DNA of 62,998 bases, counting the filler, from Reclinomonas americana ATCC 50394 (Eukaryota), in assembly GCA_048213135.1 (NCBI GenBank). It is 5 parts of 3 records of this genome, joined end to end, with 100 filler letters (N's around TTAATTAATTAA, not from the genome) between each part and the next. Parts side by side here need not be neighbours in the genome. Positions count along the whole stretch, not along the records: positions 1 to 27,908 come from PS015019.1; 4 more parts are not named here. The stretch is one strand, 5' to 3'. The notes below the pieces were generated by a model. The model was not told where the DNA came from. It saw only the letters and a program-made list of their open reading frames with translations, and ran no database searches. The translations under genes were made by a program, and so were the position numbers. Of this stretch, positions 1-62,998 are shown in pieces. Numbering within the stretch: position 1 is the first letter of the stretch; every line of letters starts with the position of its first letter.

Positions 1-2153
1 GCAGCGGCGGAGTGGAAAGCGGCGACAGACGGCAGCATGGATGTGCAACATTTGCTGGAGGCGATGCTGATCCACGACAGCCTGGTGCGGTAATCTGCAC
101 GCACATCCCCGTCCTGGTGTCACCTGACTCTGCACACTGCAGGTCGTGGAGGAGGTCTTCTTTTCGTCCGACTACTTTGCGATGTACATGATGGTGCGCG
201 CCTATCACGTGCGCGCAGCGCCTGTATTTCTTGGCCTCACCCAGAATGCGCGCAGCACCTCCAAAGGCACCCGGAGATTGTGAGAGTGCCCGCGGAGCGC
301 CTCCCCTCGTACATTGTCAGGCAGGTCGACAGCGATAGTGACGGCGACGGTGGCGAGCCAGCACGACGACAGCAGCCCCTGCTGGCGGAGTGGGTGTACG
401 GTCGCGATTTGATGTACAGTCTCTCTGCTCGTCCCGCGGCCAAGCTTTGCGATGTGTTGTGTGTCGACTACGGCTCGTTGCCGACCGGTACGGTGATGCT
501 GTGCTGCGCTCTCCTCTACCTCCTCCGGTTCGTTGACTCGCAGTCGACCAGAGGGCGCATCGGAACCAGAGATGCAATGCGACTGCAGGCACATTGGCGA
601 CGACTTTGCACAGCGTGGCCACTCCATGGCTCCGCCTGCGCTGCCGGTCTTTGACGCAGTCGACGACACGGGCTATTTCAGCCCGACGCCTATTGCCGAC
701 ACGGTGTGCGAGGGTGTGGAGCGCTTCTTGTGGGCCTCGCTCACCGACGACACCATGTTGCGAGAGGCCGCGGCCGCCGTGGCCAATCCACGTGCGCCAG
801 CGCCACAGTCGCTGTTCAAGTCGAGTGCATTCCGAGAGGACTCTGCCGCCCTGGCCGACTTCGAGGCGCACCTTGCACAGGCACCGTTTGGCCTGCAGAC
901 GGCTGATCACGGCAAGCTGGTAGTGTTCACGGTGATGACGCTGTCGCGTAGCAACGCATCCGTGTACAAGTGGCAGGCGATGTTGGCCAACTGGATGCGG
1001 CTCTTCTGGCACGCTCACGGCGACGAGGCGATACCGCTGGTGGTGTGCCTGGACGAGGAGACCTTGTCACTGGTGCGCTCGGTGGTGGCCAAGGAGCGGC
1101 AAGTGCTCGCGTATCTCGATCGGACAGGCTGGTGAGTGGGGGTTGAGGGGGGCGGGGAGGGAGGGAACTAGAAGGAGAAAGGGGACAGAGGGAGTGAGAG
1201 AGAGAGAGAGCAAGGGTGTGAGAATCTCACCACGTGGGTCTCAATCTCTTCGTCGCACACAACGCAGGGGTCGTGACAAGGGCGCGACGCCGTACGGCTT
1301 TGGACCGACGGTGAATGTTCGCTACCTCTACTCGTACATGCTTGTGCGCCTCGGCTATCAGTCGCTGTATCTGGATGTGGATGCGCCGGTGATGCGAGAT
1401 GTCACCATGTTGCCGCAGCTGCGACAACCGGTGGCTGATGTGTTGGCGCTGGCCGAGTGCAGCAATCCAAACTGCGATCCATATGAGGTGACACTGACGA
1501 GTCCAGAGACGCGCATGCGAGAGCCGTGGAGGGTGGCGCCCGTGGGATGCACGGCTGTGTCGGGGCACTGGGTGCGTGCGTCTGTGGCGATTGATTTATG
1601 TGTTCTCGTTCTGTGCGTGACATCTCCCTTCCTTTGCCTTTCTCCAGCGGTATGCGGCATGTCGAGAACACATGCGACACTTTTGCATCAACGGTGGCGC
1701 CTTCTACTTCCGTCCGACAGTGTACTCGCTGCGATTCCTGGCGCACTTGATCAATCTGCTGGAGGTGCACTGGGCGACGTGGCAAGAACAGGACGTGGTC
1801 AACTTCCTCATGGACTACCACACACGTCTCGGGCGACTGCGGTTCGACTGGTTTGATCCGCGTCAAATGTCGACTCTGATGGGATTCGCGCGACTGCGGG
1901 CCGAGCGGCTGCTTCCACCCGCTGTGAAGGCGGGCATCACTGCGGTGTGTAATGCGGTCGGGAAGAAAAAAAAGAAGAAGTGATTGAGTGATGCCACTCA
2001 CCCATCATCGCTGCGCAGGTTCATGTGGTCGGCAACGCCGACTACAAGCTCAAGGCGCTGAAGGTGTGCGGACTGTGGTGGACCGCACCACTGGCAGACT
2101 TTGAACGCCACGACAAGGAGGTCACGACAGCGACCGAAGAAAAGAATGCTTGA
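1..2153 (+). CDS. GT77-like nucleotide-diphospho-sugar transferase, copy A (5' truncated, multi-exon)
   Basis: Spliced product has LYLDVDA (DxD), INGGAFYFRPT, EQDVVN and HVVG..K..GLW motifs; GT-AG introns e.g. 85-142, 488-543, 1946-2018; stop at 2151-2153. Confidence 0.85.
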
Positions 2154-2247
2154 TTAATAGTAGTATAGAAGCAAGTTATCTCCAACCGGCAACACCAAGT
2201 GGCGTCGGGCAGTCCTGCTGCAGTTCGGTTTTGATATTGTCGAAGCG

Positions 2248-5133
2248 ATGAGGACTTGGAGAAGAGAGGCCTGCACCCTCATCTCTCTCCTTCTTCTCCT
2301 CACCCTGGCCCTCTGCCAAGCCACCGCCTTTTCTCCCATGCCCTCCCTCTCCGACGCACAAGTCACCACATACACAGTCCACGACCTCAGCCACACTGGC
2401 GACTTTGCCGATGTGCTGCTGAAGCCACTGTTCAAGCGCGGCATTGCCGGGTTTCGTGCTGTAGTGGACGACCCGATGATTGCAGACCATCCTGTGGAGG
2501 TGCCAGTCGCATTCCGCTTCTATCACGTGTCGCTGTTGGATGCAGGTGTGGGAATGCACATGCACATTCGTTTTTCCTCTTGTCTCTCTCTCTCACTCAC
2601 TCTCTCTCTCTCTGTGCAGTGGACGAAGCACTTGCCGATTTCTCGCGTCTGCAGGCGGAGCAACTGCGCATGCGTGTGGCTCGCTTTGGTGTGAGTCTCT
2701 TCTCTGATGTGCCACTGATTCCGGTGGCCGATCCAGTGGTGTGGCGATGCTCTCTCTCACGTGTCGTTGCTCTCCTTGTTTGGTGGGTTTACTCACTCGG
2801 TCTCTCGTGCTGCGGGCAGCATGCTGCCGAGTATCCGCGGGCGTTGCCGCACAGACATCCGCGCATTGCTGAGGCAACGTTTTTTCTCAGTGACCTCACT
2901 CCGCTGCGCTTGGCGTTGGATGCCTCGCGCTCTTGGCGTGAGCAGGGTGCGTGCCGCGCATCCTGTGCATACAGCGGTCACCTGCAGCCCTCACTCTTGC
3001 GTGCAGTGCACGAGTGGCTGCCTGGTGAGCAAGATCCGCGGCATTTGTTGGAACGTGCTCTGGAGATTGACACGCAGGTACGCTGTTCTACGTGGCAGTT
3101 CCATTTGTGAAGCCTGTTGTCTTGACGCCACGCGATCAGGACACTGAAGAGATTGTAGCCTCGCGCAACTACTTTACCGCATACATGCAGGTCTGCTGCG
3201 TGCACTGCGCTGTTCGCTCTGCTTCACCTGACTCCTCTCTCCTTGCTCTCTTCTCGCCCAGCACCTGAAGAGGCACCCGGAAGACACGCGCACACCAGCA
3301 CCACGACTGTCGTCGTACGACCTGCGGGGCGAAGAAAAGTCGCCTCCAATGCCGCAACAACAACAGCGTCAGCTGCTGGCCGAGTGGGCGCATGGCTCGC
3401 TGCTCGCAAGCTCACGCGGCGATGCCGATCTGTGCACCATGTTGTGCGTAGACTACGGCTACATTACAGACTGTGCGTGAGCAACACGTGCGATCCACCC
3501 TGCACATGCAACTGATCGCGCTCTGTGTGTTTGTGTGTGACGCAGACTCCGAGACTGCGGCGCATTCTTGCGACTGTACGCACATTGGCGACGACTTTGC
3601 ACAGCGCGGCCGTATCATGGCTGCACCTGCGCCTCCGGCGCCCGGCGTGGCCGTGGACGCGAATTACTTTAGCCCAACGCCGATCGCCGACACGGTGTGC
3701 GAGGGAGTGGAACGCTTACTGTGGGCCTCGCTCACCGACGACACCATGTTGCAAGAGGCCGCGGCCGCCGTGGCCAATCCACGTGCGCCAGCGCCACAGT
3801 CGCTGTTCAAGTCGAGTGCATTTAGAGAGGATTCTATCGCTCTGGCCGATTTCGCGGCGCACCTTGCACAGGCATCGTTTGGCCTGCAGACCGCTGATCA
3901 GGGCAAGCTGGTGGTGTTCACGGTGATGCGCTTGACTCGTGAGAATTCGTCGGTGAACAAGTGGCGTGCGCTGCTGGCCAACTGGTTGACACTCTTCTGG
4001 CACGCTCACGGCGACCAGGCGATGCCGTTGGTGGTGTGCCTGGACGAGGAGACCCTGTCACTGGTGCGCTCGGTGGTGATCAAGGAGCGGCAAGTGCTCG
4101 CGTATCTCGATCGAACTGGCTGGTGAGTGGGTGGCGGGGATAGATAGAAGGGGAAGGGGGGAGGGAGGAGGGAGAAGCGATAGAGATAGCAACTGACTGA
4201 GAGGGAGTGAGAGAGAGAGAGCAAGGATGAATCTCACTATCTATATCTTAATTGCACATCACGCAGGGGTCGTGACAAGGCCGCAACACCGTATGGCTTT
4301 GGACCGACGGTGAATGTGCGCTACCTCTACTCGTACATGTTTGTACGCCTCGGCTACCAGTCGCTGTATCTGGACGTGGATGCGCCAGTGATGCGAGACG
4401 TCACCATGTTGCCGCAGCTGCGACCACCGGTGGCTGATGTGTTGGCGCTGTCCGAGTGCAGCAATCCGAACTGCGATCCCTACGAGGTGACGCTGACGAG
4501 CCCAGAGGCGCGCATGCGAGAGCCGTGGAGGGTGGCGCCCGTGGGATGCACATCTGTGTCGGGAGAGTGGGTGCGTGTCTCTGTAGAGATTGGCTGCTGT
4601 GGTCTCGTTCTGTGTGTGACGTCTCCCTTCCTCCTGTGCCTTTCCCCAGCGATACGCGGCATGTCGGGAACACATGCGACACTTTTGCATCAACGGCGGC
4701 GCCTTCTACTTCCGTCCGACGGTGTACTCGCTGCGATTCCTGGCGCACTTGATCAATCTGCTGGAAGTGCACTGGGCGACGTGGCAAGAACAGGACGTGG
4801 TCAACTTCCTCATGGACTACCACACACGTCTCGGGCGACTGCGGTTCGACTGGTTCGATCCGCGTCAAATGTCGACTCTTATGGGATTCGCGCGACTGCG
4901 GGCCGAACGGCTGCTTCCGCCCGCTGTGAAGGCGGGCATCACTGCGGTGTGTAGTGTGGTCGGAAAGAAGAAAAAGAAGAAGAGTGATTGAGTGATGCCA
5001 CTCACCCATCATTGCTGCGCAGGTTCATGTGGTCGGCAACATGAGCATCAAGCTGCAGTCATTACAAGGCGCTGGCCTGTGGTGGACAGCGCCACTGGAT
5101 GCCTTTGAGAGTGATCCCGGTGACGAAACATAG
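2248..5133 (+). CDS. GT77-like glycosyltransferase, copy B (tandem paralog, signal peptide/anchor)
   Basis: N-terminus MRTWRREACTLISLLLLLTLALCQA; C-terminal exons nearly identical to copy A with shared intron positions; ends ...ESDPGDET*. Confidence 0.85.
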
Positions 5134-5152
5134 TGTATCACTGCATGCAGTT

Positions 5153-7747
5153 TTACTCGAGCTGCACATCAACAAACAGCGCATGATGGTCCGACAGGCC
5201 GGTTCCGTCAATGATCTGGCGCGCGGTCGTGCCGACGATTCTCCAGGGACGAGGCGCGCGCACAAGGACATAGTCGATCTTGCGCGGCTCCTCGGCAGCG
5301 GGGAATGTGATGTCTGGAGGCCCCATGTCGTGGAAACCGGCCGTCTCCCACGCCTCCACCATGCGGGTGTAGCGATCGTCGGCTGGATGCGTGTTGAAGT
5401 CGCCGAGGAGCACCACTGCTGCAGTGGGTGGGATGGTGTCGTGGATGTGCGCGAGGAGTTCGTCCAACTGCGCCGCGCCCTGCGTGAAGCCCAGATGCGT
5501 GCACACGACCCACAACTGCGCGACATCGTCGGGTGGTGTAAGCTGCATGGCGATGGCGCTTCTCGTTTCAGCAGGTTCTGGACGCTGATCTCGTGCGTCG
5601 AAAAGCCACCGATGCACGCCAAAGGCTGGACGGCGACTGAGTATCGCATTGCCGTACTCGCCACCTGCGAGTGGAATCGACTCGACAAATTCGCCACGCC
5701 AAGGTCTCCCCAGCGCATCGGAAAGCAGAGTCGGCTGCTCCACTATCTGGCTTCGCGGTACGTTAACATCGACCTCTTGGAGGGCGACCACATCCGCTCC
5801 GCAATCGGCAATGCAGCGGGCGATCCTCTGCAGGTTGAAGTCGCACTCCTCTCCGTGTTTGATGTTGAACGTCATCACGCGGAGACGAACGGGCGGCAAT
5901 GGCGGCAAGTCGTCTCCCACCACGGCGGCGGCGGCAACCGCATCTGTCGGCTCGTCGATCGGCTCCTCGTCTGTGCCCATGATGGGTCCAGATGACGCAT
6001 CGTCGGCATCTGTCGGCTCCTCGTCTGTGCCCATGACGGGTGGTGGTGCTGCCGCTGATGAAGCTGCTGTTGGTGCAGCGGACAGAACAGACGATGTATC
6101 GCTGGCATCTGTCGCATCGAGATCCTCCAGCTCCACGACGACGTAGTCCGCCAACATTACTCGTGGTGCTGGCACCGGCAGTGCCAGTGGGGCGTCTGCA
6201 GGCACCGCCACCAGCTGTCCGTCGTCACTAATCACCAGGCGAGAGTGTTCAAAGTCGCGAGGAGCCTGGATCGGGTGGAAGAATCGGTGACTGAGGAGTC
6301 TCTCGATAGTCCATCGTTCGTGAGGCTCCTTGCGTAGACAGCATTTCAGTAGATTACGGAAGTCTTTGGGCCTGCAAAAAAAAGGTCAGTGCGCGCTCAC
6401 GTAGATTACTTCCACTTTCTCTACGCAACCACTGCTTTCGGCGCTGCAGCTTCGGCGGGGGATGGTTGAGAATTTTCCAGTCCAGCTGCGCACAACAATC
6501 AGCACAGTGCGATCTCTTGCGGGGCGAAGGCGGTGACAAGGCGTACGAACATCAACTGCCTTGTCGTGCATATCGTCTCCTACAACTCTGTACGGGGACT
6601 GCAAATCGGCCACCTCCAGCGCCAGGATACCTGCGTAGACAGCGTGTTGGCATATCGGCAGAAAGCATAGCCCTCCCCGCGCCGCTGAACACCAACCAAA
6701 TGCCCACACATCCTCCTCCGCATCCGCCACCCGCCCTGGGCTGTTCACAGCCTCCGGCGACAACCAGTACTGCAGCTCGCCGACATCTCTGGCTGGTGGC
6801 GTTGGTCCGTCGCTGAGGTACACGTGATGGCGCCGTGACCGCCAGAAGTCTGCACGGACACGCATGAGGGACTGCGGTGCAATGCGCAAGCAGCCGCACC
6901 ACTCACCCAGCCTGCAATCGTCCCCAGAAGCCGCGCAAAGCACACTACCGGCATGCAAGTGACGCATAAACAAGTCGCGCCGATGCAACTTGTCCAGTGC
7001 GGCCAACACCTGGCGCAGCATCTCGCGCACAGTGTCCACCGAGAACAAGGTCCTCTCCTGCAGCTGTCGCGCAATCTCCGCCGACAAGCTCGTGGCCTCG
7101 GGCAAACACGGCGAAGCCAACTTTACGGACAGTCAGGATCATTGTCGATGACCAACGACGACACACAGACGACGCACCCACAACTCGTTCTCGTTCTCCA
7201 CGGAGCGCGTGACGGAGCACAGCGGAAGCACATGCACGTCGGGGTGGATCCGTCTGTACGTCTCCAGCTGCGCCTCGACACACTCCACGAACGGTGTCTT
7301 CGCCGCGGGATCGAGCAGGAACCTGCGCAGCATGACAACACTCTCCGACTGCATGTCCCTGGCCATCACGACGCGACCATCTGCAGTCGCCGGCATAGCA
7401 GCAGTCTCCACCGGCTCGTACAGCTGCCACACATCGCCGATGCTCACTCGGCGTGACTCTGCGGAGGATGAGTTAAGAGAGAAAGAGAGAGAGAGGCTTG
7501 ATCATGACACGCACCACCACTGCCGCGAGAACTGCCCGCCTCCGGTGCATCCTTTTCGTCGCGTGTGAGGCAGGCGAGGGCGTGATCGTGCAGTTGTTGC
7601 ATGCGCATGTACCGACCGCATACGAAGCAGGCGCCCATCCTGTGTGTGTGAGTGAGTGAGGAAGAAGAGAGAGGGGTAAGAGGGGGGCGTGACAGGCAAC
7701 TCTTCGCTCTCGGGAATGCGTTCTGGTTCTCGTTCTGGCTCTGACAT
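5153..7747 (-). CDS. UBZ zinc finger - STE20-like pseudokinase - EEP (endonuclease/exonuclease/phosphatase) fusion protein
   Basis: CFVC..LHDHALAC (UBZ-like); kinase WLSPE, DVWAFG, PPPKL..W|PKDFRNLLKCCLRKEPHERWTIERLLSHRF; after intron 6429-6372 the frame runs without a stop into TFNIKHG, ALQEVD, YGNAILS, THL, GDFN, IDY, SDH. Confidence 0.8.
5940..6040. repeat. Coding internal direct repeat (P[VI]MGTDEEP x2) in the acidic linker
   Basis: cggctcctcgtctgtgcccatga occurs twice. Confidence 0.8.
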
Positions 7748-7995
7748 GTGTGTGATCACGGCAATTTATGATAAAGTGACAACACGGCCAAACCGGACGA
7801 TAGCGACTTTGTTTCCGCTCCGGACGACACGAGGAATGGCAGGCGTGTGGCAGAAAGTAGATTGAAACGCGATTACACTATCTGTCGCAAACGAAAACAA
7901 GGATGGCTGTGGTGGCACCGGCGGCGACGAGCGCACGCACGGGCCAGCCCTATGCAAAAAATTGAACACGAAAACTATAAACAACGAGAGGCTCT

Positions 7996-10900
7996 CTACA
8001 TCATCATGGCGTTGGCGGTGGACGCCGCGTGCAACAGTGGGCTGCGTGGCTGGCCGCCATTGGCAGCCGCCATCATTGTTGCTGTGGTTGGCGTCGAGTG
8101 TAGCAGCTGTGCCGTCGAGGGTGCGGAGAAAGTGGAGAAGGGCGAGCCGAAACCGACGCGGGGCGGAGACGGCAGCGGTGGCGGCAGCAGGAGCATTGGG
8201 TCGTAGCCTGCAATGGCGGCGTACCGAGCAGCCGGCGACGACGCGGCATTGGCGGCGGCCACGGCAGCAGCCAGCTGTTGAGAAATGGACGGCAAGAGCG
8301 GAGGCGACGAGGCGGTCTGCGAGTTCAACCCAAACGGCTTGGACAGGTGCGCTGAGGCAAACGAGTCGCCAATGGGTGGCAGCGGCGGCAACAACAACTC
8401 GCGCTCCACCTCCTCCGACTTGGTGGTGACAATGGTCGGCGGTGGCGCCCTCTTCTGTTGTTGTTGTTGTTGTTGTTGCTGCTGCTGCTGCTGAAGAGGC
8501 GTGGCAAAGTCTGGGACCTCGCGAGAACTGGAGAGCGACAGCAACGCCTGCAACGCCGAGTGCAACTCCGAGTCGAGCGGTCGGCGAAGGACCGAGTTGG
8601 GCGTGGCCGGCGAGAGCGCACTCCTGCTGCTGGCCGCATCGCTGTACGAGGCCGACGACGGATCCAAAAAGGGCAACTGACGCAAGTGCGACGGCACCAC
8701 GAATGTGGCCGACGACATGTCGGTATCGCCGCTGACCGAGCGCGGTCCGCGCATTGCGGCCGACCGCTGCTGCATCATCGAGGGCGACACACGACTCGTC
8801 AACGGCTTCTTGGCAGACACGGCGGCGCGACGACGCGACGACGCGACGCCACCGCTTCGGCCGCGCGCACCCGTGCCGTGTTGCACATACTCGCCGTCGC
8901 TGTCATGCTGCATGCCGGTAAAGTCCGTTGGATCGTCGTACTCGCCGGCGTCGGCAATCTCCTGCTCGTCCGTCACCATCATTGTGGGGCGGGAGCGCTG
9001 TCGCGCCGACTGCCGCAGGCTCGCCTGCGAGGCCGCCGGCACACCGTCCACGTACATGGAACCGTCGTCGTCGGGGAACGCATCGTCTTCGTCCTCCTCG
9101 TCTACCACACCCACATGGTCCAACAGATCAAGGCGCGAGACGTAGCGTCGCCGGCGACCACCGCCATTCGTCATGTTGTCGTCGTCGTCGTCACCGTCGC
9201 CGGGCACAGGAGACGATGCTGCGGTTCGTGATAGCCGCCGGCGGTGACGCGACGGTCGACTCACGTGTTGTGTCGGTGCATCGCCAAATGCCGCATGCGG
9301 AATGGGTGATGTGGCACCGGAAGCGGGAACCGACAGGGAGCCGGCGCGCTGGCAGGGGAAGTCAGCAACAAAACAGCAGAGTTTTAACGACGACAATGAC
9401 CCCACGAAAAGTGCGAGGTTCGATGAATATTGCAGGAAGGGGAAAGGAGATGGGGGAGAGGCATGACGATGATGTGCGACGGCATGCGAGCGCATGAAAG
9501 TGGAAAGCAAAAATCCGGCACGAGACCGATATGCAGGAGTGAAAAACGGCGAAGCAATAGAGAGACGCGGACATCGAGAGCCGATAACGTGGCACCAGCA
9601 AAGAATAAATAAAAAGACAGACAGACGCCGACGACGAAGAATAAAAAGACACAGCTCCGCGGAGAGGAGGCCGGCCATACGGTAGTGCGAGCCGATGACA
9701 AAACAAATACCGACACGTGGAAAAAAAAAGGGGAAAAGAAGAAGAACAAGGACCCCCACAGAAATATCCCGCGCGCCCACACACATATGCACGGCGAACG
9801 ACGCAACTGAGCGCTGCAGCGAAAGCATGTGCGGTGAGTGGGGAGGCGCGCCTCCCGCCACCGGCACTCCTTGCTCGTCATCATCATCGTCCTCGAAACG
9901 CGAGCTCCGGCCGCTTCCGCCGCTGCGATCGCGCTTCTCCTTGCGTCTCCGATTCTCAAACCACACTGCGTGTGCGTGGGGAGAGAGAGAATGGGCGTGC
10001 GTGTCCGATCAATATGCGAGAGACGATGACCAAATTAGGAAATGCTGAACGACGACGTACCACTGACAGAGCTGAAGGAGCGGGCAAACTCGTCGGCAAG
10101 CGCCTGCTTGCGCTTGCGATCCGGGTACGGGTTTGTGAGAAACTCCGCCTCCAGCGCGTGCAACTGCGCGACCGACAAAAACAGACAAAAAACAAGACGA
10201 ATCAGACAAAAAGGCGCACAAGCCGTGTGCTGCGTAGAGGAGAGAGTGTGGAGGGAGAAAGAGAGAGAGAGAGAGAGAGAGGAGAACGAATGTGGCCGCA
10301 TGCTCATGTGTGCGTGTGTGCGTGAACGGACACTCAAGATTCTTGCCGTCGGCGGGCATATCGATATGAACCCGAAAAACCAGCGTGCAGAAGACGCACA
10401 AGAAAGCAGACAGACAGACACAAAGATTAAGAGAGCGTGCGTGCAAAAGAATGAGGGAGGAGGGAGGCATGCAACCAGTGTGCCGCACATCTGTGTTTTT
10501 TGATATCTTTCAAGGGCACACGCTGAAAAAACAAACAGGAGTCATCAAAAACAAACAACATACAAACCCCACTCTCACCATAAAAGCAGCGGGGAGAGTG
10601 AGGCGCGCAGAGAGGAGAGAGTGAGAGCAAAATGCGAGGAAAAACAACTGATGCAGTCAAAAAAGAAAAAGACAGACATCGATATGAAGAAACGGACACA
10701 CAGTGCACACACACGCTCTCACACACACGCTCTCACACACAATCAGAGGAGGTGCAGGAGAGGAGCACAAGGAGAAGCAGCAGCAACAGGCAGAGACACA
10801 CACAAGAGAGAGAGAGTGAGTTTTGTGGGAGGTGCGAAAATGTCAGACCAAAAAAGCACACACGCGCTCACACACACACACCGACTCTCTCTCTCTCTGT

Positions 10901-11030
10901 CTCTCTGTCTCTCTGCTGCCTACACACAAACCTGTTGCAGTGAGAACTTTTGATAGGCGCGTCGCTGATGTTGTGCAGGCGAACTTGGCTGCGACCCGCT
11001 CGGCGACGATGAGGATGTGGGCGTGTCCAT
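7996..11030 (-). CDS. Homeodomain transcription factor with low-complexity/polyQ C-terminus
   Basis: Spliced RRAYQKFSLQQ|LHALEAEFLTNPYPDRKRKQALADEFARSFSSVS|VWFENRRRKEKR; introns 10931-10164 and about 10050-9967. Confidence 0.85.
8455..8493. repeat. (TTG)n(CTG)n trinucleotide tract encoding polyQ on the minus strand
   Basis: Read directly from the sequence. Confidence 0.9.
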
Positions 11031-11939
11031 CTCGCACACACACACAGAGAGAGAAGACGAAGAAGAAGAACAGACAGGTAAAGCACGGAGAGAAAAGAGA
11101 GAGAGGGAGTGATTGAAATCGACCACACTTCCACTGCTCGACGAGAAAGGGAAAAAGCTACGAAGAAATCGGGGTGCTCGCGCGCCGAGGATGTATTGGT
11201 GAGGAGGACGGGGTGTGTGTGCGCGCAGAAGTGCTCGTGGAACGGGGTGTGTGGCGTGGTGGCGCGGATCTGCGACGATCAAGCGCAGTGCATTATTCCT
11301 GATGACGACGAATGCGTGCGTGTGTCTCGCGCGCCTGCTGGCGCGCGCGGTGGGCAATGTTGAAGTGTTGTGCTTGCTGTGTGCGTCGGTGCGCTGGAGA
11401 GAGCGGGAGAGGGGGAGAAAATCATTGTGCAGGCGTGCACCGGATTTGGCGAACAGCGTTTTTTCGGACGTGGGCGTGGTTTGGAGCCGGCAAGCGCGTT
11501 GTGCGGATGGTGTTGAGGTGCATGGGGGGCGGTCGTGTTGTTGCGCTGGTGTTGTGGCTGTGTGACTCCGGATTCGAATCATGCAATGCGCGTGAATACA
11601 GATTTGCGATATCGAAAGCAAATTCGAGGGCGTGTGCCTCGAACCTGCCTGCGGTTGGTGCGCGTGTAGAGGCGGATAGATGTTCAGAGAAGGGGAGAGG
11701 GTGCAAGCACCAGAAAAGAGAGAGAGAGAGAGTTGTCTGGCGTGGTTCGGATTCGGAAATTGATGTGTTGTCTCACACGCGCGACAATGCGTCTGCGATG
11801 ACAAAAGTAGGCGATCCTCGCACACGTGCCGCGGGCACTGTTGCCAGCCCTCTTGACAACCAGGCAGTTCACGTTTGCCTGCTTTTTACAAGCAAGCGGT
11901 AGTAAATTTCATATTCGAACATACAGTCGCTCCTTTGCC

Positions 11940-12525
11940 ATGCGAGCGAGATCAACCCCGCCCCTTCTCCTCCTCCGTTCCTCCCTCCTCTCCTCCGTCA
12001 GCGCCACGGCGATCGACTGGGAGCAATGCGCAACTGACGAACCAGCCGAAACAACGGTGATGGACTGCAGTGGACCTGGCCTCGGACGGCGACGGTGGTT
12101 TTGACACGCTGTACCGGGAGGCCCCGCAGCGTTTCCGGCGTGCCCTGGCGCCGTACATGGAGCAGGGCCGCGTGCGATACCACGTGATGCCAAGCTTTGA
12201 TTTCCTCGTACGCGTGCAACTGCTCATCGCTTCGAATTCGCCACCCACCGAGCCGTACGACTTTATCTACGTGCACGTGGATGGCAGCCACCTCGCGCAG
12301 CATGTGTTGGAGGATGTCGTGCTGGCGTTCCGCCTGCTGCGTCCCGGCGGCGTCATGGCATTCGACGATTACGAGTGGACAGCCGAGACGGAGCTCACCA
12401 ATTGCAAGACGCCACGACCGGCAATCGACGGCTTCCTGGCAGTGTATGCCGATATCGATCAGGTGGAGCTGCTGGACATGGGAGGGCAGGTGTGGGTGCG
12501 ACGGAGGTTGCAGAAGGAGGGATGA
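11940..12525 (+). pseudogene. Decayed duplicate of the adjacent secreted methyltransferase
   Basis: Relative to 12609-13666 it has a ~500-bp deletion removing SAM motif I, a +1 frameshift near 12068, and five 6-bp insertions, one breaking YVDGSH into YVHVDGSH. Confidence 0.85.
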
Positions 12526-12608
12526 GCGGTGAGTGTACCGTGCTCCTTGCTCGTATCGTGTGACCCGAGAATCCTCCTGTCCCGCGATCGCAATCAATCC
12601 ATTGCCAG

Positions 12609-13666
12609 ATGCGTGCGAGATCACGGTGCAGTCTCCTTCTCCCTCTTCTTCCCCTCCTCCTCTTGCTCGTCGTCTCTGTATCTGCCAAGGCGATCGACTT
12701 GGAGCAATGCGCAACTGACACGCCAGCCGACTTGCAACGTGCCATCCTGCGGGGCAGAGCACTCGAGGTGTTTGTGGACGGTGGCGCACGTCGCATCGAC
12801 TTGGAGGGTGCCGCAGACAGTCGACACGCAGGTGTGCCTGCGTGTGTGTCAATGCGCCAAGTGCATTGCATCATTCCTCACTCTCTCTGCCACCAGCGAT
12901 TCGTTTTGTCAGCTCTCTCGACGCCCACTCGCAGGCCGTCGGCGGTTGTGCGCTCCTCCAGCAGGTGCATCGCGTCATTCTGAGCACACTTCCGCCAGCG
13001 CCCACACCACTGGCCGTGCAGCGTGAGCAACACATGCGCGAGGTGCCGGCCAATGCTTATCCTTTCAGTCCGCCCGCCGACGAGCTGTTCGAGCACCCAT
13101 GGTTCCTGTGGTCGGGATTCCGCCTGCGCTTTGTCGATCATGTGCCGTTCAATAGCACGCACCGCATTCTGGAGATTGGCAGCTTCGAGGGCCGCTCGGC
13201 GTTGTGGATGATGCAGAACTCGCTGCCGACAACGGTGATGGACTGTGTGGATCTCGCGTCGGATGGCGCCGGCGAGATGGAAACGTTGTATAGTGAGGCC
13301 CCGCAGCGTTTCCGTCGTGCCCTGGCGCCGTACATGGAGCAAGGCCGCGTGCGGTACCACGTGATGCCGAGCTTCGATTTTCTGTTGCAGCTGCTGACCG
13401 CTTCGCCACCCACCGAGCCGTACGACTTTATCTACGTGGATGGCAGTCACCTCGCGCAGCACGTGTTGGAGGACGCCGTGCTGGCCTTCCGCCTACTGCG
13501 TCCCGGTGGCGTCATGGCATTCGACGATTACGAGTGGACAGCCGAGACGGAGCTGACCAAGACGCCACGACCGGCAATCGACGGCTTCCTGGCAGTGTAC
13601 GCCGATCAGGTGGAGCTGTTGGATATGGCCGGGCAGGTGTGGGTGCGACGGAAGCTGCAAGCGTAG
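12609..13666 (+). CDS. Secretory-pathway class I SAM methyltransferase (Methyltransf_24-like)
   Basis: Signal peptide; intron 12832-12896; LEIGSFEGRS, DFIYVDGSH and LRPGGVMAFDDY motifs. Confidence 0.88.
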
Positions 13667-13843
13667 ACAGGAAGAGGTGAAGATTTTGTATAATAGTCGC
13701 TGCTCGTGAGCAATGTCTGCGATCGCACTGGGTGTAATCAGTGAAGGGGTGTGTTGTTAATCGTGGCCCGAAGCTGCTCAGCGAGCGAGCTCGACGTCTA
13801 TCGCCAGGGGGACGATTGTGTCCGCATCGAGTCAATCGCAAGC

Positions 13844-14537
13844 ATGAGTGGAGCAGAGGAGGAAGGAGCATCGTCGTCGGGATCGGCGTCTTCTGCAGTG
13901 CCGCAGTCTCGCGATGAGGCCATCGAACTGCGTGCAGCAGCAGTGCGAGACACGCACGGTGCATCGGCTGCCGAGCTCGAGGCCATTGTCGTATCGTTCA
14001 CGAGTTATGTCAGTGCATCGCTTCTGCACACACACACACACATGCGTGCTCGCACCCGTGACACTCATGATTGTACTCCCTGCACGAACAGAGATGCTGG
14101 AGAAACACGGAGCCACGCAGGCACCGATTGACCAAATCGTCGATCATGCACACAGTATGCTCCTCCAGCTCTCGGTGGCCAAGCAGCGCATGCAGGTGTA
14201 ATCTCCCTTCCCTTTCTCTCTCTCTCTCTCTCTCACTCCGTGTCCCATCACCCCACCGTCACTCACTCTTCTGCCTCTTCTGCCACCAACTCAGTGCACA
14301 CTGGACGAGTGGCGAGACATCTTTACGCGACACGCCTTTGAGGCCTTGGACGAGGAGATGAGCGTGTGCGATCTCTGTTCAGTGCCGACGTCGACGACGG
14401 AAGAACGAAGTTGTGCCGCTTGTCAGCATCTGGTGGTGGAGACATTTTTGCGTGCACTACGAGAGGTGCCCGCGGAGAATGCACGTATGGCCGTGGGCAT
14501 GCTGGAGAGGGCCGGCATATCACCGTCAATGGAATGA
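13844..14537 (+). CDS. Hypothetical protein, 3 exons, with two CxxC pairs
   Basis: Splice-consistent frame MSGAEEEG..|EMLEKHG..MQ|CTLDEW..CDLC..CAAC..SME*. Confidence 0.55.
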
Positions 14538-14999
14538 TATGAAGAAAGCTGTCCGCGTCCTGCATTTTGACCGTTGCATTTTTTACGCTTGAGGTGAGAA
14601 ACGACAACCAGTGTACACCACAGACAGACAGGGAGGGGGTGTGTGCAAGGCAAAGAACAGAGAGGCATGCTCGCATGTAAGCACAGTGTGACCGAGAGAG
14701 CGGCCAGCCTCGTCTGCTTTCATCAGCATCTCCGTCTGAACATTGTCGCGTGCTGTATCCTCCTCTTTCCTTCGCGCACTTGCTTTGGAAAGACATGCTG
14801 CTTCTCTTTCTCGTTATTACCCGAGGGGAAACACCGCACTCCCCAATGCCTTTCTCTCTGTTCGGGGCATCGTGGCGTTTGGTTTCTTTCGTTGTTTTTC
14901 GGGCACGCGCCAGTGGATTGTGGTATTCGCCCTCGTCTCACATTCACTCTCCCCTATCTGCAGCTGACATTGAAAGAGACAAACGGAAACCGAAACCCC

Positions 15000-16770
15000 A
15001 TGTTGAAGCTCCTGATCGTTGTCGTATGTACCCTGGCGGTGTGTACGAGCATGGCCTACGCCCAAGGTCAGTAACGGTCCACTGATACAAGCGATCTTCT
15101 TGTGATCTTTTGCCACTCACCTGTTGCGTGTTCAGGCGGAGACTGCTCCACCAACCCGGGCGCATGTAACCCCAATGTTGCACTGCGAACAAACGTGGCT
15201 TTCAATCATCTTGCTGTTCGGATAACTCACGTTTCGCTTCAACGTTGCAGGGTTCGTGCCAGAGTGGCAAGTGCAAGTGCGCGAACAACTGCTTCAATGT
15301 CGGCGGAGACAACTTTTGCGCCAAGTTGAGTGCAGCTGCCTGCATCGCTGCGTGTATTTCTTCTTGCTGCTCATTTTTCTGTGGTACGCAGCTGGACGGG
15401 CCCCTTCTGCACCTGCCACCCCGTCCGCACCTGCTCGAACCAAGGCGCCTGCAACGCCGCCGGTGCCTGCGAGTGCATCAGTGGCTTCTACGGCCCCAAC
15501 TGTGACAAGACTTGCGATCCGGCCGTCACCTGCAGCGGCCAAGGCTCATGCGCCGCCGCTGGTGGTTGCACGTGCAACTCCGACTACTATGGTGCCTCGT
15601 GCAACCAGTACTGCTCGGTGCGTGTGCACTCTGGTATATTCCGTCCGCTCTTTTCATAATCTCAACTCGTACTCTCCACCCCAGGCCTCGATCACGTGCA
15701 ACAGCCACGGCACGTGCGACTCGACTGGCTCGTGCGTGTGCTCCGGCAACTGGACCGGCGCCAACTGCGATCAGTGCAAGCCGAACTACTACGGCTCGTC
15801 GTGCGCGACCTACTGCCTGGCGTCGAGCACCTGCAGCGGCCACGGCTCCTGCAATGCTGTCACCGGCGCTTGCGTGTGCGACGGCACCTTCACTGGCGCC
15901 AGCTGCAACCAGTGCATCGCCGACTACTATGGAGCATCGTGTGACACGTACTGCGAGGCTTCCACCACGTGCAACGGGCATGGCTCGTGCAACGCCACCT
16001 CTGGCGCTTGCGTCTGCAGTGGCAACTTCACCGGAGCTGCTTGCGATCAGTGCATCGCGAACTACTTCGGCGCCAACTGCGACGTGTTTTGTGAGGCCTC
16101 CAGCACCTGCAATGGCCACGGCTCTTGCAACAGCAGTGGGCAGTGCGAGTGTTCGGGCAACTGGACTGGCTCCTCCTGCAACCAGTGCAAGAGCTACTAC
16201 TACGGCGCCAACTGCGACACGTACTGCAAGGCCTCCACCACCTGCAACGGAAACGGCACGTGCAACAGCAGCGACGGTAGCTGCGACTGCACCGGCAATT
16301 TCACCGGCAACAGCTGCAATGAGTGCATTGCCAACTACTACGGCTCCTCGTGCAGCACCTACTGCCTTGCCTCCTCCACCTGCAGCGGACGTGGCTCGTG
16401 CAATAGCAGCGATGGCAGCTGCGACTGCTTCTCCAACTGGTACGGTGCCTCATGCAACGTGTCGTGCGTTCCGCAGACCACGTGCTCGGGTCGCGGTCAG
16501 TGCGGCAGCAGCGGTGCCTGCGAGTGCAACGCAAACTTCTACGGCCCCTCATGCAACGTCAAGTGCACGACGTCGATTTGCTCCAACCACGGCACGTGCA
16601 CCACTAGCGGCACCTGCGATTGCACTGGTGGCTACACCGGCACGCTCTGCAACAACAACTGCCTGCGCGAGCTCACCTGCTCGAACCGCGGCAACTGCGA
16701 CGCCATGGGCAGCTGCGTGTGCGATTCCGGATTCACCGGCTCGAACTGCAGCCAAATTGATGTCTGCTAA
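15000..16770 (+). CDS. Secreted EGF/laminin-EGF (tenascin-like) repeat protein
   Basis: Signal peptide MLKLLIVVVCTLAVCTSMAYA; many C[NS]GHG[ST]C..G.C.C..[WF]TG..C repeats; no transmembrane segment seen. Confidence 0.9.
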
Positions 16771-16922
16771 ACAGACACAATCGGCGGGCAACATACGCTC
16801 ACTCTCTCTCTCTCTCTTCTTCTTCTTCTTCTCTCTCTGTCCCTGCTTGAAAATACCATGCTGTTCACACGCCGCGGCGGTGTCTCATGGATGCAAAGAG
16901 TGAAGTGCGCGTGTTGTTAGAT

Positions 16923-17381
16923 TCACGTGGTTTCACGGACAGGATCAACCTCGTCTCCCCGCTCTCCCCCTTCCCCCTCGGGACCGTCCTCTTCGTCCAA
17001 CTCATCTTCCTCTTCCTCTTCCTCTTCATCCTCAGCCTCTCGTTCCACCAACGTGCTGGCGGCTTGAGAGGGCACCTCCAGACCCAGTGCCGTCACCGTC
17101 CCCACCGCAGCCTCCAGCATGTCCACGACGCGTCGCAAGTGCTCCTGCTGCTCGCTGAGCGAGTGGTGCAGACGCGGTGGATCCGTCGCCTCCTCGTGCA
17201 TCGAGTGGCACAGGCACAGAGCACTGCATAGGTGGGCATGTTATGGAGAAGCGGCTAGTGACGGAAGACAAAGACGGATACGCAACGCCACCGCCTCCTG
17301 CAACGCTCTGCCACACAAGTCGGCAACCAAGTCGGTGGTGGCCGATGCCGCAGCGCTGGCGCCGGCGGCACTCTTCAACAT
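16923..17381 (-). CDS. Small hypothetical protein with acidic tail
   Basis: Two exons joined in frame (QEAVA|ALCLCHSMHEE..); poly-E tail. Confidence 0.5.
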
Positions 17382-17699
17382 GCAAAAACAGGTTACTTTT
17401 CAAATAGCAACACCACCCGCCCGTCTGCATCGTACCTCAGGCGAGCCCATCAAATCGTCAGCACGGCGCACAGTGCCGCGCACCGAAGGCGACCGATTCG
17501 CACTCGCACTCGACGACACTGCGACAGAATATGCACGTGAGAGAGGCAGTGATACACGGGTAACCACAATACACAGCAGACGGCGCACCCGGCAACACAC
17601 GACGGAACCACGTGGCGCTCCAGGCGTCTTTGGCAAACTGCAACAGAAAGACGACTGGCAAATGAGCGTGCACAAGAAAATAAAGACTCATAGCGCATG

Positions 17700-20468
17700 C
17701 GTCGCAACCTTGGTGAACAGCTGCGAGTTGTGCCGGAAAGACACCCACGGCAGCGGCGTCGAGCCGGAGCCAGCCGAGGACTGCATGTTGAGGTCCTACA
17801 CCATCATTATCGTCAACATCGGCAACTCGCAAGTCACAGCAAGCAGACAAGCAAGAACTGCGCTCACCGATCCCACAAGACACACTATGCGAGGCAGTGA
17901 CAGCAGCTGAGCAATCGTTAACACACATCAGCAACGCGATCGACAGCCACATTACCGTGTCCAGGCCAACGGACAGAGTATAGCCGAGCCACCTCGCCTG
18001 CACACCAGTCAACGAGGGCGACTGGAACACCAACAACTCGCACAACACAACGCAACAGATGATGTCATCGTTGCGCGCCAGATGCTTGTTGAGGTGGTGC
18101 AAGATCTGCTCGCCCTGATCGCGGCCGAGGATGCGCAACAGACCGATTTCGGCAGCCGCCTGCACCTGCCGATGCACAGCCTTGCCATCAATGTGCCTGC
18201 GACACACGACAGACATATTACGAGTGAGAACACAAAGAGGAAGAGCCCATTGCCCCAGCCGCACTCTTCTTTCTTGCACACGCCGTCGAGTTCCACCAGT
18301 GCCGTGTGACAAGCGCACAGAACAACCTTGTCGTTCTCGTCTCTCGGCGCTGCGACGTGTATTCGAAGTCAGTGCCGACAACACAACTGCGCAGTCCGCC
18401 ACTCGGCCACTCAACTGTTCAGCAGGCCGCGCCTCACACGATCGATTAGCGACGGCAGCGAGAGCGGTGACTTGGCATTCGCTGGCAGACCCATCCACAC
18501 CAGAGCCGACGTGCTGCACGTGCACAACGGTGAGTGCCGACGAAGGTGAGGCAACACGATACACCCGACAGAACTCGAGGAAAAACAGCACGGTTCCATG
18601 CACGTCGGGAAGCGTGCGTGCCAGCGTCGGAGTGCCGAGTCTGAGAGGTGCGCGATTGAGCATCGATGGTCGCCCTTCATCATTCCAGCACACTGAAGGA
18701 GCGCAACTCGCGCTTGAGGATGCGATCGATTTCATCCGACTGGAGACACGCTGCGGCCGCACACGGCACATCTCCCGCATCGTCAGCGGAACCAACTGCA
18801 CTTGTCCCCGAACCGCTGCCGGAGGGTGCGGCAGCAGCGGCAGCTCCAGTCTGCATGGATGACAAGCAAAGTAAGAAGCAGCGAGAGAACAGGCGAACAC
18901 AATGCGTGCACGCAGATAAGCGCAACATGCCCGGCCATTTCGCGAAAGTTGCCGCATGTCGGTGCCAGAAGAGTGGCGTCGTACTGCGTCGTAATGTACG
19001 GCAGCTTGACCACGCAATTGCGCTTGCCGCCATCACTCTCCGAGCTGCCTACCCTGCAGCGATACGTGTGAGCGACGAGGAACCACGCTGCGCAGTTTTT
19101 GAGTGCAACGAACCGGTCACCGAATAGATACACCACACCTCGCGCGTCGAGTTGCCGTCGGAGGAGTTGCACGTCGGAGATGACGTTGCCTTCCATGCGT
19201 AGCCACAGAGGCTGCATCGCATACAGGTGAGAAGTACAGGTATTGACTCGTTTCTGTCATCGTCGGCTTACCTTGCGCGGCGAGCTGCCGACACGACCGT
19301 GTGCCACATACGGATAGCCACCAGCGTCGGCCACATCTGCCACCGCATCCACAATCGCCAGCGCACCAACCGTGGTCACCGAGTTGTGCGACAGATGTAC
19401 CTCCTCCTACGAGCCCCACACCATCAGTACGCGCGAAGCACACAAGCCACACTCACAACTGCGCCACGCACCGGGCGATACGTCCGAATCTGGGCAACAG
19501 CGAAAGAGGAGATGAGCAAAAAAACCAAGAAAACACTGTGGGCACAAACGACACACCATGTCGCACATCGGCCCCACAGCACCCGCCTCGTCAATGGCAT
19601 TCGTGTGGAACCTGCACATTTGCACGCAGCGATTCTCAGCAACGATCCATCGCCGCGGACAACTGCTGACAACGAACGCACCACATGTTGACCACATGCA
19701 CGGGCATCACCGTGCCAACTCGAGCCAACGCATCGCGAATGGCCAACAGACCACCTCCGCCACACGAGTTGAACTCGAAGCGCAGCTGCGGTACACAGTT
19801 GGCGATGAACCAGCAAACTGGAGCGAGAGCACGCTGCGACATGCACAAACCTGTTCGATGCAAATCTCCGCCAGCCCCGCCTCCGTGGCCATGCGCAACA
19901 ACGCCGACTCCAGTTGCTCCTCGCAGAAGCGCACCACATCAGAGTCGCGCCATGTGCGATGGGCGCACTTGACGTGGAAGCACTGCGAGGCCGCCGTCGC
20001 AGAATCGCCGCCAGTAGCTTCGCACGGAAGCAGCTGCACGAGACGACTCTCGTCTTCGGGTTTTCCTGTGGCGCGGCACGTGACTACACACAACAGGAGT
20101 CACACCAGTCGGCTAGTGGACCCGCATACACACAAACCGTGTCGTCGCTTGTGTCGCGTAGTGGGCGGGGTCCGCGAATAGCCGCCGCCGCCCCGGCCTC
20201 GTCCGCGCCCCGGACCTGCCGTATCGCACAATCAGCATACTTGCGCAGCAGCGGAGGGTGATGAAAAGAGCGCAGCACAACTGTGCACGCGTCCACGCGG
20301 TGAACCTGCACGAGGCACAACAGCGTGAGTTGCCACATACGCGCACGATCACAAGGCAACTGCATGCATACCTCGTGCTCCTCGTCGACCGCCACGCCAG
20401 TTGCCTCCGCCTCGACCACCACCACCACCACCACCAACAGTGCCGATGCGGAAGTCTTCCGCGTCCAT
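17700..20468 (-). CDS. Probable multi-exon hypothetical gene; boundaries uncertain
   Basis: Start MDAEDFRIGTVGGGGGGGRGG with an RGG stretch; series of minus-strand GT..AG-bounded open blocks; no family recognised. Confidence 0.35.
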
Positions 20469-20518
20469 GTTTGCACCAAAGATGAGAAAATCGTCCTGTC
20501 CCTCCGTCTCTCTTGTCA

Positions 20519-21420
20519 ATGTCGAGCGGCGACATCGCCGCTCAGAACAACAATGGCAACAGCAGCAACAGTAGTGGAGGTGCACCTGTCGCTGGCACCT
20601 CTGCCACTGCTGCATTGTGCGACAGTGGCGATGCAGTGGTTCCGTGGGCCTCCACTGGAGGCATCGCACTGATGCTGGTCATTGCGGTGTCTGTGCACGA
20701 CTTGGTGTTGGTGAGTCTACGCTGCGCGCCCATGTGCGAGTGTGTGTGCAGTCGCTGATGTCCTCTTGCAGGGCTTTCAATTGATGTTCAGCGCGCAACC
20801 TCATCTACTAATGGGAATGCACACGCCGTTTGCGCCCATGCGCTTTGACGTCAACAATGGCGGTGTCTATCGTCTTGCGGTGTATGCTGTCTTCAAGATG
20901 CTGTTGCGTGTGCGTGCTCTTGTCGGTGCATTCAGAAGCTTGCTGACGGTGTCAGTTTGTGTGCAGAGGATTGTTTGTGTCGTTTTCCTCGGTGCTGTTC
21001 CTGATGGCAGTGGCGGGGGCGAGACTGGCGCGCTCGTCGTTGCCGTGGTTGACCGATGCGCTGTTCTTTGTGTTCCTCTGCTTGCACTTTTCGATCTCGG
21101 ATATACACTGGAACTACTGCGACGAGTACAAGGTCTGTCAACGCAAGCCTCGCGCTGAGCCAATTGCGTTGCTCACCACCAGCAATCAATAGGTCAACTG
21201 CTACGCCCACTCGTGGGTTCGCGCCGGCGTGGCGTTGGTGGCGGTCCTGCTTCATGCGTATTACAGCATCTTTGGGCGACCGCCAGGCGCAGCCGTGTCG
21301 CAGCGCGGCTACGCATCGCTACCCTCGTACGAGGGTGAGTCGGGCCCGTTGCCAAGAGCGCTGGCCGACGAGACAGAGATGGTGGAGAGTGAGCACTTGC
21401 GTGCACGGCACGTGCGGTAG
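20519..21420 (+). CDS. Multi-pass membrane protein, unknown family
   Basis: Four exons splice in frame and give several hydrophobic segments. Confidence 0.6.
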
Positions 21421-21507
21421 AGAGAGGAAGTCAATCATGTTTTTTTGTTTCATCATCATCATTATTGTTGGAGACAAGATGTGGGGGCGTCGTTGGCTGG
21501 TGGTACC

Positions 21508-22851
21508 TCACGATTGTCGACAGAGGGGAAGGCGCGCTGTGCGAGGAGAAGAGTGTGGGGGAGACAGACAGGCGGCGCACGTTGTGGTTCTCTCTTCTCC
21601 GCCACACGCAACTGCAAGAACATCGATCCAGCGGTTGACGTTGCTGTCGGGATGCTGCAGCATGTCCATCCACTGATTGTAGCTGATCGCGCTGTCGCCA
21701 TCCTTGTCGTAGGCCGCGAATATCTGGTTGGCGAACACATCTAACCGTGGTCCGATGTGCCTTCGCAATTGCACGCGGTCGCGCGGTGCGAACCCCGCCT
21801 CGCACATGCCGAGTGCGGAGAAGGCCTCGAGCACACGCCGCACATCGGAGCGATGCACAAATCCACTGCGTCTGTGTACACACACTTCTTCGCATCAGCA
21901 TCGACGCGGTTCTTGGGATAGGTGCACTGTCTTGCGCGCAACGATGCGTCAAACAAGCGAAACACAAACGTGTGCTTCTCGACCGTGCTGCCGACATCGC
22001 ACAACGGCACCATTCCACACATGAACTCCTCGTACTCCACAAAGCCCGTGTTGTCGGCATCGCTGTGGACGCACGGTGGTCATGCAAGGGACGGGAAAGA
22101 AAGAGAAACGACGCAAAAGGCCAACGCACAGCACGTCAAACACACGCCACACAGCGTACTTGGCCGCCCGCGACAGCTGCCCGATGCGCGCCGTCACACT
22201 CGTCCAGTAGGCGTCCACCGTGAACTGTGCGTTAACAGGGTCGGCTGCAGCACTCCAAGCCCTCGTCAACTCTGCACCACCACATTCACGCAACGTATTC
22301 GTCGTTGGCAGCAAAGCGCGCCAGCTGCTGAAACATGTCCTGCAGTCGCGCCACTCGTGTCTGCAGCACAAGACAACACGCACACATCAGCGCACGCGTG
22401 GGGGTGATTGAATTATAATCGAACACAATCATCACTGACCCGATCGTGACGCACTCGCTCCTCGGCCTCTGCGAAGCTGCGGTGGTGATGGCGGCGGTGA
22501 GGGTGATGAGCGATCAACAGCAGGGTGGATGAGGAAAGAGAGAGAGAGAGAGGAGGAGATCAATCACCTCAGAATCGGTACCAACACAGGTCTCCCTCTC
22601 AGCTCTGCCTCCGCCGGCATCTCCAGCTGCTGCTGTATGGTGGCCATCTGATCCTCTGCCACCGCCGTCACCCACATGGCCGACGATGTCGCTCGTTCCA
22701 TCGGCGATCCCAACACACTCTCCACCATGACTGTCGGCCGCAGGGATTGACGACGCCCACCACTCGCACCGCGGCCATCGTGGTCACCACCACCACCGTC
22801 GTCGCCGTCACCGTCGCCGTCATGACGGTCGACACAAGCGCCTGCACCCAT
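21508..22851 (-). CDS. Calcineurin-B-like / NCS-type EF-hand protein
   Basis: DADNTGFVEYEEF, EKHTFVFRLFD, DKDGDSAISYNQW; putative myristoylatable start MGAGAC. Confidence 0.75.
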
Positions 22852-22897
22852 CGCGAATCACTACACACAACGTCGAGCGTGCTCGCGTCGGCAGCCG

Positions 22898-23367
22898 ATG
22901 AGCGATTGTCCGAAACGCAACACGGGGCAGCTGTGTGCTGCGGCCAACAGGCTTGGCGGCACGATTAAGTCAATGCAAGCTGCAGTGAATGACGAGGGTC
23001 GAAGGGAATCGCTGGCCGACGCCGACGATCTCATGCGATATCGATATTGGCCACGAATTCGAACCGCTTGGCCGTGTGGTCGCAGACCATCAATACCGGT
23101 GCCCCGGGTGACGCGTCGGTGCAAGTGACGGCCAGCCTGTTGATCCTGGAGCCGACGTTTGCCGGTCTCACTGCGAACCTGCTGATGCCGGCGGACGCAG
23201 CCAGCGGCGAATTCCTCTTCATCTTCAATGCCTCGTTCGCGCAGCAAGAAACCATGACACTGAACCCCGACCCGTCTACGCTCCCGTACGGACTGGAGGG
23301 CGTGCAGGTGAAGCCGGGTGAGCTCGCCAAGTGGATTTTTATCGGCACGGTCTGGTTCCCTCTGTGA
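22898..23367 (+). pseudogene. Intronless orphan ORF, probably frameshifted, weakly resembling viral fibre beta-modules
   Basis: The 23047-23367 frame has no upstream in-frame ATG after the preceding stop; the ATG ORF from 22898 is in another frame and the two meet at palindromic scars (23037-23063). Confidence 0.4.
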
Positions 23368-23525
23368 GGAACCAGAGGACCAAGCTCTCACGTACTGGTG
23401 GTGAGCTTGCATATAACTGAATGAAACCTGAAGGCGGTTTCACTTGCCAAAACTTCGAGTCTCGAAGTCCAATGTGACTCGCGCGCTTTTGTCCCGAGTC
23501 ACATTTTGGCGCGCAATTCACCACT
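23349..23525. other. Array of five consecutive inverted repeats (structured RNA/DNA element)
   Basis: Arms TCTGGTTCC/GGAACCAGA, CAAGCTC/GAGCTTG, TGAAACC/GGTTTCA, ACTTCGAG/CTCGAAGT, AATGTGACTCG/CGAGTCACATT. Confidence 0.75.
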
Positions 23526-23599
23526 CTCGCCCCTCCAACGCTTTTGCGGCGTGGTCTGTGTGTCTCTGTGTGTGCGCGCGCACGTGACTTTCTGCGCCA

Positions 23600-26500
23600 A
23601 TGTCACGGCGTAATGCTTCAAGTGGTGCCGGTCAATGCCACGTGTGTGGCGTTCTTCACGTCGGCATCTTTCGCTGCTCGTTGCGTTCTCCCTCACAAAC
23701 ACAAACACACACACAAATGTTTTTTCGCGCGCACACGCACACACACACGAGAGAGTGTGTGCCCGCACGTGTGTGTGTGTCGCACACAGCGGGCGAGTGT
23801 GCGTGAGAGCGCGCGCGTGTTGTGTGTGTGTGCATTGATGCAAACACGGAATGGATGCATTCCCCTCGGCGAATTTTCATTTGGTCCTCACAAAGAAAAT
23901 AATCACACAGACGCACGAGTGATCCCGACGGTTGCCGACGCACATACTGTGCGCCTTGTGTGGAGCGGATGTTTGAGGATGTGAATGCCGTGCGCAAGGC
24001 GTCGGACGCGCACGACTGGGAGTGTTTTCATTGTCAAGGCCGTTGTCCGTATTTCAGCTCGTGTCTGCGAAACAAGAGAGTTGCGAAACGCGCCCCCCTC
24101 CCTCCCTGTGCGCTCGTTTTACTCACCGCGTCGTATGCTCACATACATACAGAGGCACTTGCAGAACCAGCTGGAGAGGTTGTTGCAGTCGTCGGAGAAG
24201 TATGACCGGTTTTTCCGCGGCCGCGGCTACTGCTCGTATCCCGAGGTGGAGGAGCGGTATGCGGTGGTGCAGAAGCTAACGAGACATCTTTCCGATCGCA
24301 TTGGACCACCGACATCGGCACAGCATCTGCATCAGCGCACCGAGTCGCTGAATGAGCTGGTCAGTGTCGACTTGTCTTACAATTCTTTCCTCCATTGATT
24401 GCACTCTCACTTTTCGCCCCCTCTCCGCAGGCCCGCATATGCCACCCCAAGTGTGTGGAACCCGACTTCAACGACCGAGTCAAGCGTCACATGGAGGTGG
24501 TGTTTCCCGGCGGCCGAGGCCTTGAGCAGTTCAACGAATCGACATTGGATCCGGTGTCTGGCATGTATCACGTACCGCGCCAAAAGCGAGCGGCGGAGGC
24601 CGGGGGCCGTCTCCGATCCACCGTGTTGGCATCGGCCGCCGCCTCGGCCTCATCGCAGACCGGTTCAGTCAAGAGACCAGTGAGTGGCACAGGTGTCGGC
24701 GCTGGCGCGTTGGATGTGTCGCAGTCGATGGGTGCGCTGATGCTGCCCGACGCGTACCAAGGCGGTGATGCGCTGGCCGTGCTCCCCGCCTCTCTGCCTG
24801 GTTTTGACGATGCGAGGTTGGTCGCCCTCCCTCTGTCGCTCTTTCTCCCTTTCCGGTCACTCACACACTCCTCCCACGCAGTCGAGCAGCAGCGGCTTCC
24901 GAATCACGTGTTTCGCGACCGCGTCACCACACGGGCAAGGCGCCGCGACCACCTCGACCACCGACCCCCGACTTGCCCGAGTACGCACCCGCCGGAACCC
25001 GGGTGACGACGGCGGAGGCGGACTTGCCGCCCCTCATCAACGTGGATCCTTCGAAGACCACCCTCGGCACCTTTCCCAACTCGAATCGCGACCTGCTGAC
25101 CAGGAGGAGGCGAGTCGGCCTGCCATCACGCGGACAGTCCATCCCACCTCATTTTCGACATCCACCTCCACTGTTCTCGGTGGTGCACCCGCGGCGTGTG
25201 TTCTCTCCCGATCCGCCCGACGCGGGATCGCAGGCAAACGCCGCATCATCATCATCGACGACAACGACGACGACGACAACCACCACAGCAACAGCAACGC
25301 CTGCTGGACGGAAACGTGGCCGTCAACGGAAAGGAGCGTCGACACCAGCACGAGCCGGCGCTGCCTCCTCCTCGTCCTCCTCTTCCACGTCAACGACAAC
25401 AACGACGACGACGACGACAACCACTACGGCCGCACCAGCCCGTGTGACCGAAGTGGACGCGGGTGATCACCACCTGGTCTCGTCGCTGCCGCACGAAACA
25501 CAGTTCGAGGTGCTGGACAACTTGCGACTGCAGCTGCGCCCGGGTACCGCGGTGCCACTGGAGGTGCGTGGATAATGGCATTGCGTAATTCTTGGCGCAT
25601 CTACCTCATTGTGACACTCCTGCCGCAGACTCTGCTGTGCGTCCGCCTGAGCAAGCCAAGTAGCCGCTCCTTTGATCCGCACGCCTGCTACCGGTGTCAG
25701 GGCTTGTGGCACCGCGATCTGCTGTTGTGCCGCTACTTTACCACCTCGTGTGGCATTGGCTTTTGTCGCGAGTGCGTCGACGAATTGTACGGCCGAGGCG
25801 CGTTCCACTACTGGCGCTCAGTGGCACACCCCATGCACTCGTGGCAGTGTCCCGAGTGTGCAACAGCCGGTCAGTCAGTCTGTCAGTGCTCTTTCTTCGT
25901 ATTTCAGTGTCTCCATTGCGTTTTCGCTCACGCGTGTCGCGCTTCCAGCACGTGCGCGAGCTCAGGATCAGAACGCCGCAGGCGCGCGATCGACGCTGGC
26001 CGATCTGTCGCCCATGTCATCGTTTGATCTCGACTCGCTACCACCGCTGCCGCCGCTGTCGATGCTGGATGACGATGCCGAGTCTTACTCATTACCTCTA
26101 CCGCAAGCGTACCTCGCTAGCACTCAACAGCCACAGTCACGCTCACCACCACCACCGCCGCGACCAGCAGCATCGCCACCACCTCCACCCCCACCCCCAC
26201 CTCTTCTGGCAACACCAGGACGACGATCACAACCGGCGCGCGTTGCTGGGACAGTCGCCCCACCAGGAGCAGTGGCGCAGTCGGTGGAACCCGCGACGGC
26301 CAATGGCATTGCGGATACCACTGTCGCTGCCGGTGCCGCCGCAGCGGCCGCCACGGTGACAGCCATGGAGGTGGACGGCACAGTCGCGCGGGCCAAGAGG
26401 GCGGTCCTCACGGCAAGAAAGGAAAATGGTGTCGACCGTGTCGACAAGGACGACGAGGGGGAGGAAGTGGAGGATGAGGAGGAGGAGGCGGAAGAAGTAG

Positions 26501-27496
26501 TGGAAGTGGTGGTGCTGGAGGACGAAGTCGAACCGAAGAGTGCGCGTGGTCGCAACACGCGTCGCACTCCTGTCGCACCGCGTCCACCACCTTCTTCGTC
26601 TTCGGCACTCGCCGGCGGTGGCAGCAGCAGCGGCAGCAGCTCGCGACGAAAGCCGGTGGTTGGCGTTGTCGAGGATTCGTCGTCGGGTGGCGAGTCGTCT
26701 CCACCGCCCGCAGCGTCACGTGGACGTGTACGGGCTCGCCGAATCATCATCCCCACTGCGGCGGCGCCGTCTCCCGCCGCGGAGCACGACTCCGCCGGCG
26801 AGGATGAAGACGAGGTCGAGGAGGTGATTGTTGCGTCGTCCGCTGAAGGTGAAGATGGGCGGAGACAGAGCAGGACCACCAGGCGGTCCGCAGCCAATCA
26901 GTCCACGCCAACGACGCCCGCACAACCACGCAGCAGGTGGGAGGAAGTCTTGTTGTGGTTTCTTTGTTTTCCCTGTCCGCGTGCAGTTGCCTGATGGGCG
27001 ATGTGTAGGCCTCCGACTCCGGATCGCCTGCTGCCGTCGTCGCAATTGGACTACGGCGTGCGTCGTTCCACACGCTCGTCGGTGTCGTTTTCAGGTGCCG
27101 CCGCCGCCGGCACCGCGTCGGCTCACGAACTTGTACAGTATTCGCGACATGTGCCGCTGGAGAGGTGTGTGATTTGTGAGAGCGCTGTGCATAAGAGCAG
27201 TTGCTCACAAGCATGAGCTGTCCAGGGTTCTGAGTCGGGCGACAAAGAAGGGCGAATCGCTGCCGGCCGACCTCCTCGCCGCTCTCTCCTCGGCCGACGC
27301 CGACATGGCCACTGCACTGGCGTTGTCGAAGCAGCAGGCGGATGGCGGTGCTGTCACTCCTGAACCGTCGATACGCTCGACTCCCACGACGCGCTCAGGT
27401 CGCAAGCGACCACTCTCACCGGCCCCAACACCCCCCTCAACCAATGGCCATTCCTCGCCGGACCAGCCGGCTCGAAAACGCTCTCGTGTTCGATGA
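23600..27496 (+). CDS. Nuclear protein with two zf-4CXXC_R1/ADD-like zinc fingers and a C-terminal UIM
   Basis: GQCHVC..FRCS|RTSDPDGCRRTYCAPC..WECFHCQGRC; CYRC..LC..CGIGFCREC..WQCPEC; DADMATALALSKQQ; NLS-like RKRSRVR. Confidence 0.7.
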
Positions 27497-27715
27497 ACAC
27501 ACACCCCTCTCCTTTGTTGATTAATTTTCTCCTCTTATTCTCTTTCCGTCTGTGCGATGCTCGTCGCGTGCTGACAGACATTAATGTGCACGTGCGTGTC
27601 TCAAGCAGCTGGAAAACAATCTCTTTACAATCTCTCCCCACTCATGAATGCGCAATGAAGCAAGCAAGTGGTGTACGTCGAGCGTCCTCTCGTCATCCGT
27701 CATCGAAAAGAAACA

Positions 27716-27803
27716 ATGAGAGTGGCGATCGTGCTCACTCTCCTTCTCGTGTGTGCCCGCGTGGCACTTTGCACAACCGTACCCGTTCACATGATGGCTG
27801 TCG
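27716..27803 (+). CDS. First exon (signal peptide) of a gene truncated at the scaffold end
   Basis: MRVAIVLTLLLVCARVALC followed by a GTGCGC donor and a (CT)n intron. Confidence 0.45.
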
Positions 27804-27812
27804 GTGCGCAAC

Positions 27813-27832
27813 TCTCTTTTCTCTCTCTCTTT

Positions 27833-27898
<66 letters not shown>

Positions 27899-27908
27899 GT
27901 CTCTCTCT
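27813..27908. repeat. (CT)n microsatellite
   Basis: Read directly from the sequence. Confidence 0.95.
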
Positions 27909-28008
27909 NNNNNNNNNNNNNNNNNNNNNNNNNNNNNNNNNNNNNNNNNNNNTTAATTAATTAANNNNNNNNNNNNNNNNNNNNNNNNNNNNNNNNNNNN
28001 NNNNNNNN
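27909..28008. other. Artificial scaffold linker N-TTAATTAATTAA-N (also at 49705, 55655 and 61308)
   Basis: Identical 12-mer with stops in all six frames embedded in equal N runs, four times. Confidence 0.95.
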
Positions 28009-28690
28009 GACTCGGTCAAGTGCGCCTGTAGCCGGTTGGCGTCGGCGGGCACACTCACGTCGCTCTCGCCATTCTGTGGGTGACAAGCGCAGTGTTGAGT
28101 GGGGACTTCTCCTTTCTCTCCTTCTCCTTCCCCACGTACCGACAGCACGCCATTCGCAACATAGGCACCACGCGATGACGGGGCCGAGATGCACAGACGG
28201 AGGGCGCGAATCGTTCGCGAGAATGCATGCTGCAAGAGTTCCATGTTCGGCAAGCCCGACTTGATGCTGGCGTGCCTCTCCAGGGCCTCGGCCCACGCGC
28301 ACGAGTTGGCCAGATCCTGCGGGTCGAGCTTTTCTGCGTTCTCAAACATGGTGTACGCCTCCTTGTACCGTGCGTCAATGGCCATGGCCTCGGCGTCGGT
28401 GGGCGAACCAGCCTTTGGTGTGAGCGCCAGTCCCATGGAGGAGAGGCACATGCCGAGCGTCGTATAGGCCTGCCAGGGGAAAACGCGGCGTGAGGAGATG
28501 AATTTCAGGGGGGAAGAGGCAGGTGAGTGGCGACCAACCTTGCCGCTCTCAAAGTCCAAGTCCAGACACCTTCTGAGGTACCGGCTGGCGCTGTCGTACA
28601 ACTCCATGACGCTCTCCGACACGGTGTATAATCGGCGAAGCTCCACCAGGTGCTCCTCATCTCGTTCGACTGCGTCACGCGGAACAATTG
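28009..28690 (-). CDS. TPR-like helical repeat protein (fragment)
   Basis: AYTTLGMCLSSMG..YKEAYTMFENAEKLDP..AWAEAL. Confidence 0.65.
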
Positions 28691-28748
28691 TGAGCAATAC
28701 AGGTTGTAGTGATAGAGCGTGTCCCCCCNNNNNNNNNNNNNNNNNNNN

Positions 28749-29443
28749 AGCACGCCTCTTGCACTCGAGCATTGTCAATGCTGTGGTGATGAGTGGCTAC
28801 CTGATGAAGCGCGGCGGTCTGATCAAGACCTGGAAGCGGCGACTGTTTGTGCTGCTGTACGACCGCCTCATCTACATGCACGTCTCCGACAAGGACAAGT
28901 TCGAGGAGGAGGCCTCGCGCGACGGTGTGCGTGCCTTTGTGACGAAAAACCACAAGAAGATCCGCGGCGAGATCCTGGTCACCAACATGAAGAAGGTGCT
29001 CAATACGCCTGAGCGCGAAGCCTCCGAGTGCAAGACACCGTACGCATTCTACCTGGACTGCAAGAAGCGCCGCAACGAGGATCGCGTGTATGTCATCTGT
29101 GCCGAGAATCCCGAGGACCGCAACGAGTGGAGCTCCACCATCAAGGCAGTAATGGTGAGTGTGCACTCCCCTCATGACCTCCCTCCTCGTCCTTCTCCTC
29201 ACACCAGAATGTGTGCAGGATATGTGGGAGCTGGCGCTGCGTAACGAGGACAGGCGGCAGATTTACGAGTGGGATTCGACGAGCACCTTGCCGGTGTTGC
29301 AGCCAATCAAGGCTAGACCACGACAGTCGGTGGCCTCAATGGCACCGTCATCGGCCGGAAGCGACGACGGCAGCAGCGTGTCGGGCAGCGAGATTCCCGA
29401 CGGTCTCTCATCGATCGGATCGCCCACGGCAGTCTCACCATGA
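28749..29443 (+). CDS. PH domain protein (5' part lies in the gap)
   Basis: GYLMKRGGLIKTWKRRLFVL..YVICAENPEDRNEWSSTI. Confidence 0.88.
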
Positions 29444-29534
29444 CACAGCTACTTATTTGAACGACAGACACACAGCACAAGCAAATGAAACATAAGTGGA
29501 CCGCAGCATCGTTTGCGAGATATTTTTTCCTTCT

Positions 29535-31040
29535 TTACATCATCATTGGTGGCGGTGGCGGTGGTGGTGGTGGCGGAGGTGGAGGCGGTGGTGGTGGGTA
29601 ATCCATGTCGGGAGGCGGAGGTGGAGCCGGGAACCCATAGCCTGGCGCCGGTGCCGCGTGCTGCGGCTCCTCACGCATCTTGAAAAAGAGTTGCAGCGTA
29701 AACACGTGCTCGCTGCGATCCCAGTTGGTGTAGAAGCGGCCGTCGCCCTTGTCGATCTCCACGGCGGGAATCTTGAACGCCACTGTCTCGTACGGCTCGG
29801 CGGCGAACAGCAGGTACTGGTAGCGCTTGTCGGGCGGCTCCAGTCGCTGCTCAAACGACGACATCATGCGGTGGCGCGGGTGTGCCGCCTCGTCAATGTC
29901 GGGGTAGTAGATCTGGAAGAGGAGCGAGCGCTGATTCGTGTCGGGATCGCGCTGCTTGGTGACGCGGTAGCCGGGGCGGCCGATTTTGACGGTGCGGCGA
30001 ACGGGGCGGGCGGTTGATGTCATTGGCATGACCATGTTGGCCTGTGGGGGAGGGGATAGGGTGAGGAGAGGGAAAGGGGGGAAAGGGTGAGGCGAGGGAG
30101 AGAGGGGAGGGGAGGGGAGGGGAGGGGAGAGAGAGAGAGAGAAACGAAGCAAGGAAGCATGAACGGCGAATGCAAAGGCATTGGGAAGGCAGAATGACGC
30201 ACAGCAAGTCAGACAACAGTGGAGGGGTCAAGCAAGTCAGGAGCAGATAGCAGAGATCAAGAAAGCGACAGAACGATGAACACTGAATGCACGAGTCCAT
30301 TCAGACGGCAGAATGACGCAAGGAGGCTGAGGCCCAGAGCAGATCACAGAAACGACACGGGGAGACAGAAAAGCAACACGAGCGTGCAGAGCTGAGAAGA
30401 TGATTGGAGAAGGCAGAAGGAATGTATATGCAGGCAGGACGAGAGGGAGATCAGGGGAGAAAGCAAGGCAGACAACGAAGGGCAACTGCGCCGGAGTCCT
30501 GCAAGAGCCTCACCTGCTTCTCCTTGGCCTCCATCGCCTGCCGTCTGGCCAAATTCAACTGATGTCTCTTTCCCTGCGTGTGCGCCAGATAGTTTCCCTC
30601 ATTCGTGTGCAACGTCAGGCACAGCTTGCACTCGTACTGGCCGAGGTGATTGCGCATAAAGTACGGATCCTTGGTCAAATCAATCGTCTCCAACGCCAAT
30701 CGCCGCAATCGCTCGCGCCGGTCCACATTGGCGTCGCTCTTGGAGAGCAGCCCACCGGCTCCGGGCTTACTCCTGCACACAAACGCAGATCAGAGACAAG
30801 TGCGGCAAACACGACATGTCCTTTCTCGCGCGCTCTTTCTCTTGACTCAGTCTTGTTATTTGCATACGTTATCATCAACAGTGTGATTATGACTAACGAG
30901 ATTCCATTTGTAGCACAAGTCATCATTGTGTGCGAGAGAGAGAGAGCGCGGGCAGGAGATGTTCAACATGACCCATGCACACCACAAAACAAACACACAC
31001 ACACAAAATAAACTCACCCAAAGTCGCGGTCCAGTGACAT
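29535..31040 (-). CDS. SF3A2: Splicing factor 3A subunit 2 (Prp11/SF3a66)
   Basis: RRERLRRLALETIDL, YECKLCLTLHTNEGNYLAHTQGKRH, KIGRPGYRVTKQRD, AAEPYETVAFKIP, poly-Pro tail; first exon MSLDRDFG. Confidence 0.96.
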
Positions 31041-31189
31041 GATGCACGCCTACACACAGCTGCAACGTGAGCAAGTTGAGGGAGTGGCAAGCGCGCGAAC
31101 ATGAACGCAACTTTTTGTGTAACAGATGAACGGAATGGGCAGTGGATTTGCTTCGTGTCTTTGCGCGTGTGTACGTGCGTGCTGCGACC
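31041..31189. promoter_or_regulatory. Probable bidirectional promoter between SF3A2 and CDC5L
   Basis: Only 149 bp separate the divergent ATGs. Confidence 0.65.
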
Positions 31190-34929
<3,740 letters not shown>

Positions 34930-35073
34930 TCGCCCGGATGAAAACAAGGGTGGGCATTGAAAAGAATGAATTGGACGAGGTGACGGAGTGTCGTATTCGC
35001 ACATGAGACAAATATTTGCGGAAACTGACAGGGAGAGCACTCACACTCTCCTTCTTCGTCATCTCTGTCTCAC

Positions 35074-38000
35074 ATGGTGGTGTACCCTCGCAACGCGTTC
35101 CCTCGCGGCCGTCTCGGCGAGGACGGCGATGGATGCGAACTTGACAGTGGAGACATTGCATGGATGCTGGTGAGCGCAAGAGAGACAGACAGAGAGAAAG
35201 GGAGAGTGCGCACACACGCACATGCGGATCTCCTTTTTCTCACTCGTGCTCTCTCTCAGGTATCGACTGCGTTTGTGTACCTGCAGTCACCAGGTGAGCA
35301 TGCCGCGCACTCATTCACACACTCTGTGTCATTGCGTGTGTCTCATCACAATGCTGCGCAGCATGCGGACTCACACAAGCGGGAGTCATTCGTCGCAAGA
35401 ACAGGTGCGACACACGCACACCTTCTCTCTCTATCAGAGAAGGACCTCACTCTTCTTGTTTCATCGCAGTCTGAGCATGCTCATGCAGTCGCTGACGGGA
35501 GTCGTGATCGGGGGACTCATGTGGATCCTGTGCGTGCGACGACTCTCCTCACACACACACACACACACTCTCTCCTGTTCTCTCCCTCTCACTCCATCCT
35601 CTTCCTCCTCTTCCACAGCGTTGGATACACACTGACATTCGGTGAAGACTGCGGTGGTTTCATCGGCAACCTACGACACGTTGTCCTCAATGACAGGTTC
35701 ATGACACTCCCTCCAACTCACACCCACCCACCCACCCCACTCACGCTTTCGTGGTTGTGATAATCATCATTCATCATCAGCTATCGTTGCTATCCGGCTG
35801 GTGAGCACCACTGAGCAGTCGCATTTGATACTGAAAGCGAGTGTGCACTGACAATCTGCTTGCCAGCACCGACCATCCCCGGTATCTTGTTTGCCGTGTT
35901 CCAGATGCAGTTTGCGGCCATGGTGCCTGTGCTGTGCACCGGTGCTTGGGTGCGTGACCGGCTTGCTTCCGCGATCTGCTGCTGCTGCTGTTGCTGACGA
36001 ATCGATGCAGGCCGAGAAGCTGCACTTCAAGGCATTCATTCTCTTCTGCGTGCTCTTCCCACTCTTTGTGTATTATCCCATTGCACACTGGATTTGGGGT
36101 GGCGGTGCGTTGTATATACATTTGACGCGGCTGCTACTGCTTCTTCTTTGATGTGACTGACACACGGGCTGTGCGCAGGTTTTCTGGCTGGGTGAGTTGC
36201 AAATGAACATTGTATGTTTCGTGCAGACCTGTTCGTGCCAGTTTGTTGACTTGCCTTCTGTAGTCTTGGCGTGCTTGACTTTGCCGGGGGCCTGACGTTG
36301 CGTATTCCCGTGTCTCACTCTCGCCCCCATCACCGCTCACTCCGATCTCCCACACCAGTATTCACACGGTGTCCGGCACGGCGGCCCTCGTTGTCTCACT
36401 GGTGCTGGAACGACGCCCCGAGATGGACGAAGTGAGCACCGGCGCTCACAACATTCCTGTGCGTGGCCTCCTACGTCTCTCACACTGCTGTATTGTCTCT
36501 CTCATGTCAGCTGTTATTCTGCACAGCTCACTGGTCGGATTCCTGCGTTTCTGGTGCTTCTTCTGTTTGCACGTCGCTCACTCACTCGCTTGCACACCAC
36601 TCAGTGATTGGTGGAGCACTTACTCACATGGGCTGGTTCGCCTTCAACGCTGGTGAGTGCGACGATATCGGCTGAATCGTTCACATTGGCACCTCACACG
36701 TGTAACATGTATGTAGGCTCTGCCTTCGGTGCTAACTACGTCGCCGCCCATGCCGCCATCAACACGCACATTGGCGCAGTGACCTCCGGACTGGTGTGGC
36801 TGATCATTGCCTACTTCCGGTATGTACACTCACTCGTTGATCGTGTACAACTTACTTGCCTGTGTCGTGTGCATGACTCCACTTGTCTGCATGCAGCACT
36901 GATTACTTCCACTTGACCGAGATCATCAACGGTTTGTGCGCGCCTTGCTTTCCGTCTTTGCTCACTGTCCCCTGAACTCCTTCATACACAGGCTCATTGG
37001 CTGGTCTTGCTGGCATTACGCCTGCTGCCGGTTACATTACGCACGGATCGGCACTTGGCGTCTCCGTGATTGTCGGCGTGGCCTCGTACTTTTCCGTGTT
37101 CTTCCTTCGTGATCGGTAATTCCGACAGCTGAATTCGTCATCTGTGCATGATGTCTCGCACTCCCCCACCTTCCTGCAACACATATCAGCATTCAGATCG
37201 ACGACGCCCTCGACGTCACCTCCCTGCAGGTGTGTGTGCATGTGATGTGTACACACATTGGTTTCGCAACTAATACAATCGCACATCGCAGGCCACACCT
37301 GGCCTGATTGGCACCATTATTGGAGTCGGCCTGTTTGCCACCAGCGATGTCAACACGGCCGTACCGTCACACCAGGAGGGTGCAATCTATGGTGGCAACT
37401 TTGTGCTGATGGCCAAGCAGGTGAGCGCGCAAGGAACATGTTTGCAGTCTTCGCTTCTAACGCTCCATGATGCAGCTGGTCGGCGCACTTGCCACAGTCG
37501 GATGGACGGTTTTGTGGACGTATATCATCATGTGCGTTGTCGCATTCATGTCGACATATGCACACTGCGCTCACTGAGTGTTGTTGTGCATTCGTGCAGG
37601 AAATTCGTCAACTGGCTCGTGCCACAGCCGACAGTGGAGGAGATGATTGTCGGCCTCGATAAGACCACCCATGGCGCATCAGCGGTAAGTGTTCTTGCCG
37701 TCTTTGTATTCCCTACTGTTGCACTCCTCTTGACCTCCACGTTTGTGTCTCACTCTCCAGTATGACGAAGAGGTTCGCTGGCTGTGAGAGACCGTTGGTA
37801 TTCTTGTGATGCACATGTTGATCTTGCTTGGTGATGATGCACACAGGATACGATGGATGCAAACGCTCGCCAGCAAAAGTTGTGCGAGGCTGCAGCACGC
37901 GGTGACCTCGACCAGGTCATGTCGCTGATCAAGCGTGGTGCGAATCCACTGGTTGGCGACTACGACGGACGCACGGTTTGTGTATGCATCACTGTTGACT

Positions 38001-39482
38001 CTGCTCTGTTGCTGACGACTATTGTGCAGGCATACCACTTGGCAGCCAGTGAAGGCAAGCAGCACATTCTCGAGTACCTGCTGACGCTGCCGAAGGCCAA
38101 CATCAACGTGAGCGACCGCTTCGGCAACACACCCCTCTCCGATGCCATGCGCCACGAGCACACGCAGGTGTCCGACTTTTTGCTGGCACATGGCGCTGAG
38201 GTGCAAACAAAGAAACTGGTGAGTGGTGGTGCATGCGATGCAAGTTGCAAATGGCTGCAGTGTCCCCTGACGTGATTGTTTTGTGCTCACAGGGCGAGGA
38301 ACTGTGCAAGGCTGGTGCTGAGGTGTGTTGTATTACAACTGCATTGTCTGCTGGGTAATTGCAATTCACTCACGATGGGTGTATCTCAAAGGGTGACCTC
38401 GAGGCTCTGAAACGCATCGCTCGAGTAGCGCCCTTGTATCGTTCGTCTTTGCGTTGCTGATCTTGTGCTGAAAAGTCTTTCAAAGCTCACTGCGTGCTGT
38501 TTGTGTCGCACAGTGCCCGATTATGATGGTTTGGATCACAAGTACTTGTTGCCAGTTGTCATCGACTGTTCCTGACTCTGTTCGTCTACCGTGACAGGTC
38601 GCACTGCTCTCCATCTGGCTGCGTGCGTCCTTGTTGCTCTCCCTCACGCAGCAGCAGTCTTATGGCCTCACTCCTTGCTTCGTGCAGTTCCAATGGTCAC
38701 GAGGAGTGTGTCGTCTTCCTGCTCAATGGTTTGTCATTGCCGCTGCTGTACCTGCGTGATGACTGTTCTCTCAACTGCACAACGTACAGCCGGTGTTGAC
38801 CCCACTGTCAAGGATCGCTGGGGCGGAACACCTGCCGATGATGCCAGTCGCCAGAACCACACAGCCATTGTGCGCATTCTGCAACGAGCTGTGAAGCGCA
38901 TGGCCGAGAATTTGTGCCATGCTGCCTCTGTTGGTTGCGTGGCAGTGGACACTGTTTTCCCTCTGACATGTCACGATACTCATCATTATTGCGCAGGTGA
39001 CAAGGAGGAGCTGGCAAGGTTCATCGAGGCCGGTATTGACAGGTACTGCATGCAGTGTGTGGCATTCGTGGATCGCACCACTTATCGAATGCGCACGACA
39101 GCAACATGCAGGACTACGATGGTCGCTCGGCATTGCATCTGGCCGCCAGCAACGGCCACGCCGAATGTTGCGTTCACAACATGCATGCTAGTCACGACGC
39201 TGTCGGCATCCGTCACTGATTATGCACAACTGCAGGTGTGCGTTACCTCATCAAGTTCTGCGATGTCAACATTCGTGACCGCTGGGGAAACACACCGCTG
39301 GCCGATGCCATCCGTCATCGCCACGAGGATGTGGCAGAGGTGCGTGGCTGCGTGTATGTGTGCAGTGATGAGAAGGGAAGGAGTGGTGATTGAACCAATG
39401 TGGCGTAAACAGATCTTGCGTGCCAACGGCGGTACTGACGCACTGCCGCATGCCGACCACCACGGGCACACTGTGGTGGAGA
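35074..39482 (+). CDS. Ammonium transporter (Amt/Mep) fused to C-terminal ankyrin repeats; probably continues 3'
   Basis: GDIAWML, FQMQFA, AHWIWGGG, DFAGGLTIH, GWFAFNAGS, LAGLAGITP, DDALDV, GLDKTTHGASA|Y; continues in frame into repeated DYDGRTA.HLAA..G and DR[FW]G.TP ankyrin motifs. Confidence 0.88.
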
Positions 39483-39556
39483 GTTGCGTGACATAGTGCA
39501 GCAGTCGAGGCTTTGTGGTTGCCTCTTATCTATGAGGATTTCTTTTGTGCAAACAG

Positions 39557-41645
39557 TGGGCATGCTTGGCGACGACGAAGACATCAGATATCAAGACACC
39601 GACGAGGATTCGGCGAGGCGACCGGTACTGCAGGGAGCGAGCAGCAGTTCACGGGCTCCCGTACGGCGTGGGCCCGGAGCGTCGTCAGCTGCAGGTGCAG
39701 GGCATGCTGCTCACGGCAAGCATGAGCGATTTGGCATGGAGTTGCGATGCGCAGCGTGCACTCTTCGTCCGTCGATGTTTCTCATCATGTGCATGACAGC
39801 TTGCTGGATCCGCGAACACGAGAAAAGCTCAGAAAGCAGCCGCGTAGACCCGCAGACTCGGAGGAGGCTTGAGTCGTTCGTGGCAATAGAAGTTCTCGTC
39901 TCTCGTATGTCAAAGTTTGTTCGGTGTGTTGTGTCGCCTCTTCATTATCACTTCCATGCCAAGCGTCGATGGTGCGGAGAATGCAGATGATGGTGCGTGT
40001 ACGTGTTGCACCAACGGCACGTCGCTCAGCACCACGTGCGCGTGGAGATTGCGTACGTGGTGGAGACAAGAATCTCCGTCGGAAAAATCTCGAATTCGTG
40101 GATACACGGCACGCGCGAGCGTTTGTTGTTCCAGCATCATCATATTCCTTCCATTGCTGTGGTGGAGCGGAGACTACCACCCCTCATCGCGCCAACCCCC
40201 TCCCATCCATGTGAGTTGTCAGTGCGAGATAACGTGATTGTGTTTGACTCATTTGAAGAAGATCACAGCCCTACTATTTGTCATCCACCATGGGATCGTG
40301 CTCATCGCGTCAGAAGGCACTACGCGAGGCCAATCGTCGCGGAAGCAGCGGAAGTGCAAGTGACGAATTGGACTCTGTGCTGCACGGGTGAGCGTGTGTG
40401 CGGAACGAAGCAAAGCACTAGTGCACTGCTTCATTTTGCCTCCTTGATTTCATCGTCACTGTCCGCAGACCGGATGGTGCCTGGGGCATTCTGACTGGCG
40501 GCACGACATGGCACGACGCTCGGCAGGACATGATCAAGCGCCTCAGCACCTTCCTGAGCGGCGATCAAGTGTCGCGCGTGCTGGCCAGCATCGGTTCGCT
40601 GTTGTCCAAGCAAATGCAACCGTCCACATACATCAACTCTGACATTCCTCCTTGCACTCGTGCAGATCAAGCGCACAGCACCATCATTTCGGCCGAGCGC
40701 ACCTCCATGTATCGGGAGATCTTTGACCAAGTCGACAAGGTTCGGCGATGGTAGTTGTGGAGAAGGAGAGACTGCAGTTTTGCTCACTCGCGGTCGCAGG
40801 ACGGCGACGAGGTGTTGAACCGGCAAGAGACGAAAGAGTTTCTCGACTCCACCCACGATCGTTGCGTCAGTTGTCTGTATTCAATGGCCTGCGCGTGCCT
40901 CATGATGTGAGTGCAGAATTCATCCAGGAGCTCGAGAAGCAGGGTGTGTCGGTCAAGCTGCCCACGCCAACGACGGCGCAGGCATGTTCTGCACCTCGCC
41001 TCGCTCAACTCGGTGTGTTCTCGTCTCACTCCTTTCATGCAGATTGGTCGCATGGTGTCGCACGCCGTACCCGGTGCCGAGGGCAATCCGCGCGCCTTTA
41101 TCACGTTCGACATGTTCCGCCTCATCGCTCGCCGCGTGGTCGAAACGTCGCTGTGGCTCGGCACCATCGCCGTCGAGGTCCGTGAACGTGCCAAGCGCGC
41201 CCATGAGCTCCCGCTCTCCGCCACCCTCGCTGTCGGCTGCACCATGCGCGCCCTCTCCGGTCAGCCCCTGCAAATGCCACCTGCCGCCGCTGGCACGACG
41301 ACGACGACCGCCACCGCTGCAAGTTGCTCGCCGCCTCCTCCGATGACCGCCAAGACCTCCAGCACGCCTCCGCGCGTGCCCCTGGCCTCGCGTCAGCACG
41401 TGGCCGGCCGCCGTCGACACAGTGGCGGCAGCGCCCTGCTGGCCTCGTGGGCCTCGAGCGGCGGACTGACAGCGGGCGAGCTGACGCGCTCCTCGCTGTC
41501 GTTCACCGAGCTGCATTCACGCGCGCGCAGCAGTGGTGCGGCCCTCCGTGGGCGCTGCGGTGGAGCGGCTCCGCTGCGTACCATGCACGCAGAGGACTTT
41601 GTGAATGGCGGTCGGCGCTGCCATCGGCCGACGCTGAGCACGTGA
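39557..41645 (+). CDS. Probable C-terminal continuation of the Amt-ankyrin gene (or separate gene) with an EF-hand-like motif
   Basis: YREIFDQVDK|DGDEVLNRQETKEFL and ITFDMF; middle exon phases not resolved. Confidence 0.45.
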
Positions 41646-42329
41646 TCATGAAGAGGTGATGGGCGGGAAGAAACTGCGACGAATGAAATTCCGCTCGATG
41701 TAATCAGACACTTTTTCTGAAGTGAGTGGAGTGGGCGTGTGCGTGTGCAGCAATGGGATAGCAGAGGAGAGGAAGAGGGGCGGTGTGCACATGTGATTGA
41801 GCGCAGAAATGTGATTTGTCTTTTCTGTGACACGTGTCTTTTGCGTGTGTGTGGGCTTGTTTGTGTGTGGGGTTTGTCGTGCGAGTGTGTCTGTGATAGT
41901 GATGGAGTGTTGAGCGAGTTGTGTCTGTGTGTGCGTGTATGTGGGTGANNNNNNNNNNNNNNNNNNNNNNNNNNNNNNNNNNNNNNNNNNNNNNNNNNNN
42001 NNNNNNNNNNNNNNNNNNNNNNNNNNNNNNNNNNNNNNNNNNNNNNNNNNNNNNNNNNNNNNNNNNNNNNNNNNNNNNNNNNNNNNNNNNNNNNNNNNNN
42101 NNNNNNNNNNNNNNNNNNNNNNNNNNNNNNNNNNNNNNNNNNNNNNNNNNNNNNNNNNNNNNNNNNNNNNNNNNNNNNNNNNNNNNNNNNNNNNNNNNNN
42201 NNNNNNNNNNNNNNNNNNNNNNNNNNNNNNNNNNNNNNNNNNNNNNNNNNNNNNNNNNNNNNNNNNNNNNNNNNNNNNNNNNNNNNNNNNNNNNNNNNNN
42301 NNNNNNNNNNNNNNNNNNNNNNNNNNNNN

Positions 42330-42467
42330 GGAGGAGGTCTCGCCAGAGTAGTCGTAGTCGTCATACCCCTGAATGAGCGTGAGAGAGAGGCAGAGAGTGA
42401 GATGCACAGGGGATCATTGCTCAGCACTGGCGCGTGTGTATGTGCACCTCTCACTCTCTCTCTCTAT

Positions 42468-42506
<39 letters not shown>

Positions 42507-42591
42507 TGAAGAGAATGATGTGTCTCTGCACGTATGCCATACTCACCGGTGACGAGGCATCGTACTCGCCATCGCTCGAGTAGTCACTCAT
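42330..42591 (-). CDS. 5' end of a hypothetical gene running into a gap
   Basis: MSDYSSDGEYDASSP|GYDDYDYSGETSS with a GTGAGT donor. Confidence 0.45.
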
Positions 42592-43179
42592 GGTGAGGCG
42601 AGTCTTCCGCTCCCACGTGACACACACACACTCACGCTCACACAAAACCAGACAAGGCGCGCGAGCGGACACTGCGAGAAGAACGCGACGTTGTTCTCAC
42701 ACACTTCCACCTTGTTCATTCACACTTTCTTTCTTTCTTTCTCACACGTTGTTGTTGCTTTCCGTGTTCAGAACACCCAGCCATCCGCAACATCAATGAC
42801 ATCCTCCTGTGTGTATGAGAGAGAAACAATTGTTGAGTAAATGTGACGTCTATCTCCTCTCTGAGATAAACCACAGAGCGCGCAACACAAAGGACGCACA
42901 TGCGCACAAGGCACACGAAACGCGATCCAAACACGTACATGCACATTCTCACAAGGAACCACGACAAAAGATGAAAACTGTAAGACTCACTCACTCACTC
43001 ACACACACACACACACACACGCACACACACACAGACAGCCTTGCCTGCGCATGCCCCTCACTCACCCATACACAAGCCTCGCGCTCTCTGTCTCCCTCTC
43101 ATTCACACTCCTCTCTCGCATCGCCCTTCCACACTGTGCTTTCACCCCCCACCCACCCACCCACCCACACACGCAACAG

Positions 43180-46100
43180 AGGCCATCACATTGTCGACAT
43201 TCACCGAGCGCTCTGGCTCCTGCATCATGGGGAACTCCTGCGCATCACAATCATCAGTGCCTCTCTCTCTCATCCTCGCTTTCCTTTGTGCCTTGCACAC
43301 CTTTGGCGCAAAGGCCTGCTCCTCCTCGTTGGGCTCGTGGCAATCGCTCATGCCTCACTCAAGACAGAGTGCGTCGCTGCGGTGCTCGCCTTCTCCGTCC
43401 GCTTTTGTCACCACACATATCCATGATATCTGCGCGCTGTCGTCTTGCGGGTGGCGGCTGTGTGTGTTCCCGTCCTCCACCACCTGCACCACCATCGTCT
43501 TCTCCTCATTCACCAACAACACCACCGCCATCGCCTACACGACGCTCAACTCCTTCTCTCGTGGGCGCCGATTCCGTCCCTCAGACTCCACGAGTTGCGT
43601 GGCACACACATGCACACCTCTTCCACAGACTCTCTCACCTTGTGTGTGTGTGTATGTTCGCAGACACCTTCTACTCCCGATGTGCAAGACCGCTCGCTCC
43701 GCAGTCCCTTCCGCGACGCCTTTCGTCGCAGCCGCGGTTCCAACATCCAGCTCGATGAGCCGGTGTGTGTGTGCTGAGAGAGCGAGAGGCTGTCTTTGTG
43801 TGTTCATCTCTCGAGGCGTGCAGGTTCCTGTGGCTCCACTGTCTGCGCGCGTGAAAAAGACGCGCGATGTGCTGCATCGGCAGTGGCGCGATCGCGTGGC
43901 TTCGCGCACTGCGTTGCCGCTGGTCTGTGTGCCTCGGCCGCTGTCACCCATGCTGTCTCTCGTTCTCACTCATTGCGCGTGTGGGTGTGTGTGTGTGTTG
44001 CAGTCCGGTTATCCGGCAAGCTCGTCGCTGAAAGACTTTACGCCGACATCGGTGGTCGGCCACCTGCGAGAGTTTGTGTCGAACAGACTGCACTCGGTGC
44101 GTCCCTTGCTTCTTCTTCTTCCTTGTCGCCCAACCGCCCAACCAGTGTTGTCGCTGCAGGTGTTGGTCATTCTCGGCGCCCCGGGCAGCGGCAAGCGCCA
44201 GGTCATGGATCGTCTCGAGGAGCTGCTGTGGGCGTTGCCTAGCACGATTCCGCTGCGCGTGCACTTGCCGTCGGTGCCGCTCGAGTATCGTGGCGTGCCC
44301 GGTTCCTTTGTGCCGTATCTGCTGCTCACGGCCGGCTTTGTCGAGGAAGATGTGCGCTCTTGTGCTGCGTGCCTCCCGCAACTCGACACCTTCTCACCCG
44401 CCTTGCATGCAGTTTGACGAACTTCGCAACGGCGAGATGTGCCACCTGGCGATCCTCGCGGACAGCTACGACGACTGCATCGGCAATCCCATCAATCTGT
44501 ACCGCGTGCATGACTTGGAGGTGCGTCTCGTTGCCTCCGCCGCTTCCCCAACTGTGCACTCACCCCCGTCGCACCAGTCGTGGGGCGCGTCATTGGCCGT
44601 CGCCTGCACCACGGACTTTGTCGCTCGCCGACTCGAGCCCGCCGTGCTGGACTGGAAGAGCTACTTTACGCCGGCGCAGGCCGTCCCCGACGTGGACCAG
44701 TGGCCTATGCAGCTGGTGCTCCACGACATTGACCAGAGGTCACTCGAGGAGTACTATCGACGGTGGGTCCTTGAATGCCCATCATGGCCACCGACATCTT
44801 GATCACTAACCGCGCGCGCGCACAATTCGTGTACAGCCTGCTGCGGCACGTTCAACGGGCGGCGCCGTCAGAAGAAAAATGGTGCTCACTCAAAATGCTG
44901 GAGAGCATACCCGGTCTGCGTGCGTTTGCCACACGGGTGCGTGATTAATCCATCGCCAGCGCAGCAACTCAGTGGTTTTCTCNNNNNNNNNNNNNNNNNN
45001 NNNNNNNNNNNNNNNNNNNNNNNNNNNNNNNNNNNNNNNNNNNNNNNNNNNNNNNNNNNNNNNNNNNNNNNNNNNNNNNNNNNNNNNNNNNNNNNNNNNN
45101 NNNNNNNNNNNNNNNNAATTCGCGCGCACGCAGCCCATGTATCTACACATGATCTACACTGTGATGCGACGGTTGGACGAGGAATGTCAACGAGGCTTCT
45201 TGTTTGGGCCAGTGGTGACGTTCACGGTGCTGCTGGATCGCTACTTTGATGCTGTGGTCGGTCGCGAGATTGAAAGCATCATCAATGCTGCGGGTCCCGA
45301 CAGCCAAGTGGTTCGTTTGTGTGTGTGTGTGTGTGTGCGTGTGTGTTTTGAGTCACATTCCCCTCTGTAGTACTCACCATCGCACGTCAGCTGGAAGCAC
45401 TGCCGCAGGATCGTATCGCTCGCGTCTACGCCGTGCATGACTTTTGCAGTGCACTTGCCGTCGACATGTATGCCGCTCGTGTCAGCGCCATTCACGCGTC
45501 GGTGCGAATGTTGTTTTCCTGTTCTCCTTTCAAAGTTATCACCCTGAAATGATCTGCGCTCCCGTTCTTCAGTCACCTGCGCACTGTCGAGAGCTGGACG
45601 ATGTGGCAGCGTCACTGGCCGCCGAGGTTTGTTTGTGCGATTGTCTTTTAATGCCTTGCCGTTCTTCACGCTCACAGTTGTTGTGTGTGTGTGTGTGTGT
45701 GAACAGCTGCCTGCGCAGGGTGGTGCTCTGGAACTGGAGCAGCAGATTGTCACCTACAAGCAGGCCATTGAGATTGGTCGGCGTATGATGCAACTGCACT
45801 CCTTCCACTTGTCAACGTCGCTGAGCGAGGTGTTTGTGCGGATTTTGCGGAAAGCGGTGCGTTCACACCACACGATGCGCTCCTGTCCTCCTCCGTGTCT
45901 CACACTCGGAAAACACAGGGCATTCTCGCACCGCGGCACGAGCAGTCGACCACCCCGCTGTACTTTTCGCACTCGGAATTCCGCGACTATTTCATCGCAC
46001 ATCGGTGCCGCACCGTTGCCCGACAGTGGGCACGGGCAGTGACTGGTGGACAGGTAACCCTCTCCCATCTTCCCCCTCTTTCTTCCCCNNNNNNNNNNNN

Positions 46101-47665
46101 NNNNNNNNNNNNNNNNNNNNNNNNNNNNNNNNNNNNNNNNNNNNNNNNNNNNNNNNNNNNNNNNNNNNNNNNNNNNNNNNNNNNNNNNNNNNNNNNNNNN
46201 NNNNNNNNNNNNNNNNNNNNNNNNNNNNNNNNNNNNNNNNNNNNNNNNNNNNNNNNNNNNNNNNNNNNNNNNNNNNNNNNNNNNNNNNNNNNNNNNNNNN
46301 NNNNNNNNNNNNNNNNNNNNNNNNNNNNNNNNNNNNNNNNNNNNNNNNNNNNNNNNNNNNNNNNNNNNNNNNNNNNNNNNNNNNNNNNNNNNNNNNNNNN
46401 NNNNNNNNNNNNNNNNNNNNNNNNNNNNNNNNNNNNNNNNNNNNNNNNNNNNNNNNNNNNNNNNNNNNTACGCACGTTGCGTGTGGGATCTCACGTGCCC
46501 GTTCGACCGCCGTGGTGTTGGGTGCCGTGCAACGAGACCAGCGAGACGCACATGCTGCTGGTGTGTCATCCGGACAACGGGGACTGCTCGCTGATTTCCG
46601 TGTCGGCGCATCGGGTCGACACGACGTGTCGGCAGGTGCAGCTGCTGCGCGCCTGTCCAGTGCGAGAGGTGCGCGGTCGTGTGACCAAGTCTGTGCCGAT
46701 CGGGGTGGCAGTGTCGCCGCTCGGTACGCTTGCGCTGGTGGCGGAGAAGAACAGCAACATTATCCGTGTGCATGCGATTGAGCCGCCGTACGATGTGGAG
46801 GACGCCGTCGACTACATCCGCATCGATGACGATCAGCAGGTGGCACAAATGACGTTTGATGCCCGCGGGAACTTTCTGTTGGTGGTCACCGTGCCGCCAA
46901 CGAATAGGCGGCAGATGCGCGGCACCATTGCCGTGTATCGGTCGACCACACGCGAGGTCGGTTGTCTCACACGCCATGTCGCTTGTGTTCTTGTGTGGCC
47001 TCCTCATCGTCCCCCTCACCCCGCTTGTCGTACTAGATGGTGTGGGAGGGCAAGGGCGAGGTGGCCGCCTGGCGCTCACCACGACGCAAGAGCAACGACG
47101 AGCCATTGCTGTTGGCCGTGGTCGTCCGCTCCGAGGCGTCACCGCAGCACCTGATGGTGGCTCTGCGCGACGCCATCAGTGGCGCGGTGCTGGGCGAGGA
47201 GCTCGAATTCGGCGCCTGCCCAGCCGATCGGCAGCTACTCTCCGTCGCATTCTCCCCCAACTCACGCCTGCTGGCTGTGGGCGCCGCCAATCCGGGTCTG
47301 CTGCGCGTGTGGCGCGTCGGTCACGTGCTGGGTCGCGCGGCCGACGGGCCGCGTGGCCAGCTGCTGCTGAATGTCAAGCATGTGCGTGTCATTGGGTTTG
47401 GGTGGACACACGACAGCACGGCCCTGGTGGTGTTGTCGGCGCCGCTGTCGGCCGGTTTTCCGCCTCGTGTGGAGCAATATCGCGTGCTGGTGTTTCGTGT
47501 CACGGCGGTGAGTGACTCAACGTTCATCCTGTTGGCGGAACGGCTTGTGTGGTGACATGAATGGTTCTTGCTGTGCAGGCTGTCATACCGCTACTGGCGG
47601 AGGAGAGGTCTCTGTCGTCGACGGATGCCGGATCGGGGCCGGAGAGACCAAAGTCAAGTGCATGA
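43180..47665 (+). CDS. STAND/NACHT-like P-loop NTPase with a C-terminal WD40-like propeller (gapped)
   Basis: Walker A VILGAPGSGK, Walker B AILADSYDD, winged-helix-like YFSHSEFRDYF, SVAFSPNSRLLAVG, FGWTHDSTALV. Confidence 0.7.
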
Positions 47666-47919
47666 AAACCAACAATACTGAACGCAATCGATTGGTTTCT
47701 GCTCAACACAGACGTCGTCTCCATGCCAGATTGCTGCACTCTGTCAACTAGAAGCATGGTTGCCCGGGTTAATAGCCGGAAGTTGTCAGGAATGCATTGA
47801 TCGAGCTCGGCCTCGGACTCGGGACACATAAATCATTGACTTGAAGACTTGGGACGTGCGCAGAGATCACCCCCCTCTCTCGCCTCTCCCCCCTCTGTGC
47901 TTCACGCTCACACACCACC

Positions 47920-49646
47920 ATGGAGTTGGTGCAGTCGCTGCGGTGAGCAAAGCAGTCAGTCAGTCTCCCTTCGCCTCACTCTGCCTCACTCTGCCTCACA
48001 CACTCTTCAGTGATCCCTCTCTCAGCACCAACGAGGTCGAGGACCTCTTGTTGCGGTTTCGTCGGTGGGCGCTCTGTTGGAACGGCTCCGCCAGCAGTGT
48101 ACACGGCAGTGCCAGTGCAAGCACTCGAAGTGCGGGTGTGGCCGAAGAGTTCTTTGCTGCACTTGCTCAGGCCAGCGCGCGTGTGTGGGAGTCCGATGAT
48201 TGGGTTGCGTGCTGCACACACTTACACACACACACGCACACTTGCACACACACTCTCTCTGATCTTCACACACGCACGTGTCTTGTTTTCGATGTAACGC
48301 TCGCTGATCATATGTCTCACTCTCTCACCAACACACAGTCGTGCCGCTTGTGCGAGATCCTGTACCGCATTCTATCGCGCGGTGGCATCCCGTTCCAGTC
48401 TGCCTGCGCCAAAACACCCGAACTGGNNNNNNNNNNNNNNNNNNNNNNNNNNNNNNNNNNNNNNNNNNNNNNNNNNNNNNNNNNNNNNNNNNNNNNNNNN
48501 NNNNNNNNNNNNNNNNNNNNNNNNNNNNNNNNNNNNNNNNNNNNNNNNNNNNNNNNNNNNNNNNNNNNNNNNNNNNNNNNNNNNNNNNNNNNNNNNNNNN
48601 NNNNNNNNNNNNNNNNNNNNNNNNNNNNNNNNNNNNNNNNNNNNNNNNNNNNNNNNNNNNNNNNNNNNNNNNNNNNNNNNNNNNNNNNNNNNNNNNNNNN
48701 NNNNNNNNNNNNNNNNNNNNNNNNNNNNNNNNNNNNNNNNNNNNNNNNNNNNNNNNNNNNNNNNNNNNNNNNNNNNNNNNNNNNNNNNNNNNNNNNNNNN
48801 NNNNNNNNNNNNNNNNNNNNNNNNNNNNNNNNNNNTCGCCGTGTTGCTCGCCGCCGTCGCTCCTCCCGTCATGTCGCCAGGCGCAGCAGCAGTGATCGCC
48901 AACGAACGCCGCGTGCAAGCGGCCAAGATCCTCCTCTTGTTGGCCCCGCAGTCGCCTGCTGTGCGCCGCACTGTCGGCTCGAGGGATTTGGTGTGCGACA
49001 CACTGCTGCTGGCGGTGGGTTCGCCCGAGGCCATTCAGTTGGTGCGCTCGGTGGCGGTGTCGAACTATGCCACGCGCGTGTTTCAGGATGTGTCGTTTGC
49101 GCGGGCGGTGGCCACTGTGCTGGAGACCGCCGATGGCGACGAGGTGTTGTGCGAGGCGCTGGATTTGGTGTGGTGGATTTCGTTGCGAGACGAGTATCGG
49201 CATAGTGTGTCGCGAGAGGGCATTCCGCGACAGGTGACGACGCACTTGCGGTCGCCGAACGCGCGCATTGTGCGCAAGGCCATGCGCGCTCTCCGTTCTC
49301 TTTCGATCAGCGAAGACGGCCTGGCCGATGTGGTGGCCGTGGAGGGCGTGGCGGCGGTGTTGGTCACCGAAATGACCACACTGCACGAGGTGTTCTCGCA
49401 TGTGCGCGGCAAGGCCGGCGACTCGATCGGCGTCTCCAACGACGAGTTCCTGGACAGCGCCGAGCAGCCGCTGGTCGGTCTGGTGGCCAATCTGGCCCTG
49501 TCGGACCAGTTTCGTCGCTCGTTTGCGCAGAACGGTGGTGTGACGGCGACGGTCGATGTGTGCAAGCTGGTGTGCGACTCGGTGCCGTGCGACGGCAACT
49601 TTGTCAGTGATGCGGCGCTGGCGTTGCGCAACCTGGCGAGCGATGG
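47920..49646 (+). CDS. Armadillo-repeat protein (gapped, 3' truncated)
   Basis: GIPRQVTTHL..AMRALRSLS, GLVANLA..GGVTATV..AALALRNLA. Confidence 0.75.
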
Positions 49647-49760
49647 TACGTGTGTGTGTGNNNNNNNNNNNNNNNNNNNNNNNNNNNNNNNNNNNNNNNN
49701 NNNNTTAATTAATTAANNNNNNNNNNNNNNNNNNNNNNNNNNNNNNNNNNNNNNNNNNNN

Positions 49761-52700
49761 ACAGGACTTCTCTCTCGTACCGAGGGAGCAACTGACTCTC
49801 GCAAGCGAGACGCCAGCTGCGCCAGCGCCTTGGCCTGAATCGACACCTGCATGTGCACCAAGCGGTGATACAAGTCGGTGTCGGGGTCCTCCGAGGCCAG
49901 CATACGCGCGTCGGGATAGCGCTCTGGGAACGCCATGCAGAGGCGCCAAAAGAGGAGTGTGTGTTCCTGCAACGCACCACGTGTCAACTTGCTGCTGTAC
50001 TCGTGACGCGCGGCAACAACGCGATGCAGCCACTCACCCGCCGAGACAAATTGTTGAAGGCGCCGATACCCTCGCGCAGGCGCACCAGCACTGCCTGATC
50101 GAGAACCGTTGTCAGCATGTAGTCCTTGGACACTGCGTGACAATCGTAAGTTGCGTGCATCTTCACACAGACAATGACACAGTGGCACTCAACAGTCACT
50201 CAAGCCCGGCATCTTCGACAGTCGTGCCACCGCATCAATCAGGGCTCCTGTGGTCATGGCCGCCGACGATCGCAACGTGTACTCGGACGAGCGCAGATCA
50301 TGCATCAACATGGCCGTCAAGAGCGACAGCGATGCCACCAGGTCGCCAACAAAGCGAGGATCCTCCAGCATGCTGTGCAATGGCAAAATACACACAGATA
50401 AATAAGACAAGCGCATGGAACATGCACGCAAAGACGCCCACTTGCCTGGAGGTGATGCCGAGGGGCTCGTTCTCCTCTGCTCTGTCTCTCTCATCGTCCT
50501 CCTCCACCTCCATGGCCTCGGCAGCCTTGTTCTTCTTGCTTCGACGTGCCTTCTTGTCGGTCAACACCGTGCGCCGTGGCTGCGCCGCAATAGGCGGTGG
50601 CGGCGCTGCAGCCGTGGTTGTGCTGGTCGCGGCTCCAGCGCTGTGCACACAAACACATGAATGAGGCTCAACTGCCTGTCACATGCGGAACGCGAGAGCT
50701 ACAGCCGCACGCAACAGTGCCGACAGAAGCTTCTGGAGATACTGGTACAAGTTGCCGCGCTGTTGAAAGTCCTCACTGCCCACCACTCGACTGTCGACCG
50801 CGTTCAACGAGCACATGAGTGCACTGGCGTACGGCAAGCGCAGCCATTGTCGACTCGGATCCGACTTGTTGTCGAGTGTGGCTGCGGCGGAAGGTGTGCC
50901 ACCGCACAGGCGACACATGACTTCACAGAGTCGCAGCCGCGTATCCAGACCCAATTCCAGGTCCGTCACCAGGCGCGTGAGGAAGCGGAAGTGCCTCCAC
51001 AACAGAGCCGATGTCTTCGAGAGACCGGCTACACCGCCCAGTTCTGGGTGAGGCGCCTCAATGTGTGGAATGTAGTGCATCAGCGACTCGACAGTCTGCA
51101 GGATCTCGGAGATGCCAGCTGCGTGTGTGCATGAAAACAGGCAGACAAAGTAAGCATAACCAACCGATCAGCACTGCTGCATACAAGACAAAGGCATCGA
51201 GACATCACCATCTTGAAGGTAGCGATGGCGCGCGGTAAAGGGAAGCAACACTTGCACAAGCTGCGTCGCTGCCTCGCGGTCTTGAATGTAGGGGCCCAGT
51301 TGGCGACACACAGTGAGAAGTCGGCGATCCAGCTTGCTCAATTTTCGCCTGCGTGTGTGCCCACGCACGAACGAGTAAGCAACCCAACACACACCATCAG
51401 CACTGCTTCCCAATCAGCGACGCACCCGTGCAAGAGTCGACGCTCGATCTTTGCCGACGATAGATACTCGTAGATGTAGGCGAACAAGGCGCCACGAAGC
51501 TCGGCCGACTGCAGGAAGAACACGTCGACACTGCGTCCGTCGGTGCCCTCAGNNNNNNNNNNNNNNNNNNNNACTCGCGATTGTCAAACAGAGCCTCCAC
51601 TAGTGTGACCGCAGCGTCGCGCACATCCGCCGACGCACTCCACGCCGGCAAGCACGCCACACATCCCAAATACACAGAGGCGTGCTCGAGCAAGGCGACC
51701 AAAAACATCGAGTTCTGCACCGACATGGGAGTGAGACGGAGAGCGAGAGGAAAATGCGGGGATGTTGCATATGAACGCACCTTGGACATGAGCATGACGC
51801 ACTCAAGCGCGGCGGACATCTGTGCCGCTCCATCTGAAAACATGCGCTTCGCCGGGAGCTCCAGACGCGTGAGGACACGCTGGAAGAGTGCACGACCGCG
51901 AGTGTCGTATGCGTGCCACTGCTCTTCAGTTGCCGCACCGTCGTCCATGCAACCTCCGATTTGTGCAAACGAATGCAGCTTGGACAGCAGCACGCGCACA
52001 AGTCGCCAGCAAAGCGTCGACACCTTGAATCGACTGTCACGCTTGGCTGCAAAAAAAATACAGGGAGTCAGGTACAAACGTGCAAAAACTGGCGGCATCA
52101 GTGGCGGGACGAATGCGACGCAACTCGGCCGCATGCTCATCGACTCGAGCACCGCCAGCACCATCTCGAAAATGAACGGCGCGTACGGCCGGATAAGCAC
52201 ACCGAGTTGCACGCAAGCGTCGGTGATGGCGGTCAACGAGAACACAAGCACATTGGTGCGGACGCTGACAGCCTGGCGCGCAATGGCCTGCCGCAGCCAC
52301 TCCTGGTCGAGTTCCTCGACCTTGTCCGGATGCACCAGTCGCGAGTGCTCACGCAGCGGATAGAATGGGCACAAGAGGCGAGCGAGGACAGGCTGGATCT
52401 GCAGCGCCGACAGCCGCCGCAAGTATGAGAACACGACATTGCGACGACTCGAAGCTGCCGTCTGTGTATTGGCGATGCGGGAGTGAGAAGTGAGGAGGGG
52501 GAGGAGAAGGGAAGGCAGGAGCAGACACACCTTGGCAGAGAAAGTGTGTGCACGTTTCAGCACTTGCTTCGTCAGCAGTTTGCCGTACAGCACCATGATG
52601 ACGAACGAGGAGAAGTGCTCGCGATGTGCAGGCGAAATCGCCTCCTCGTCCTCCAGGTCGAGCGTCACCAACGTGTTTCGGAAATTCCTCTCGTTCACCA

Positions 52701-62998: not shown

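Follow-up and report, generated by a model that had tools for sequence, protein, structure and literature searches.

Five X-rc(X)-X insertions in a recently inactivated methyltransferase gene copy of Reclinomonas americana: possible excision scars of a cut-and-paste element

Introduction

What process turns a triplet X into X-rc(X)-X, with its own reverse complement rc(X) in the middle, five times within a few hundred bases of one gene copy? The question is raised by a broken gene copy (copy A) of Reclinomonas americana ATCC 50394 (assembly GCA_048213135.1), which adjoins an intact methyltransferase gene (copy B) on its upstream side. We analysed both copies together with their surroundings in a stretch of 62,998 nucleotides, which we call the window and along which all positions are counted. 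If the insertions are real, the locus records a stereotyped mutation in which each event makes two codons and two overlapping 6-bp palindromes out of any triplet, and five such events fell within 250 bp of a copy whose function had been lost shortly before. If they are an artefact, the record needs correction.

Two copies of a methyltransferase gene

Copy B is an intact gene (Table 1). Its joined exons form a single open frame of 993 bases with a 330-residue product, which matches the whole 105-position profile of the Pfam family Methyltransf_24 (E 2.8e-16, 60.8 bits). The curated cut-off of this family is 26.3 bits and is cleared by both copies. Judged by the profile match, the product is a predicted class I SAM-dependent methyltransferase. 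Its nearest relatives are bacterial-type proteins with 35-49% identity, from which copy B differs by its intron and its signal-peptide-like first exon. The gene looks like an old horizontal acquisition that is fully adapted to its eukaryotic host.

In copy A, the start codon at 11940 is followed by a frameshift and a stop at 12104. The old frame is open again from 12070 to 12525, and this part matches positions 45-105 of the Methyltransf_24 profile (E 2e-9, 38.7 bits). The first 110 bases of copy A match exon 1 of copy B (repeat family D12), and the sequence after the deletion junction matches 13229-13659 of copy B. The deletion of about 498 bp takes out the intron and SAM-binding motif I, and its junction lies at a 5-base microhomology, GCCGA or CAACG. 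We aligned 11930-12560 (copy A) with 12610-13700 (copy B) using MAFFT. Between 12050 and 12512 of copy A, 43 of the 432 aligned columns are mismatched, and the alignment has six indels. One of the six is a single extra A at 12069, which shifts the frame and so leads to the stop at 12104. Together with the adjacent substitution, it makes the palindrome CTGCAG (CTG+CAG).

Table 1. Coordinates of the two gene copies, the lesions in copy A and two further spots in the window
Feature	Position	Strand	Evidence or remark
Copy B, intact two-exon gene	12609-13666	+	Pfam match, exon joining
Copy B, exon 1	12609-12831	+	signal-peptide-like hydrophobic start
Copy B, intron, GT..AG, 65 bp	12832-12896	+	
Copy B, exon 2	12897-13666	+	carries Methyltransf_24 domain
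Copy A, truncated, recently inactivated tandem paralog	11940-12525	+	ORF list, alignments, Pfam, translation
Junction of ~498-bp deletion relative to copy B	12045-12056	+	alignment, repeat family D12
+1 indel, A at 12069, with neighbouring substitution	12065-12070	+	gap list, palindrome check
Insertion 1, CGT-ACG-CGT, +6	12207-12215		copy B reads GTT, two substitutions away from CGT
Insertion 2, TTC-GAA-TTC, +6	12231-12239		alignment with copy B
Insertion 3, GTG-CAC-GTG, +6	12271-12279		inside invariant Y-VDGS motif
Insertion 4, CAA-TTG-CAA, +6	12399-12407		alignment with copy B
Insertion 5, GAT-ATC-GAT, +6	12451-12459		alignment with copy B, family alignment
Pair GAT-ATC-GAT and GAA-TTC-GAA, 18 bp apart	23037-23063		possible further pair, no coding signal
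Palindrome-dense spot between two divergent start codons	56253-56430		word scan, simulations

Five insertions of one form

From 12207 to 12459 the alignment contains exactly five gap blocks. Each is 6 bases long, is extra in copy A and lies in an exact X-rc(X)-X 9-mer. An earlier note on this DNA had described every indel as an insertion of this form, which holds for this interval (five of five) and becomes five of six over 12050-12512, the sixth being the +1 at 12069. All five sites have two copies of the target triplet (X...X) with rc(X) in the middle, and the five triplets are all different. Copy B has a single X at four of the sites and, at the first, the diverged triplet GTT in place of the CGT inferred for the ancestor of copy A, and our alignment agrees with the earlier description on this point. 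Each insertion adds exactly two codons and keeps the frame, also as described before. The five words together comprise 45 bases, every one of which still fits the form.

The pattern is present in the record and far beyond chance. We made 150 order-3 Markov simulations of the window and counted non-overlapping words, dinucleotide runs left aside, per 253 bp. The maximum was one word in 54 simulations, two in 92 and three in 4, against five words in the 253 bp of copy A. By arithmetic, a random 6-base insertion beside X takes the X-rc(X)-X form once in 4096.

The direction of change was read from an alignment with 16 homologues. The extra residues inside the Y-VDGS motif are absent from all 16, so insertion 3 is a gain in copy A. 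At the A-DQ site, copy B agrees with most of the 16. The family alignment thus marks both sites as gains in copy A, and a deletion in copy B is ruled out there. For the remaining three, which are in variable loops, parsimony makes a gain in copy A probable. That the insertions were gained in the dead copy, as proposed earlier, is therefore backed by homologues at two sites and by parsimony at three.

Two simple origins were rejected. Tandem duplication or slippage does not account for the events, as none of the five insertions is a direct copy of neighbouring bases and the nearest case, site 3, needs a mismatch. The earlier note had already set aside slippage and a sequence-specific insert because the triplets all differ, and we reach the same view. 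Designed restriction sites in an engineered copy were also considered. Any X-rc(X)-X word makes common enzyme sites, and copy A differs from copy B at 29% of synonymous sites, with 11.5 non-synonymous changes in addition.

A less simple worry is that the insertions arose in cloning, amplification, assembly or record handling and are absent from the DNA of the organism. Five perfect 9-mers in an otherwise constrained-looking gene are what late artificial changes would look like, and the assembly is a draft with gap linkers. The matching reads of one run gave one 179-base contig which covers only 12678-12856, outside all five insertion sites. An exact 29-base stretch common to both copies had no match in the metagenome contigs, and thus no independent copy was found in that collection. 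Even so, the sites lie deep in a gap-free 27.9-kb contig, and copy A also has a deletion and a frameshift like a real pseudogene. The flank bias, and words of like form in the non-coding DNA at 23037 and 56253-56430 (both described below), also speak against an artefact. No sequencing, amplification or assembly error is known to us by which a 3-base word would be followed by its reverse complement and then by itself again. On balance, we regard an artefact as distinctly unlikely.

Age of the lesions

We compared the codons of both copies after removing the insertions. The synonymous difference pS is 0.291 (29.5 changes in 101.3 sites) and the non-synonymous difference pN is 0.037 (11.5 changes in 309.7 sites), which gives a pN/pS of 0.13. 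The ratio in the insertion-bearing part is 0.11. These values indicate that purifying selection acted on both copies during almost the whole of the long time since they separated. Copy A was thus functional until recently, and its lesions (five insertions, a frameshift and a deletion) must all be young. The earlier note had called copy A a decayed paralog; its deletion and frameshift make it dead, yet by this ratio it is not decayed. Palindromes made by substitution are found twice in copy A (AAGCTT, GAGCTC) and twice in copy B (CAGCTG, CACGTG), with no asymmetry.

If the relaxed phase of copy A corresponds to about 1% neutral divergence or less, the local insertion rate per base would, by arithmetic, be about that of point mutation. 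Such a rate in neutral DNA generally would fill the non-coding part of the window with these words and their relics, which is not the case. Young lesions imply a local burst or hotspot rather than a process that runs steadily across the genome, and a recent burst confined to this locus is what the data point to.

A burst of young lesions also fits a single episode without any transposon. Break repair or a replication error in one error-prone tract across copy A could have made the five insertions, with the same tract giving the microhomology deletion and the +1, both of which lie within the same 500 bp of copy A. The possible routes are a short-range template switch to the complementary strand, a miniature "inverted triplication" and other hairpin-capped breaks. 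In the published data on human polymorphism, insertions that create pseudo-palindromes are a known minority class which makes up at least 15% of non-repeat insertions. Short-range template-switch mutations are known in great apes and yeast, and synthesis during double-strand-break repair is described as rich in quasipalindrome and frameshift errors. Like the insertions in copy A, such mutations are small and contain the reverse complement of neighbouring bases. They differ in being of variable length, often replacing sequence and scattered over the genome, with no fixed 3-base unit or target consensus.

This difference was seen in a length test of the template-switch route. All five events have a 3-base unit, are loop-less and show no prior inverted homology in copy B. 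A switch after exactly three bases, five times, without a loop and without priming, would be chemically awkward, and by our reasoning a 3' end in X has no pairing partner on the same-sense strand. Template switches vary in length and usually overwrite bases rather than add exactly 6. In addition, repair errors do not predict a symmetric C/G flank bias, and seven errors in one tract would mean an extraordinarily sloppy polymerase. A forward-inverted-forward order of three segment copies is also found in the duplication-inverted triplication-duplication rearrangements of human genomic disorders. Those rearrangements span kb to Mb and need pre-existing inverted repeats, in contrast to the 3-base units here. 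The finding that no transposon was detected in the window is in favour of transposon-free repair, and we consider this explanation unlikely but by no means negligible.

Distribution in the window

We counted X-rc(X)-X 9-mers in the whole window and found 45, against about 21 (20-28) expected. Control patterns are in excess as well: X-reverse-X occurs 73 times (24.6 expected), X-complement-X 24 times (10.4 expected) and X-X-X 281 times (59 expected). With symmetric triplets removed, the 1531 X..X positions have the reverse complement in the middle in 30 cases, the reverse in 12 and the complement in 17. The surplus of X-rc(X)-X words is carried by three clusters. Because the control patterns are also in excess, we claim no window-wide signal beyond these clusters. 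Palindromes in general are not enriched in the window (1049 6-mers against 990, sd 32). Decayed scars do not form a pool in the window either: relics with one mismatch number 634, compared with 534 for the control. In the only other sizeable paralog pair (578-2036 and 3569-5040), none of the nine gap blocks has the three-part form. The earlier idea of a dedicated mechanism that acts frequently in this genome is thus not borne out within the window.

Besides copy A, two clusters deserve description. The word pair at 23037 and 23055 may record further insertions but is not significant alone. The spot at 56253-56430 contains TCG-CGA-TCG (56253) and the four-base form ATCC-GGAT-ATCC (56383), followed at 56403-56430 by GAC-GTC-GAC, TTG-CAA-TTG and TTC-GAA-TTC, which almost abut. 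Between 56380 and 56439, 53 of 60 bases are in palindromes of at least 6 bases, whereas the maximum in 40 simulations was 36. The heat-shock element has a canonical 2-base spacer. The spacing of the TTC/GAA words at 56413-56450 does not fit it. This spot may be a product of the same insertion process or a regulatory module.

The second possibility raises the question of whether the words in copy A were selected as cis-regulatory palindromes. The start codon of copy B follows the five sites at a distance of 158-402 bp, so that copy A would be in the promoter of copy B and new binding sites there could have been favoured. The highly palindromic 56380-56439 stretch lies between divergent start codons, and the palindrome GCGATCGC stands just upstream of several start codons. 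Selection would, however, leave the mutational origin of the insertions unexplained. The five palindromes are all different, which means that no single factor's site was being built, and five independent gains of the same rare form would still require a mechanism that makes the form common. Regulatory selection is therefore a highly improbable account of the five insertions.

Flank bias and search for a mobile element

The bases next to the insertions are not random. When both sides are symmetrised, C at position -1 (that is, C before and G after the word) is found in 8 of the 10 flanks of the five verified events (P 0.0013, in a post hoc test over several positions). When the 12 events of the three clusters are taken together, under the same post hoc reading, C is at -1 in 14 of 24 symmetrised flanks (P 0.0027) and A is at -2 in 11 of 24. 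A symmetric C-NNN-G bias fits a two-fold symmetric enzyme. Two-fold symmetric targets such as AC-NNN-GT are typical of transposase dimers.

No transposase family was found among the Pfam hits with E 1e-4 or better in 263 of the 274 window ORFs of at least 110 residues; the other 11 ORFs overlap 12001-13997. A search of the 63-kb window for terminal inverted repeats (TIRs) with a 3-bp target duplication returned only three chance-like GC-rich 11-mers, and a self-BLAST of the window showed no interspersed repeats. The transposase and TIR searches, which the earlier note had proposed as checks on the assembly, gave no candidate element in the window.

Origin of the insertions

The reading that we prefer, and hold tentatively, is that a cut-and-paste element, which makes a 3-bp target duplication and whose flanks are opened from hairpins, left the five insertions as recent, local scars of its excision. 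Insertion of such an element would convert W-X-Y to W-X-(element)-X-Y, and excision would leave both flanks as covalently closed hairpins. If each hairpin were nicked at least three bases off its tip, the left end would become X-rc(X) and the right end rc(X)-X. As both ends would share rc(X), they could anneal on it, and fill-in would give W-X-rc(X)-X-Y. This product would have 6 additional bases, would keep the frame and would be set only by the local triplet. In this scheme the element, the hairpins and the annealing on rc(X) are our inference, while the form of the words, their excess over chance, the gain in copy A at two or more sites, the young age and the flank bias are what the analysis shows. 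The other microhomology product would be a precise restoration, which is invisible, so a host that joins ends by microhomology would leave uniform scars. The 498-bp microhomology deletion may share its history with the five scars, and the +1 at 12069 may be an incomplete scar of the same kind.

Excision has some support from the +1 palindrome, the flank symmetry and published partial scars. The unit is fixed at 3 bases in five of five events, which is expected of a stagger set by a transposase and not of template switching. A mobile element at the locus can also yield a young, local burst in a recently functional copy A. The place of the sites near the start of copy B could mean that open promoter DNA is a hotspot for insertion here, or that one active element made several short hops. 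A preference for insertion into open promoter DNA is known for several transposon families. It would explain the clustering, given the position of the five sites upstream of copy B and of the second cluster between start codons.

Against excision, five insertion-excision cycles in 250 bp would need a very strong hotspot or extreme local hopping, an argument that assumes about 1% neutral divergence or less, calculated from the pN/pS data. To our knowledge, flank hairpins have been biochemically shown for no superfamily with a 3-bp duplication. The earlier note had named a CACTA-like excision footprint as a candidate. The derivation above yields the exact X-rc(X)-X form, and the flank bias and the published partial scars are consistent with the candidate; the part that lacks a counterpart in the window is the element itself, with its transposase and TIRs.

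A related explanation, which we think very doubtful, is an episodic activity restricted to the locus. The marks would then not be left by a wandering element; their agent would be a domesticated transposase, or else a nuclease that forms hairpins, with a 3-bp stagger and an AC-NNN-GT-like preference. If true, the activity would within a short time scatter insertions, each a duplication plus an inverted copy, over some tens to hundreds of bases, and newly silenced or duplicated DNA or open promoter DNA would be possible targets. In its effect it would resemble repeat-induced point mutation or kataegis, but by insertion, and it would provide in-frame two-residue insertions.

Comparison with known systems

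CACTA elements (En/Spm, Tam1, Tpn1, dTac1) are similar to the proposed element in making a 3-bp target duplication of any sequence. Their scars are similar as well, in that parts of both duplication copies are kept together with inverted-complement flank bases. For example, excision of dTac1 in carnation from a TGG..TGG duplication left the scars TGCATGG and TGGCCGG, and the morning-glory element Tpn12 left scars of 3 to 5 bp. The difference is in uniformity. CACTA scars in these sources are heterogeneous and usually +3 to +5, whereas all five events in copy A are complete +6 insertions. Moreover, the window contains no CACTA element or transposase, and the host is a protist-like eukaryote to which the protein collection offers no near relative.

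A study on rice lists 8 of 94 transposon excisions as "perfect", and many of the excisions have flank deletions or filler. This spectrum fits the deletion and the +1 in copy A and also marks five identical, complete scars as unusual.

Hairpins at the flanks have been documented for hAT, Transib, RAG1 and the Mutator-like element Muta1. Opening such a hairpin off-centre is the one established chemistry which adds a loop-less reverse complement, and this is what hAT, Transib, Mutator-like and RAG systems have in common with the form in copy A. They differ from it in their 5-, 8- or 9-bp duplications and in P tracts that are short, variable and usually nibbled. In V(D)J joining by RAG, P nucleotides derive from flank hairpins.

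None of the papers that we consulted describes a constant 3-base P tract joined via duplication-derived microhomology. On the excision reading, the five insertions would be P-nucleotide excision scars in a uniform, complete and microhomology-joined form. If excision is true, the locus would be indirect evidence for flank-hairpin excision by an element with a 3-bp target duplication, and microhomology-guided joining would be shown to be able to make transposon scars uniform. The three-part form could then serve as a simple signature for counting past transposon visits where the elements are gone. Proteins could owe short in-frame insertions to it, and promoters new palindromic sites.

Other features of the window

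The Pfam matches in the window include EGF/DSL, SF3A2, CDC5-type Myb, UTP20, PH, ankyrin and Kelch domains. The best identity of the SF3A2 to plant and animal proteins is 68%, and a 610-residue ORF had no relatives in the protein collection. A search of the Atlas returned clusters of bacterial nucleases only. One tRNA gene was found, and an Rfam scan of the window gave no matches.

The eukaryotic character of the window is seen in the GT..AG introns between the tandem copies 578-2036 and 3569-5040, which appear as indel-rich blocks bounded GT to AG. This tandem gene pair is 88% identical and has a weak match to Nucleotid_trans (glycosyltransferase-like). Its exons are almost without indels, and its introns have ordinary indels of 2-15 bp. 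One 8-bp intron indel at about 1256-1263 (697-704 of alignment A3) contains the 8-base palindrome CCACGTGG, in which the three-part form is absent.

A long open frame at 15226-16767 has many EGF-type repeats and a Delta/Serrate (DSL) domain, and it is built of a 138-bp tandem unit (repeat families D3 and D5). The combination of EGF-type repeats and a DSL domain is unusual beyond animals and their relatives.

The contig joints at 27909-28008, 49661-49760, 55611-55710 and 61264-61363 each consist of 44 N, TTAATTAATTAA and 44 N. TTAATTAATTAA is an artificial spacer with stops in all six frames. The second half of the window thus consists of small contigs strung together, possibly in arbitrary order.

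The three-part form also occurs with a four-base unit outside the clusters, as CACT-AGTG-CACT (40416), TGTG-CACA-TGTG (41784) and CTCT-AGAG-CTCT (61549). Together with the word at 56383, there are four such words where 1.6 are expected. A palindrome-rich stretch surrounds the one at 61549, which is 130 bp away from GAG-CTC-GAG.

The 8-base palindrome GCGATCGC is found at 9925, 12584, 13719, 43888, 53423 and 56255. These six copies compare with 2.55 expected, and 5 of 100 shuffles reach six. For at least four of them, a candidate start codon follows within about 130 bp, at 9828 (-), 12609, 13846 and 56240 (-). GCGATCGC may be a core promoter or 5'-UTR motif.

What the first reader, a model, noticed from the sequence alone, without database searches (positions are those of the whole stretch)
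35074..39482. Eukaryotic ammonium transporter fused to ankyrin repeats: candidate ammonium receptor
Seen: the Amt C-terminal motif GLD..HG..AY splices in frame (|YDEE|DTMDANARQQKLCEAAARGD) into three blocks of ankyrin repeats, possibly followed by an EF-hand region. Known: prokaryotic Amt proteins fused to kinase or cyclase domains act as sensors. This DYDGRT/DRWG ankyrin type occurs in glutaminases and plant Shaker K+ channels. I do not recall a characterised Amt-ankyrin protein. Inference: a transceptor or scaffold linking ammonium to signalling.
Basis: partly seen in the sequence, partly recalled or inferred. Interest (0 to 1): 0.72.

Follow-up and report, generated by a model that had tools for sequence, protein, structure and literature searches.

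The report
Ammonium transporter fused to ankyrin repeats
A eukaryotic gene appears to join an ammonium-transporter membrane module, which lacks one of its two hallmark pore histidines, to a tail of about nine ankyrin repeats, so it may sense or anchor rather than simply import ammonium; no transcript data could be found to prove the join.

Summary
A 32-exon model on the + strand (35074-39496, all GT-AG, introns 54-142 nt) gives a 736-residue protein. Residues 12-428 align almost without gaps to Capsaspora AmtA (42% identity, E 1e-108). They are followed after about 14 residues by three 90-residue ankyrin blocks.

The joining intron (37773-37846, 74 nt, in frame) has donor and acceptor scores at the median of the gene's 30 other introns. 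I estimate that such a frame-keeping pseudo-intron would arise by chance in about 0.3% of cases. No transcript evidence could be obtained. A stop (37785) and an ATG (37853) leave a two-gene reading open, about 20%.

New here: the second pore histidine (AmtB H318) is glutamine, while F107, W148, D160, H168, F215 and S219 are kept. One metagenomic relative has the same change at the same exon end.

The bacterial sensor-Amt N1/N2 signature is absent. The "EF-hand region" belongs to a separate downstream gene (ATG 40290).

All four relatives with complete C-termini lack ankyrin, and four paper searches found no description of this architecture. Verdict: probably a real, rare Amt-ankyrin fusion, a new variant of the fused sensor/transceptor Amts. 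Function is inferred.

The parts
35074..35169 (+). Amt exon 1, with the start codon at 35074
   Evidence: First ATG of the open frame. The N-terminus aligns with the Capsaspora AmtA N-terminus.
35260..35293 (+). Amt exon 2
   Evidence: GT-AG borders, in frame, aligned to P0043.
35362..35404 (+). Amt exon 3
35470..35529 (+). Amt exon 4
35619..35696 (+). Amt exon 5
35781..35800 (+). Amt exon 6 (20-nt micro-exon)
   Evidence: Its residues align with P0043 without a gap penalty.
35867..35949 (+). Amt exon 7 (holds the F107 equivalent)
36011..36104 (+). Amt exon 8 (holds the W148 equivalent)
   Evidence: PF00909 positions 107-136, E 5.5e-6.
36179..36191 (+). Amt exon 9 (13-nt micro-exon)
36264..36296 (+). 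Amt exon 10 (holds the D160 equivalent)
36359..36462 (+). Amt exon 11 (first pore His, H168 equivalent, kept)
   Evidence: PF00909 positions 156-191.
36605..36652 (+). Amt exon 12 (W212 and F215 equivalents)
36717..36819 (+). Amt exon 13 (S219 equivalent)
36897..36931 (+). Amt exon 14
36992..37115 (+). Amt exon 15
   Evidence: PF00909 positions 259-295; 61% identical to Capsaspora AmtA.
37190..37229 (+). Amt exon 16. Its last codon (CAG, 37227-37229) is Gln at the position of the second pore His (AmtB H318).
   Evidence: Alignment. The donor at 37230 scores 9.8. The His-restoring alternative donor at 37242 scores 3.2 and would leave a 50-nt intron.
37292..37420 (+). Amt exon 17
   Evidence: Alone it has no Pfam or PDB hit.
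37476..37531 (+). Amt exon 18
37600..37684 (+). Amt exon 19 (conserved C-terminal regulatory motif; donor GTAAGT at 37685)
37761..37772 (+). Exon 20, a 12-nt micro-exon that supplies the conserved Tyr of the Amt C-terminal motif
   Evidence: Its Tyr-Asp aligns with P0043, and its Tyr with AmtB.
37773..37846 (+). Junction intron (74 nt, phase 0 to phase 0) that joins the Amt and ankyrin parts. If it is retained, the frame stops at TGA 37785-37787.
   Evidence: Donor score 6.3 (rank 13 of 30) and acceptor score 4.9 (rank 15 of 30).
37853..37855 (+). In-frame ATG, the possible start of a separate ankyrin gene under the rival reading
37847..37975 (+). Ankyrin exon 21 (linker and start of block A)
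   Evidence: Weak Ank hits, E 0.02-0.04.
38030..38218 (+). Ankyrin exon 22 (rest of block A)
   Evidence: Ank E 2.4e-10; PDB E 2.8e-43.
38293..38322 (+). Ankyrin exon 23 (start of block B)
38392..38440 (+). Ankyrin exon 24
38514..38528 (+). Ankyrin exon 25 (15-nt micro-exon)
38598..38622 (+). Ankyrin exon 26
38688..38728 (+). Ankyrin exon 27
38790..38933 (+). Ankyrin exon 28 (end of block B, start of block C)
   Evidence: Ank_5 E 0.06, weak; block alignment.
38997..39042 (+). Ankyrin exon 29
39102..39166 (+). Ankyrin exon 30
   Evidence: Ank_4 E 9.4e-5.
39236..39339 (+). Ankyrin exon 31
   Evidence: Ank E 1.2e-4; PDB hits.
39413..39496 (+). Last recognised exon, 32. Its end is uncertain: either the stop TAG at 39494-39496, or a donor at 39432 leading to a possible acidic tail exon from 39557.
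   Evidence: No Pfam hit in the candidate tail.

Best explanation
This is one gene. It encodes an AmtB/Mep-type ammonium-transporter module: 11 helices, C-terminus in the cytoplasm by homology. The conserved cytoplasmic C-terminal regulatory motif runs, after about 14 residues, straight into three tandem blocks of ankyrin repeats, about nine repeats in all.

The outer ammonium recruitment site, the Phe gate, the conserved Asp and the first pore His are intact. The second pore His is Gln. Canonical deprotonation-coupled transport is therefore probably altered.

The most likely working is as follows. The trimeric membrane module binds ammonium and at least partly admits it. The resulting movement of the C-terminal region is passed to, or gated by, proteins docked on the built-in ankyrin platform. 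That makes it a transceptor or regulated channel rather than a bulk uptake carrier.

Shown: the exon structure, the domain identities and the residue states. Inferred: that the junction intron is spliced, the topology, and all function.
For: The 32-exon model has GT-AG at all 31 introns and an open frame of 736 residues. The Amt part aligns with Capsaspora AmtA at E 1e-108 and 42% identity.

The junction intron is 74 nt against a median of 68.5 nt. Its donor score is 6.3 and its acceptor score 4.9, ranks 13 and 15 of 30 among the gene's own introns. Only 2.9% of 306 decoy GT sites score as high.

In 7,356 nt of Pfam-supported long exons nearby, only 18 donors and 35 acceptors reach these scores. 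From these rates I estimate that a chance frame-keeping pseudo-intron bridging a stop and an ATG 65 nt apart has a probability of about 0.003. This is my own calculation.

Both halves share an extreme micro-exon style: median exon 58 nt, with exons of 12, 13, 15 and 20 nt. Neighbouring genes have exons of 500-1600 nt.

F107, W148, D160, H168, W212, F215 and S219 are kept, and H318 is Gln. One metagenome fragment, P0044 (58% identity over 81 residues), has the same residue at the same exon end.

From papers. The only common natural twin-His variant is Glu at the first His (PMC3647058, Discussion passage). Twin-His changes switch AmtB and Mep2 towards unspecific channel activity and impair Mep2 signalling (PMC9040831, abstract). 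Amt modules fused to C-terminal transducers act as ammonium receptors in bacteria (PMC11152129, passages).
Against: I have no transcript evidence. If the 74-nt intron is not removed, the Amt frame stops after four more codons (TGA 37785). An in-frame ATG lies two codons after the acceptor.

Distinct genes can lie very close here: the CDC5 stop and the Amt ATG are 144 nt apart.

All four relatives with complete C-termini (P0043, P0045, P0050, P0052) have tails without ankyrin, and none of the 8 Amt hits carries an Ank Pfam domain.

The N1/N2 receptor signature is absent. Ankyrin repeats are not a catalytic transducer, so a signalling output is conjecture.

A weak alternative donor at 37242 (score 3.2, 50-nt intron) would add four residues ending in His.
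Confidence: 0.55

Rival explanations
1. The gene is fused, but the ankyrin tail only anchors, targets or clusters a working ammonium transporter or channel at a membrane domain. This would be the cis version of ankyrin binding to Rh ammonium transporters, with no signalling role.
For: Ankyrin-G and ankyrin-R bind the C-terminal tails of RhBG and RhAG and are needed for their targeting, stability and activity (PMC9467607, passages). All substrate-site residues except the second His are kept. Single-His variants of AmtB still supported growth on ammonia (PMC3647058, passage).
Against: Nine repeats in three near-identical blocks, with no spectrin-binding or death domain, are not a canonical ankyrin. 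The natural loss of the second His, shared with a relative, suggests altered conduction rather than ordinary uptake.
Confidence: 0.25
2. These are two separate genes or cistrons. The Amt ends at TGA 37785-37787, and an independent ankyrin protein starts at ATG 37853. The AG at 37845-46 would then be unused, or would serve as a trans-splice or 5'-end site.
For: A stop and an ATG are in place. A spacing of 144 nt between CDC5 and Amt shows that very short spacers exist. All four relatives with complete C-termini have no ankyrin. Bacterial AmtB ends two residues after the same Tyr.
Against: The 65 nt would have to hold a 3' end, a promoter and a 5' UTR. The donor and acceptor scores, intron length and frame match true introns. 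Both halves share a micro-exon structure that neighbouring genes lack. The spacer lacks the A/T-rich character of the CDC5-Amt spacer. No spliced-leader RNA or any other Rfam family was found in the window, which is weak evidence.
Confidence: 0.2

Closest known systems
Capsaspora owczarzaki AmtA (P0043) and the AmtA-like transporters of amoebae and holozoans
   Same: It is the closest full-length sequence found: 42% identity, colinear over the whole Amt domain and including the C-terminal motif. An Amoeba proteus protein is among the nearest fragments.
   Different: AmtA keeps both pore histidines and has an 85-residue tail without ankyrin.
Bacterial Amt-like ammonium receptors Ks-Amt5 (Amt + histidine kinase) and Sd-Amt1 (Amt + HAMP + GGDEF)
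   Same: An Amt module is fused at its C-terminus to a soluble cytoplasmic module, and the outer selectivity features are preserved (PMC11152129, passages).
   Different: Those proteins keep the twin-His pair, carry the N1/N2 ligand signature and end in enzymatic transducers. Here the second His is Gln, the signature is absent, the fused module is a protein-binding repeat, and the host is a eukaryote.
Fungal Mep2 transceptor
   Same: It is a eukaryotic Mep/AmtB-type protein whose signalling is tied to its transport mechanism and its C-terminal region (PMC9040831, abstract).
   Different: Mep2 has no fused domain and needs an intact twin-His pair for signalling. Here the second His is naturally replaced.
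Rh glycoproteins (RhBG, RhAG) bound by ankyrin-G or ankyrin-1
   Same: Ankyrin repeats engage the cytoplasmic C-terminal tail of a member of the Amt/Mep/Rh superfamily and control its anchorage and activity (PMC9467607, passages).
   Different: That interaction is in trans, with a 24-repeat ankyrin and an Rh-type protein. Here the repeats are in cis, number about nine, and sit on an Amt-type protein.
Drosophila Amt, an olfactory ammonia receptor
   Same: It is an animal Amt used for sensing. I know it only from a mention in PMC11152129 (passage).
   Different: That paper places it in the N1/N2-signature cluster and mentions no ankyrin tail for it. I did not examine it here.

Membership tests
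Amt/Mep/Rh superfamily (Pfam PF00909) | Sequence match to the family profile over the whole 11-helix domain | tested here: met
   Exon hits to PF00909 are colinear (3 of 9 pieces). The spliced model aligns with AmtA at E 1e-108 and aligns with E. coli AmtB end to end.
Amt/Mep/Rh superfamily (Pfam PF00909) | Outer recruitment site and Phe gate (AmtB F107, W148, S219, F215) and D160 | tested here: met
   All are identical in the MAFFT alignment with AmtB from NC_000913.
Amt/Mep/Rh superfamily (Pfam PF00909) | Twin-His pair in the pore (AmtB H168 and H318) | tested here: not met
   The H168 equivalent is kept. The H318 equivalent is Gln (model residue 336, codon 37227-37229). It is His in 4 of 4 other eukaryote-type relatives aligned at that column, and in AmtB. 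An alternative donor that would restore a His scores poorly.
Amt/Mep/Rh superfamily (Pfam PF00909) | Conserved cytoplasmic C-terminal regulatory motif ending in Ala-Tyr | tested here: met
   It aligns with AmtB and AmtA. The Tyr comes from micro-exon 37761-37772.
Amt-like ammonium receptors (AmR: Ks-Amt5, Sd-Amt1) | N1/N2 ligand signature QX6EX15NX2D[F/T]X54-60TX2[S/T] (PMC11152129) | tested here: not met
   A regular-expression search found neither the full signature nor its sub-parts in the model or in P0043.
Amt-like ammonium receptors (AmR: Ks-Amt5, Sd-Amt1) | C-terminally fused cytoplasmic transducer module | tested here: inconclusive
   A fused C-terminal module is predicted from splice signals. 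It is an ankyrin scaffold, not an enzyme, and the fusion is not confirmed by transcripts.
Amt-like ammonium receptors (AmR: Ks-Amt5, Sd-Amt1) | Binds ammonium without completing translocation | not testable with these tools
   This needs electrophysiology or uptake assays.
Ankyrin-repeat proteins (PF00023 / PF12796) | Tandem 33-residue ankyrin repeats | tested here: met
   Five of 6 exon pieces hit Ank families, the best at E 2.4e-10. PDB DARPin and ankyrin-1 hits reach E 2.8e-43. Three blocks are 41-46% identical to each other.
Canonical ankyrins (ankyrin-R/B/G) | 24 repeats followed by ZU5-UPA spectrin-binding and death domains | tested here: not met
   There are about nine repeats, and no further Pfam domain in the exons or ORFs up to 40290.
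   The best 60 PDB hits for two exons are DARPins, ankyrin-1, tankyrase and the like. No glutaminase or K+ channel is among the hits shown.

The most novel reading that the evidence does not exclude
This is a eukaryotic ammonium receptor. The Amt module has given up canonical conduction (Gln at the second pore His). It reports ammonium occupancy through its C-terminal region to partners docked on the fused ankyrin platform. One possible partner is the neighbouring N-myristoylation-type EF-hand protein (gene from 40290), which would couple ammonium to calcium signalling. That would parallel the plant calcium-sensor/kinase control of AMT1 and of the ankyrin-bearing AKT1 channel; this parallel is recalled and was not tested here.
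Probability: 0.12. Interest if true: 0.8.

Novelty: new variant of a known kind. Interest (0 to 1): 0.55.

Why it matters
Amt modules re-used as receptors are so far characterised only in bacteria, where they are fused to kinase or cyclase modules. In eukaryotes, sensing by Mep2 or by Drosophila Amt lacks a defined output device.

A natural eukaryotic Amt with a built-in protein-docking domain would give a tractable handle: the tail's partners can be pulled down, which addresses how Amt proteins signal. The natural replacement of the second twin-His residue bears on the open question of what that pair does for selectivity and signalling.

The fusion also mirrors, in cis, the ankyrin-Rh tail interaction of mammals. 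That suggests ankyrin repeats and the Amt/Rh C-terminal tail are a recurrent functional pairing.

Tried and rejected
Transcript evidence. The look-up of sequencing runs on 35000-40400 listed no run (none was listed, and no RNA holder was listed), so read laying could not be used. No whole genome is held.

Homologue searches:
- Ankyrin exon 38048-38212, longer proteins: 42 generic ankyrin proteins, 0 of 42 with PF00909.
- Amt exon 37292-37420: no hit.
- Amt exon 36994-37113: 1 hit, Capsaspora AmtA.
- Representative library with the same exon: 9 hits at E <= 0.001. Eight are Amt fragments or proteins and one is a methyltransferase false positive; none has Ank.

An alignment of exon fragments to P0043, meant as a profile query, was scrambled by MAFFT and I dropped it.

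Scans of sequence collections:
- A metagenome scan with a degenerate pattern for the ten residues around the Gln gave 5 loci. None of the 5 was similar to the model by tblastn, so they are chance matches.
- The search for related loci with P0044 in genome contigs and in viral contigs found no relative.

The ESM Atlas look-ups gave only generic Ank and generic Amt clusters. The earlier-findings look-ups gave nothing relevant.

The introns are not an introner family: only two 13-nt chance matches between introns. Codon usage did not discriminate one gene from two. Rfam found 0 families in the window, and there is one tRNA-Arg, at 26510-26588. The minus-strand ORFs under the gene have no Pfam hit.

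The supplement of PMC11152129 that could be read is only a coordinate file. Its PDF supplement and Fig. 7B, which list the domain organisations of 18,924 Amt sequences, could not be seen and may list Amt-ankyrin proteins.
Full report
WHAT IS THERE

I printed the region in three frames and worked out an exon model by eye. I then assembled it from coordinates in a script.
- 32 exons on the + strand, from the ATG at 35074 to the stop at 39494-39496.
- 31 introns, all GT-AG, 54-142 nt long (median about 68).
- An uninterrupted frame of 736 residues.
- Median exon length 58 nt, with micro-exons of 12, 13, 15 and 20 nt.

The region lies in a gap-free stretch, 28749-41948. The window as a whole is a chain of contigs joined by N runs with an all-frame stop spacer.

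THE AMT MODULE

Three of 9 single-exon translations hit Pfam PF00909 at colinear profile positions. The other six were too short or too divergent.

The spliced model aligns over residues 12-428 with Capsaspora owczarzaki AmtA (P0043): 190/451 identities, 15 gap positions, E 1e-108. This alignment validates even the 20-nt micro-exon. It also validates the 12-nt micro-exon 37761-37772, whose Tyr-Asp aligns with AmtA.

I aligned the model with E. coli AmtB, translated from NC_000913, and with four other relatives.
- The equivalents of F107, W148, D160, H168, W212, F215 and S219 are all identical.
- The equivalent of H318, the second residue of the twin-His pair, is Gln (model residue 336, codon 37227-37229, the last codon of exon 16).
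- The four eukaryote-type relatives that cover this column all have His there, as does AmtB.

The donor used, at 37230, is one of the strongest in the gene (score 9.8). A frame-keeping alternative donor at 37242 would add four residues ending in His. It scores 3.2 and would leave a 50-nt intron, shorter than any other in the gene. I treat it as at most a minor isoform.

An 83-residue fragment from a metagenome assembly, P0044, is 58% identical over 81 residues. It has the same Gln, and its open frame runs on into what looks like an intron at exactly the same point. The substitution is therefore shared by at least one other organism and is not a private defect.

THE JUNCTION

Exon 19 ends at 37684 in phase 0 (donor GTAAGT). 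The micro-exon 37761-37772 follows (donor GTTCGC). The next acceptor is the AG at 37845-46, and exon 21 starts at 37847 in phase 0.

I built position weight matrices from the other 30 introns.
- The junction donor scores 6.3. The true donors, scored leave-one-out, have mean 5.6, and this one ranks 13 of 30.
- The junction acceptor scores 4.9, against a mean of 4.9; it ranks 15 of 30.
- Only 2.9% of 306 other GT sites and 15% of 146 other AG sites in the gene region score as high.

As a control I scanned 7,356 nt of nearby long ORFs that carry Pfam domains. Only 18 donors and 35 acceptors reach these scores, giving 10 pseudo-intron pairs, or 1.4 per kb. From those rates I estimate the chance of the observed arrangement arising without a real intron. 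It requires a donor in the about 25 nt before the stop, an acceptor in the about 30 nt before the ATG, and a kept frame. The estimate is about 0.003; this is my own arithmetic, not a tool result.

Against the fusion:
- If the intron is retained, the frame stops after four codons (TGA 37785-37787).
- An ATG lies two codons after the acceptor (37853).
- Two clearly separate genes can be very close here. The CDC5/Cef1 homologue (Myb and Myb_Cef domains) stops at 34927-34929, only 144 nt before the Amt ATG.

A further point for one gene is structural. Both halves share the extreme micro-exon structure. The neighbouring CDC5, Delta-like, methyltransferase and Exo_endo_phos genes have exons of 500-1600 nt. 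The introns themselves share no sequence family.

THE ANKYRIN TAIL

Five of 6 exon pieces hit ankyrin families, the best at E 2.4e-10, with two of the five weak. PDB hits are designed ankyrin proteins and ankyrin-1.

The tail consists of three blocks of about 90 residues, 41-46% identical to each other. Each block has a capping helix pair and two full repeats. The first block begins about 14 residues after the conserved Tyr of the Amt C-terminal motif. By homology with AmtB the Amt C-terminus is cytoplasmic, which is established knowledge of the family. The repeats would therefore hang directly under the trimer.

Whether these repeats are specifically of the glutaminase or Shaker-channel type could not be decided, because the hits were generic.

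THE 3' END AND THE 'EF-HAND'

The last recognised exon starts at 39413. It either runs to the stop at 39494, or it is spliced at 39432 to a possible acidic tail exon from 39557. No Pfam domain was found in that candidate tail.

The EF-hand-like loop lies in a different gene. That gene starts at 40290 with a Met-Gly, Cys-containing N-terminus of the myristoylation type. The EF-hand call rests on inspection only, because single exons gave no Pfam hit.

RELATIVES AND LITERATURE

All the large searches are listed under Tried and rejected. In short, I found no fused homologue.
- 0 of 42 ankyrin hits carry PF00909.
- 0 of 8 Amt hits carry Ank.
- All four relatives with complete C-termini have ankyrin-free tails.

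These results do not test the fusion here, but they show that the architecture is not common among the nearest detectable relatives.

I ran four paper searches: 'ammonium transporter' + 'ankyrin' (134 papers, 25 listed; I saw the listing only), and three narrower term sets. None gave a paper describing an Amt-ankyrin protein. The one paper that held both Pfam names reports separate enrichments only (PMC5177918, passages).

What I took from papers:
- PMC11152129 (passages) describes Ks-Amt5 and Sd-Amt1 as Amt-like receptors. It proposes an N1/N2 signature, and it says fused domains also occur outside that cluster and in eukaryotes, without naming them in the text I could read. The signature is absent here and in AmtA.
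- PMC9040831 (abstract) reports that twin-His variation switches the mechanism towards an unspecific channel and impairs Mep2 signalling.
- PMC9467607 (passages) summarises ankyrin-G and ankyrin-R binding to the C-terminal tails of Rh ammonium transporters.

HOW IT PROBABLY WORKS

Shown: the exon structure, the two domain identities, the kept and lost residues, and the short linker.

Inferred: the junction is spliced, about 0.75-0.8 on the evidence above. The membrane module still recruits ammonium at its outer site but no longer conducts in the canonical twin-His way. The ankyrin platform, fixed to the mobile C-terminal region, docks partner proteins. Ammonium occupancy would then be read out, or the pore gated, through those partners.

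I rank this transceptor/regulated-channel reading first (0.55, including the fusion). A purely anchoring tail comes second (0.25) and two separate genes third (0.2).

NOVELTY AND VERDICT

The protein fails one defining feature of canonical Amt proteins, the second His, and one of the bacterial receptor class, the N1/N2 signature. It is best called a new variant of the known kind 'Amt module with a fused cytoplasmic module'. The module type is new, the host is a eukaryote, and the pore change is rare.

Interest is moderate to high for the Amt field. It is tempered by three things: no transcript or homologue support, an unidentified organism, and domain-architecture databases that could not be consulted here.

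Noticed in passing
window 37227-37229 (and P0044): Natural Gln at the second twin-His position of an otherwise intact Amt. A metagenomic fragment shares it, with the same exon end. A paper passage calls Glu at the first His the only common natural variant.
   Followed up: partly
window 35074-39496 versus 5156-6385, 12719-13663, 15226-16767, 31724-34929: The Amt-ankyrin gene has 31 introns and a median exon of 58 nt, while neighbouring genes have exons of 500-1600 nt. The introns share no sequence family. This local intron density is unexplained.
   Followed up: partly
window 15226-16767 (+): A single open frame of 514 residues with a DSL domain (E 1.1e-31) and many EGF domains, that is, a Delta/Serrate-like ligand. 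With a homeodomain ORF at 10038-10541 (-), this points to an animal or close unicellular relative as the source.
   Followed up: no
window 40290-41350 (+): A separate gene with a myristoylation-type Met-Gly start and an EF-hand-like loop split by an intron at about 40740-40799, lying next to the ankyrin tail. A functional link is pure conjecture.
   Followed up: partly
window 34927-35074: Only 144 nt lie between the stop of the CDC5/Cef1 homologue and the Amt start codon, so intergenic spacers here can be very short.
   Followed up: partly
window 27909-28008, 49661-49760, 55611-55710, 61264-61363: Four identical joins of 44 N, a 12-base all-frame stop spacer and 44 N. The window is an artificial chain of contigs, so gene order across these points is not reliable.
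   Followed up: yes
window 37230-37291: A GT-repeat at the start of intron 16 offers a weak in-frame alternative donor at 37242. It would insert four residues ending in His just where the pore His is missing.
   Followed up: yes
window 26510-26588 (-): A tRNA-Arg (anticodon GCG) predicted by ARAGORN. It is the only RNA gene found in the window.
   Followed up: no
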